A stretch of DNA of 64,000 nt from the human T2T-CHM13v2.0 reference genome, Homo sapiens. The DNA lies in NCBI RefSeq assembly GCF_009914755.1, contig NC_060925.1, one strand, 5' to 3'. Under the pieces are notes generated by a model that saw only the letters and a list, made by a program, of their open reading frames with translations, did not search any database and was not told the origin of the DNA. How positions within the stretch are numbered: position 1 is the first letter of the stretch; every line of letters starts with the position of its first letter. Shown here in pieces: positions 1 to 64,000 of the stretch. A program made the position numbers and the translations under genes.

Positions 1-2045
1 AAAATAAAAGTGTTATCAATACAAAATTTGAGTATATACCTACACAACGTAACAAGCAGCAAAGCCATGTCACATAAAATACTCAAGCAGTTCTCCGCAT
101 ATTGTATGGCAGGACTACTTATTTTCTTTTTCTCCTACGTGTTTCACATGCATGTATACTGTTATTTCTGACAACCATGACATATCAGCTTAATGCATCT
201 CATGGGTCAAGGTGTGCTAAAGTATCACCAATTAATGTACCAAGAGGCTAGCAGGAGCAGCAACATTGAATATTTCTCCACCGTAGTAGAGTCCTGAAGG
301 ACTTAGCTCTCCCTAGCTAGGTAAGTCCCAGGAAACTTCCCAGGGAGCCTACATGCTAACCTTAAAAGTGATGTAAGTTAACTTGAATCTGGAAAGGGTG
401 AATAAAAGACAGTTTATTGATTATCAATGTTCAGCCATGTTAAAGTGAGAATTATATTTTCTTCATATTTATCATACACACAGATAGATGAGATCATGGT
501 AAAAGCTGAAAGCACCAAATAGAAGTCTACTCAGCCCTTTTTTGCTAATTTTATTGCTGCTCCTATTACTATGACTACCACCACTATTACTCATAATTAA
601 TGATAAAGCTAGAATAGAAGCTGAATAGAAAGACATGTTGGGCCAATATCTCTATTCTAAGGCTACTTCCGAAATATTGTTATATATGGTCATAGTGTAC
701 ATAGGTTAAACCATTTTTAAGCATCAATTTCTAACAATAATATTGGTAAAATATAGGAATGAAGTATAACATTTAGTGATTTATTTTTTAAATCTATTTC
801 CTGTATACTCTATTATGAATTCTGAAAGTATAAAAATTCCCTAGAAAAGGCAATTCAAATAAACACATTGGCACTAAATTACTTTAAATATTCATTCATT
901 CTCTGGCGCTGAGGTATGAACAAGACATCAGACCAGTTGAAGTGCTGATTTTAAGACTAATTTCATATATATGTTCTACTATAAATTGTAATTATATAAA
1001 ATTATAATAAATTTTCATCCTTAAATTAATATTGTTCCAATAGTTCACAAATTATTTTTTCACTCAGTGACTAAGAGTTACAATGAGAAAAGTAAGTTAC
1101 AGAATCTTATGTTTTTCAAGGGATGAGAATTTAAGAATATTTTTCCTAAGGTATAGAATGTGAATTTGCCATTTAAACAATACGTAATTTCGGAATGGTT
1201 ATTTTACTTATAATCGTTGAAGTTTTTAATAGTCTTTTCTCTTGAATTAAATGCTGTTATTGTATGTTTGGCATCTAAATGTTCCAGATTTTTTTTAGCT
1301 CATATAAACCAGTTTTCCCTACAAGCAGTGTCTTCAAACCGACATCATCATTTTGTTCCTGGCCAGTCACTGAGTATATAATACTGTATATTTTACTGAA
1401 TCTTGTTTTATTAATCTCTGAAATTAAAATAGAAATGAATGGAAGTACTTTTTAATCCTGCTGTTATGTAGATTAGGCATATTTCTCCAGTAATTTAACA
1501 CCTAAAGTGCACATTTAATGACAATTCAAATATATGTATTTACCAAACTATAGCTGATAGTGTGAACTCTGTTTACATACATCAATAAATATTTAAATTG
1601 AGATATATATAACCTTTGGTGTTTTGAATTGGAATACCACTAATTCTAACAATGATTTAAAGTAAGTTTAAATTTTTTCTTATGAGGATAATCTTTTAAT
1701 GTAGTGTTTATGGAAAAGTTTCAATTATGTGAGGAGTGCAGTATGTTACAGTAGGACCATTAGTATATTAATTTGCACCATAAACAGATAATTTGTTTTC
1801 AAATGCAAATCTTTTCAATGCTTTTATAAGTCATAAAGGCCTAACTAAATATGCATCCATCCTTTGGAGACAGCCTACGTGAGAATGCATGAACTATCTT
1901 TGTCAATTGACCTCCCTACCTCTCTTCCCGCTCTTCTTGAGGACAGAATGTCATGGGTTGTGTTTTTTAAACTGAAAAGCAATAATGATAAAAGTAACTA
2001 TCTAATGATCACTAAGTTTGGAAATATATAACCCTTTTTAAAAAT

Positions 2046-2350
2046 TATTTATTTATTTATTTATTTTATTTTTTTTTTTGAGACAGAGTCTCACTCCCGT
2101 GGCCCAGGCTGGAGAGCAGTGGTGTGATCATGGCCCACTGCAGCCTCAATTTCCTGGGGTCAGGTGATCCTTCCACCACCCTCAGCCTCCCAAGTAGTTG
2201 AGACTATAGGCGCGTACTACACAACAGTTTAATTTTTTGTATTTTTTGTAGAGGCGGGTTTTCACGTCCTGGCCTCAAACACCGGGGCTCAAGTAATCTG
2301 CTCTCCCAGCCTCCCAAAGTGCTAGGATTACCGGCATGAGCCACCTTACT
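2046..2350 (-). mobile_element. Alu, AluJ-like, near full length
   Basis: (TTTA)n/poly-T tail, then gagacagagtctcact...ggcccactgcagcctcaat...gggctcaagtaatctg...ctcccaaagtgctaggatta; AluJ-type diagnostics. Confidence 0.92.
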
Positions 2351-3237
2351 CTGACAGCCATTTCTTCTTAAAAGAAAATATTTACAACATGCCTGCAAAT
2401 AATACTACTACTTAAATTGCCTTTAAAATCTGTATATGAAATTTAACTAATCAGCTTCCTGTTCTACAGCATGAACTTGCTCATAAATGTATTTACAAGG
2501 CACTAGAAAAGGGTCCTACAAAAGTTTAACCAATTTCCAAAAAACCTGGATGGGAAGCTTATTATTAGTCAGGAAACTAAATTCTAGGTAGATTTTGGGG
2601 GCAAAGTGAGGAGAGGGACTGGGGAATGTATTTTGAAGAGGATAAGAAAGAATGTTGAATTAGTCGCAGTATTTTCTAATAAAAATAGACCTATGTGGGA
2701 AAATGCAAGCAAATGATAAAGGAGATAAGATTCAAATAATGGCTCTACAACTAATTGGCTGTGTGACTTTAAATATGAATTTCATGGCTCCAGAAGTCAG
2801 TTCCCTAGTATTTTCTCTGTAAAGAAATGGCACTTGATTTACATCTAAACTCCTTGCTAGCCCAATATTCTCAGATTCTGTGAAGCAAACAACTGTTCTT
2901 ACTGCATAATCTTTAACACTTCTACATTTTGAGATTTATCAACTGCTCTTTTTGTTAATTTTTCTGAATAAATTCATAATGTTACCAAATATCTAAGGCT
3001 TAGATTAGATCTATAGCCCCAAAAACACTACGAGAAAATTTTAATTCTCTGCCTGGAGTTTTATAATAAAGATACCATCAAATTATCATACCAATAAGTC
3101 TTTTGTTAAATAAAAAATGTTTTGATATCTCTGTAAAAAGCCTTCTCATGTTTTAGGTTTTCTAGTACGGCAATCTCTCTTTAGATTTCGGACCCAAGAC
3201 TGCTTGTTCGTGTTGTGGTCTCAGCAATGCATCAAGA

Positions 3238-3804
3238 TGTAACAGTTTCTTGTCTGAGATAAAACCTGGAGTTCTTTGTCCCACCTCTAAGAGGATTAAG
3301 GAGTGCAGACACCAAGTTGAGGTTAGCGCGAAAGTTTAATAAGCGAAAGAAGAAAGCTCTCTGCCAACAGAGCGGGGTGCCCAAATGGGGTGCCCCCTAT
3401 GAGTCTGGGGTCCAGGATTTTTGTGGACTGCAAAAGGGAAGGAATGGGCTTAGTCCACGAGCTGTCTGGGAGAACGTGTGACTCAGCTTGGCCTCGGACC
3501 AATCAAAGGCTGAAGTGATGCTTCCTAGAGGCCCGACTTACAGTCCAAAACAAGGAAAGTAGACTGCCCACCAGAACCCACCAGAGCCCTCTGCGCCCAT
3601 GCCCACCAAAGGAGAAGAAACTTTTTCCTGGGAGCCCGCTGATTATTCAAAGGACAAAAGCATTTCTATGCAAGGTCTTGTTCCTTTATCTGAGTGAGCT
3701 GGAGGTTTGTGCAAGTTTTTATCCAAATAGGCTGAAGGTTTTTCTATCTGTGCAGCCCTGGGCACGTCTCCGGGCACAAAACCCTGTGCTAGCTCCCTTT
3801 GACA
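3238..3804 (-). mobile_element. ERV1 solo LTR (MER4 group, MER61-like)
   Basis: Starts TGTAAC; ggagttctttgtccc...gattaaggagtgcagacacc...gaaagtttaataagcgaaagaagaaagctctc resembles MER4-group LTRs; GC-richer than flanks; subfamily tentative. Confidence 0.7.
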
Positions 3805-4179
3805 TTTTCAAAAATAAATTGACTCGTGAAAACTTTAATGTAGTTGATTGAGCACAGATCTGAAGACTAAAATAAAATTGCCTAGTTTTATAGTGTCAAC
3901 TACTCTTTTTCTCTATTTCTTCATATGAAAAACAGGAAGAACAGTGAGACCTACTTTGTATTGTCGGTAATGTTGCTATGGAGTAGCAATAATGTTTATA
4001 AAATTTTACACACAACTACTAATGAAGAAAGTAATAAATAAGTTATCTTTGTAAGTCATCTTTGTAATCCAAGAATAATCTTGGATATAAAAATTAGGTT
4101 ACAGAGCTCAAATTTTTTGATATTACAATTCTGGGTAAGCAGTGAAAAAATGGTCAGAAATTAAAATCAAGAAGTCTAG

Positions 4180-4431
<252 letters not shown>

Positions 4432-5069
4432 TAAGATGTTATGTCCAAGAACCTCAAATCTATAGTGCCTCAAACAAAAGAAAATTTTACATCTCTTAAA
4501 TATCAAATTTTAATAGTGAGCGACCTGGGGCTGGTAGACATCTCATGAGGACATCCAGGGAATGCTGCTTTCTATGTTGAAAATGATTCCTCATCTCTGA
4601 GGGCTTATCCTCCTCCACGTGGTTGAAGCTGACTCACCAGCACTACATCTGCATTTCTTCCTACTTAGTGGAGAAATTAAGGCATGAGAGGGCAAATTCA
4701 TTCCTCTTTAAGATTGTAATGTAGCAGCTGAAGCTATTATTTCCACTAATATAGCAATAGCTAGAGTTTAGGGAAAGCTTGGATAGATTACTTCTAGCCA
4801 GGCAATCCAATAGCAGAGTAATAGATTCTGCTGCTAAAATGAGCAAGGGGAAATCAGATATAGAAGGACAATTAGAAATATCTGTTAAAATGATTATTTC
4901 TCAGTAATGTTCACCCTAATGGTAAATGATATAAGCAGGATCCGAGACCCGTTTGTTCTTAGGATATTTTTGGAGAAAAGGGCATATGTTGATTCACAGT
5001 TCCTACTAATGGCTAAGGCATGTTTTCACATTAGTTCACTCTAAGTAAATATATATATATATATAAAAT

Positions 5070-5870
5070 TAAACAGGCTGCTGACCAAGCCTTGTGCCAA
5101 GTTATGGATACTCAAGAATAATCACATGTAATCAATGTTTTTGAGTATGGTGACTTTGCGTAGCTAAACTTATTTTGTGGGAGACATGAATAGAAACAAA
5201 TACTGCAATTATAATACAAAATTATAAGTGCTCTAAGGGGTGTGAGTGAGAAGAGGGTGAGAGAAGAAAAGCCTTCACCATAGGGTAGTTATTTGAACTA
5301 AGTGTCAAATCATGGTATTATAATGTGTTCATTAGAAGAAAACATACCAAAAAAAAAAAAAGGAAATGGAAATAGAAATACTAAAGGTATAATGGTATCA
5401 AAGAGTGTGATGCTTTTTAGGACACTGTTGCTTTAGCTATGTTTGAAACAGTGAATATACAAAACCAAGTGATAAATATAGCTGGGATAAGAATATGAAC
5501 GGACTAAATTATCACTGTAAATAATTTGGACTTGATGCAGACATTTTAAAACTATTGGATATCTTTAAGCAGAGTTTCCTCATAATTCAGGCTTCACTTT
5601 AGAAATAAAACTCTGATAGAATTGAAGATAGACTGATAATAAAAGATAAGAGAAGAATCTGGCCAACTAAAATGTGGCAGCAACAATACCAGGTCAGACG
5701 TGGTGATCGTCTCAGTGGAGTGAAGAGGAGAAAAATAAAAAAGGACATTCTAAGAACTAGAATTTAGGGACTAATTCAATTCAGTGCTGGGAAGTTGGGG
5801 GTTTTCATCATTTACTATTACCTAAAATGTTGAGCTTTGCTATATGATAAAGGGATGCCATTGCATAGGA
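5070..5870 (-). mobile_element. L2 fragments (degraded)
   Basis: Purine-rich degraded sequence with L2-like motifs (ccaagccttgtgccaag, tttaagcagag, cactttagaaataaaactctg). Confidence 0.5.
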
Positions 5871-7052
5871 TCAAAAAAAGAAAAAAAAAAAGGGGGACAG
5901 TCAACACTCTACTCAAGGTTTTTACATAGTATATCCATAATGAAGGTAAAAAGGTGTTATTTAAGCTAGCAAATAATTCTATTTTTATTATTGAACTGTA
6001 GCTGTAGCTTTAATTCTTTTACTAATGTATAGTGATTTTTTTTCTGTTCTCCAATATAACCTATCCTTATAGTCACACATATAATAAATAAGATCAGCAT
6101 GCTAGCCTATGTCAAGTGGTAGGGAAGGAGGAGATAGGCTTCTATGTTTTATTATGGTGAGTTTAGGTAAGTTAAGACTTGTATTCTTTATCCTTAATAT
6201 CTCAGAGTAGCAGTTACATAAAAAGCATTTGTCTAGTCCTATTAAGCATTATTAGAGAATAAAAACTATATATTTGAGGAAAAAATGTTTTCTTTGTTTA
6301 TCATAATGTTCTTTGAATGTCACAACGCATTAACGGAAGCTCTAAATGTCTGGAATGGGAGAAACTTGGTTTATATTTTTTAGCTATGTGCTCTGCTAAG
6401 CACCCAGATAATTTTCAGAAATGTTCCCCAAAGCCAAGAAAAGTCAGGGAAAAAAAATAGAAGAGAAAAGAGTGAGGGAGGGCAGGAGAAAAGAAACAAA
6501 GAATTGCTGGGGTGAGAGGAAATAGAAGGGACTCGTAATTTGGACAAGTTAGCCCACGGTAATGAAGAGTAATTGCTGAACAGGGTACTTTCTCCGTAAT
6601 TTGATTTGCTCGTACCTTATTATAAGCTATACTTTTGTGTCTGGCTGCATTTGAGTATTTACTTTAACTCAGTAATATTTTAGGAGTAAGCTTAATTCAA
6701 TAGATTTTGAGAGCATTCACTTATTAATGTCTTCAAATCTTATTAAAGAGTTTTACTTCATGCCAATTTCAAATTTAAATCCTTTTATAGGAAGAGATTC
6801 AAAAAGTAATTATCTATTTCAATTATTTCCTTGGGATATAATTGTTAAAATAGTGAAATATAACAAATTTTCTTATGGGAGTTGGTTAAGCTGTATTGAA
6901 ACAAAGCTAAATGGTCATTATGATTTTTCAATTCTGGTTAATTCTCATTGTTAAGAAAATGCACAGTTTTCATTGACTTCAGGGAGGAAATTTTGACTAA
7001 ATTTTCTCTGTACTAAATTGAAGACTCCTGAAAGGCAATCTGGCAGAGTAAG

Positions 7053-7425
7053 TGTATTAGTCTGTTCTCACTCTGTTATGAAGAAATACCCGAGAATGGG
7101 TAATTTATAAAGGAAAGAAGTTTAATTGACTCACAGTTCCGCATTGCTAGGGTGGCCTCGGGAAACTTATAATCATGGTGGAAGGCAAAGCAGAAGCAGG
7201 CACTTCCTTCACAGGGCGGCAAGACGGAGAGAGTTCCGGTAGGGGAAATGCCAGACACTTATAAAACCATCAGATCTCGTGAGAACTCACTCAACATCAC
7301 GAGAACATAAAGGGGGAAACCGTTCCCATGATCCAATTGCTTCCACCTGGTCCCACCCTTGACACCTGGAGATTATTTCAATTCAAGGTGGGATTTTGAT
7401 GGTGAAACTGAGCCAAACCACGTCT
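7053..7425 (-). mobile_element. THE1 (THE1C/D-like) MaLR solo LTR
   Basis: tgtattagtctgttctcac...gggtaatttataaaggaaagaagtttaattgactcacagttcc...ccatcagatctcgtgagaactcactc...gagccaaacca; 5-bp TSD gtaag/gtgag. Confidence 0.93.
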
Positions 7426-8249
7426 GTGAGCCAAGATATCTACATTCATCATCAAAATGGGACCTTCGGAATTTCCTCAGTGAAGTTACTAACCCTAGCC
7501 ATGCATATCCACGCCATACCACACTGACTAGATTCACTAAGGTCTGTCATAAGGAAGGCATCCAAATTGAATAGCATTTTATAACTGAGGAGCACTAGAG
7601 AGAAAAGGTGTGATCATAGCATAAGATTTGTTCTGCTTCACCCCAGAAGTCCACAAATGGGAAAAATGAGGGCAGCTTTAATTTGCTAGAAAAAAGCAAC
7701 ACCTGTATTTTGAGTATATATCAAACCCTGAGGATTAAAGTTCTTGTTTCAGCTCTCCATCTAATGGATTATAGTATACAAAGTTCAGCTTTTTCGGTTA
7801 CTGCTTTTAAAGTTTTCTAATATGATTAATAGCTTTAACAAAAAGGTATCTCTTAAGTGTGCAATATAGTTGCTTTCTCTCACATAGACAGTCTTGTTTG
7901 GAAACAATTTCTTTTGATGTAGTTCTAAAGAAATATTTACCTTTAACAGGAACACTAGATATTTTTTCAATGCAGAAGCTTTTTTTCTGTTATAAAGAGA
8001 GCAATAATCTGTAGTATAAAGAATTAAAATTTAAAACTAACTACTGTATTGAATGAAGACTTTGATTTATACCTAATAAATTTTAGAAAGTTTTAAAAGC
8101 TAATTTTATAAATTATTTTAGTCAATTTAAGGGATATTCATTATGATAAAATGGTTTCTATGCACCTTCCCTGGTCTTGTATAAATATTAGAAGTGTTTG
8201 CAAGATAGAAAAATTATTTATCCCTTACAGACATATACATAATATAACT

Positions 8250-8405
8250 GTGTGTGTATATGTATGTCTCTCTATATCTATATCTATATATAGATATAGA
8301 GATTTTATATCTATTTTATATATTATATATATTTTATATCTACATAGATTTCATATAGATATTTATATAGATATTTTATATAGATATATATAGAGAGAGA
8401 GAGAA
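8250..8405. repeat. TA/TAGA-rich low-complexity tract ending in (GA)n
   Basis: Direct inspection. Confidence 0.85.
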
Positions 8406-8457
8406 AGAAATAATTGCTGAGGGGATTATTATGTTTAACATTTAAGCATAATACACT

Positions 8458-8908
8458 TAGTAATACTCCCTTATCTGCAGTTTTGCTTTCTGCAGTTTTC
8501 ATTACTTACAGTCAACTGTGGTCTGAAAATACATGTAATATGATATTTTGATAAAGAAAGAGTGATCACATTCACATTATACTATATTGTTATATTGTTC
8601 TATTTTATTATTAGTTACTGTTTTTATCTCTTACTGTACCTAATTTATAAGTTTAACTTTATCATAGGTATGTATGTAGATATATATGTATATATATATA
8701 TATCTATATATCTATATATATGTGTATATATGTATATATGTATATATATGTGTATATATACATATATATGTGTATATATACATATATATGTGTATATATA
8801 TATACATATATATGTGTATATATACACATATATATATATGTATATATAGGATTTGGTACTACCTGTGGTTTCTGCCATCCACTGCAGTTCTTGGAATGTA
8901 TCCCCCAT

Positions 8909-8913
<5 letters not shown>
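8458..8913 (+). mobile_element. MER44A (Tigger-family non-autonomous DNA transposon) with internal microsatellite expansion
   Basis: cccttatctgcagttttgctttctgcagttttc...ctcttactgtacctaatttataagtttaactttatcataggtatgtatgta...ggatttggtactacctgtggtttctgccatccactg...ttggaatgtatccccc; 3' TIR replaced by (TA)n. Confidence 0.85.
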
Positions 8914-8956
<43 letters not shown>

Positions 8957-8976
8957 ACATTGTATACATATGTGTA

Positions 8977-9013
<37 letters not shown>
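8670..9013. repeat. Compound microsatellite: interrupted (TA/TG/CA)n 8670-8848, pure (AT)~21 at 8911-8952, (TG)~17 at 8979-9012
   Basis: Direct inspection; source of the YIYI/CVCV ORFs. Confidence 0.97.
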
Positions 9014-9016
<3 letters not shown>

Positions 9017-9429
9017 ACTACATAATGTATACAGCTAAGACCCCATTTCCCTAATACTTTCTGGATATACTTTTGCTGAGCTGAGGATCTTTCATATTCA
9101 CTATCCTTGTATCTCTTGAATGTGGCTTTTAACGTCGTGCAGTATCTTTTCCTAATATTGTGTGGGCTAGCTTTAAGAACTAAGTCCTGGTCTTCTTTAC
9201 CTTTGCAGCCCCAGAGCCCCCTCACAGTGCTTGCTATTTACTAAGTCCTAAATTACAGCTACTTTAATATATGAATATATAAAGAATGCATGGATAGGTA
9301 TATAAATGCCATTTGAATAGTTTTATTTTGTGTGTGCATCTAATGAAACATTTTTGTACCACCTAGGCTAAAATACATAGATATATATGAATAAAGGAGA
9401 AATAAACATAAGTATACAAATAGTTTAAT

Positions 9430-9725
<296 letters not shown>

Positions 9726-9764
9726 TACATTGGCTTATAAAATGTCTATAACCAGAAAGTAGAC

Positions 9765-10055
9765 TTTTTTTTTCTTTTTTTTTTGGCAGAGACACACTCT
9801 GTCACCCAGGTTGGAGTTCAGTGGCGCAATCTTAGCTCACTGCAACCTCTGCCGCCCGGGTTCAAGCAATTCTCTGCCTCAGCCTCTCGAGTAGCTGGGA
9901 TTACAGGTGACCGTCACCATGCCCGGCTAATTTTTGTATTTTTAGTAGAGATAGGGTTTCACCACCTTGGCCAGGCTTGTCTTGAACTCCTGACCTTGTG
10001 ATCCACCCACCTCGCTTCCCAAAGTGCTGGGATTACAGGCGTGAGCACCACGCCA
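9765..10055 (-). mobile_element. Alu, AluS-like
   Basis: Poly-T tail, both arms, ...aaagtgctgggattacaggcgtgagc. Confidence 0.93.
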
Positions 10056-10227
10056 AGACAGTAAAATATTTTATTAAGTTATTTTTTTAGTTATCAAGTT
10101 TTTAAGAATGCATTAAGAGTTGTAAGAAAATCTTTTTATATTTAATCTTACATATACCGATCACTCTATTCTGCGTTAATATTTCAGCTTTCTAAAAAGG
10201 CTATCCTGTGGTAGAATAATTTTAGGT

Positions 10228-11045
<818 letters not shown>

Positions 11046-12674
11046 AGAGAAAGGACTACACTATGTTTTTGGAAAATATTGTTAGAGGTTTGAGATCTAC
11101 TTTTTGTTTTTGGAATAAATTTGCTTGTTAGTCAAATTTTGGCATGATACTGTCCAATCCTTTTCTTCATTGATATATAATGAAGAATATAGCATGCTGA
11201 GAATAGCATTGCATGATAAAAATGTACTGGCTTAGAAGGCAGAAAATATGTGTGTTCTGTCTGAATGACTCAAGCAGGTCATTTAGGATCTCTGACTCTA
11301 CTAGTTGAATAGTGATAGATTTGAACTTGAATTAACTTTAGCACTTCCTTTCTGATGTATGTTACTAGATTGTTTCTAAATAGTTGACTAGAATGCTAAA
11401 TCTGAGATAGTTAAGAGATATATTCAGAAAAGAATAAATTAACAGGAAGCAGTGAGTAGACCTGTCACTTCCTTATGCAAATTTGCAACTCAATTTATTT
11501 CCAGCTTACACAGAAACCAATACACAGGAAATGTTCTCATGTGTGAAAGGCTAGATCCAATAAAAGGAAAAGAGGAGACATGAATTCTCTCTGTACTTTT
11601 TAGCCTAGTCCTTTTTGCCCTTAACTGTAATGCCAGTACATCTTAAATGTTATTCTGCCCCAGGGCTTATACCACTGAGTTGAAATTCACTGGACAGAGA
11701 AAGTTGTTACGTTGAGTTCTAACTAAAACAAGATTTTACTGGTTTACTTGGCAGATCTATTCATCCTTTGCTTACTTTAAAATTTGAGGAAAAAAAAGGA
11801 AAGATTGCTTAGTTTAACAATGTAATATGTTAATCTGTGATTCAGTGTACACCCAATCATTGTGCATTTTCTTTCATTTATTTAAACATTAAATTATCTT
11901 TTCAGTAAATTAGCTTTTAATTTCTCAAATTCACACATGAATCTCCTTAAAGAAGGTTTGTTACGTTGGCTCATTGACTCTTTGATTCTGGTAATCACTG
12001 CAAATGAAGGCTTTGCAACATCTCTCTTTCTGACACTACCTTTCTTCCTGCAGCTAAAGACAGAAACATGGTATAATCCACATGCATTTTTGGACCTTTA
12101 TATTTTTTTAGAATATTAACCATTTTCCCAGTTCCTTCTCTAGCTTAAACTTTTGTAACTGGGCATTTATCTAGAATTTGAAAGTAAGTAATGTGTATGT
12201 ACAAACACATGTATGTACAATATATCTAGATATATTATAAAACACACACGTGTAGAGATTCTTTACGTATACACATACCATCCATACGTATGATAAATGA
12301 TGGCTTGTAATTTGATAGTGAGAGATAAAAGATTTTTTTATTTTATTTTATAGTATTTTAATCAATTGATTGTACAAGACATTCGCCAAAGCTCTTGACT
12401 CCATCCATTCTGCCCCATCTTAGTTTGCCTATTTTCCATATACATCTATATGATTTTACGTGGTACACTGTTGTGTGTTTACTTTATACTTTAATATTCA
12501 GTAGAAGTTTGTCAGAATATGGTATGGTACCATCAAGAGCTGTATTTATTTTATCAAATCCATTTTTTCTTTAATCTTTGAACAGTATTTAATTCAATAA
12601 GAGCTCACTAATGCTATGAACAGAGCTAAGAACTGAGACAATTACATTGAAAAGGGAAGTCAATTATGTAAATA

Positions 12675-13000
12675 CAGTAGTCCACCCTTATCTGCAGGGA
12701 ATACATTCCCAGTGGAAGCCTGAAACTGTGGATACTGAATGCTATTTACACTATGTATTTTCCTATACAAACATACCTATGATAACATTTAATTTATAAA
12801 TTAGGCACAGTAAGAGATTAATAATAATAAGTAATAAAAGTAAACAATTATAGCAATGTAGTGTAATAAAATTTATGTGAATATGGTCTCTCTTTCTCCC
12901 TCTCTCAGAATATCCTGTACTGTATTCAACTATTTTCAGACTTCTGTTGATGACAGGTAATTGAAATCACAAAAAGAAAATGCAAATAAGGGGGCCTACC
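12675..13000 (-). mobile_element. MER44A
   Basis: TA|cagtagtccacccttatc...catacctatgataacatttaatttataaattaggcacagtaagagatt...gcaaataagggggcctac; both TIRs visible. Confidence 0.88.
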
Positions 13001-14112
13001 ATATTTTCAGAATGGGTCTAATGGTACAGAAGTCATTATCTGAGGTATTCATAGAAAAGATACAATGTCAAACTCTGTTCAGCCAAATAAAAAAAACTGT
13101 TTTACTTTGAAAAATTTTAGAAAATGTAACACATAAGATATTTCACTAAAACAAAACAATGAATTCCTTGAGGTATTTCTCAGGAGGCAGAGAGAGAGAA
13201 TGAACAGAAGAAAAATTGTACAGTCTCTAATACACCAACAGTTGTATACATTGTTTTATACAAAGTTAGTAATTACATAAAATTAAAATTTTTATTTATA
13301 GAGTCTTCATTATCAATAAAGATAAAATTAATGAAAATAATCCATATATTGTGCCTATTGTGATGCTATCATATATAGGTTTATCTCTGACATATTTAAT
13401 AAGAATAAAATATTTCAGTTAATATTGTTTATTAAAAGTTTGAGCAATGTACATTGCATTTTTCTTATATAATAGTAAATAAAATTTACCATTTTTAGTG
13501 CTAAACTATTCCTTTATAGTTGATTATTTTAATGCTGTACTTCAGACTCGATATTTAAGAATAAAGAATCTAAACTCATTTTATGTTATATTCTGTCAGG
13601 TGGAATGGTCTTGGATAGCATTTTTGTATTTCTAAAATACAGTAATAGTAATTCATCCTAATAATAATAATTTGAGATATTGCAGTGTCTAAAATTTCTT
13701 CTAAACCATCACAAACAGATTAATGTTTGGTATGACTTTAGTATTAAACACATTTTATTATCTTGTAATTCTTGAGAACTTGTGATTACATATATAAAAA
13801 ATTATTATTAGTGCATTTGTTTAGTAGGACTGCCAAAACAAAATACCGCAGACTGAGTGGGTTAAGCAACATAAATTTATTTCTTAGAGTTCTAAAAGCA
13901 TAAATTCCAAGACCAAGGTGTCAGGAAGCTGCTTTACTTCTGAGGTCCGTCTCTCTTTTGGCTAGCAGATGGCAGCCTTCCAGCTGCATTGCCACATGGT
14001 CTCTGCTCTGGGTGTTTATACCACTAGTGTCTCTGTTTCTTTGTCTGTCCTCTTCCTCTAAGAAAACCAGTCAGTCTGGATTAGAGCCTATGCTAAAGGT
14101 CTCATTCTAATA

Positions 14113-16072
14113 TATTTACCTTGGAGATATCAAAAGTTCATTTCAGACTACCACAGTAAAGTGAATATCACAATAAAGTGAGTCACAAAAATTTTGGTTC
14201 TTACATGCATACAAAAGTTATGTCTACACAATACTGTAGTCGATTGTGTGCAATAGCATTATGTCTTTAAAAAGTATATACCTTAATTTAAAAATATGTT
14301 ATCATTTAAAAAATGCCAACAATTATCTGAGCTTCCAGAGAGCTGTAATCTTTTTGCTGGTGGAGGGTCTTACTGCATGTTGATCAGGGGGATAGTTGCT
14401 GAAGGGTAAGGTGGCTATGACAATTTCTTAAAATAAGACAATAATGAAATTGGCTGCATCAATTTGGTTCTTCCTTTTGCAAGATTTCTCTGTAACATGT
14501 CATGCTGTTTGATAGCATTTTACACACAGCAGAGCTTCTTTCAAAATTAGAGTTAATCCTCTCAAACCCTGCTACTTTATCAACTAAGTTTATGTAATAC
14601 TATAAATTTTTGTTGTCCTTTCAACAGTGTACTCATCATCTTCATCACGAGGAGATTCCATCTCAGAAATCACTTTATTTGCTCACACATAAGAAGCAAC
14701 TCTCACCCATTAAAATTTTATCATGAAATTGCAGCAACTCAGTCACAGTTCAGGCTCCACTATTAATTCTAGTTATCTTGCTATTCTGACAACATCTGCA
14801 GTTACTTCTTCCACTGAAATTTTGAACCCCTCAAAGTCATCAATGACAGTTGGAATCAACTTCCTCCAAATTTCTGTTAATACTGATATTTTGACTTCTT
14901 CCTATGAACCAAAAATATTCTTAATTTCATCTATAATGGTGAATCTTTTCCAGGTTTTCAGTTTACTGTGCACAGATACAGCAGAGGAATGATTATGGCA
15001 GCTTTAGCTTTAAAATATGTATTTAAATAATCAGACTTGAAAGTGAAAATGATTCTTGATCCATGGGCTGCTGAATGCATGTTGTGTTGGTAAGCATGAA
15101 AACAACATTAATCTCCTTGCACAATTCCACCAGAGCCTTTGGGTGACTAGCTGCAGTGTCAATAAGCAGTAATATTTTGAAGTGAATCTTTTTTTATGAG
15201 CAATAGGTCTCAACACTGGGCTTAAAATCTTCAGTAAGCCTTAAAATATTCAGTAAACCTTGCTGTAAAAAGATGTGCTGTCATCCAGGCTTTATTGTGC
15301 CATCTTTAGAGGACAGGCAGAATAGGACAGGCAGAATAGGTTTCGCATAGTTTTTTTTTTTTGGAGACAGAGTCTCACTCTGTCACCCAGGCTACAGTGC
15401 AGTGGCACGATCTTGGCTTACTGAAAGCTCCGCCTCCTGGGTTCACTCCATTGTCCTGCCTCAGCCTCCCAAGTAGCCTCCCAAGTAGCTGGAACTACAG
15501 GCCCCTGCCATCACGGCTAACTTTTTCTATTTTTTAGTAGAGACGGGGTTTCACCGTGTTAGCCAGGATAGTCTGGATCTCCTGATCTCGTGATCCGCCC
15601 ACCTGGGCCTCCCAAAGTGCTGGGATTACAGGTGTGAGCCACTACGCCCGGTAATTGGTCTAATTTTAATGCTGTTGTGCTTCAGGAAATAGAAAAGAGA
15701 GACCCATGGAGAGAGATCTTAGGAAAGCCTGATCAGTAGAGCAATCAGAACACACACAACAATTATGGATTAAGTTGGTGTTTTATACGGGTACGGATTA
15801 TGGTACCCCAAGACAATTACTATAGTAACACCAAAGATCACTGATCACACATCACTATAACAAATATAATAAGCATGAACAAAACTTAAACTATTATGAG
15901 AACTACCGAAATGTCACACAGAGACATGCAGTGAGCACATGTTGTTGGAAAAATGGCACCAATAGACGTACTTGACTTATGTTTGCTACAAACCTTCAAT
16001 TTGTAAAAAAAATGCAATTATCTGTGGAATGCAATAAAGTGAAATGCAATAAAACAAAACAAAGTATGCCTA
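14113..16072 (-). mobile_element. Tigger1 DNA transposon with internal deletion and AluY
   Basis: taccttggagatat...gtgaatatcacaataaagtgagtcaca at one end, gcaataaagtgaaatgcaataaaac...gtatgcct at the other; decayed transposase sequence on the minus strand. Confidence 0.93.
15351..15651 (-). mobile_element. AluY within Tigger1
   Basis: agctccgcctcctgggttcactccattg, ccgtgttagccaggata, ctcgtgatccgccc; internal 12-bp duplication. Confidence 0.93.
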
Positions 16073-19000
16073 AATCTCCTTAAAGGCCCTATTCTGAAGA
16101 CAGTCACATTCTGAGGTACTGTGGATTAGGGCTTCAACAAAATATAACTTCAGAAAAACATAATTCAGCTCATAACATGTAGGTAGAATATTTTACATTA
16201 TATAATTTATATATTTATATTATATATTATATATAAATTTATATATACTATGCAGATACATAAATTATATTATTTATTTATATAATGATAATTTATAAAA
16301 ATACATTTATAAATGTTATATATATGAATCATTTAATATATATGAACTTATAGGTAGTTGGAATAAAATATATGACCTACCTATAGATGACCTATATACT
16401 AGGTCATTTCATTTTATTATTAAGATAAATAAAATTATTTTCTTGTTGTATATTGCCATAATTTAAGGAATTTAAGAGATATGTTACTATCATTAGACAC
16501 TACGCCTATATTTTTATGATTCAAAATAGCAGAACTACCTGATTTCGAGTATGCTTGCTTAAATCTTAATTTCATTTCTAAAAATTATATGGACACAGAA
16601 TAAAATAGAAAATCTGATTATATCATATTGTTGCTTTTTCTAATGTCAATATTTATATATCATCTCAGAAGCTTAAGGTGTAACAGTTTTAAGCCAAATA
16701 AAAGACATTTTTAGTGACTATTTTTGAATATTGTTGCATGACTGCACATACCGTCCACACAATGCTGAGGGTAAACATGTTTTCTCTGGTCTTGCTGATA
16801 CTAGCAATTACGTACTACCTTGAACAAGTTCCAAATAAGATGTTTGGCTTAACGAACTCCATACTTCAGCAAATCTTTTTATTATTATGTATCACCATAC
16901 ACTTGAATATTCTAGTTAATCTTTCCATGGACTTTTAGATGAGAAAAAATAATTCGGCAGTACTTAAGGACCTACTTTTTAAAAACTATATGTAAGAACA
17001 AGAGATTTAGAACACCTTATTCCTACAGTCTGCCAAAGTAATATTTTAAATGGAAAAATTTACTTTAAAAAAAGCATTTCATTTTTAGTTTTAGTCTATT
17101 TGTCCAGTCTTTTCTGTTTATTGAGTACTAGTGAATAAAGTGGAAAGTTATCATACTGAAAAATATAAACATTACTAATATTTATATTTGTATCACAAAA
17201 CAATGGAGATCCCATAGCCACCACATACCAGGACTTTTTTCCACATTTGTTTTGTTATGATAAAAAATAACAGTTGAAATTCCTAATTTCCTGGACCAGG
17301 CAATGAAACAATGGAGATATACATAAAACCTACAGAGAAACACAATATTCTGAGTATTCTATAAATATGTATTTGTGGTTTGGGATAACATTTTTAGTTA
17401 TAAAATTATAAATATGCAAAAATTACTAGGACTGAATCAACCTGAGAAAAAATAAAGATGATGGGTTTTTTCATGTCACTTCACCACATAGACGTGAGTG
17501 TTTTAGGGGCTTTTTCACTCCTTTATTTTCTCACTCCTTTGATGATCTCTGTAAACCTCATGTTTATAAAGATTACCTGTATTTTGATGACTCCATACTT
17601 ATATCTCCATCCTGGACCTTCATTTCAAACTCCGTTTACCTATACACAGTTGCCCACCTAACATCCATGCCTAATAGATAGATTAAATTTGACTTACTTA
17701 ACTTGTCTCCTTATCTTTTATCCCAAACCTTTCTTTCCCCTATTCTTTCTTAACTCAGAAAATTTCACTGCCATTCACCCAATGACCCATATCCAAAATC
17801 TAACCACATCTTCCAAAAAGATCAATGAATAAAGCCAAATAGTAAACTATTTTAAGCAACATTATCATTGTATGTTTAGCTTTATTAAATAATTTTGTGG
17901 ATTAATAAAAAAGAATAATTCATTACTTTTTGTCTGTAAACTACCTTATATTGTTAATTTCAAGACATACAAATCTGAACTGTTTTGTCTCCTACAGCAT
18001 GGCAACCATATTGATTTTCAATAATTTAGTGATACAATGCAGAAATGAAATTGATGTCATATTTTGTGGGTTTAGTTGTGCCCTCAAGAAAGACATACTG
18101 AAGTCTTAATTACTAGTACCCATGAATATGAACTTATCTGGAAATAGGATCTTTGTAGATGTAGTCAAGATGAGGTCATACTGGATTAAAATGGATCTTA
18201 CTCAAATAACTGGTATTCTTATAAGAAAATAAGAACGGTCATTTATAAAATTTAGAGTGGAAAGAACTAAAGCATATGAAAACATAGACAGAGATGGGAA
18301 TTATATGTCTACAATGCCAAGAACTGTTGGAAGAACTATATGGGAATTACATGTCTACAATGCCAGGAACTGTCCCCTAGAAGGAACCAACAATTGCAAA
18401 GACCTTGATTTTGGACTTGTAGCTTCTAGAACTTTGAGACAATACATTTTCATTATATAAAACCACTCAGTCTATGGTACTTTGTTACAACAGCTCCAGG
18501 ACACTAATACAGATTATAAAGTGTAGAAAACTTGGGCTAATTATGTTCTACCATTGAGTAAAAGTAGAACTTGGAGCAATGAACTTGGATATTTAGCTAA
18601 ATAGATTTTGAGGCAATATATAGAAGGTGCAATCTTGTTCCTTCTTGCATCTTATAGTAGAATACTTAAAAAGGAGGTAAGCTTGGAAAAAAACTGCCAA
18701 ACAAAAATGAATCAGCACTTGATGATTTGGAAAATTCTGAGCATGCCTAGAGCCAAGAGTGTGGCTAGACAACCTTTTGGTGAAAAGGTCAGGTATGTGA
18801 CTCATCTATCCAATCAACCATGTCATCTAAAGCCAGGATTAGAGATAGGGTTATCCAGGTAGGCTTCATGGAAAATGTTCACATCTAATGTTCATATCTA
18901 ATTGGGTGCCCCCTTAGCATCCAGGGAAAACCAACAAGGTTTTTAGTACTTTTATTCCAACAGAAATTCTAACAGCCTGGACCAAAACAGACAGAGTTAG

Positions 19001-19222
19001 GAAGAAACGAAGGAAGAGTGATTCCAAGAGCAGCACCAAAGGGTTAGAGGTCAAAGAAGCTGGGGTGCTACTGTTGCCACAGAGGGTAGAAAGGGCAGGT
19101 CACTGAGCAACAGAGGATTGCTCTCAGGCCTTAAAACCTTGTTGAACTGCTCTGCTTTATTAAAAACTTGCTTTTGACTATCAATCTATTCTTTATTTTT
19201 TCTCTTTTTCTTAATTGAAATG

Positions 19223-19564
19223 TGCTATGGTCTAATGTTTGTGTTTCCCCAAAATTCATATGTTGAAATCCTAATCCTCAAGATGATGGGAATAGGAGGC
19301 AGGGTCTTGGGAAGTGATTAGATTATGATAACAGAGCCATGAATGGAATTAGTGACCCCAAAGAGCTCTTCCATCATTTGAGAACACAGTGAGAAGGTAC
19401 CAACTATACACCAGAAAATGGGCCCTCACTAGACTCTGAATCTGTTATCACCTTGATCTTAACCTTTCCAGCCCCCACAACTGTGAGAATAAACTTAGAA
19501 ACTATTGTTTATAAGTTACCAAGGTTATAGCATTTTATTACAGCAGCCCAAAGAGACTGAAACA
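19223..19564 (+). mobile_element. MLT1A/MST-type solo LTR nested in the MLT1 internal region
   Basis: tgctatggtctaatgtttgtgtttccccaaaattcatatgttgaaatcctaatcc...cagcagcccaaagagactgaaaca; decayed TSD aaatg/gaata. Confidence 0.87.
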
Positions 19565-19915
19565 GAATATCTATCCTATGTTAGCCCCACGATTTTATTT
19601 TGGAAGGAGAAACTGTGTTGTTTGGTTTCATAGGTCTATAGATGGAGGAGAATTTTGATCCAAAATTGTCTATACTTAGAATCTTATTTATATTTGATTT
19701 AGATTATTTAGATCATGAGATTGAGACTTTCTGAATTGACAGCTAGATAAGATTTGGGACTTAAGAGTTAGTGGTAGAATAAACTGATACTTTTGAGGAT
19801 GTTCTGATGGGGTGAATGAATTTTTCACATATGATAGACAAGAGTTATTATAAGGCAGACAATGGACTGTTGTGGATTAAATATTATTGCTCTACATATA
19901 GACTTGGAATGTAAC

Positions 19916-20375
19916 AGTTATGGGTTAAATTGCATCCCCCAAAATGATATGTTCAAGTCCTAACCCTGGGTATTTATGAATGTGACCTTATTTGGAAATA
20001 AGATCATTGGAGAACTAACCAAATTAAGATGAGGTCATACTTGATAAGCATGGGGATTAATCTAATGACTGGTGCCCTTATAAGAAGAGGTAAAGAGATA
20101 CAGAGAGAAAGACCCAGGGAAGTCACCATATGATGACAGAGGCAGAGATTGGAGTGGTGTATTGACAAGCCAAAGAACAGAAAGAATTGCCAGCAACACC
20201 AGAAGCTAAGAGACATGGAAGAGATTCTTTTCAAGAGTCGTTTGAAAGAGCATGGACCTATTGACACCTTGATTTTGCACCTCTATCTTCCAGAACTGTG
20301 ACAGAATAAATTTCTGTTGCATTAAGACACCCAGTTTGTGGTCATTTGTTACAACAGGCCTAGGAAATTAATACA
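19916..20375 (+). mobile_element. MLT1C-like solo LTR nested in the provirus 3' LTR
   Basis: gttatgggttaaattgcatcccccaaaatgatatgttcaagtcctaacc...gaggcagagattggagtg...ctaggaaattaataca. Confidence 0.88.
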
Positions 20376-21429
20376 ATGAGTTTATTTGGAAATAGGATCT
20401 TTGCAGATATAAATAGTTAAGAGGTTATACTGGATTAGGGTGGGCACTAATCTAATGATTGGTGCTCTTATAAGCAGAGAAAACCCATACAGAGATATAG
20501 ACAAAGGGAAGACAGTCACATGAAAATAGAGGCTGAGGCTGGAGTTATGCTGCTGTTAACCAAGGAATGCCAAAAATTGCCCACAAATACCACAAGATAG
20601 GAGGAGGATCAGAGAAAGCAAGGCCCCGATAACACCTCAAGTTGAGATTTTTTAGACTCCAGAACTGTGAAACAATCAATTTTTTTTGTCTTATTTTAAG
20701 GCTCGCTGATTGTGGTAGTTTGTGATGGAAGCCCTAGGAAACTGTTACACCATATTACTTACCTGAATTTACCTCACATTGTCCTCCGTATCATTCGTAT
20801 TGCTACAACTACACTGGTCTCCTTGCTGCTCCAAGGACAGATAAATCATGTTTCTGCCTTAGAGTGTTTGCATTTGCTATGCCTTCCTCTGTACCATTCC
20901 TTCCAAAGATATATAAATGCTCACTTCCTCACTATTCCAGGTCTTTCTCAAATAGCCCATTCTTAATGAGTTCTTACCTGAGCGCCCAAAAGCAAGCTGT
21001 TTCTAAACTTTTATCTCCCTTTCAACATTTTCTAAACTATTTATAACTATCTAATATACTATGTATTTTACCGCTTTATCTTGTAATGCCATTTTCTACA
21101 ACTACAGTGTAATCTGCTTCCACGCAAGGAATTTTTTCTCCTGTTTTGTTAAAATCCTTACTATATAATGTTTTCTAAATGGAGATTTATTGAATAAATA
21201 AATAAATTGTTCAATAAAACTGTATTAGATGACTTAAAATATGGCTTTTCTGATACAAAGACACTAATATTGAAGATGTATATAAGAAGTTTTAACTATC
21301 TCATTGAGTTATTGAGCAGGCTAAATGACATAGTATGTGTAAAGTCTATAATAATCACTCAAAATATGATGGCTATTTTCATTAGAATGCAAGCTTGAAG
21401 ATAGTAAGTTTTATAAATGTGTGGGCCAC

Positions 21430-22600
21430 TCAGCAATGCTTAGAACTTGACCTGCTTTATAGCAGATTCTTCATAAATATTTGTTGAATTAATATTGGCT
21501 CTTACATAAATGAAAACAAGTATTAACATGCCAAAGTGAACAGCTTTTAGAAGTATTTCAAAATCATTAAAAACTTTTAAGAAGAGAAATGGCATAATAC
21601 ACCCCAAGTGTTGGCAATAAGTTTTTATGATCATTGTGTGACTGTGGATTGTAGGAGCCATGAATGAAACAGGAAGATCCATTAGGAAATTGATAGAGTA
21701 GTCCAAGTGAAAATTATGGGATTCAATTGAGGAAGCATATATGGAGAGAAATGGAAAAAAAAAGTTTTAATATTTAGGGATAATAGACAAAGAATTATAT
21801 ATGGAGTAAAAGAGAGAAATATTTCTCCATAAAAAGAAATCCCATTTTTATGGCTTGAGAAACTGGGGTCATTATTTGCAAAAGACTGGGATATGGAGAA
21901 ATTAGATGTGGCAAACCGATTTGAATTTTTGATATCTCAAGTTTGAGATACGTGTGGGGCATCTCATTGAACATATCAAGAAAGAAGCTGGATAGGAAGG
22001 CCTAGATCTCATGCTTGTAATCCCAGCACTTTGGGAGGCTGAGGTGGGCAGATCATTTGAGGTCAGGAGTTCCAGACCAGCCTGGCCAACATGGTAAAAC
22101 CCCATCTCTACTAAAAATACAAAAATTAGCCAGGCATGGTGGCAGGTGCCTGTAATTCCAGCTACTCTGGAAATTGAGGTGAGAGAATTGCTTGAACCTG
22201 TGAGGTGGAGGTTGCAGTGAGCCGAGATCACACCACTACACTCCAGACTGTATGACAGAGTGAGATTTCATCTCAAGAAAAGGGAAGGAAGGAAGGAAGG
22301 GAAGGAGGGAGGGAGGGAGGAAGGGGAGGGGAGGGGAGGGGAGGGAGGAAGGAAGGAAGGAGATAGGAAGGTCTAGAGCTCAGAAGCGAGTCTTGAAGTG
22401 GGGATCAAATTTGTGAGACTGTGACATATATATAATTTCTAAAGCCAAGACAATGAAGAAAGAGTAGTGAAAGTTTAGGAACTCAAGGTGTCAGAAAGGC
22501 ATGGAATTAGAGTCAAAAGTAATGCACGAGAGAAAGCTAGAATTGTGGGGGAAACCAGAAGCATACTCTTGTGGAAGTCAAAAGTCTGAAAAGAACAGTG
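21430..22600 (-). mobile_element. L2 fragments containing an Alu
   Basis: aaatatttgttgaatt, tttgagatacgtgtggggcatctc, gtggaagtcaaaag motifs. Confidence 0.6.
22008..22361 (+). mobile_element. AluS, slightly 5'-truncated, tail converted to GGAA/GGGGA repeats
   Basis: ctcatgcttgtaatcccagcactttgggaggctgagg...gtgagatttcatctca; 21-bp TSD gataggaagg(c/t)ctaga(t/g)ctca at 21991-22011 and 22362-22382. Confidence 0.93.
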
Positions 22601-24020
22601 TCAGGAGCCAACTAACTTTTTAACTCCTCTTTTATTATGAGAATGAGCAATGGGAATCACCATAAAGCCACACCTAATTGCTCGTTGCATATTTGTTACC
22701 TGCTTGTCACTTTTTGCCCAGAAATACTGTCTTTCCTTGGCCATCAACCTTGAGTCCACATTCTCAATGCAGCCATGACAATTCAAGAGCCCTGCCTGGT
22801 CTTAACAACACATTCTGTTTAATTTAATTTTCTGTCTCCCACTACAATTCCTTCAAACTTTTCAGTTGTCCCCTACAAACTCTTTAATTTATATTCTAAT
22901 TCTCCTGATGTTTCTTTGTGCTGTATACATTTGAACTTAAAAAAAAAAAGAGGAAATGAGTACAAAAAAGAGAGAAGATCGGTTCAAATGATAAAATAAA
23001 GCTGTTTGATTTATCTCATGAGGCATTTAATTGTGTTTTTGGTCATTGTACATGGCAATTCACATCCTAATACACAGCTTGAAACAACTATATTAGATGT
23101 GTTATTTTAAGTGTTTTTATAGAAAGTAAAGAATAGCTTTTGATTCACATGATAAATTGTGCACATAAATGCCTTCCAGTTGTTAATATGTAGACCATTG
23201 GTTTTGTAGAAGAACTGCAAATAAATTAATAAACATATTTTGAAAACTTTTTACAGAAGTAAACTGCAGCATAATGGTTTTTATTCATGGGACTTTGGCT
23301 AATTTAGTTGATTGACTGATGGAAATTCTGTAAGGAATAACAAAGTTCTGCCTTACAGACAGCCCTAGAGATTTTTTTTTTGTAATATATTTCAGAGAAA
23401 CATTGTGTTTTAACCAGTTTTGAACTCTGCTTTTTCTCTTGTAAGCAATGAATGTGCTAAAGGATGAATTTCCTTAGAAATTATTTGCAATGAAATGTTT
23501 TGTGACTTCAGGTAAAGGCCAATTCTAACAATGATTTTAGCTCCTCTGGCAGAGTTTATCAAAACTCTCTCTTCAAGTGCCCAAGGGCAAAGAAATAAGA
23601 ATTCACATGCCTAGAGATTCTGGAAACATTGACATTCACAAAAATTCTTTGGAGGTTGTGTTTTATCAGAAAATGTAAGCAGTTTAAAATTTTTATTATA
23701 TAATGTATGTTTTGCTTTATTATGGTGTGGTACTCTTCTTTTTCTACACAATTTCAGTAAAATCTGTGCTTAAAAATGTGCAGTATTTGTAACAGAGGGG
23801 CCTCTGTACTCCTGGAACATCCTCATATAGGCCCTGAAACATCCATTTGTGAAAATTAAAGAAACATTTGATAAAGAATAATTAACAAAGTAGAGAAAAA
23901 ACAGAAAATCAGAAAGAAGATTATTCCAAAAGAGATTACAACAGGAAAACTGGACACTGTCATCTGATTTAAGACCTCTTGAATTTTTGGGTATATTCCT
24001 ATGATTTCCTTTAAGCCTTT

Positions 24021-24393
24021 ATTCCTCAGTTTTTTACTGTCTTTTACATTTATGTATGATGTAAAAGTGCCCTTGTGTTTGACTTTTATTGGATTAAAAT
24101 ATACATATATCCAATATAAGGTTAAGTTTTTTGAATGCATGTCCCATGGAATTCCATTCAAATTAAAGGATTTTTTTAAATGTTATAAGATTCCATGATG
24201 CAGAACACAACAGAGGACCAAAATGTGTGTGGGGAAGATCAAAGCTAAGTGCATGTGGAGGGAGATGTTGAGAAGAAAACCAATTTCGTTGCAGAATCCT
24301 TTCTTGCATTCTAGGAACTGATGAGGAACAAATGCTCAAAGTCTCACTCCTGAGAAGGTAGAATTTCTCATTTCCCAGACATTTGAATAGGCC

Positions 24394-24426
<33 letters not shown>

Positions 24427-24697
24427 GAAAAAAAATTCTAGAACCTTCCTGGCTTCATTTCTTCAGAGAATAAAACCTCCATCTTCTAATATTGTGAGAA
24501 TATTTTGTCTTCTGTTACGCTCTGCATCATAAAATCTTATACCATTAAAAAATTTCTTTAATAAGATTTCAAGGGACAAGTTCTCAAAAACCTTAAACTT
24601 ATATTGGACATTTGTGTATTTTAAGCCAATAAAAGTCAAACACAAGGTCACTTTTACATTATACATAAATTTAAAATAGAGTGAAAAACTGAGGAAT
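24021..24697. repeat. Long inverted repeat: arms 24021-24224 and 24502-24697, ~280-bp spacer
   Basis: Manual alignment gives ~85% identity including a 22-bp exact run ccttgtgtttgacttttattgg; opposite-strand ORFs share LCLTFIGLKYT. Confidence 0.93.
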
Positions 24698-24929
24698 TAC
24701 CAATATGCATCAGAGGGTGTTGGTAACCTGCTGGAGAGGTCTAAGATGTATTTTATTGTTGTTGTTGTTGTTTTGTTTTTTTTTTTTTGATTTGTTTGGT
24801 TTTGGTTTTGGGATAAACTCTCTCTCTCTCTCTTTTCTATTATTCACTCTCAGTCTAATTTCAGTGACTTTCCAAGATTTTTCAGGAGTAAACTGATAAA
24901 CTAAAATTTTGCAGGAGGTTTTACATTTG

Positions 24930-25600
24930 TTTAGTAGGAATTTTAAAAAGAGAGAGAAAACAATACACGGGAGACAAAATTGCCAAAAAAAAATTAACAA
25001 AATCTCCCAGTGTTGCAGGACATGAAATATTCCAAACCACTGGAAAAAAAAAATTCCACATCAGGGTACACCATGGGAAAATTTTAAAATATCAGGGTTA
25101 AAGAAAATAAACTAAAAGCTTTCACAGAAGGAAAACAATAGATAATACAAATAATTTAGAAAAAAGATGGAACTAGAGTTGACAAAAGTAACATGAGAAG
25201 CAATAGAAACATTTAACAGTGTCATAACAAATTTCTGAGAAAAAAACTATTTATAACAATCCTGCAATCAGCCAAATTTTCAAACAAGTATGAGGATAAA
25301 ACAGACATTTCACAGACACAGTCTCTCAAGATTTACCTCCCATGTATTTCTTTGCAGAAATATATTGAAACTTGGGTCCTAGAAATAAAGAATGAAGTAA
25401 GCCACTGAAGAAGAGGACGCAGGATTGAGAAAACATATTCTACAAAGAACATCAATAGAAAGACATCCTGGATGCTATTAAAAAAGATTTCCAGAGTGAG
25501 AGACAATCAGCAGCCTTGATAACTGGGTGTTCAGATTGAAGGAGAACAGAGGGACAATGGGGAAAGTCTTCAAAGGAATAGAGAAATGGAAAATTCCTTA
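24930..25600 (+). mobile_element. HAL1 or ancient L1M ORF1-region fragment
   Basis: aaaagctttcacagaaggaaaac, aaatttctgagaaaaaa, cagccaaattttcaaacaagtatgagg, atttacctcccatg. Confidence 0.6.
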
Positions 25601-25769
25601 ATATCTTTGCCCATGGGGGAAATCAAGTAAAAAGGGGTTCTATGAGTCTTGCAGATCACGTATCTTTTAATTACATACATGTATTACTTCGATAAAAGTA
25701 AATATTATTTTCAGTATGATATTACTTTTAAAAAGTCAGATATAAAGTGAGAAAGTTATATTTGCCTTT

Positions 25770-26810
25770 TTTAAATGAAATTTTTGTTTTAGAATAGTTT
25801 TAGATTTATAGAATAAATCATCAGATAGTACAGAGAGTTCACATAAACTCCTTACTCAGATTCTCCTGTTAACTTCTTACAATAATGTGGTGCCTTTATC
25901 ACAGTTAAGGAAACCATGTGGATACATAAGTTCCATACTTTATTCAGATTTCTTTAGTTTTTACCTATCTTCTTTTCTCTACTAGGATTTCATCTAGGAT
26001 ACCTCATTAAGTTGATTCACAATGTCTCCTTAGGCTTCTCTTGGCTGTGACAGTTTTCTCAGACTTTCCTTGCTTTAAATGATTTTGACAATTTTGAGGA
26101 ATAGGTTGTAGAATGCCCCTTAATTTGGATTTGTCTCATGTTTATTATGATTATGCTGGGGTTATCCAGAGGAAGGCTGCAGAGGTAAAGTACCATTCTC
26201 ATCAAGTGGTATCAAGGTTACATACTATCAATGTGACTTATCACTGTTACTGTTTATCTTGATCACCTGACTGAGGTAATGTTTTTCACATTTCTCCAAT
26301 GTAAAATTACTCATTTGTCCCCTTTTGCATTCTCTGTAAGGAAGTCACTATATGCATCACATACATCAAGCACATAAAGTTATGCTCCATTTCCTTGATG
26401 GCAAAGCAACTCCATGAATTATTTGGAAATCTTCTGCACAGGAAATTTGTCTATTCTCTCCCATTTATTTATTTATTTATTTATTTAATCATGTATTTAT
26501 ATCATATGGAATCATGGATATTTATATTTTGGCTAAGACACAAATTGTTCCAGTTTTATATTTTGGCTCAAATTGTTCCACCTTTGGCCACTGAAAGATC
26601 TTTTAGTTTACTCCTGTGTCTCTTTGGTATACTCCCATCAATGTGTTTTGTTTTGAGTTTTCTGAAGCACTTTTTTTTATCATCTGGCATGAAAAAAGTG
26701 TTCCAATCTCATGGTATGTATTTCTTGCCCCAGCCCTAAAATCAAGCATTTCTTTAAGAAGGTCTGGAGAATGGTATTAGAAGCCAAGCCAGGATGCCAG
26801 GTACATGTTT
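25770..26810 (-). mobile_element. L1MC-type 3' end
   Basis: tttagaatagttttagatttatagaa...gatagtacagagagttc; ctccttaggcttctcttggctgtgacagttttctcagactttccttg; gctcaaattgttccacctttggccact. Confidence 0.85.
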
Positions 26811-29229
26811 GCATTTTCATTGTACTTTCCCATCAAATGGAAATGAAGAAAGATAATGTCAAAAAAATCGAGAAAAAAACGTCAGTACAAATAAGACTTT
26901 ATAGAATCTTACAATTATTATATTTGACTTTCTGAAATGTTGCAGAGAGGAATATTTGTTAAGTTTTAATTATTAAACATTAATTCACTGAAAGTTAGGT
27001 TGTGCTCTGTAGCAGCACCTCCCCACTATCTTGCATGTTTTTGGATCTTAAAACAATTATTTTAATGTTGCAGTTTTGAAAATATATGTAATTAATCAAT
27101 AGGACATTGCTAGTTTTTCCCCTTTACAGGTTTATAGTTGAGTCATTAAATTCATTACTTTATAACTGTTTTCTTCTTCTGCCTTTCCGGAAATATAATG
27201 AAGTAACTCCCATTGGAGTTAGAACTTGCCTGGATATTTGTCTTTGCTGAGCTAATTGACCACCCACCACAAATGCTCTGTAGAAGATCTTCTCTCTTTT
27301 CTTGTCCTTCAGTCTTTCTATAAATATATTTGTTTCTTAGAGTACAGAAGTTTTATTCATAGAGGATATTTTGAGAAAATAAAACTCTCTTGATTTAAGA
27401 TCCCAAAATCATGTTTACTTGTACACAAAGCCACATAATAAATAACTGTAAAAATAGGTAGAGAATACTATTGCTTTTAATTACACATTATGATTTTTTA
27501 CCCTTTCTAACATTCACATTACTTCAATTGCATCTTTACTCTAGTCCATGCTTCTTTTAAATATTCTTTAGTTCATTCCTCTCCATTCCTCAAGTAATGG
27601 ATCTCTAATACTTCACTTTTTTCAATTTCACTCTTTCATCTTGCCTGTTTCTTAGAAAAGTCAGACACTAAATAGGATATGATATTCTTAAAAGTTCTTC
27701 TTCCCTTCCAAATTTTTCTAAGTACAAGTCTATTCTCACTCAGGAATGTGTATTATAAGCCGAGTACTGTGCCAAGCTCTTGCAATATGAGATAAATAAG
27801 ACAAACCCCGCCTTCTAGGAGATCACCATCTAAAGTGTTCATGAAACTAAATCTTTCAGGATATTATTAATGCAAAAGCACCTTATATTTTTGAGGATTA
27901 TTCCTCATTAATAACTTCTCTCTCTGTTACATATTCAAAAATCTCTCTCCACTGGACTCTTCTCCTTGGCTTATGACCATAGTAAGGACCGTTTAAGGAC
28001 TTAAGGATAAAGTGCCTAGTAAAAGAGCACAGTTTTTTAAGAGAATGTTAGATAGTTTAAATGACTGAAAGCTACAGTGCTTATAGGAAGATAGTAGACA
28101 TTAATTTTGGAAATATAGGTGGAATTAGAACATAAAAAGTCATCCATGCCTTGTAAGATATCCAGGAATGGACAGGAGGAAGAAATTGAAACACATGACT
28201 AGCTTAATGTTTTTCAGTGATTAGGCGCTGAATTTTCCTACTGGCTTTTTGTCTCGAAGCCCTGTCAGGTACAACTAAGAATAGATTCTGACTTTATATT
28301 TACAGCTGAAACACGGTTCATTAATAATAGGTAAAGCTGAAGAACTGCAAAATTATTTGAGTAGGGAAGCATGTGAGTTATTTTTTGCCTCTAATGTCCT
28401 TGTACATTGCTTAAAATCTGGTGATTATGGATAAAGACAAGTTGATTTTAATGCAGAGACTGAGTCAATATGAAAGAAGCTTCAAGTACTAGTTTTAATT
28501 AGAAGGGCTTGTCCTGTTCCGGTGCCATTTGATATTACCATGTGCTTTTGGTTCTTCTCTACAAATGAGAGTCTGTAATACTCATTTCCAATTTTAGTTG
28601 CTGTTAACAGATGGGTCTTTCCACACTATCTGTTGATTTTCTGTTGAGAATGTAGAGGCTTCTCTCATTCATAAAACTTCCAGAAGCCCTGTTGCCTTGC
28701 TTTTACACAGGTTTGATCCTTCATGGTCTGGTAAAGGAGGTGATTTTGTCCACTTGCTCATATTTTGGAGTTTATGAAACAGCCTGTCATTTGCTTTGTT
28801 TGTCTGTGCTATCGGTTTATTTTTAATTTTTCTATTATAGTTATTCTGCTTCTGTGCATAGACTTGGCTACCATAAAATCTATCTACTGCTACTGTAGTT
28901 TTCCCAAATTTTTGTAATTTTATTTAACAATAATTATAATACTAAATCATTTTAACTTGTGGTCACAAAATATAAAACATTTTCAATTGATATTAAAGAA
29001 ACTGGATTTTTTGCTTGAATATTTGTAATGACATGCACTTATTATTGTACTAAAGAGATAAACAGATAATAATATTCCAAATGTTTATTATAAAATTTTT
29101 ATAATAGTATTAAAATGTTACCTCAGTCTACTCTGAAGTAGAATGAATCAGTATCACTCTGAATGTTTTAACTTTGGAAGACTTAATCTTAACTCTATCA
29201 TTAATATTCCTGCTAGGAAGTGTAATACA

Positions 29230-29679
29230 TAGTAGTGGGTTGAACCGTGTCCCTCCCCCGACAAAAGGAACTTTCATTCAGAAACCGTGACTATGGCATT
29301 GTCTTGGAATAGTTTATTTGCAGATGTAAGTAAGAATCTGAAAATGACATTAACCTGAATTAGCTTGGACCTTAAATCCAGTGATAAGAGGTCTTATAAG
29401 AGAAGAAAAGAGGAAATCTCACAGAAGGAAAGTCAATGAAAAGATAAAGGCAGTGATTAGAGTAATGCATCTGTGAATTAAGAAAGGCCAAGGGCTATGG
29501 GAAGCTACTGAAAGCTAGGAGACAGGCATAAAATGCATTGTCCCTCAGAGAAATAACCACCCTTATCTACACTGTGATCTTATACTTCTGGCCTACAGAA
29601 CTATATGATAATAAATTTTGTTGTTTTAAGCCACTTCATTTATGGTAATTTATTATGGTAGCCCTAGAAAATTAATACA
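29230..29679 (+). mobile_element. MLT1C-like solo LTR
   Basis: tagtagtgggttgaaccgtgtccc...ttgcagatgtaa...ttttaagccacttcatttatggtaatttattatggtagccctagaaaattaataca. Confidence 0.88.
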
Positions 29680-29788
29680 TGCCCTATCAAATGTCAGATA
29701 TTTTTGTTTCTAAATATATTTAAATTAATTAAAATATACTTTTAGCAAATGAATTGAACAAGGATACTCTTCATGAGACATCTATATA

Positions 29789-30043
29789 TTTTTTTGTTAT
29801 AATTTAAGTTATTTTTCCTCTTTAAATTTCTACTCATTTTCTTTCTTTCTTCTCAAAATTCTTTAGCCCTTAAGTTTTTATTTGGAGTGCTGTATTTTCC
29901 AAGTAGATATACATCTAACATTTATTTCTTTTAAATTAATATGTGCACAACGTGCAGGTTTTTTACATATGTATACATGTGCCATGTTGGTTTGCTGCAC
30001 CCATTACACTTGGACACAGGGCGGGGAACATCACACACTGGGG
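29789..30043 (-). mobile_element. Very short twin-primed (5'-inverted) L1PA 3' end carrying a 130-bp templated insertion
   Basis: Tail tttttttgttataatttaagtt (29789-29810), L1 3' end atgtgcacaacgtgcagg...ccatta (29941-30006), inverted piece acacttggacacagggcggggaacatcacacactgggg (30006-30043); TSD gacatc(t/c)atata(ca)tttttt. Confidence 0.85.
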
Positions 30044-30356
30044 ACATCCATATACATTTTTTAAAAATATACCTTAGAAACATATCTCATTTCTTAGATA
30101 ACATTTTATTCATTATAACATTATAGCTAATGTTATAATGTTGTCATATTTATGAATAGACAAGTAATATTAATGAAGAAGAAAGACCAATGCAATCATT
30201 TAAAAAAAATTAATGCCTATATGTCAATGTTCTTCTCTATCCCAAATACTGCCCACATGCCAAATAGAAAGAATACTAAGCAAAAACAGAATATATAGGA
30301 AAAGGCAATTTTAGATTCTATTTATACATAAAAATACCGGCTAGGTAAATAATCTA

Positions 30357-30689
<333 letters not shown>

Positions 30690-31451
30690 TCATCTAGGTA
30701 AAGCTATTTACCTCTCTTAACATTAGTTTATTTGTCTATAAAATTAGAATAAAAATTATTTTCAAACTACCTGAAATTATTTATTTATATAAAAGTGTTT
30801 GGTCACTTTTTTTTGGGGGGGGGTCATAAATTCTAGATAATTTACTTAAAATTGGACATTCCAAATAATATAAATTTGTTACTACTAAGTAGATTTTGTC
30901 ATTTCTGTACTAAAATAGTCAGTACTTTGTGGAATGTTACCCACAAGTTTTTTTCTAATTAACTATATACACATAATACATAGATACTAGAGGAATACAA
31001 AATGTGCAAGCATGTATTCTAGTAGTTTAGAGTGTTTGAACAGTCATAATTAAAGTTACATGAAAGTTACATATCAAGGCAAAGTATGTAGTTTCTGAAA
31101 AATATAGGTACTTGTGACTTAAAGAACTCTTTTGAAGATGGCATAAGATAATGTGTATGAAATTCCAACAGTTATATCTATTTCTTTGCAGAATATCAGG
31201 GTATTGGTTCTCTACTTTCATGCTAAAAATGCAAATTACCTACAACTAGTTGGGACTCATCGTGCGCCTTCTAACTACATAAATTATTAGGTGCTTGATA
31301 GACTTTCATGAGAGAAGAAAGGTGAAATCTAAAAATAAATTGCTATATAAAAAAGCCTAGGTATAGCAAAAGCAAAGACTTGGAATTTCTGATTTAGATT
31401 GTCACTGCTGAATGATACTGTTCTTTGGAACAATGATCTCAGCACATCCAC

Positions 31452-31773
31452 TGGCATTGTCTTGGAATAGTTTATTTGCAGATGTAATTAAGAATCTGAA
31501 AATGACATTAACCTGAATTAGTTTGGACCTTACATCCAATGACAAGATTTCTCATAAGAGAAGAAAAGAGGAATTCTCACAGAAGGAAAGGCAATGAGAA
31601 GATAAAGCTTGCAGCTGGAGCAGCGTTTGCCGCATTTATTTTCCTTCTTTAAATTTCTACTCATTTTCTTTCTTTCTTTCTTCTCAAAATTCTTTAGCCC
31701 TTAAGTTTTTATTTGGAGTGTTGTATTTTCCAAGTAGATATACATCTAACATTTATTTCTCTTAACTTAATAT
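31452..31773 (+). repeat. Local duplicated segments: 31452-31607 = 29294-29449; 31636-31773 = 29809-29942
   Basis: Manual alignment: 11 mismatches in 156 bp, and ~5 mismatches plus one 4-bp indel in ~134 bp. Confidence 0.95.
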
Positions 31774-32779
31774 TTTTCCCAGCTTTATTGTAATTCATTT
31801 ATTTCAGTATCTCCTTGAAAACATCCACTTGTATACATTACTGAGTATTTGACAGCACCTGTTTCTCTGTTTGTAAATGTCAAATCTTTGTTTCTTTTAT
31901 ACATAAGTTAAATCAAATTTTAAAGTCACAGATACAGCTTAGTTTTAGCAGAACAGTATGCTGTAATGTAATTATTTCTTTAGTATTTATCAATTATTTA
32001 TCTATTGGTATTGAATTGTCAGTCTCTATTGTCTCCTAATTCTTAATTTATTTGTAATGAAATAAGGCTTTAGTTTGTTCTTTTTGAAATAATTTAATTG
32101 GTCCAATTAAAGATTATATATATATGTAGTAGTAAGGAGAAAGAGAGAGTAAAAGAGAGATAGGAGAGACATATTAAACACAAACCAAACATAATGGCAT
32201 TTTCATTTCTCTTACCCTAAATATTAGCAGTGCTTTATCTGAGCACAAAAAGCATTTGTGATTCAGATGAAAACATATGCTTTGTGAGCAAAATATATAC
32301 ATTGATTATATAAACATAATTTGCTAAAATTATAAAAACACACAGATATGCTTCTCTTTGAAGCATATCTCTGGTTTTCTCCTTCATGCTGAAAAAGATC
32401 ATGATTTAATGACACATGAAATGCGCAACAATGTTATGTCATTAAGAAGGCAACAACACAATTTTGTTGTTAAGAAAGAGGCTTGCTAATAGTGGGAATG
32501 CAGCCATATAATTCTAATGAAAAAACAGTGTAAGAAGGAAAAGCTTCTAATGCCTAAGAAGTTTTGGGAAAGTACAAAACAGAATACAACTACTTTAAAT
32601 GGAAATGGAAATAAAATCTTTCAGAGACTTAAAGAATAGACTTTGGATTGACTGTGATCTGGTAAGTTAGCATTGAAGATGGTTCTTAGAAATTGGGTAA
32701 GGCTCTGCTGAATAGAGAAATGGAGAAAAATTCTTCATGGTAGTTTCACCAAGAAAGACAGAAAAGTTGCAGACATATT

Positions 32780-33040
32780 GTATGAATAGTAATTACAACA
32801 AATATTTAAGCTGTACTTAGTGTGTTCTAAGTACTGCTTTTACACATATTAACTAATTTAATTCTTACAACAACCTTCTCCAATTGATACAAGTATTACC
32901 GTCATTTTTCAGATGATGACCATGAGGCAGAGAGCTTGAATAACTGAGACTAAATTCAATAAAACTAGCAAGGGATGGATCTAGAATTTGGACTTAGAAA
33001 GCCTGGCTCCAAATCCTAACCATTATGCTATTCCACCTCC
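32780..33040 (-). mobile_element. MIR
   Basis: atttaattcttacaacaacc...attaccgtcatttttcagatgatgaccatgaggcagagag...ctggctccaaatcctaaccattatgcta. Confidence 0.8.
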
Positions 33041-35798
33041 TTAAGGCAGAACTGTAATGTGACTAGATTCTAGGGTAAGAATGGAAACATGTATTTTGAA
33101 TGCTGTCATTGTGTCACTGGGCACTGGATAGTATTGGCAAACTTTGGCAATAAATATTAACATACCTTCCCACTCAACCATTGTTTGCTTAACACAGCAT
33201 ACAACAAAACCACTCCCAATAAATCAGAACTGTCTGGAGGTGGAAAATTATGTTATATGCCTGCTAGAACACTAATTATCTCTCAGTATAAGAATAAAAT
33301 GGAAGGATTAAGAGCTGCAGAGTGAAAGAATAACAATATATTTTTGTGATAATCTAAACTAAGAAGAACAAAACAAAACAAAATGGGACCAAATTAAGGC
33401 AATTTCTGTGAATTAGAAAAATAAATAATGGAGGAATTTCACAATTAGATTAGAACCTCTTAGTAGGCAGGAACTGAACCTTGAACCTGCACTATATGCC
33501 TTTCTCACAGATAAATATCTGTATTCTTATTGGAATCTCAATATTCCTCTGAGATTAATTTGGTCCAAGCATGATAGTCTATCCCAAGAAAAAAAAGGAG
33601 CCTTAGTATTTTATACAGATGGAAAACATGATATGGAATATGTGAGAAAGGGTGGAAATTGACGAGAAGAAAAATGACTCTGTCTTTTAAAAACAGTTGG
33701 TTTAAATAGTCTGCCCTGCACATAACCTATCCAGTATTTTCAGAGAAGAACAGAGATAAGGAAACTCAAACTCCATATAGAGTTAGAGCAACAGTTTTAC
33801 CAGCTAAACCATCTGTTCTATTTCATTTATCCACAAATGCTGTGACTGGAGATGCTTGGGGTAGATGAAATAGGAGGGTGTAAGCTAGGAACTTTGGATC
33901 AGGGGAGAAAACATTTTTGCCTTGTCCCTTCTAGTTCTTCACATTACACAGAATCTTTGCACAGAAGCTGTACAATTCTCTCAGTGCTATAATTTCAAGT
34001 CCTCTAATAAGTACACAATAGGTGTTTTTAACAATATGGCTAAATTTTGAAACTGCTTTGTATATTTCTAGTTGCTTCATTTGATTTCACAATTTGAGTC
34101 TTAAATGTTTGGTGAAGACATATTCTAGATGCTTTTTTAGTTGAATGTGATATGATTTTCTATACCCATACACATATCTTTAATTTTTTTTTACATTTGA
34201 ATTAGTGTCTAATGAACTCTGTGAGTCAATAGTGCAAGATAAAGTAATGTAGTTCAGTGTTTAAGAATTTGAAAAAAAAAAAAGAAAAAAGAATTTGGAT
34301 TATGGAGTAAGAAAAAGCAAGAATTGTATCAAGATTTACCTCCTTATGAGGGAAGCCTCATTGGGAAACAAAATTCAACATAGTTGTTTCACATAAAAGG
34401 ACGTGAAAAAAGATATCACTTGTAGAGTGTGGGCAGGTTTAAAGAGCACAAACAGTAAGGGATGTCGAAGCATCCAAGACTGGCAACTGCAGTAAGCCAT
34501 TCATTTCTATGGGAGCTGGAGAACAGAAGGAGGAGGAAAAAGAGAAGAAGCTCTAGACGGAGAAGGAGGATGTGGAGGAGAGGCCAATTGGAAAAAACTG
34601 TAGAATCTGGAGGAGAGTCCAACTGGTAAAAACTCTAATTTACCAGTTGCTTCCACTGATGAAACTTAACCAAAGGGAAGCAGTAAGTGAGATGCATTCC
34701 ATGGGAGTCAATTCTTAAGGCAAAGAACAGACTAGAAAAAGTTTCGAACTGGTATGGGTAGAGAAAAGCAAACTGATAATAATCATTCCACAATCCTGTA
34801 CTCCCTGAATGAGCCTCAGATATCACATCTACAAAACAGGTGCAATATAATTCCTATATACCAGACTTATGATGATTAAATACAATTAACATAACGGATA
34901 CAGAGACTATTCATGTTAACCATTCAATAGAGCTGATCGGAAGCTTCTAACTGAAGATAGCAACTTGACTTTCCTATTTTTTCTTTCTCATACCTAGGAT
35001 CCTACTAAAATTATTGCAAGAAATAAAAATGCTATTAAGTCATAAGCACAAAGAGAAAAGGTCAGGGTTCATTACTTGACTACAGATTTTAACAAATTTT
35101 TGCAACATAGGTTGACAAGTGGTAACTGATTTAGCTGAGACAAATCTTTAATGAGTTGATAGAGTCATATGTTAAGTATAGGTCTCAAAATAGGGGGGTC
35201 TTTTGAAAGACTGGAACCATCAAACCAGAACATTCTTGCTCTCAAAATGACACTGAGTACATGCATGTCTCTGAGACAAGACAAGGAACAAGAGGTTTAT
35301 TCTCAGGAGAATTGAATGGGATACACTTAGAACTAACAATAGCAGATAAGATAATTTGAGCGATTGGAAAGAAGGAATTCTTTTTTTAAATGCCAGCAGT
35401 TCACATGACTCTATCCTGTAGTTTGGATAAGCAAGAGAGAGGAGTACTCATCTCAAAACCAAATAAAACAAAAAACAAAACAAACAAAAAACATGCCAGA
35501 GAAAATAACTATAAACTGATACTTAACTTCCTTTAATGATTTACTTCCATACTGAAACTTTAATGAAATGATTTTCTCCCAATCATCCAATCATCCTAAC
35601 ATGTAGTTTAAGAAACAACAAAGAGATATATGAACACTTTGTAATATGTTTTTCCCTACCCAAAAGTGGCCAGACTGGTGAAAGGAAAATAAATAAATAA
35701 ATAAATAAATAAATACATCCAAAAGTTAGCAACTCCCGTGAAATCAACACAAGAATGCTGAAAACTCAAAATGCCAGAGTACCTGTTTTCTGTCAAAT

Positions 35799-36508
35799 TG
35801 AGAGGTGAAGCTGGCTGGGATTCTGGTTAGGGTGGGGAATTGGACAACTTTTCTGTCTAGCTAAAGGGTTGTAAATGCACCAATCAGTGCTCTGTGTCTA
35901 GCTAAAGGTTTGTAAATGCACCAATCAGCACTCTGTAAAAATGGACCAATCAGCATTCTGCAAAATGGACCAATCAGCACTCTGTAAAATGGACCAATCA
36001 GTGCTCTGTAAAATGGACCACTCTGCTGGATGTGGGAGGGGCAAATAAGGGAATAAAAGCAGGCCACTCAAGCCAGCAGCAGCAATGCTGTAGGGGCAAC
36101 TTGCCCTGTGTGGAGGCTTTGTTCTTTTGGTCTTCCCGATAAATCTTGCTGCTGGTCACTCTTTGGGTCTGCAATACCTTTATGAGCTGTAACACTCAGG
36201 GCGAGGGTGTGCAGCTTCATTCCTGAAGTCAGCGAGACCACGAACCCACCAGGAGGAACAAACAACTCTGGATGTGCCACTTTTAAGAGGTGTAACATTC
36301 ACTGTGAAGGTCTGTGGCTTCACTTCTGAAGTCAGCAAGACCATGACCCCACCGGAAGGAATAAACTCTGGACACATCTGAACTTCTGAAGGAACAAACT
36401 CGGGACACACCATTTTAAGAACTGTAACACTCACCGTGAGAGTCCTCAGCTTCATTCTTGAAGTCAGCTAGACCAAGAACCCACCGGAAGGCACCAATTC
36501 CAGACATA
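35799..36508 (+). mobile_element. LTR12 (ERV9) solo LTR, short variant
   Basis: TGAGAGGTGAAGC start, ctagctaaagg/ccaatcagcactctg repeats, cttcattc(c/t)tgaagtcagc..gacca repeats, end ccagacata; exact 4-bp TSD aaat. Confidence 0.96.
35880..36060 (+). promoter_or_regulatory. LTR12 U3 NF-Y (CCAAT) array and TATA-like box; potential cryptic promoter
   Basis: Five CCAATCAG copies (~35880, 35921, 35946, 35970, 35994), then GAATAAAAG at ~36051; activity not demonstrable from sequence. Confidence 0.6.
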
Positions 36509-39500
36509 AAATGACCACATCACCTCTCCAGCAATGATCCAAAACCAGGCTGAGCCAAAGATAGCTTAAATGACAGAAGTAGATTTCAGAGTGTGGAAAC
36601 GAACTTCACTGTGCAAAATGAGTGTGTTGTAACCCAATGCAAGGAAGCTAAAATTTATGATAAAACATTGCAAGTGCTGGCAGACAAAATAGCCAGTATA
36701 GAGAAAAACGTTATCAACCTGATAGAGCTGAAAAACACACTACAAGAATTTCATAATTCAGTCATAAGTATTAATAGCAGAATAGACTAAGAGGATTAGA
36801 TAATTTCAGAGCTTGAAGGCTGGTTTTCTGAAATAAAAAAGGCAGACAAGAGTAGAGAAAAAAGGAATGAAGAAAACCTCTGAGAAATATAAAATTATGT
36901 AAAGAGATGGAATCTATGATTAGGGTACCTGAAAGAGATGGGAAGAATGGAGCCAATTTGAAAACCATATTTTGGGATATCATCCAGGAGAATTTCCACA
37001 ACCTAGCTACAGGGGCCAACCTTCAAATTCGGGAAATGCAGAGAACCCCAGTAAGATACTCCATGAAAAGATCATCCCCAGCACATAATCATCAGATTCC
37101 CCAAGGTCAAAATGAAATGAGATTCTCTTCAAGGCAGCTTGAGAGAAAGACCAGGTTACCTACAAAGAAAGCCCATCAGACTAACAGCATTCTCAGTGGA
37201 AATCCTATGAGCCAAAAGAGATTGGGGGCCAATATTCAACATTCTTAAAGAAAAGAAATTCCAGCTCAGAATTTCATATCCATCCGTACAAAGCTTCATA
37301 ATTGACAAAGGAATAAGATCCTATTTAGAGAAGCAAATGCTGAGGGAATTCATTAACACCAGATGTGCCTTACAAGAGTTCCCAAAGAAAGCACTAAATA
37401 TGAAAAGAAAAAACTAACAGCCACTATAAAACACACTGAAGTACACAGACCCGTGACACTGTAGAATTGTGACACTATAGAGCAACCAACAAAATAACTA
37501 GCTAACATCATGATGACAGAAAAAAAAATATACATACTGCTACTAATCTTAAATGTAAACAGGCTAAATGCCCTGAGTAAAAGACACAGAGTGGCAAGTT
37601 GGATGAAAAACAAGACCCACTGGTATGCTGTATTCAAGTCAGCCATCTCACATGCAGTGACACACATAGGCTCAAAATAAAGGAATGTAGAAAAATTTAC
37701 CAAGCAAACAGAAAAGAAAAAAAGCAGGGGTTGCAATCCTAGTTTCTGACAAAACAGAATTTAAATAAACAAAGGTCAAAAAAGACAAAGAAGGGCCTTA
37801 CCTAATGGTAAAGGGTTCAATTCAACAAGAAGAGCTAACTATCCTAAATATATATGCACCCAATATAGGAGCACCCAGATTTATAAAGCAAGTTCTTGAA
37901 GACTTTCAAAGAGACATAGACTCACACACAATAGTGGGAGACTTTAACACCCACTGACAATATTAAACAGATCTAAACTAAGCCCTAGATCAAGTGGCCC
38001 TGATAGAAATCTGTAGATCTCTCCACCCAAAACCAACAGAATATACATTCTTCTGATAGCCACGTGGCACTTACTCTAAAACTAATCATGTAATTGAAAG
38101 TAAAACACTGCTCATCAAATGCAAAATAACTGAAATCATAATAGTCTCTTGGACCACAGCACAATTAAATTAGAAATCAGGATTAAGAAACTCACTCAAA
38201 ACCATAAAATTACATGAAAATTGAATAATCTGGTTCTAAATAACTTTTGGATAAATAATGAAATTAAAGCATAAATCAACAAGTTATTTGACACTAATGA
38301 GAACAAAAATACACCATACCAGAATCTCTGGGATATACCTAAGGCAGTGTTAAGAGGGAAATTTATAGTTCTAAATACCCACCTAAAAAATTAGAAAAAT
38401 CTCAAGTTAACAACCTAACATCAAAACTAAAAGAACAAGAGAACCAAGAGCAAACAAATACCAAAGCTAGCAGAAGACAAGAAATAACCAAAATCAGAGC
38501 TGAACTGAAAAAGATAGAGATACAAAAAACCATTCAAAATATCAATGAATTCAGGAGCTTTTTTTTTTGAAAAAAATAATAAAATAGGCTGCCAGCTAAA
38601 CTAATAAAGAAGAAAAGAGATAAGATTCAAATAAACACAATCAGAAATGATAAGGCGGATATCACCACTGATCCACAGAAATCTAAACAAGCATTAGATT
38701 ATTTTATGAACACCTTTGTACATATAAACTAGACAAACATTCTATGCAGAAAAATTCCAAGTAATTTATGTAGACAAATGTATATAAATATTTATATGTA
38801 TCTCATCACTCCTGAAGTAATCCTTCTGGGTTTTTTTTTCATAACATGAATCAACCCCTTTCATATTATACATTTCTTTGTTTGCTACCTGTTTCTCTGT
38901 TTAAAATGCAAGCTCAATGTCTGGCATGTAGAAAAAGACTGACAAGTATTAATTTAATTTATGAGTTATTTATCTTGTAACAATGCTCAAATTTTTTTCA
39001 AAAGAGTTTATAGTAGAGTTTACCATTCAGTAAAAGTATGTACAGTCATAAATGGCTCTATATATAGAAAACTTATGCAGAGAGAGTATGGATAGATGTT
39101 TTATGTTTATTTACTTTTTTATGAGAAGGCATTGAAATCCTCAGATTGGGCCAAAGTTTGAGCTGTTTTTTTTTTTTTCCAGTATGTTAAAAAAGTGCTA
39201 TTGGCAGTAAAAGTAGTCTGGTTAGGTAATGTATTAACAGTATCCTAGAGTCCCAAGATGGGTCTAAAAGAAATTGTGAAATTATATTCTCTTGCAATTG
39301 AAGAACTAAATAGCGTTTCTAAAATTATTTGAGGAAAGGAAGAGCCAAGATGGCTTTATAGACGCAGCCAAAAAGAGTTTTTCCTACCAAGAGAGGCCAC
39401 ACCATCAAGCAGACTGGCACATTCCAAACAGATTTTCAGAAAAAAAGGCATTGAGTAAACACAGGGAGAACACAGACCCTGAGGCTGAAAGGGGAGAAAG

Positions 39501-40079
39501 CTGGGAACCCTGTGCAGGATTGCCAAGCACCAGGATTTGTTTCTGGCCCTGAGTGGCCCCTAGGGAAAGGGTTAGTGAAATAAGCATGCATCAGCCCATT
39601 CTCACCCCACACTTCTGGGATCCTAGCTATGGGAGACCCTACAAACCCTATGGATGTTTGAATTTACAGAGAGAAGTACCTGGAGAATTGGTAGAAAGAT
39701 AACTCCAGTCTTTGTGGATTTCAGAGGGTATGTCATGGGAATGGCTGCAGTGGAACACGGCCATGGGTGCCCATTCCCCAAAGTTCTCCATGCCTTTCTA
39801 AATGGCTTTAGACTTTGTTAGCTGCCAAACCTGGAGAGAGAAGGGTTGTCTTGCTGAGAGAAAGGTACAGTTTGATTTGAATGTCTTCCTGTCCACCAGC
39901 TTCTTCCAGGGTGCCATCTGAATGCACGCACTTGCTGCACAACTTCAGCTGCCCCAGAGAAATGCTTGCCAGTGGCCACCACAATGGCTGTTTTTCTGGT
40001 AGCCATCATATTCCCATTGAAGCTCTTCTGCCGATGGACCCCCACTGGTGTGCACTCACCTATAGCTTACCCATGTTGC

Positions 40080-40163
40080 CCCATTGGTGTGCATGCATGC
40101 AGGTACCCACTGGTGTGTATGCATGCAGGAACCCATTGGTGTGCATCCATGCAGGAACCCACC
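40080..40163. repeat. 26-bp minisatellite x3 in the L1 5' UTR
   Basis: ccca(t/c)tggtgtg(c/t)at(g/c)catgcagg(t/a)a at 40080, 40106, 40132. Confidence 0.9.
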
Positions 40164-41591
40164 ACCACTCAACTGGTACACACTTGCCAATGAACCTCTC
40201 ACCATTTCACTAGTGTGCACTAACCTGCAGCAACCATTCAAAAATATAAAAGCAAAAAGCCCCATTAAAAGGACAGTAACTTCAAAGATTAAAGGAACAT
40301 CAGCCCACACAGATCAGAAAGAATCAGCACAATAATTCTGGCAACTCTAAAAGCCAGAGTATCTTCTTAATTCCAAATGACAACACAAGCCCAGCAATTT
40401 TTATTCACAAGATTAAAATGGCCAAAATGATAGACATAAAATTCATAATTTTGATGGCAAGGAAGCTCAATGAGTTACAGGAGAATTGCTTGGATTGAAA
40501 CCCAATCCGAGAAAAGCAATAAAACAACCTAAGAGTTGAAAGATTAAATACCTATTGTAAGAAAGAACCAAATTGAACTTGTAGAAATGAAAAATTCACT
40601 ACAAGATTTTTATAATGCAATTGGAAGCATTATTAACAGAATAGACAAAGTTGAGAAAAAAAATCTCATAACTTGATGAATTCACCTTCAAATCAACAGA
40701 AAAAGACAAGAAAAGAATTTTTAAGAATGAACAAAACAACCATGAAATAGGGGACTATGTAAAGAAATTAAACCTATGATGCATTTGCATACCTGAAAGA
40801 GATGGAGAGACAACAAGCAACTTGGAAGACATATTTGAGGATATATTGTTCACAAACATTTTCCCAACCTACCTAAAGAGGTCAACATGCAAATTCAGAA
40901 AATTCAGACAACATCTGCAAGATACTATACAAAACAATCATTCCCAAGACACACAGTCATCAGACTTGCCAAGGTCAACATAAAAAAAAAATCTTAAAGG
41001 CAGCTAGATAGAAAGGGCAGGTTATGTACATAGGGAACCCCATCAGGCTAATAGCAGACTTTCAACAGAAACCTTACAAGCCAGAAGAGATTGGGAGCTT
41101 ATCTAGAGCATCTTTAAAGAAAGAAAATTCCAAGCAAGAGTTTCATATCCAAGCCAACTAAGCTTTATAAACAAAGGAGAAATAAAATCTTTTTCAGACA
41201 AGCAAATGCTAAGGGAATTCATTACCACCAGATCTATTCTACAGGAGATCCTTAAGGAAGTGCTAAACGTGAAAATGAAAGACTGATACCTGCCACCACA
41301 GTACACAGCCCACTGTCAATATAAAGCAACTATCTAATCAAGTCTACATAACAACCAGCTAACAACATGATGAAAGGATCAAATCTTCACCTATCAATAT
41401 TGACTCTGAATGTAAACAGGCTAAAAGCCCCACTTAAAGGACACTGAGTGGCAAGTTGGATAAAGAAAGATTCGATTTTATGCTGTCTTCAAGAGACCCA
41501 TTTCACATGCAATGACAACTATAAGCTCAAAGTAAAGGGATGGAGAAAGATCTGTTCAGAAAAAAAAAAAAAAAATTTAAAGGAAAAATGT

Positions 41592-41905
41592 GCCGGGCAT
41601 GGGGCATGGTGGCTCACGCCTATAATCCCAGCACTTTTGGAGGCCAAGGTGGGCAGATCATGAGATCAGGAGATCGAGACCATCCTGGCTAACACGGTGA
41701 AACCCCATCTCTACTAAAAAAATACAAAAAAAAAATTAGCCTGCCGTGGTGGCAGGTGCCTGTAGTCCCAGCTACTCAGGAGGCTGAGGCAGGAGAACGG
41801 CATGAACCCAGAAGGCGGAGCTTGCAGTGAGCAGAGATGATGCCACTACACTCCAGCCTTGGCGACAGAGTGAGACTCCGTCTCAAAAAAAAAAAAAAAA
41901 AAAAA
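41592..41905 (+). mobile_element. AluY
   Basis: gatcgagaccatcctggctaacacggtgaaacccc, ggcggagcttgcagtgagc; TSD aaggaaaaatg; 7-bp duplication gggcatg at the 5' end. Confidence 0.95.
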
Positions 41906-42599
41906 GGAAAAATGAGCAGAAGTTTCTATTCTTATTCCAGACAAAACCGATTTTAAACCAACAATGGTTAAAAAGTTCAAAGAAGGGCATTACATAATGA
42001 TAATGGGTTCAATTCAACAAGAAGACTTAACTATTCTAAATATATATACACCCTTGTGGAGCGACCAGAATCATAAAACAAGTTCTTAGAGACCTACCTA
42101 CAAAGAGACTTAGATAACCACATAATAATACTGGGAGACTTCAACACCTTACTCATAATGTTAGATCATTGAGGCAGAAAACCAACAAAGATATTCAGGA
42201 CCTAAATTTGACACTTGACCAAACAGAACTAACAGATATCTAAAGAATACTCTACCCAGCAAAAACAGGATATACATTCTTCTCATTTGCACAAGGCACA
42301 TGCTCTAAGATCGACCACATGCTCAGCCATAAAGCAATTCTCAACCAATTTAAAAAAGCCCAAATCATACCAACAACACTCTTTGACCACATAACATTGA
42401 AAATAAAAATCAATACCAAGAAGAGCACTCAAAGCCATATGATAGAATGGAAATTAAACATCTTGCTTGGGAATGACTTTTGGGTAAAGAACGAAATTAA
42501 GGCAGAAATAAAAAAAAAATATTTGAAACTGATGAAAACAAAGAAACAACATCCCAGTATCTATGGGATACAGGTAAAGTAGGCTTGTATTTAAAAAAG

Positions 42600-48410
<5,811 letters not shown>

Positions 48411-49658
48411 TAAGTGAGAACATTGAGTGCCAAACCACTTCTTACAATTACTACACGTGCATCTCTTCAACTAAATTATTGTGGAAAGCATATACATAAG
48501 ATTCCCAGAAGTAAGGGAAAGAAACAAAAACTATTAATATTCTTTCTTCTTTATTCTTCTTCTCTGTAGAAAACTGTTTCCTCATAAAACTGAATTACTT
48601 ATCTTTTGGGAAAGACACAATAAAGTTACCTCTCAGAAGTCTTAAATATTCATGGAGTAATTCATATGACTAATGTAATAATTTATAATTATTTTTAGCA
48701 ATGATTTTTTCTGAATAGTAAATTTATTCAACAATCTCAAGCCCTGTTTATATACATATGAAGTGAAATTGTCTTCTAAATATTCCCAAAGGAATGGTTT
48801 GGACAGATGCATGAAAATAAGAAAGACATATGGGAGATGTGTGGAGAGGAGGGGGGGTAAGCCTTTCTATATGAGTAACCTGTTACCTATACATTTAACC
48901 TCAGGGCTGCATGTGTAGGTTTTAAAATCACATAAAAACTTGTCAATTCAATTAGATTATACAAATATTCATTGTGGTAAAACAATGTCCTAGTAATATG
49001 TTTAAATAAATATGATATAGCTCTTATATTCAATTAGCTTATGATTTTAATTGGGACCGCTATGAATGTACCAGTGGTATATTATTAGGAAAAATAAGTT
49101 AAGCACCATTAAATATGATGGATGTATCATGGTGGTTCAAAGCAGTGTGAGATCATATATGGCTGATTATATATGGTTGATGGTTAGAAAGTTTTAAGAT
49201 ATTTTATATGTTGCCATTCTGAAGATCAGTTCCATCTCTGTTGGGACTAACTATATATATTGAAGTACAGTTGACTCTTGAACAACATGGGTTCGAATGA
49301 CACTGGTCCACTTGTATGTGAATTTTATTCTGTCTCTACCACCCCTGAAAGAGCAAAGCAACTGCTCTTCTTCCTCTTCCTCTTCAGCTTACTCAATGTG
49401 AAGACGAGGATAAAAACCTTTATGATGATCCACTTCCACTTAATGAATAGTAAATATATTTACTCTTCCTTGTGATTTTCTTAATAACCTTTTTTCTTTA
49501 TTGTAAAAATACTGTATACTGTAAGAATACTGTATATGATACATAATACATATACAAAATATGTGTTAATCAACTCTTTGTGTTATTGGTAAGGCTTCAT
49601 GTCAACCATATGCTATTAGTAGTGAAGTTTTGGGGGAGTCAAAAATAATAGATTTTTC

Positions 49659-50101
49659 TTTTTTTAATTTATTATTATTATACTTTAAGTTTTAGGGTAC
49701 ATGTGCACAATGTGCAGGTTAGTTACATATGTATACATGTGCCATGCTGGTGCGCTGCACCCACTGACTCGTCATCTAGCATTAGGTATATCTCCCAATG
49801 CTATCCCTCCCCCCTCCCCCCACCCCACAACAGTCCCCAGAGTGTGATGTTCCCCTTCCTGTGTCCATGTGTCCTCATTGTTCAATTCCCAACTATGACT
49901 GAGAATATGCGGTGTTTGGTTTTTTGTTCTTGCGATAGTTTACTGAGAATGATGATTTCCAATTTCATCCATGTCCCTACAAAAGATATGAACTCATCAT
50001 TTTTTATGGCTGCATAGTATTCCATGGTGTATATGTGCCACATTTTCTTAATCCAGTCTATCATTGTTGGACATTTGGGTTGGTTCCAAGTCTTTGCTAT
50101 T
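49659..50101 (-). mobile_element. Young 5'-truncated L1 (L1PA2/3-like), ~440 bp
   Basis: ttatactttaagttttagggtacatgtgcacaatgtgcaggttagttac, ggtgcgctgcacccact, gagaatatgcggtgtttgg; ORF2 C-terminal peptide MIDWIKKMWHIYTMEYYAAIKNDEF. Confidence 0.96.
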
Positions 50102-50102
50102 T

Positions 50103-50213
50103 AAAGTTTTTTTTTTTTTTTTTTTTTTAATCAATGTTGACCAGGTTGGCCTCGAACATGTAGCCTTGCCTCCCCGAGTGCCAGGGCAACCAGTCTGAGC
50201 TGCAGAGGCTCCC
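50103..50213 (-). pseudogene. Retroposed snaR-family-related small RNA (CAS/ASR-like, Alu-left-monomer-derived), 85 nt + A22 + CTTT
   Basis: Sense strand GGGAGCCTCTGCAGCTCAGACTGGTTGCCCTGGCACTCGGGGAGGCAAGGCTACATGTTCGAGGCCAACCTGGTCAACATTGATT-A22; B box GTTCGAGGC; resembles snaR GGAGCC..GGCTCAGGCCGGTTG..GTTCGAGGCCAGCCTGGTC as recalled. Confidence 0.8.
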
Positions 50214-51099
50214 GATACTTAGATTTTTCAACTCCACAGGAGGTTGGCATTTCTAAGCTTCACGTTGTTTAAAGGTCAACTGTGCTGCCAAAAACAACAA
50301 ATGTTATGGAAATTGGTAAGTTTTAATATGTAAATTTATTCATATTTTTCTAAATATTGTTTCTTACAGTGATCAGTGCATTGGTTGCCCTTGCCTTAGT
50401 CTTTCCTTCTTCTGGCTTGATCCCATGAAAGCCAGATGTACATCTCTGTGCTTACGCCTCTGCATCACAGGAGAGGAATCCCAAAATATGAATACGGCAG
50501 CTGATATATGTTGCCCCTTTCCTCTCCTGAGAGAGGGACATATCTCCATACTACAAATTCTCCCTGGAAGGAGAAGAGAAAAACCCCTGGCTTCCTACCA
50601 TTGAAATGTAAACAGATAAATGTCCAAAAGAGGATGATAAGTGTCTCTGGCTTTACATATTCTGGACCGTCTTCAAGGTTCCTAGTTTTATTCTCCTTTT
50701 AGAGACAAACTCATAATTCCAGAAATACAAATCTCTTCAGAGTTGTCAATACCTCTTCAGTCATCTTTTAATTTCCAGGGTTTGTCCATTAACCAAAGTT
50801 CCAGTGAAATTTACTAATAAAGCCTTAACCATGCAGAGACATAAAAAAGATTTCCTGTAAAATCATCAAGCTCTGAGATGAAAGAAAACAGCATAAATTT
50901 TTTCCTTAGTGATTAAATGATAGTTGAGTAGTATCAGATATCTTCAGGCCACTCATTTTATAAATAAATCTGGGACAAAAGAGAAAAAAATAATCCCATC
51001 ACATTCTCCCAGTCTTTATCATGGGATCATTCAGTCTTCTCTACTTACCATTAATAGTTGGAAATTCTTAAAGTGAATTTTAGTTTCTTTTTTGAACAA

Positions 51100-52240
51100 T
51101 TATTTTTACTTTATAATTAATAAATAATAATTTTATATATTCATAGGGTGCAGTGTGATGTTTTGATATAATGCTTGCAATGTAGAATGATTAAATCAGG
51201 CTAATCAACAAATTCATCACTTCACATACTTATTTTTTTTGTTGTAGTGAAATAAATGTAAAATCTACTCTTTTAGAAATTTTGAAACATACAAGGCATT
51301 ATTATTTATTGCAGTCACCATTTTGTACCATAGATTACTGAAGCTTATTCCTCTTTGTCATTTTTTTTTTTTTTTGACAATATCACTCTGTTGCCCAGGC
51401 TGGAGTACAGTGGCACAATCATGGCTCACCGCCGCCTGGACCTCCTGAGCTCAAGTCATCTTCCCACCTCAGCATCTCACATAGCTAGGACTACAGGTGT
51501 GCACCACCAGACCCAAACAATGTATTTTTGTTTTTGCAGAGATGGGGTCTCACTATATTGCCCAGGCTAGTCTCAAACTCCTGGGTTCCCAGCTCAGCCT
51601 CCCAAAGTGCTGGGATTACAAGTCTGAGCCACTGTGCCTGGTCTTATTCCTCTTTGTCTAATTGAAACTTTGTATGCTCTGATTAACATTTTCTTCCCCT
51701 CTCCTCCAGGATCTTGTTACCATCATTCTACTCTTGACTTCTATGCGTTCAATTGCTTTAGATTGCACATATAAGTGAGAACATGCAGTATTTGCCTTCC
51801 TGTGTCCGGCTTATTTCACATAGCAGAATGTACTCTAGGTTTATCCATTTTGTCCTAAATGACAGAATTTCCTTCCTTTTGAAGGCTGAACAGTATTCCA
51901 CTGTATATAAGTATAACATGTTTTTTAAATCCATTAATCTGAAGATGGACACCTAGGCTGTATTCATTTCTTAGCTATTGTAAATAATGCTGCAATGAAA
52001 GTGAGAGTACAGGCTCTCTGCATACTACATACAGTCTCTTCTGCATACTAGTTTCAATTCCTGTGGATATACATCCAGAAATAAGATTACTGGATCATAC
52101 AGCAATCCTATGTTTAGTTCTCTGAAGAATATTCATACTGTTTTCCATAGTGGCTGTATTAATTACATTGCCACCAATAGCACACAAGGGTTCTCTTTCC
52201 TATATATCCTGGCCAGCACTTGCTATCTTAGCCTCTTTTG
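51100..52240 (-). mobile_element. L1MA-type 3' end with AluJ insertion
   Basis: gtgatgttttgatat..tgtagaatgattaaatcaggctaat; ataagtgagaacatgcagtatttgcc; ggctgaacagtattccactgt. Confidence 0.9.
51361..51643 (-). mobile_element. AluJ-like
   Basis: ggcacaatcatggctcac..cctcctgagctcaagt; exact 16-bp TSD cttattcctctttgtc (51344-51359, 51643-51658). Confidence 0.93.
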
Positions 52241-52269
52241 TTTTCTCATTCAAAATTATTTCCCTAGGC

Positions 52270-53185
52270 TGCCTCACACACACTTATTTCTTAAATTAGA
52301 CCCATACAATTGATAAAATTGTATCTTCAAACTAGAGCTCTTTTTGACAACCAGATTAATAAATACAACTACTTATTTGATAAACTTGGAATACCTATAA
52401 GATCCTGAAACTCAACAAGCCCATTACTAAAATAATGATCATTAACCAAAAAGTGGTGTTTTCCATGACTGTTCTTTCAGTGATTAACATCACTACGAAC
52501 AAACAAGTGCATACTTCTGTGTTCAGTTGAATTCAGATGACTTGCTACCCTAGGTAAGCCAGAAACAAACAAGCGATCTGAATATGTCCCTCCTCTTTAT
52601 CTTCACATCTAAGCCAGAACCAAATTCTCTAAATGCTTTTCTTCTAAATTTATCTCAAATCTTTCTGTTTCTTTCTAATGCCAAAAGAATTAGGTTAGTG
52701 CAAAAGTAATTCCAGTTTTTGCCATGACTTTCAATGTATAACTTGAGCTGCTATCAACTCTTGCCTGAATTAGAGGAAAGTGATTACTTTGGCCAAAATA
52801 TCTTGCACCAAATCCACTGGCTCCTGAATACAGTGCACACTTATTTCTCTAGTCTCACTCTGTAAATCACTATGATCTGTAGACAGTGCCCTGTCAATGG
52901 AGTACCATTATCTTGCCTTCTTTTGGCTAATGATAGAACCATTAGATTTCCAGTCAGTTGTCAAAATCTCAGAAAGGCCTGCCCTCACATCCTTGATCAG
53001 GTCAAATCTTCCTGCTTTAAGTAATCATGTATAATGTGCCTCTTCTTCTAAAGAGTTATTATAGCTGTAATTTTACATTTATATGTATGATATTTGATTA
53101 GAGAAGGCAGAGATGATATCTGTTTTTGCTCAATTATGGTGATTGGCTCAGAGGAGCTGCTTATATATTTTGGTTGAATGAATTA
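52270..53185 (+). mobile_element. L2 fragments
   Basis: Degraded L2 motifs; 3' end ggttgaatgaatt. Confidence 0.55.
52690..52736. mobile_element. MADE1 (Hsmar1 MITE), partial
   Basis: ttaggttagtgcaaaagtaattccagtttttgccat matches the mariner TIR ttaggttggtgcaaaagtaattgcggtttttgccat. Confidence 0.85.
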
Positions 53186-53275
53186 AAGCCTCCTTCTGAC
53201 TTCACTCTAGTAGCTGTTTTATAATGAGTGATTTGACTACCATCAAAGCCTTAGGCAAGTTAAGGTCCTTGGTTG

Positions 53276-53713
53276 TGTCAAAACTAAAATCAGATCAAAG
53301 TTAGAAAAATGTTATAGTTTATTATGCATGCAAAAAAACAGTTCACAAACTGGAAGATTTCAAACCAGAAATGCGAAACAGCTCTTCTCTCAGCAGTTTT
53401 AGTGCAGCTTATAAAGCATAAATGAAGAAGTACATGGATCTTCACTGTGACTGGCTATTATAAACATATATTCCTTTTAGGGAAAGTACAGCTGTCTATG
53501 CTGATTTGTCTGTAGCTGACTGGTTTAATTTCACTGAATTATGCTGACAAAGACAAAAAGCTTACATTTCATGTTTTGTTTATTGTAAAAGCTAGTGTTT
53601 CAGGGAAATCAGGATAACAATTTTTGGCTACAAGGCTATGGACCATTGGACTCGAGGTAGCTAAAGTGTAGCCTCAATTTTTATATACTTATTTGCTTGT
53701 TTGTATGTTAACA
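53276..53713 (-). mobile_element. Probable ERV1 solo LTR (family not assigned)
   Basis: TGT...ACA termini, tttatt near the left end (reverse-complemented polyA signal), ~440 bp. Confidence 0.5.
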
Positions 53714-54299
53714 TTTGGAGAAAATGAAACTGATTCCATCTGAAAGACAGGAAAGGGAGCGGCAACCAGCTAATAAAACAATCAGTGTCTTGTCTTGTCA
53801 TGCACACGGTGCTGCCACCAGCCCTGCTAACATTGAACTACCGCTACTGCGGGCACCACTGGACTCTTAACTGCACTGCCTGCTGAGTAAATAATCTTCA
53901 AATGTATGGCTTTTTATTCCTGGTGAGAGCATCATACTGAGAGAAACAGTGCTTCAGCTGCCAGAGAGGAGAAAGGAGGAATATATAGAAACATCCAAAC
54001 TTCATAGTAGGTCTCCTGCAAAGACCCACACACTGGGCACTCCTCTCAAGAGGAAAAAAGTCTGGGGGCTGAGCAGCTCAACGTGTCAGCAAAAGTCTAT
54101 GATGAGGCTTTAACTCGAAATTCTCCTGTATTTTCTCAAACCTCCCAAATGCTCCAAAATACAACTATTTTGAAACAGTACGTGAAGGTAGTTTTGTGTT
54201 TCTATTGTTTGTTTCATCAGTTTGTTCACTACCATATTGTGAGAACTTAAAACGGTACCTAAAAGATATGCACTCAATAAATATTTGTTGAATGGATAT

Positions 54300-54590
54300 T
54301 ACTTATTAAATATTTTTAAGTGACTACCTTTTTACCAGTGATTACTATATGTAAGACACAGTTATAAATGTATTTTATAAGACATATTATAAATGTCTTA
54401 AATATATTAAATCAATTAATTGTCACCATTGTCATAAGAGGCAGGTGTAATAACTATCCCCATCTTAAAAATGATAAAACCTGAGAGCAGGGAGATAAAG
54501 TAACTTTCCTGAGGTCACACAATAGTGATCAGCGGAGCCTGAATTTTAATTCAGACAGATTGTCAAAATTTCTGTGTAACTACTATGCCA
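54300..54590 (-). mobile_element. MIR (preceded by an L2 3' end at ~54200-54296)
   Basis: tatccccatcttaaaaatgataaaacctgag..aagtaactttcctgaggtcacac; cactcaataaatatttgttgaatg. Confidence 0.8.
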
Positions 54591-57500
54591 GGTAGAGTAA
54601 AACAATGATTCTAAATTTGGCAAGACTTTTTTTATTCCTGTTAAAAATGGATTGGTTGGTTGATTGATTGGAGACCCAAATATAGTATGCCGACACAACA
54701 ACATAATGTTTCTAAAACTCACTTCTCCTCAGAACATTTCAACAGCTCAACATTTCCTAGTAATATCTTAAACCCTTAGTCTAGCTTGCAGGATTTTCAA
54801 TGATCTTATACTAGTTTCCAGTGTCTGGCACACTATTTACCATGGATGGTAACTTCTCCTTTCATCCCTGTTATTACTTTTATTGTGCACTCCACCTTCA
54901 TATGCACCCTTATATTCAGTCATTCTTTGAACTTACGTATTTCTAGGAAATCCCAAGAAGTTTGAATGCCACATATTGTGTTTGGCAGCAGAAACAGCAA
55001 ATACATTTTATAGGGTCCTAGTGATTCAGCTGCTTTTAGGAATGTGGCTCTCACACTGACCACATGGTGACACTTTTCCCATATATAAGTGAGCACCTGA
55101 TGAACCCACATGTTGCATAGTACATCATTCTTTCTCCTGAGTGCTGTACAGAATAGAGTCCAATAACTGGTTTAGATACGCATCTAATACTCACAGAATA
55201 AACATCATTCATTGAGGCTAGTGTCAGGTATTCCTTATGCTGGAATGAGAACACACAATTCAATGTGAGACATAAAGATAAGTAGAGGCAGATACAGACA
55301 ACACAGGACCACTTTAAGAAGGGCCCAAATCACATATCCCTATCCCTACACACCAATTATTGAAACTCCTGACTTTGATCAGTTAAATCTGTAACAGAGA
55401 ATTGTTAAGACTCAGCATATGCAGCACAAAGCAGCACAAGGGAATAGTGCTCAAAGTGCAAGCCCAACATGAGCTGATGAGCATCATAGCCAGCCAGCAG
55501 CAGTTCAAGGTGTGTGCTCTCAAGAAGGCAGCAGAACCAGTTAGCAGGCCAAAGCAAGAGAAGAAAGTAGTAGTCATCACCTAGACATCTTGCTGACAGC
55601 AACAATTGCTAGGGTTCATCCCATTTTTGTGGCAGATTGCACACCACGCTTTTTTTCTTGAAGTTCCCTACTATCCCTCATATATGCCCATCAAAATCCA
55701 AGTTTCAATTAGCATTTCATGGAATCTTTGCTGGTTCCAATTGGTGAATAATGTTCATTTCACTGGAGTAGCACAATACTTTGTTTATAGCACTAATAGA
55801 ACAGTAATAATGTTTTATAAAAAGGTAGTTATTGCCCTGATTGTGCTGGATGTTCCTTTTAAGTAGACTAGGCAGCTATACATATTTTATAAATATCATT
55901 ATGACTCTTGATGGATATCCCACTCTTACTAAATAGATCTCAATAACATTTGCAAAATTAAACTCATGGCCATTTTACAGATTGGATTAGCAAGTTTGTT
56001 TGTTTTGGTATTTTTAAATGAATAATGACTAGGGTAATGCCATGTAGACTCTATTAAAAATATTGACACTGATATATTAGAAATAAAAAGAAGAGTCTAG
56101 TTCCATGATTTGCCAAGACTTTCTTATAGTTTCTGGATTCATTTTAAAAAAAGAAAAAATATTAAAGCCTATTTTTTGAACCACGAGAAAGCTAACCTTT
56201 GTAAAGGTAGCAAGATTTTGACATAGGCAATCTTTTATTTTTACCTTTCTGCCACTGGGAATGACAAAAAGCACAAACTTCTTCCAGTGAAGCAAGGTTT
56301 TGAAACTTGCTCCTTGGAAAAAGTCAGAAGGCTGAGTTCTATTCTCAGCTCTGCTGCTAAGTGGTTGACTTACCTGAGGCAATGAGGCTAACCTGACTGT
56401 GCCTTACTTTTAGTCTCTGGGAGAAAAGAGAGTGGTTAGCAGTCTCTTAAATTTTCATTACAGTTGTATGAACACATGAGAAAGATATATGAAGGACTTT
56501 GAATTGCTAAGAGAAGGATTATTTATAAACATAAACCACTGTCATTATGTTTGAGCATGGCTTCAAGCTGGTAATGTTCAACTTCTATACTGCATCGTGT
56601 GATGGTGACAAATCATGGGACCCTTGAGCGGATGGCCTACTACACATAAACACTAAGTTCTTACTCTAATTTCATAACAAAAGAAAACAGTTTGATGTAT
56701 ACTCGTCACACATAGTTAGGACCACTTTATTATACAATTTTTCATTTCATTGAACAAATAAGGAATGAAATATGCTACATTTCAATCCTGAAGCTTTACA
56801 CAGTAATCCCTCTATAAGAACCCTGGTGCTTTATAGCTTTCACATATCTTTCTAAAACACGTTAAGTGGATATTCATGAGTCTGGAGTATTTTATCACTT
56901 GAACATGGAATCAGACTGGAATCAAGGGGAACTTTGAAAGCATTTAAGCTATGATTATAATAAAACCGCCTCCACTAAACCTATAACATAGCAGGCAATA
57001 ATGCATAAAACAGAAATAAAGCAGCTTCCAACATAAGCAGGCAACATTTTAAGTCAGTATCTTCAAATTTCCACACAAATTCATCTTTACAGAAAATCTT
57101 CACTTAATTATCTTATTAAAAATAGTAACAGCTTCATCTTCTCCATCTCTCTGTACCTGTTTTACCTCACTTCATTTTTCCTTTGTCGCCCTAACTACCC
57201 CTGATATCATGTGTGTTGTGCTTGTTTTCTCCTCCAAAATGCAAAATCCCTGAGACTAAAGACTGGGATATTTTGTTCTCTTTACTGCTGTATTCCAGAG
57301 CCTATAAAGCATGTAGAAGGTGCTTAATAAATGTTGGTAGGATTGATGATTTTCTGTTTCTAATCCCCCTGATTATCCAAAACATATCTTAAAATATAGT
57401 TGAAATACAGTTGTTATGCATTATAAGTGCTAAATCATAAATACTAATCATAGGAAATACTTTATATGGTTATTTCAATTCTAAAATACTTAATAAGCCA

Positions 57501-58809
57501 TTATATGAATTTAATAAGACTACATATTATAGAAAAAACATTTTGAAACTCAATACACATCTCAGGCCAGCTGACTGAAAGCAAGAGACATTTGTATGAC
57601 TTTGCTACCCTTAACCCATTTCAACTGGAGCAGTTATGCTTATAATTGTCCTGTTTAAAGGTAAGTTTCATTTGATCAAAGGGTTTTCTGGCTTTAGAAA
57701 GTTTGAAACTACACATATGAAGCTAGTATAATACAGAAAAGTATTTTTTATGACTGTAATTAAGTTAAACATAAAAATGCTTATTTTTCAAAAGATACAT
57801 TCAGTATTGTTCCAAGATTTAAAAATAGAGTACCTATTAAATAATGAAAGATATTACTTTTGCCTTTAAGAGTTTATTATGTGGTTGTATGTTGAAAAGT
57901 CAAAATTAATATACATAAAATACCAAAAGCAATGCAAAACATAATTGTATTGAATACAAAATTTAATGAGCTGCATATATTATATGACTTTGAGGATGAG
58001 AAATATTAAAGATGGTAGACAAAGAGAAATGAACAAGGAAAATTATACATGATGTTTTAGTCATTTATGGTCTGAATTAAATGATGATAATGAGGTTGAA
58101 GGTGATGGAAAAATAGATGTTTCAAATGAAGAAAACCTGAAAAGCTTAAACTATGTTTGAAATACTTTCTTTAATAAATGTTAAAAAATCAACTAATTTT
58201 TAAAATAATAATTGATATGGATATGTTAAGATTATTTTGTACTGAAAATAAATTATATTGTCTGGAAAAATATGTAAAATTCATAATTTTTTCTATGATA
58301 CTGAACAAGTAAGATCCCTTTATATTTTCTGATCCATTAGACTGCCAAATTTGACATTTTACAGTTATGCACTATAAGATTTTTTTATTTTTCATTTGTA
58401 AATTATAAATAAAATTATGACCAAAAATGTGTGACCAAGATTAATTTCTGGACTTTAAATGTGCTTCAGTATGATGAACATAATCAAAGTATCATGAAGG
58501 AGAAAAAATGCAATGCTAATTATATATATGATTTTAAGCTGACAAAACCTTTACTAGATCTAACATAAATGCATGCAAATAATATTTAAAATAGATTATT
58601 ACGTAGACTAAAGACTGCAGGTGAACATGCCTAAAGAAATATAAACATAGTACACATTTTTAAAAGTTAGGAAAATGTCTATCACTCTCAATTTCCTATT
58701 CCTAAATTAAAATTTTATGTATTGGATCAGATTTCTTATACATTTCTAGGGGCATAAATTCTTCTGATTTTATTTTTAAACCTTTTCCTCTAAACCAGTA
58801 GCTAAAAGC

Positions 58810-58811
<2 letters not shown>

Positions 58812-58851
<40 letters not shown>

Positions 58852-58860
58852 AGAGACAGA
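58812..58860. repeat. (TG)~18 followed by (GA)n microsatellite
   Basis: Direct inspection. Confidence 0.97.
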
Positions 58861-59039
58861 GAACAAGTACACATACATATACACATACCTATATAAAAAT
58901 ATATGTGCACATATACACATACCTTTAATTAATAAATAATATTTGAATCACCAAATAAATGTTAAGCTTAAGACACTAAAAACATAAATTGTTAGTTTTC
59001 TCTATGTTCATTCAACTGGTGGCTTGGCAAAATGTTATC

Positions 59040-59620
59040 GTATTAGGGTGTTACCTTGTCTGTAAGAGTAGAAACTAAGAACAGGGCTCCTTTTCAAAAA
59101 GTTTCCTTGAGAAGATAACTCAGGGAATAGGAATGAAGAACAGAGGGAATGAAGCAGAGAAAGTAAAGCCAATAGAGAAATGAGTTACTGAGTTTGCCAC
59201 CCATACTTAATTGGCTATTTTATCTCCAGGAACTTCTGAGAAGCATTAGTGTGTGTGTGCACGCATGTGTGTGTGTGTGTGTATATATATATATAAAATA
59301 ACTCTCTGCCAATGGGAAGAAAGGAGAAAGCACTTGTCCCTCAGCTTCCGTAGTTATTGGTCAAGGGTTGCCCTATAGGAGTAACCATTCCACACAAGCT
59401 ACACATGAAGGAATGGCAAAATGGTTCCCATGGGTAACTCAAAGGTTAGCCCCAAGGTAAGAAGCCAGACATCATTGAAGCTATATTTAGCAAAGCACAT
59501 AGATTGCACCTGAGCAAAAGTGGCAGAAGTCTGTTTAAAATTATTTGTTATAGCAGTGACTAAAATAACAACAAAGGAAAAGAATCTGAAGAAAGCAGCA
59601 CACACACAACAGGTATCCAA
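59040..59620 (-). mobile_element. LTR33-family ERVL LTR (3' LTR of the adjacent provirus relic)
   Basis: aaagccaatagagaaatgagttactgagtttgccac...cttccgtagttattggtcaagggttgccc resembles LTR33; abuts ERVL internal sequence. Confidence 0.65.
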
Positions 59621-62040
59621 TACAGTTTACTTTTTGCATCATTCAGATTTACTCATGCCTTCTGTGAAATCCAATATATCACCAGGGGTGGCAAGGCACA
59701 TTATTTGTTTACAAAGATACAAGACAGTTTGCAAAACAAGCAACATTCTATGCTCCAGTCACTCACCTTGAGGACATAACTGCTATTCATCACCTCTCTC
59801 CTTTATCACTAATTCTAGATTTCATTTGTGCTTTGTTAGAATTTTGGCTAGTCAAGGCTGACTGCTTTGTGACATGACCCATGTCACTCTCCCCAAAGAG
59901 TTTGAGACTTTGGTTAACTTGCTCTTGTTGCAATGTGGTTGCTAAAATTGTCCGGTTGCCGCTATCATCAGTCAGGGAAGTACTCCAGGGAACAGGCCAA
60001 GTGAACTCCACACACATACCCAGTCTCATTTTATAGTCACAAGAGTAACTTTTCATGCTTATCACGACAATTATCAATTACTTATACACATAAAATAATT
60101 GTTTTGGTTTGGTTTTATTTTTCCACTGAGCCACTGGACCAAGATTTTTAATCAAATGGAGCCTATAGTTTTGAAGCAAAAATCTGCACATGGGTTAGCA
60201 GGAATGATAGAGAAAAGGCCTAATCATACATTTCCCTTTGGCTCTTGGCTCAATGTCCTATAGATTTTGGTAATATATGACCATATATTAGCTATTGATT
60301 CAGCTCATATATCTCCATCCTAGAGGTCAGCACCCCTGTCTATAGGTTATTAAGTTTTAGCTGAACACTACCAGTCTATACCACCATGTTTTTAAGTCCA
60401 GTTCCTGATTCTTCTGGATTCCATCATCATTCATCTATATTGAACCTTCTTTGCTGAAATATGAAGTTTAACCTGAGGCAATTTTATATGGTATATCACA
60501 GCAATACACAGGGCATGTGTAAGCCCTTAAATAAAAGTGCCAACACCAGTACTGTGGCAATGGAGGGCAAACTCACAACTGTATTAGCTATAAAGGAAAA
60601 ATCTCTAGAAGGAGTCAGATATAATCTCCTTACCTTAAAGAAGCAGGATAGTCATTCTGAATGATGGTGCTTCTCAGAATCAGTCTCTGCTGCTCAGTGG
60701 CTGGACACTGAGTAGTTGGAGTAGTTTGACAGTCTAGATGAGACTACTGGGCCCATGTAAAGCCTCCATCACTGCGGCCATGGCCACAACTTTCATAGGC
60801 CCATCATGCAATCACTGGTGTGACCAAAGAAGGAGGGTGCATCACCCTTTCCACTTTTCTCTTGAGTGCTGCCTTTGTGGTTTGATGGATGCAAAGGATT
60901 TATGGGTAAAAATATTGAAACTCTGCAATACCTATAGATGCCTCTTTCCAGATGTCTCTTTCCCAGAATTTGCTTGCCCTCATTCATCGTTTTTTTTTTT
61001 TTGCCCCTGAAAAACCCAGTCAATGTATTCAGCATTAGCCATACTCCAGAGCAGTTCTTAATCCCTATGAATTTAGTAATAAATATATTGTTCACAGTTG
61101 TGCTGGGAGCAGTTTCTTTTCACACTGTCCTTTAGGACCACTCCTAACTAAAGTTCAGCAGACATCTGTTTTTAGCTAGCCATAGAATATGGCCATCTAG
61201 GAAGCTGGCCAGGTGGAGAAAAGTTCCAATAAATCATAGGTATGAGTTGGAGAGATGTTAATACAGCATGAATAAACATCACAAAAGTTCAGGCCACCTA
61301 ATCATGTAATTTTACACACACCGTCTTGAACTACTCAAGTCCAATTCTCATCATGCCATTTCCACTGAACAACGAATTCCTTCTTTGTTCTTGTGGCTTT
61401 TTGCAGTAGATAAAGTAATACCCTACTCAACATGGTAAATGCAGGTCCCATGTTTAGGAACTCAGTCTACTAATACCCACTAGCACACCAGGGGTCTGTC
61501 ACAGATGGCATTGCCTTTCTCTATAACCTTCCTGGAACTCTGCTATTGGGATTACCAGAGACATATGTACACAGCATCTTTTACAATTGTGATATCTCTG
61601 ACACCATCAGTTTCCTGGAAGGTATGGCACAGAGAGAAGACATCTTGTACTGAAACCTAAACTTTCTACAGAGGCCTCTTTTACTCTGGGTCCCACTTTT
61701 TAGTTACATGATAAGTAGGTTGAAAGAGTATCCCTTAGTTTGGCGTAACCTATCTCCAAAATCTAAGGCTCACCAAAAGCTTTCTTATGATAGAGAGTGC
61801 AACGCATGGCGACTTTGTTCTTACCACATGCCCCAGACTGTTTTACTTCAAACAATCCACACTTTGGTCCATATATAGGCATCTAATCTGTCTACTAATT
61901 TCTGTTTACCAAGTCCAATTAACATGTTTTCATTACTTGAATGTACCAAAGTGATGAAGAATCCTGTGAGAGCTGAACATATATATCTCCAGGGCAATAA
62001 AGTGAATTTACATTCCTGTTCTTCCCATATCAAAAGCAAA
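59620..62040 (-). pseudogene. Decayed ERVL internal region (pol: RT, RNase H-side, integrase remnants)
   Basis: Minus-strand translation: WEEQECKFTLLPWRYICS..ITLVHSSNENMLIG (cf. ERVL WQGQQYTFTVLPQGYINS..ITLVHYIDDIMLIG) at 61848-62039; LVC*WVLV../EFLNMGPAFTM (cf. LACYWALVETERLTMGHQVTM) at ~61430-61495; PVIA*WAYESCGHGRSDGGFTWAQ (cf. PVIAQWAHEQSGHGGRDGGYAWAQ) at ~60745-60820. Confidence 0.88.
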
Positions 62041-62979
62041 ACATTTTTTGATCATCTTTAACAGTTAGTAACATGTTTAAGTAAGTTGATTTTTAGTAAA
62101 GTACCCTATGAAATCCCTCCCCTTCAAGAATGTGTTAGCTATTTTGAGGTCTTTTCTACATATATAAATATTACAATAAACTTGAAAAGTGTCTCACAAA
62201 ATACTTTGGATTTTTGTTTGGAAATGCTTTCATCTTGTACTATATTTGAATAGAATTGATATATTTTTAGTATTTCCTCTTCACATTTGTGAATATTTAG
62301 GTTTCCATAAACGTCTTTCAAAAATGTTTCTAATTATGTGCAGTAGGTCTGGCAAATATGTTAGGCTTATTCCTGCATACCTTAAATTTTATTATTTATT
62401 ATAAATAATATTTTAAGATGTATTTAAATTTCTAACTGCATATATTGATACATATATTTGGAGTTGAATATGTAATACTGACTTTAAATCTGTATCACCT
62501 GTGAATCAGTTTGTTTCTCTGCAATCCTTATGCACCTTTAATTTTTTTTTGTCGTACTCTACTGGCTACTATCTATTGTACAATGTTGAATAAAAGCAGT
62601 GGCACCCTATACTGTTGACTCGTTTATTTTAAAGAATCACATATATTTTTCTTTTTCTCAAATAACTCTGAGCCATGAAAATTTAGGGTAGAATTTGTAG
62701 CTTCAAGCCACATGACAAAAGACAGTTACCAAGGAAAATAATTCTATACTGTTAATTATATGCCAAGAAGTGTAAAAGTGCCTTTTACATATATTTTCAT
62801 TAATCTTTATTAAAATATAAGGTAGAAATATTTATTAGGTTCATTTTATAGAATGGTAAAGAGAATATTGTCTAAATTATATAGCTAGTAAGTAGTTGAG
62901 CAGGGCTTAATAATTGGGTAGTTTGTCTTTCGAATTCATATTTTTAACTTCATTATGTTGCACTAGAAATTTATCAGGA

Positions 62980-63313
<334 letters not shown>

Positions 63314-63374
63314 TTATCTGTGAAAATCCAAATTATATTTTCCCTGATTTTATTTTTCGGACATCTAGCTATGA

Positions 63375-63515
63375 CTTCTCTTTCTCTCTTTTTTTTTTTC
63401 CTTCCTTCCTTCCTTCCTTCCTTCCTTCCTTCATTTGTCGCTCCCTCTCTCCCTCTCTCTCTTTTTCTCTTTCTCTCTTTTTCTCTCTTTCTCTCTTTCT
63501 TTCTCTTTCTTCTTA
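63375..63515. repeat. Polypyrimidine microsatellite: (TTCC)~8, (TC)n, (TTTC)n
   Basis: Direct inspection. Confidence 0.95.
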
Positions 63516-64000
63516 TTTTAATAAAGTGAAACAGCACAGTATTTTCAGAAGAAAATTAGCACATATATAAATGCACATATTTCACTTGTACAAATTTCAT
63601 ATATATCAAGGCATTTGCTTAAGATTTTAAAGAACCAGATGTTTTATGACCTGTAAATAGTGAGTTTTGCCTCTAAAGCTATTTTTTAATGTGTTTGGTT
63701 CCAACTTGGCCTCTAATATATCTACATGTGCTTTTTGGAAAAAAAATCAATCTACTAGCACTAAATTTTTCAAACTTCAATCTGATAAGCACAAATTCAA
63801 TCATCAAATGTTCTCTGGGAGCTCTTACCCAAGATTCATAGTTGCACATGGTTGCACACTGTGATAGAAGAATGCACCACTGGCTAGAACTGGCTCAAAT
63901 TGATATTTAATCATTCTTTTTATGCTCTGAGTGGCATACAATTTTACAAATAAATAAATAAAACACCAAGTTGGAAGCAAATTCTAAAATGTTCAAGATT

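What the first reader, a model, noticed from the sequence alone, without database searches (positions are those of the whole stretch)
49649..50229. Candidate snaR-ancestor (CAS/ASR)/L1 chimeric retrogene keeping a Pol III-type 3' end
Seen: on the minus strand the order is GAAAAATCTAAGTAT-C, then an 85-nt GC-rich element with an intact B box (GTTCGAGGC), then A22-CTTT-A, then a 5'-truncated young L1 starting AATAGCAAAGACTTGG and running to its A-rich tail, then GAAAAATCTA(----)T. One direct repeat (10 bp exact, TAGATTTTTC at 49649-49658 and 50220-50229; ~15 bp if a 4-bp slip is allowed) brackets both parts, at a TT/GAAAAA L1-endonuclease-like site inside Tigger2a. I see no separate TSD around the L1. 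Established: snaR RNAs descend from the Alu left monomer via ASR and CAS and end in oligo(A) then oligo(U). U6/L1 chimeras are a complete Pol III RNA ending in Ts joined to a 5'-truncated L1 within one TSD, explained by template switching or RtcB RNA ligation. Inference: this is the same architecture with a CAS-like RNA as the 5' partner. Ordinary SINE TPRT primes in the A-tract and loses the terminal U's, so the retained CTTT suggests whole-RNA capture and would preserve the 3' end of the source transcript. I do not recall this partner being described in such chimeras, but I cannot search the literature.
Basis: partly seen in the sequence, partly recalled or inferred. Interest (0 to 1): 0.82.

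Follow-up and report, generated by a model that had tools for sequence, protein, structure and literature searches.

The report
CAS small-RNA copy fused to L1
An 85-base relative of the snaR RNA genes sits head-to-tail with a truncated L1 inside a single target-site duplication; it was most likely pasted in as one chimeric copy, a new partner for an already known kind of event.

Summary
On the minus strand the order is: a 15-bp direct repeat, one C, an 85-nt CAS element with its B box at +57 to +65, A22, CTTT, one A, a 443-nt L1 3' end, and the repeat again with a 4-bp gap.

The 85-mer is CAS. It is not ASR, snaR or ordinary Alu.

The one-event chimera reading is favoured but not shown (about 0.6).
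- For: one TSD encloses both parts, only one base separates the T-run from the L1, and the CAS 5' end is complete.
- For: two other family copies have a T-run joined directly to a full-length Alu inside one TSD. In one of them (L005) the T-run is the Pol III terminator of an identifiable source copy (L012).
- Against: 4 of 40 ordinary family copies also keep internal T-runs, so CTTT alone proves nothing.
- Against: the CAS body differs from its family consensus at 8 of 85 sites, the L1 from its nearest relatives at 6 of 425. Six of the eight CAS changes cluster in 15 nt.

The rival is a later L1 insertion into a two-part CAS tail (about 0.3). Ape and monkey orthologous sites would decide; no primate genome was available.

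Alu/L1 and small-RNA/L1 chimeras are already catalogued. I found no CAS partner in print.

The parts
50215..50229 (-). 5' copy of the target-site duplication, GAAAAATCTAAGTAT. It is preceded by TT, giving the L1-endonuclease-like site TT/GAAA.
   Evidence: It is native host-repeat sequence by alignment with 29 family copies.
50214..50214 (-). A single C between the TSD and GGGAGCC. It is not target sequence and is probably the first base of the RNA.
   Evidence: The host-repeat alignment has no C here. The snaR-A model begins with two C's before GGAGCC.
50129..50213 (-). Full-length 85-nt CAS (catarrhine ancestor of snaR) body. It differs from the family majority at 8 sites, 6 of them at positions 8-22.
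   Evidence: (40 family matches, best 90-91%). The Rfam snaR-A hit is weak (E 0.0067, 25.6 bits against a cut-off of 98) and skips the snaR-specific expansions.
50149..50157 (-). Pol III B box GTTCGAGGC at +57 to +65 of the element.
   Evidence: Parrott et al. give the same position for CAS (PMC3045588, passages read).
50107..50128 (-). Uninterrupted A22 tract.
50102..50106 (-). CTTT plus one A. Read as the Pol III terminator remnant (C-UUU) of the source transcript, plus one extra base at the joint.
   Evidence: By analogy: snaR-A genes end in A6-GGA(C)-T8-9, the parental-type locus L040 ends in A10-TTTT, and L005 carries the terminator of its source L012.
49659..50101 (-). 5'-truncated L1 3' end with a short tail (443 nt). 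It differs from the majority of its 12 nearest genomic copies at 6 of 425 columns and keeps 4 of 4 CpGs.
49648..49658 (-). 3' copy of the target-site duplication, GAAAAATCTA then T, lacking 4 bp of the 5' copy.
49530..49647 (-). Host DNA-transposon-like repeat downstream of the insertion (Tigger2-like by recall).
   Evidence: (1715 first-look candidates, 40 scored, 80-88% identical to the query).
50230..50282 (-). The same host repeat upstream of the insertion, from its CAGTTGACC terminus.

Best explanation
This is a single L1-mediated retrotransposition event that made a chimeric retrocopy.

Proposed steps:
1. L1 ORF2p nicked the host repeat at TT/GAAAAATC and primed on the poly(A) of an L1 mRNA.
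2. It copied the last ~443 nt of the L1.
3. It then continued onto the 3' end of a complete Pol III transcript of a CAS gene (body, A22, C-UUU, perhaps one added A). This happened either by template switching or because the two RNAs had been ligated beforehand.
4. It ran to the CAS 5' end, and the product was sealed with a 15-bp target-site duplication.

The CTTT is the terminator remnant of the source gene. That source was probably a daughter CAS copy whose A-tail was followed by CTTTT, and it is no longer recognisable in this genome.

Shown: the anatomy, CAS membership, the single TSD, and the family precedents.
Inferred: that the two parts arrived together, and the joining chemistry.
For: At this locus:
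- One 15-bp TSD encloses both parts, and its 5' copy is proven native by the host-repeat alignment.
- No separate repeat of 4 nt or more flanks the L1.
- Only one base lies between the T-run and the first L1 base.
- The CAS 5' end is complete.
- Only 7 A's follow the L1's AAATT. A sibling L1 copy (L102) has the same AAATT followed by 8 A's as its own tail. That leaves little room for the remains of a second CAS A-tract, which the nested model needs.

Family precedents:
- L005 carries CAS, tail, then a 16-nt stretch ending in TTTT. That stretch, plus 7 tail A's before it, matches the 3' TSD and flank of another copy, L012, at 22 of 23 positions. L005 and L012 also share two body variants (T6, G10). 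The TTTT abuts a full-length Alu with no base between, and the whole is inside a 17-18-bp TSD.
- L029 has A11-TTT joined directly to a full-length Alu inside an 11-nt repeat with one mismatch.
- L014, L023 and L025 have 2, 5 and 2 A's between the T-run and the Alu, each inside one repeat (L025 read by eye).
- In total 6 of the 40 family loci examined are such composites, counting the window's own locus.

Source 3' ends:
- Source-type genes do end in A(n) followed by a T-run. All 30 snaR-A loci do, 9 of them with a C before the T's, and so does L040.

Published criteria:
- The layout meets four of the five published features of LINE chimeras. The fifth (random truncation sites) cannot be judged from one locus (PMC2104539, Background passage).
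Against: Divergence:
- The CAS body differs from the majority of 19 other classical CAS copies at 8 of 85 sites. It is tied 14th-15th of 20 copies, whose counts range from 1 to 13.
- The L1 differs from the majority of its 12 nearest copies at 6 of 425 columns and keeps 4 of 4 CpGs, while the CAS lost 4 of 7.
- Fisher tests: non-CpG sites 4/71 against 6/417, p = 0.044; CpGs p = 0.11.
- The 12 L1 comparators were the best 12 of 40 scored hits, so the L1 figure is biased low.

Source copy:
- No copy in this genome shares the private CAS changes (best 90-91%), so the diverged source the model needs is not found.
- Four of the changes lie in the A-box region (+11 to +22). That would be awkward in an active source.

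Other points:
- 4 of 40 ordinary copies have A(n)-T(n)-A(n) before their TSD. So a T-run can be internal to a normal tail, and its T/A border is an ideal L1 endonuclease site.
- The locus is not in Table S4 of Law and Burns. The sorted chr1 rows jump from 100.06 to 107.02 Mb. 'FLAM' and 'snaR' occur nowhere in their four tables.

Mitigating:
- 6 of the 8 CAS changes fall within 15 nt (p = 0.004-0.007 under three null models).
- Outside that cluster the CAS has only 2 CpG transitions in 63 nt. Even decay therefore does not describe the excess.
Confidence: 0.6

Rival explanations
1. Two events. An ordinary CAS retrocopy with a two-part tail (A22-CTTT-A(n), like L007's A13-CCTT-A10) inserted first and made the 15-bp TSD. 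Later an L1 inserted at the T/A border of that tail in the same orientation, with a TSD of only 1-3 A's.
For: - The CAS body looks older than the L1: 8/85 against 6/425 differences, and CpGs lost 4/7 against 0/4.
- Two-part tails exist in 4 of 40 ordinary family copies.
- CTTT followed by A's is a textbook TTTT/AA endonuclease site on the other strand.
- Tails of this family often carry later-looking insertions, for example L035 (A21 then Alu) and L037 (A15-TT-A14 then Alu).
- The locus is absent from the Alu/L1 chimera table of PMC13174262.
Against: - It needs an L1 TSD of at most 1-3 nt, whereas the norm is 7-20 (recalled).
- It needs the second A-tract and the L1 poly(A) together to have left only 7 A's, although the neighbouring A22 survived intact.
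- The excess CAS divergence is a 15-nt cluster rather than even decay.
- L005 and L029 show that in this family T-runs abut the next element with zero bases between, which nesting does not predict.
Confidence: 0.3
2. Two events with filler DNA. The L1 inserted into a plain CAS A-tail, its TSD hidden among the A's, and CTTTA is untemplated filler at the L1 5' joint.
For: Extra bases at the 5' joints of truncated L1s are known (recalled). Up to 7 A's on each side could hide a TSD.
Against: A 4-5-nt filler that happens to mimic a C + T-run terminator is unlikely, given that L007, L014, L005 and L029 carry similar T-runs at the same place in the tail.
Confidence: 0.04
3. A copy of a pre-existing composite. 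CAS and an L1 fragment were already adjacent at another locus and were transcribed and retrotransposed, or duplicated, as a unit.
For: CTTT has only three T's and would not stop Pol III efficiently (general knowledge).
Against: - None of the other 39 family loci has an L1 after its tail.
- A T4 run about 150 nt into the L1 part (TCTTTTG) would stop Pol III before the L1 end.
- The precise CAS 5' end argues against a Pol II read-through transcript.
Confidence: 0.04

Closest known systems
CAS retrotransposon family (catarrhine ancestor of snaR; Parrott et al., NAR 2011, PMC3045588)
   Same: About 85 nt, B box at +57 to +65, followed by an oligo(A/T) tract, flanked by a TSD, intergenic. It has the deletion that separates CAS from ASR and lacks the two snaR expansions.
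   Different: The 3' TSD copy lies beyond a 443-nt L1, not directly after the tail. The A-box region carries a cluster of changes. I could not check whether this chr1 locus is among the 24 human CAS loci of that paper, because its supplementary data are .doc and .pdf files that cannot be read here.
Alu/LINE-1 chimeric insertions (452 loci; Law and Burns, Cell Genomics 2026, PMC13174262)
   Same: An Alu-lineage Pol III RNA, full-length and in sense orientation, upstream of an L1 3' end, bounded by a TSD of 7 bp or more at an endonuclease-like site (section 12 read).
   Different: The partner is the 85-nt CAS monomer rather than a dimeric Alu. A terminator-type T-run is retained at the joint. 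The locus is not in their Table S4, and contemporaneous arrival has not been shown here.
U6/L1 chimeric pseudogenes (Buzdin-type; Doucet et al. 2015, PMC4476161; Moldovan et al. 2019, PMC6789731)
   Same: A complete Pol III transcript ending in U's, joined in sense to a variably 5'-truncated L1 inside one TSD.
   Different: U6 ends in a 2',3'-cyclic phosphate that RtcB can ligate (passages read). Nothing is known about the 3' end chemistry of CAS or snaR. CAS also has an internal A-tract, so unlike U6 it can retrotranspose on its own.
7SL/L1 and other small-RNA/L1 chimeras (tRNA, Y, 7SK, 28S; PMC13174262, section 11)
   Same: The same class of event with a related RNA: CAS descends from 7SL through Alu.
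   Different: Those types number from a few to 21 loci each. CAS and snaR are not among them: 'snaR' occurs 0 times in the text and tables.

Membership tests
CAS (catarrhine ancestor of snaR) | About 85 nt excluding the oligo(A/T) tract | tested here: met
   85 nt, 50213-50129. It aligns without gaps to the other CAS copies.
CAS (catarrhine ancestor of snaR) | Type 2 Pol III B box at +57 to +65 | tested here: met
   GTTCGAGGC lies at exactly +57 to +65. The position is taken from PMC3045588.
CAS (catarrhine ancestor of snaR) | A box at +11 to +22 | tested here: inconclusive
   The region is present but carries 4 changes from the family majority (positions 12, 13, 20, 22). No promoter model was run.
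CAS (catarrhine ancestor of snaR) | Lacks the ~13-nt 3' segment that ASR retains (delta2) | tested here: met
   ASR copies L032-L035 carry the extra segment before their A-tail and the window copy does not. Identity to them is 64-67 of 85, against 76-77 of 85 to four CAS copies.
snaR genes | Two internal expansions (epsilon1, epsilon2) and the gathering score of Rfam RF02556 | tested here: not met
   25.6 bits against a cut-off of 98. The alignment skips the expansion segments and shows two large gaps against snaR-A.
Ordinary Alu or FLAM fragment | A better match to an Alu left arm than to CAS | tested here: not met
   60-61 matches, broken into 9-11 blocks, against four Alu left arms taken from loci in hand. 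No FLAM consensus was available.
LINE-made chimeric retrogene (criteria in PMC2104539) | The 5' part is a full-length copy of a cellular RNA | tested here: met
   The CAS starts at its family 5' end and runs through the A-tract to a terminator-like T-run.
LINE-made chimeric retrogene (criteria in PMC2104539) | The 3' part is a 5'-truncated LINE, joined directly in the same orientation | tested here: met
   The L1 starts 443 nt from its end, with one base between the parts, on the same strand.
LINE-made chimeric retrogene (criteria in PMC2104539) | The whole is flanked by one short direct repeat | tested here: met
   15-bp TSD with a 4-bp gap in the 3' copy.
LINE-made chimeric retrogene (criteria in PMC2104539) | Both parts arrived in one event (empty site in outgroups, parts always together) | not testable with these tools
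   No primate genome or alignment is held here. The internal age comparison is equivocal.
U6/L1-type RtcB ligation product | The 5' partner ends in a 2',3'-cyclic phosphate and the L1 fragment has a 5'-OH | not testable with these tools
   This is RNA end chemistry and sequence cannot show it (PMC6789731).

The most novel reading that the evidence does not exclude
CAS-family RNAs are Alu-derived Pol III transcripts that end in A(n)U(n). The reading is that they spread to a notable extent as 5' partners of chimeras, with whole primary transcripts, terminator U's included, captured behind an Alu or L1 that was being reverse-transcribed.

The window locus would be the L1-partner case. It would preserve the 3' end of a lost CAS source transcript. 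L005, copied from L012, would be the proof of principle with an Alu partner.

Small-RNA/Alu chimeras are described as very rare (PMC4476161, passage), so 2 to 5 such loci among 40 would be unusual.
Probability: 0.45. Interest if true: 0.5.

Novelty: new member of a known kind. Interest (0 to 1): 0.38.

Why it matters
If the parts came in together, the locus records the full primary transcript of a CAS source gene (5' end, A-tract, terminator). It also adds the snaR ancestor lineage to the RNAs that L1 can recombine with.

Together with L005 and L029, it suggests that a U-tailed Alu derivative often relied on hitch-hiking rather than on its own A-tract. That bears on how Pol III RNAs without a terminal poly(A) reach ORF2p, by template switch or by ligation.

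If the L1 is a later nested insertion, the locus is ordinary.

Tried and rejected
Searches that failed or were invalid:
- Coordinate phrases in the Law and Burns tables found nothing. A positive control with a row known to exist also found nothing. Those two negatives are therefore void, and I read the sorted table directly instead.
- Only Table S4 part 1 was read. Tables S2 and S3 were searched by word only ('FLAM', 'snaR', both 0).
- The Parrott supplement, which lists the human CAS loci, their TSDs and their orthologues, is unreadable here.
- Buzdin 2003 (PMC169886) is not held. Its content is cited only through PMC2104539.
- Several literature calls failed on term format and were resent.

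Not done:
- The L1 subfamily was not assigned by any tool. 'L1PA2-3-like' rests on 1.4% divergence and on recalled calibration.
- Whether the composite is transcribed was not examined.

Rejected readings:
- The element as ASR, snaR or a plain Alu fragment.
- CAS inserted after the L1. There is no CAS-only repeat, and the CAS is not the younger part.
- The other Rfam hits in the region (snoR128, SNORD18, SNORD52, E 2-5, far below cut-offs) are chance.
- D3 as an L1 TSD. It is an A-run match that does not abut the L1.

Limit met:
Only 12 L1 comparators were fetched afterwards.
Full report
**What is there**

Read on the minus strand, the order is:
- host repeat ending in TT;
- GAAAAATCTAAGTAT (50229-50215);
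- C (50214);
- an 85-nt GC-rich element (50213-50129);
- A22 (50128-50107), CTTT (50106-50103), A (50102);
- an L1 3' end from AATAGCAAAG (50101) to ...AAATTAAAAAAA (49659);
- GAAAAATCTA then T (49658-49648);
- host repeat.

The exact 10-nt repeat is family D6. It is the only one of nine repeat families in 49500-50400 that lies at both outer junctions.

A genome search with the L1 part matched other L1 copies from query base 8 onward. The alignment shows those copies reading CAC before AATAGC. So the L1 starts at 50101 and a single A separates it from CTTT.

**The target-site duplication**

I aligned both flanks with 29 other copies of the host repeat. These were the loci fetched from the 40 scored hits among 1715 first-look candidates. 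The family keeps 14 nt between TC and GAC. The window restores that spacing only if the 5' copy's TAAGTAT is followed by the 3' flank's TATTTTTGAC. The duplication is therefore 15 bp, the 5' copy is native target sequence, and the 3' copy later lost 4 bp. The site TT/GAAA resembles an L1 endonuclease site.

**What the 85-mer is**

- A search of the window's own genome gave 40 scored matches out of 47 candidates. The best, apart from the window itself, were 90-91% identical.
- Their flanks and the body alignment show three groups: ~85-nt elements followed by A-tails and TSDs, elements with an extra ~13 nt (L032-L035), and snaR-like copies.
- This matches the CAS, ASR and snaR series of Parrott et al. 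(PMC3045588; abstract and passages read). They describe CAS as ~85 nt with a B box at +57 to +65 and an A box at +11 to +22, ASR as carrying ~13 more bases at the 3' end, and snaR as having two internal expansions.
- The window element has GTTCGAGGC at exactly +57 to +65.
- It matches four CAS copies at 76-77 of 85 without gaps, and four ASR copies at 64-67 of 85. It matches four Alu left arms at 60-61 in 9-11 blocks, and snaR-A at 67 with two large gaps.
- Rfam's snaR-A model scores 25.6 bits (E 0.0067, cut-off 98) and skips the expansions.

It is a CAS copy.

**The 3' ends of source genes**

- All 30 snaR-A loci fetched end in A6-GGA followed by T8-9. Nine have a C before the T-run.
- L040 is a CAS-like remnant at chr19:53.69 Mb. 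By eye, its downstream flank resembles the snaR-A flank. It ends in A10-TTTT.
- So transcripts of this lineage end in oligo(A) and then oligo(U), as Parrott et al. state for snaR. A-tract, C, TTT is therefore a believable RNA 3' end.

Among the 40 family loci, four ordinary copies keep T's inside the tail directly before their own TSD:
- L007: A13-CCTT-A10
- L015: A11-TT-A12
- L016: A10-T-A12
- L027: A12-TTT-A5...

A retained T-run therefore does not by itself imply capture of a whole RNA by an L1. A tail of this kind also offers a perfect TTTT/AA nick site for a later insertion.

- **L005 (chr10).** It carries CAS, a tail, then a 16-nt stretch ending in TTTT. The TTTT abuts the first G of a full-length Alu, and the whole lies inside a 17-18-nt TSD. 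That 16-nt stretch, plus 7 tail A's before it, matches the 3' TSD and flank of L012 (chr8) at 22 of 23 positions. L005 and L012 also share two body variants, T6 and G10. So L005 copies a Pol III read-through transcript of L012 up to its terminator, fused to an Alu with no base between.
- **L029 (chr19).** A11-TTT abuts a full-length Alu inside an 11-nt repeat with one mismatch.
- **L014, L023, L025.** They have 2, 5 and 2 A's between the T-run and the Alu, each inside one repeat. For L025 I read the repeat by eye, because the script proposed other candidates.
- **Count.** With the window locus, 6 of the 40 family loci examined are composites of this type.
- **Unresolved.** L019, L035, L037 and L039 have an Alu at or near the tail, but I could not resolve them.

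A nested insertion should leave a TSD of 7-20 A's between the T-run and the incoming element. The observed gaps are 0, 0, 1, 2, 2 and 5.

Doucet et al. describe small-RNA/Alu chimeras as rare (PMC4476161, passage).

**Relative age of the two parts**

- Against the majority of 19 other classical CAS copies, the window body has 8 changes in 85: 4 CpG transitions and 4 others. It is tied 14th-15th of 20 copies, whose counts range from 1 to 13.
- Against the majority of its 12 nearest genomic copies, the L1 has 6 changes in 425 columns and keeps 4 of 4 CpGs. Those 12 were the best of 40 scored hits from 2385 candidates, so the L1 figure is biased low.
- Fisher tests: non-CpG sites 4/71 against 6/417, p = 0.044; CpGs 4/7 against 0/4, p = 0.11.
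- This points to an older CAS or a diverged source. No copy in this genome shares the private changes.
- However, 6 of the 8 changes lie at positions 8-22. Clustering is significant under all three null models: p = 0.007 (uniform), 0.007 (CpG-weighted) and 0.004 (family-weighted).
- The other 63 nt carry only two CpG transitions. The excess is a local cluster, not even decay, so the age argument is weak in either direction.

**The L1 tail**

The L1 ends in AAATT followed by 7 A's. Sibling copy L102 ends in AAATT followed by 8 A's before its own flank. The 7 A's can therefore all be L1 tail. The nested model must also fit the right-hand TSD copy and the rest of a second CAS A-tract into those 7 A's, while the A22 nearby stayed intact.

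**Weighing the models**

- One-event chimera: about 0.6.
- Later L1 insertion into a two-part CAS tail: about 0.3.
- Filler DNA at the L1 joint, or a copy of a pre-existing composite: the remainder.
- Template switching and prior RNA ligation cannot be told apart from sequence. The RtcB route needs a cyclic-phosphate end (PMC6789731), which is unknown for CAS and snaR.

**What is already known**

- The layout meets four of the five published features of LINE chimeras: a full-length 5' RNA, a 5'-truncated LINE, a direct sense joint, and flanking repeats. The fifth, random truncation sites, cannot be judged from one locus (PMC2104539).
- Law and Burns list 452 Alu/L1 chimeras and new 7SL, Y, 7SK, tRNA and 28S partners (PMC13174262, sections 11, 12 and 40 read).
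- 'snaR' and 'FLAM' occur 0 times in their text and in their four tables.
- Their Table S4 has no chr1 row between 100.06 and 107.02 Mb.
- A full-text search for snaR together with LINE-1, chimeric and retrotransposition gave 3 papers, none on this topic by title or abstract.
- A CAS partner therefore appears not to be in print within these searches. It would be a new member of a known kind.

**Limits**

- No primate genomes were available, so co-arrival is untested.
- Repeat family names are recalled, not given by a tool.
- The Parrott supplement was unreadable.
- Searches are void, because the control failed.

Noticed in passing
L005 (G000:C10:64135324-64135424 and about 330 nt downstream) and L012 (G000:C8:17762387-17762493): A source-daughter pair. 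L005's CAS carries L012's 3' TSD and flank up to the Pol III terminator (22 of 23 positions match) and shares two body variants with L012. It is fused with no base between to a full-length Alu, inside a 17-18-nt TSD. This is a 3' transduction by a CAS copy combined with a CAS/Alu chimera.
   Followed up: partly
L029 (C19:56.095 Mb), L014 (C1:40.138 Mb), L023 (C7:45.721 Mb), L025 (C10:37.767 Mb): Four more CAS-family copies have A(n), a T-run, 0-5 A's and then a full-length Alu in the same orientation, each composite inside one direct repeat of 9-11 nt.
   Followed up: partly
L007, L015, L016, L027 (ordinary copies); L037 (snaR-like, C19:49.656 Mb): Their tails have the form A(n)-T(1-3)-A(n) directly before the TSD. 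This fits transcripts that kept part of the terminator U-run and then received an added A-tail before target-primed reverse transcription.
   Followed up: no
window 50192-50206 (positions 8-22 of the CAS body): Six of the eight differences from the CAS majority fall in 15 nt covering the A-box region (p = 0.004-0.007). The cause is unknown. It could be a multi-base event, damage near the last-copied end of the cDNA, or chance.
   Followed up: partly
L013 (C12:100.306 Mb), L036 (C6:33.044 Mb), L038 (C3:65.751 Mb): These CAS-family copies have no A-tail and are followed directly by their TSD. L038 is also 3'-truncated. L013 and L038 sit in antisense Alu sequence. They resemble the tailless or 3'-truncated small-RNA pseudogenes described for snRNAs.
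   Followed up: no
L040 (G000:C19:53695397-53696045): A rearranged CAS-like remnant ending in A10-TTTT. By eye, its downstream flank resembles that of the snaR-A genes, so it probably lies in the parental repeat locus near snaR-F.
   Followed up: no
L019 (C22:38.717 Mb): Between the CAS tail and a downstream Alu lies CAACATTGGTT, a near-repeat of the CAS 3' end. This could be the trace of a second template jump.
   Followed up: no
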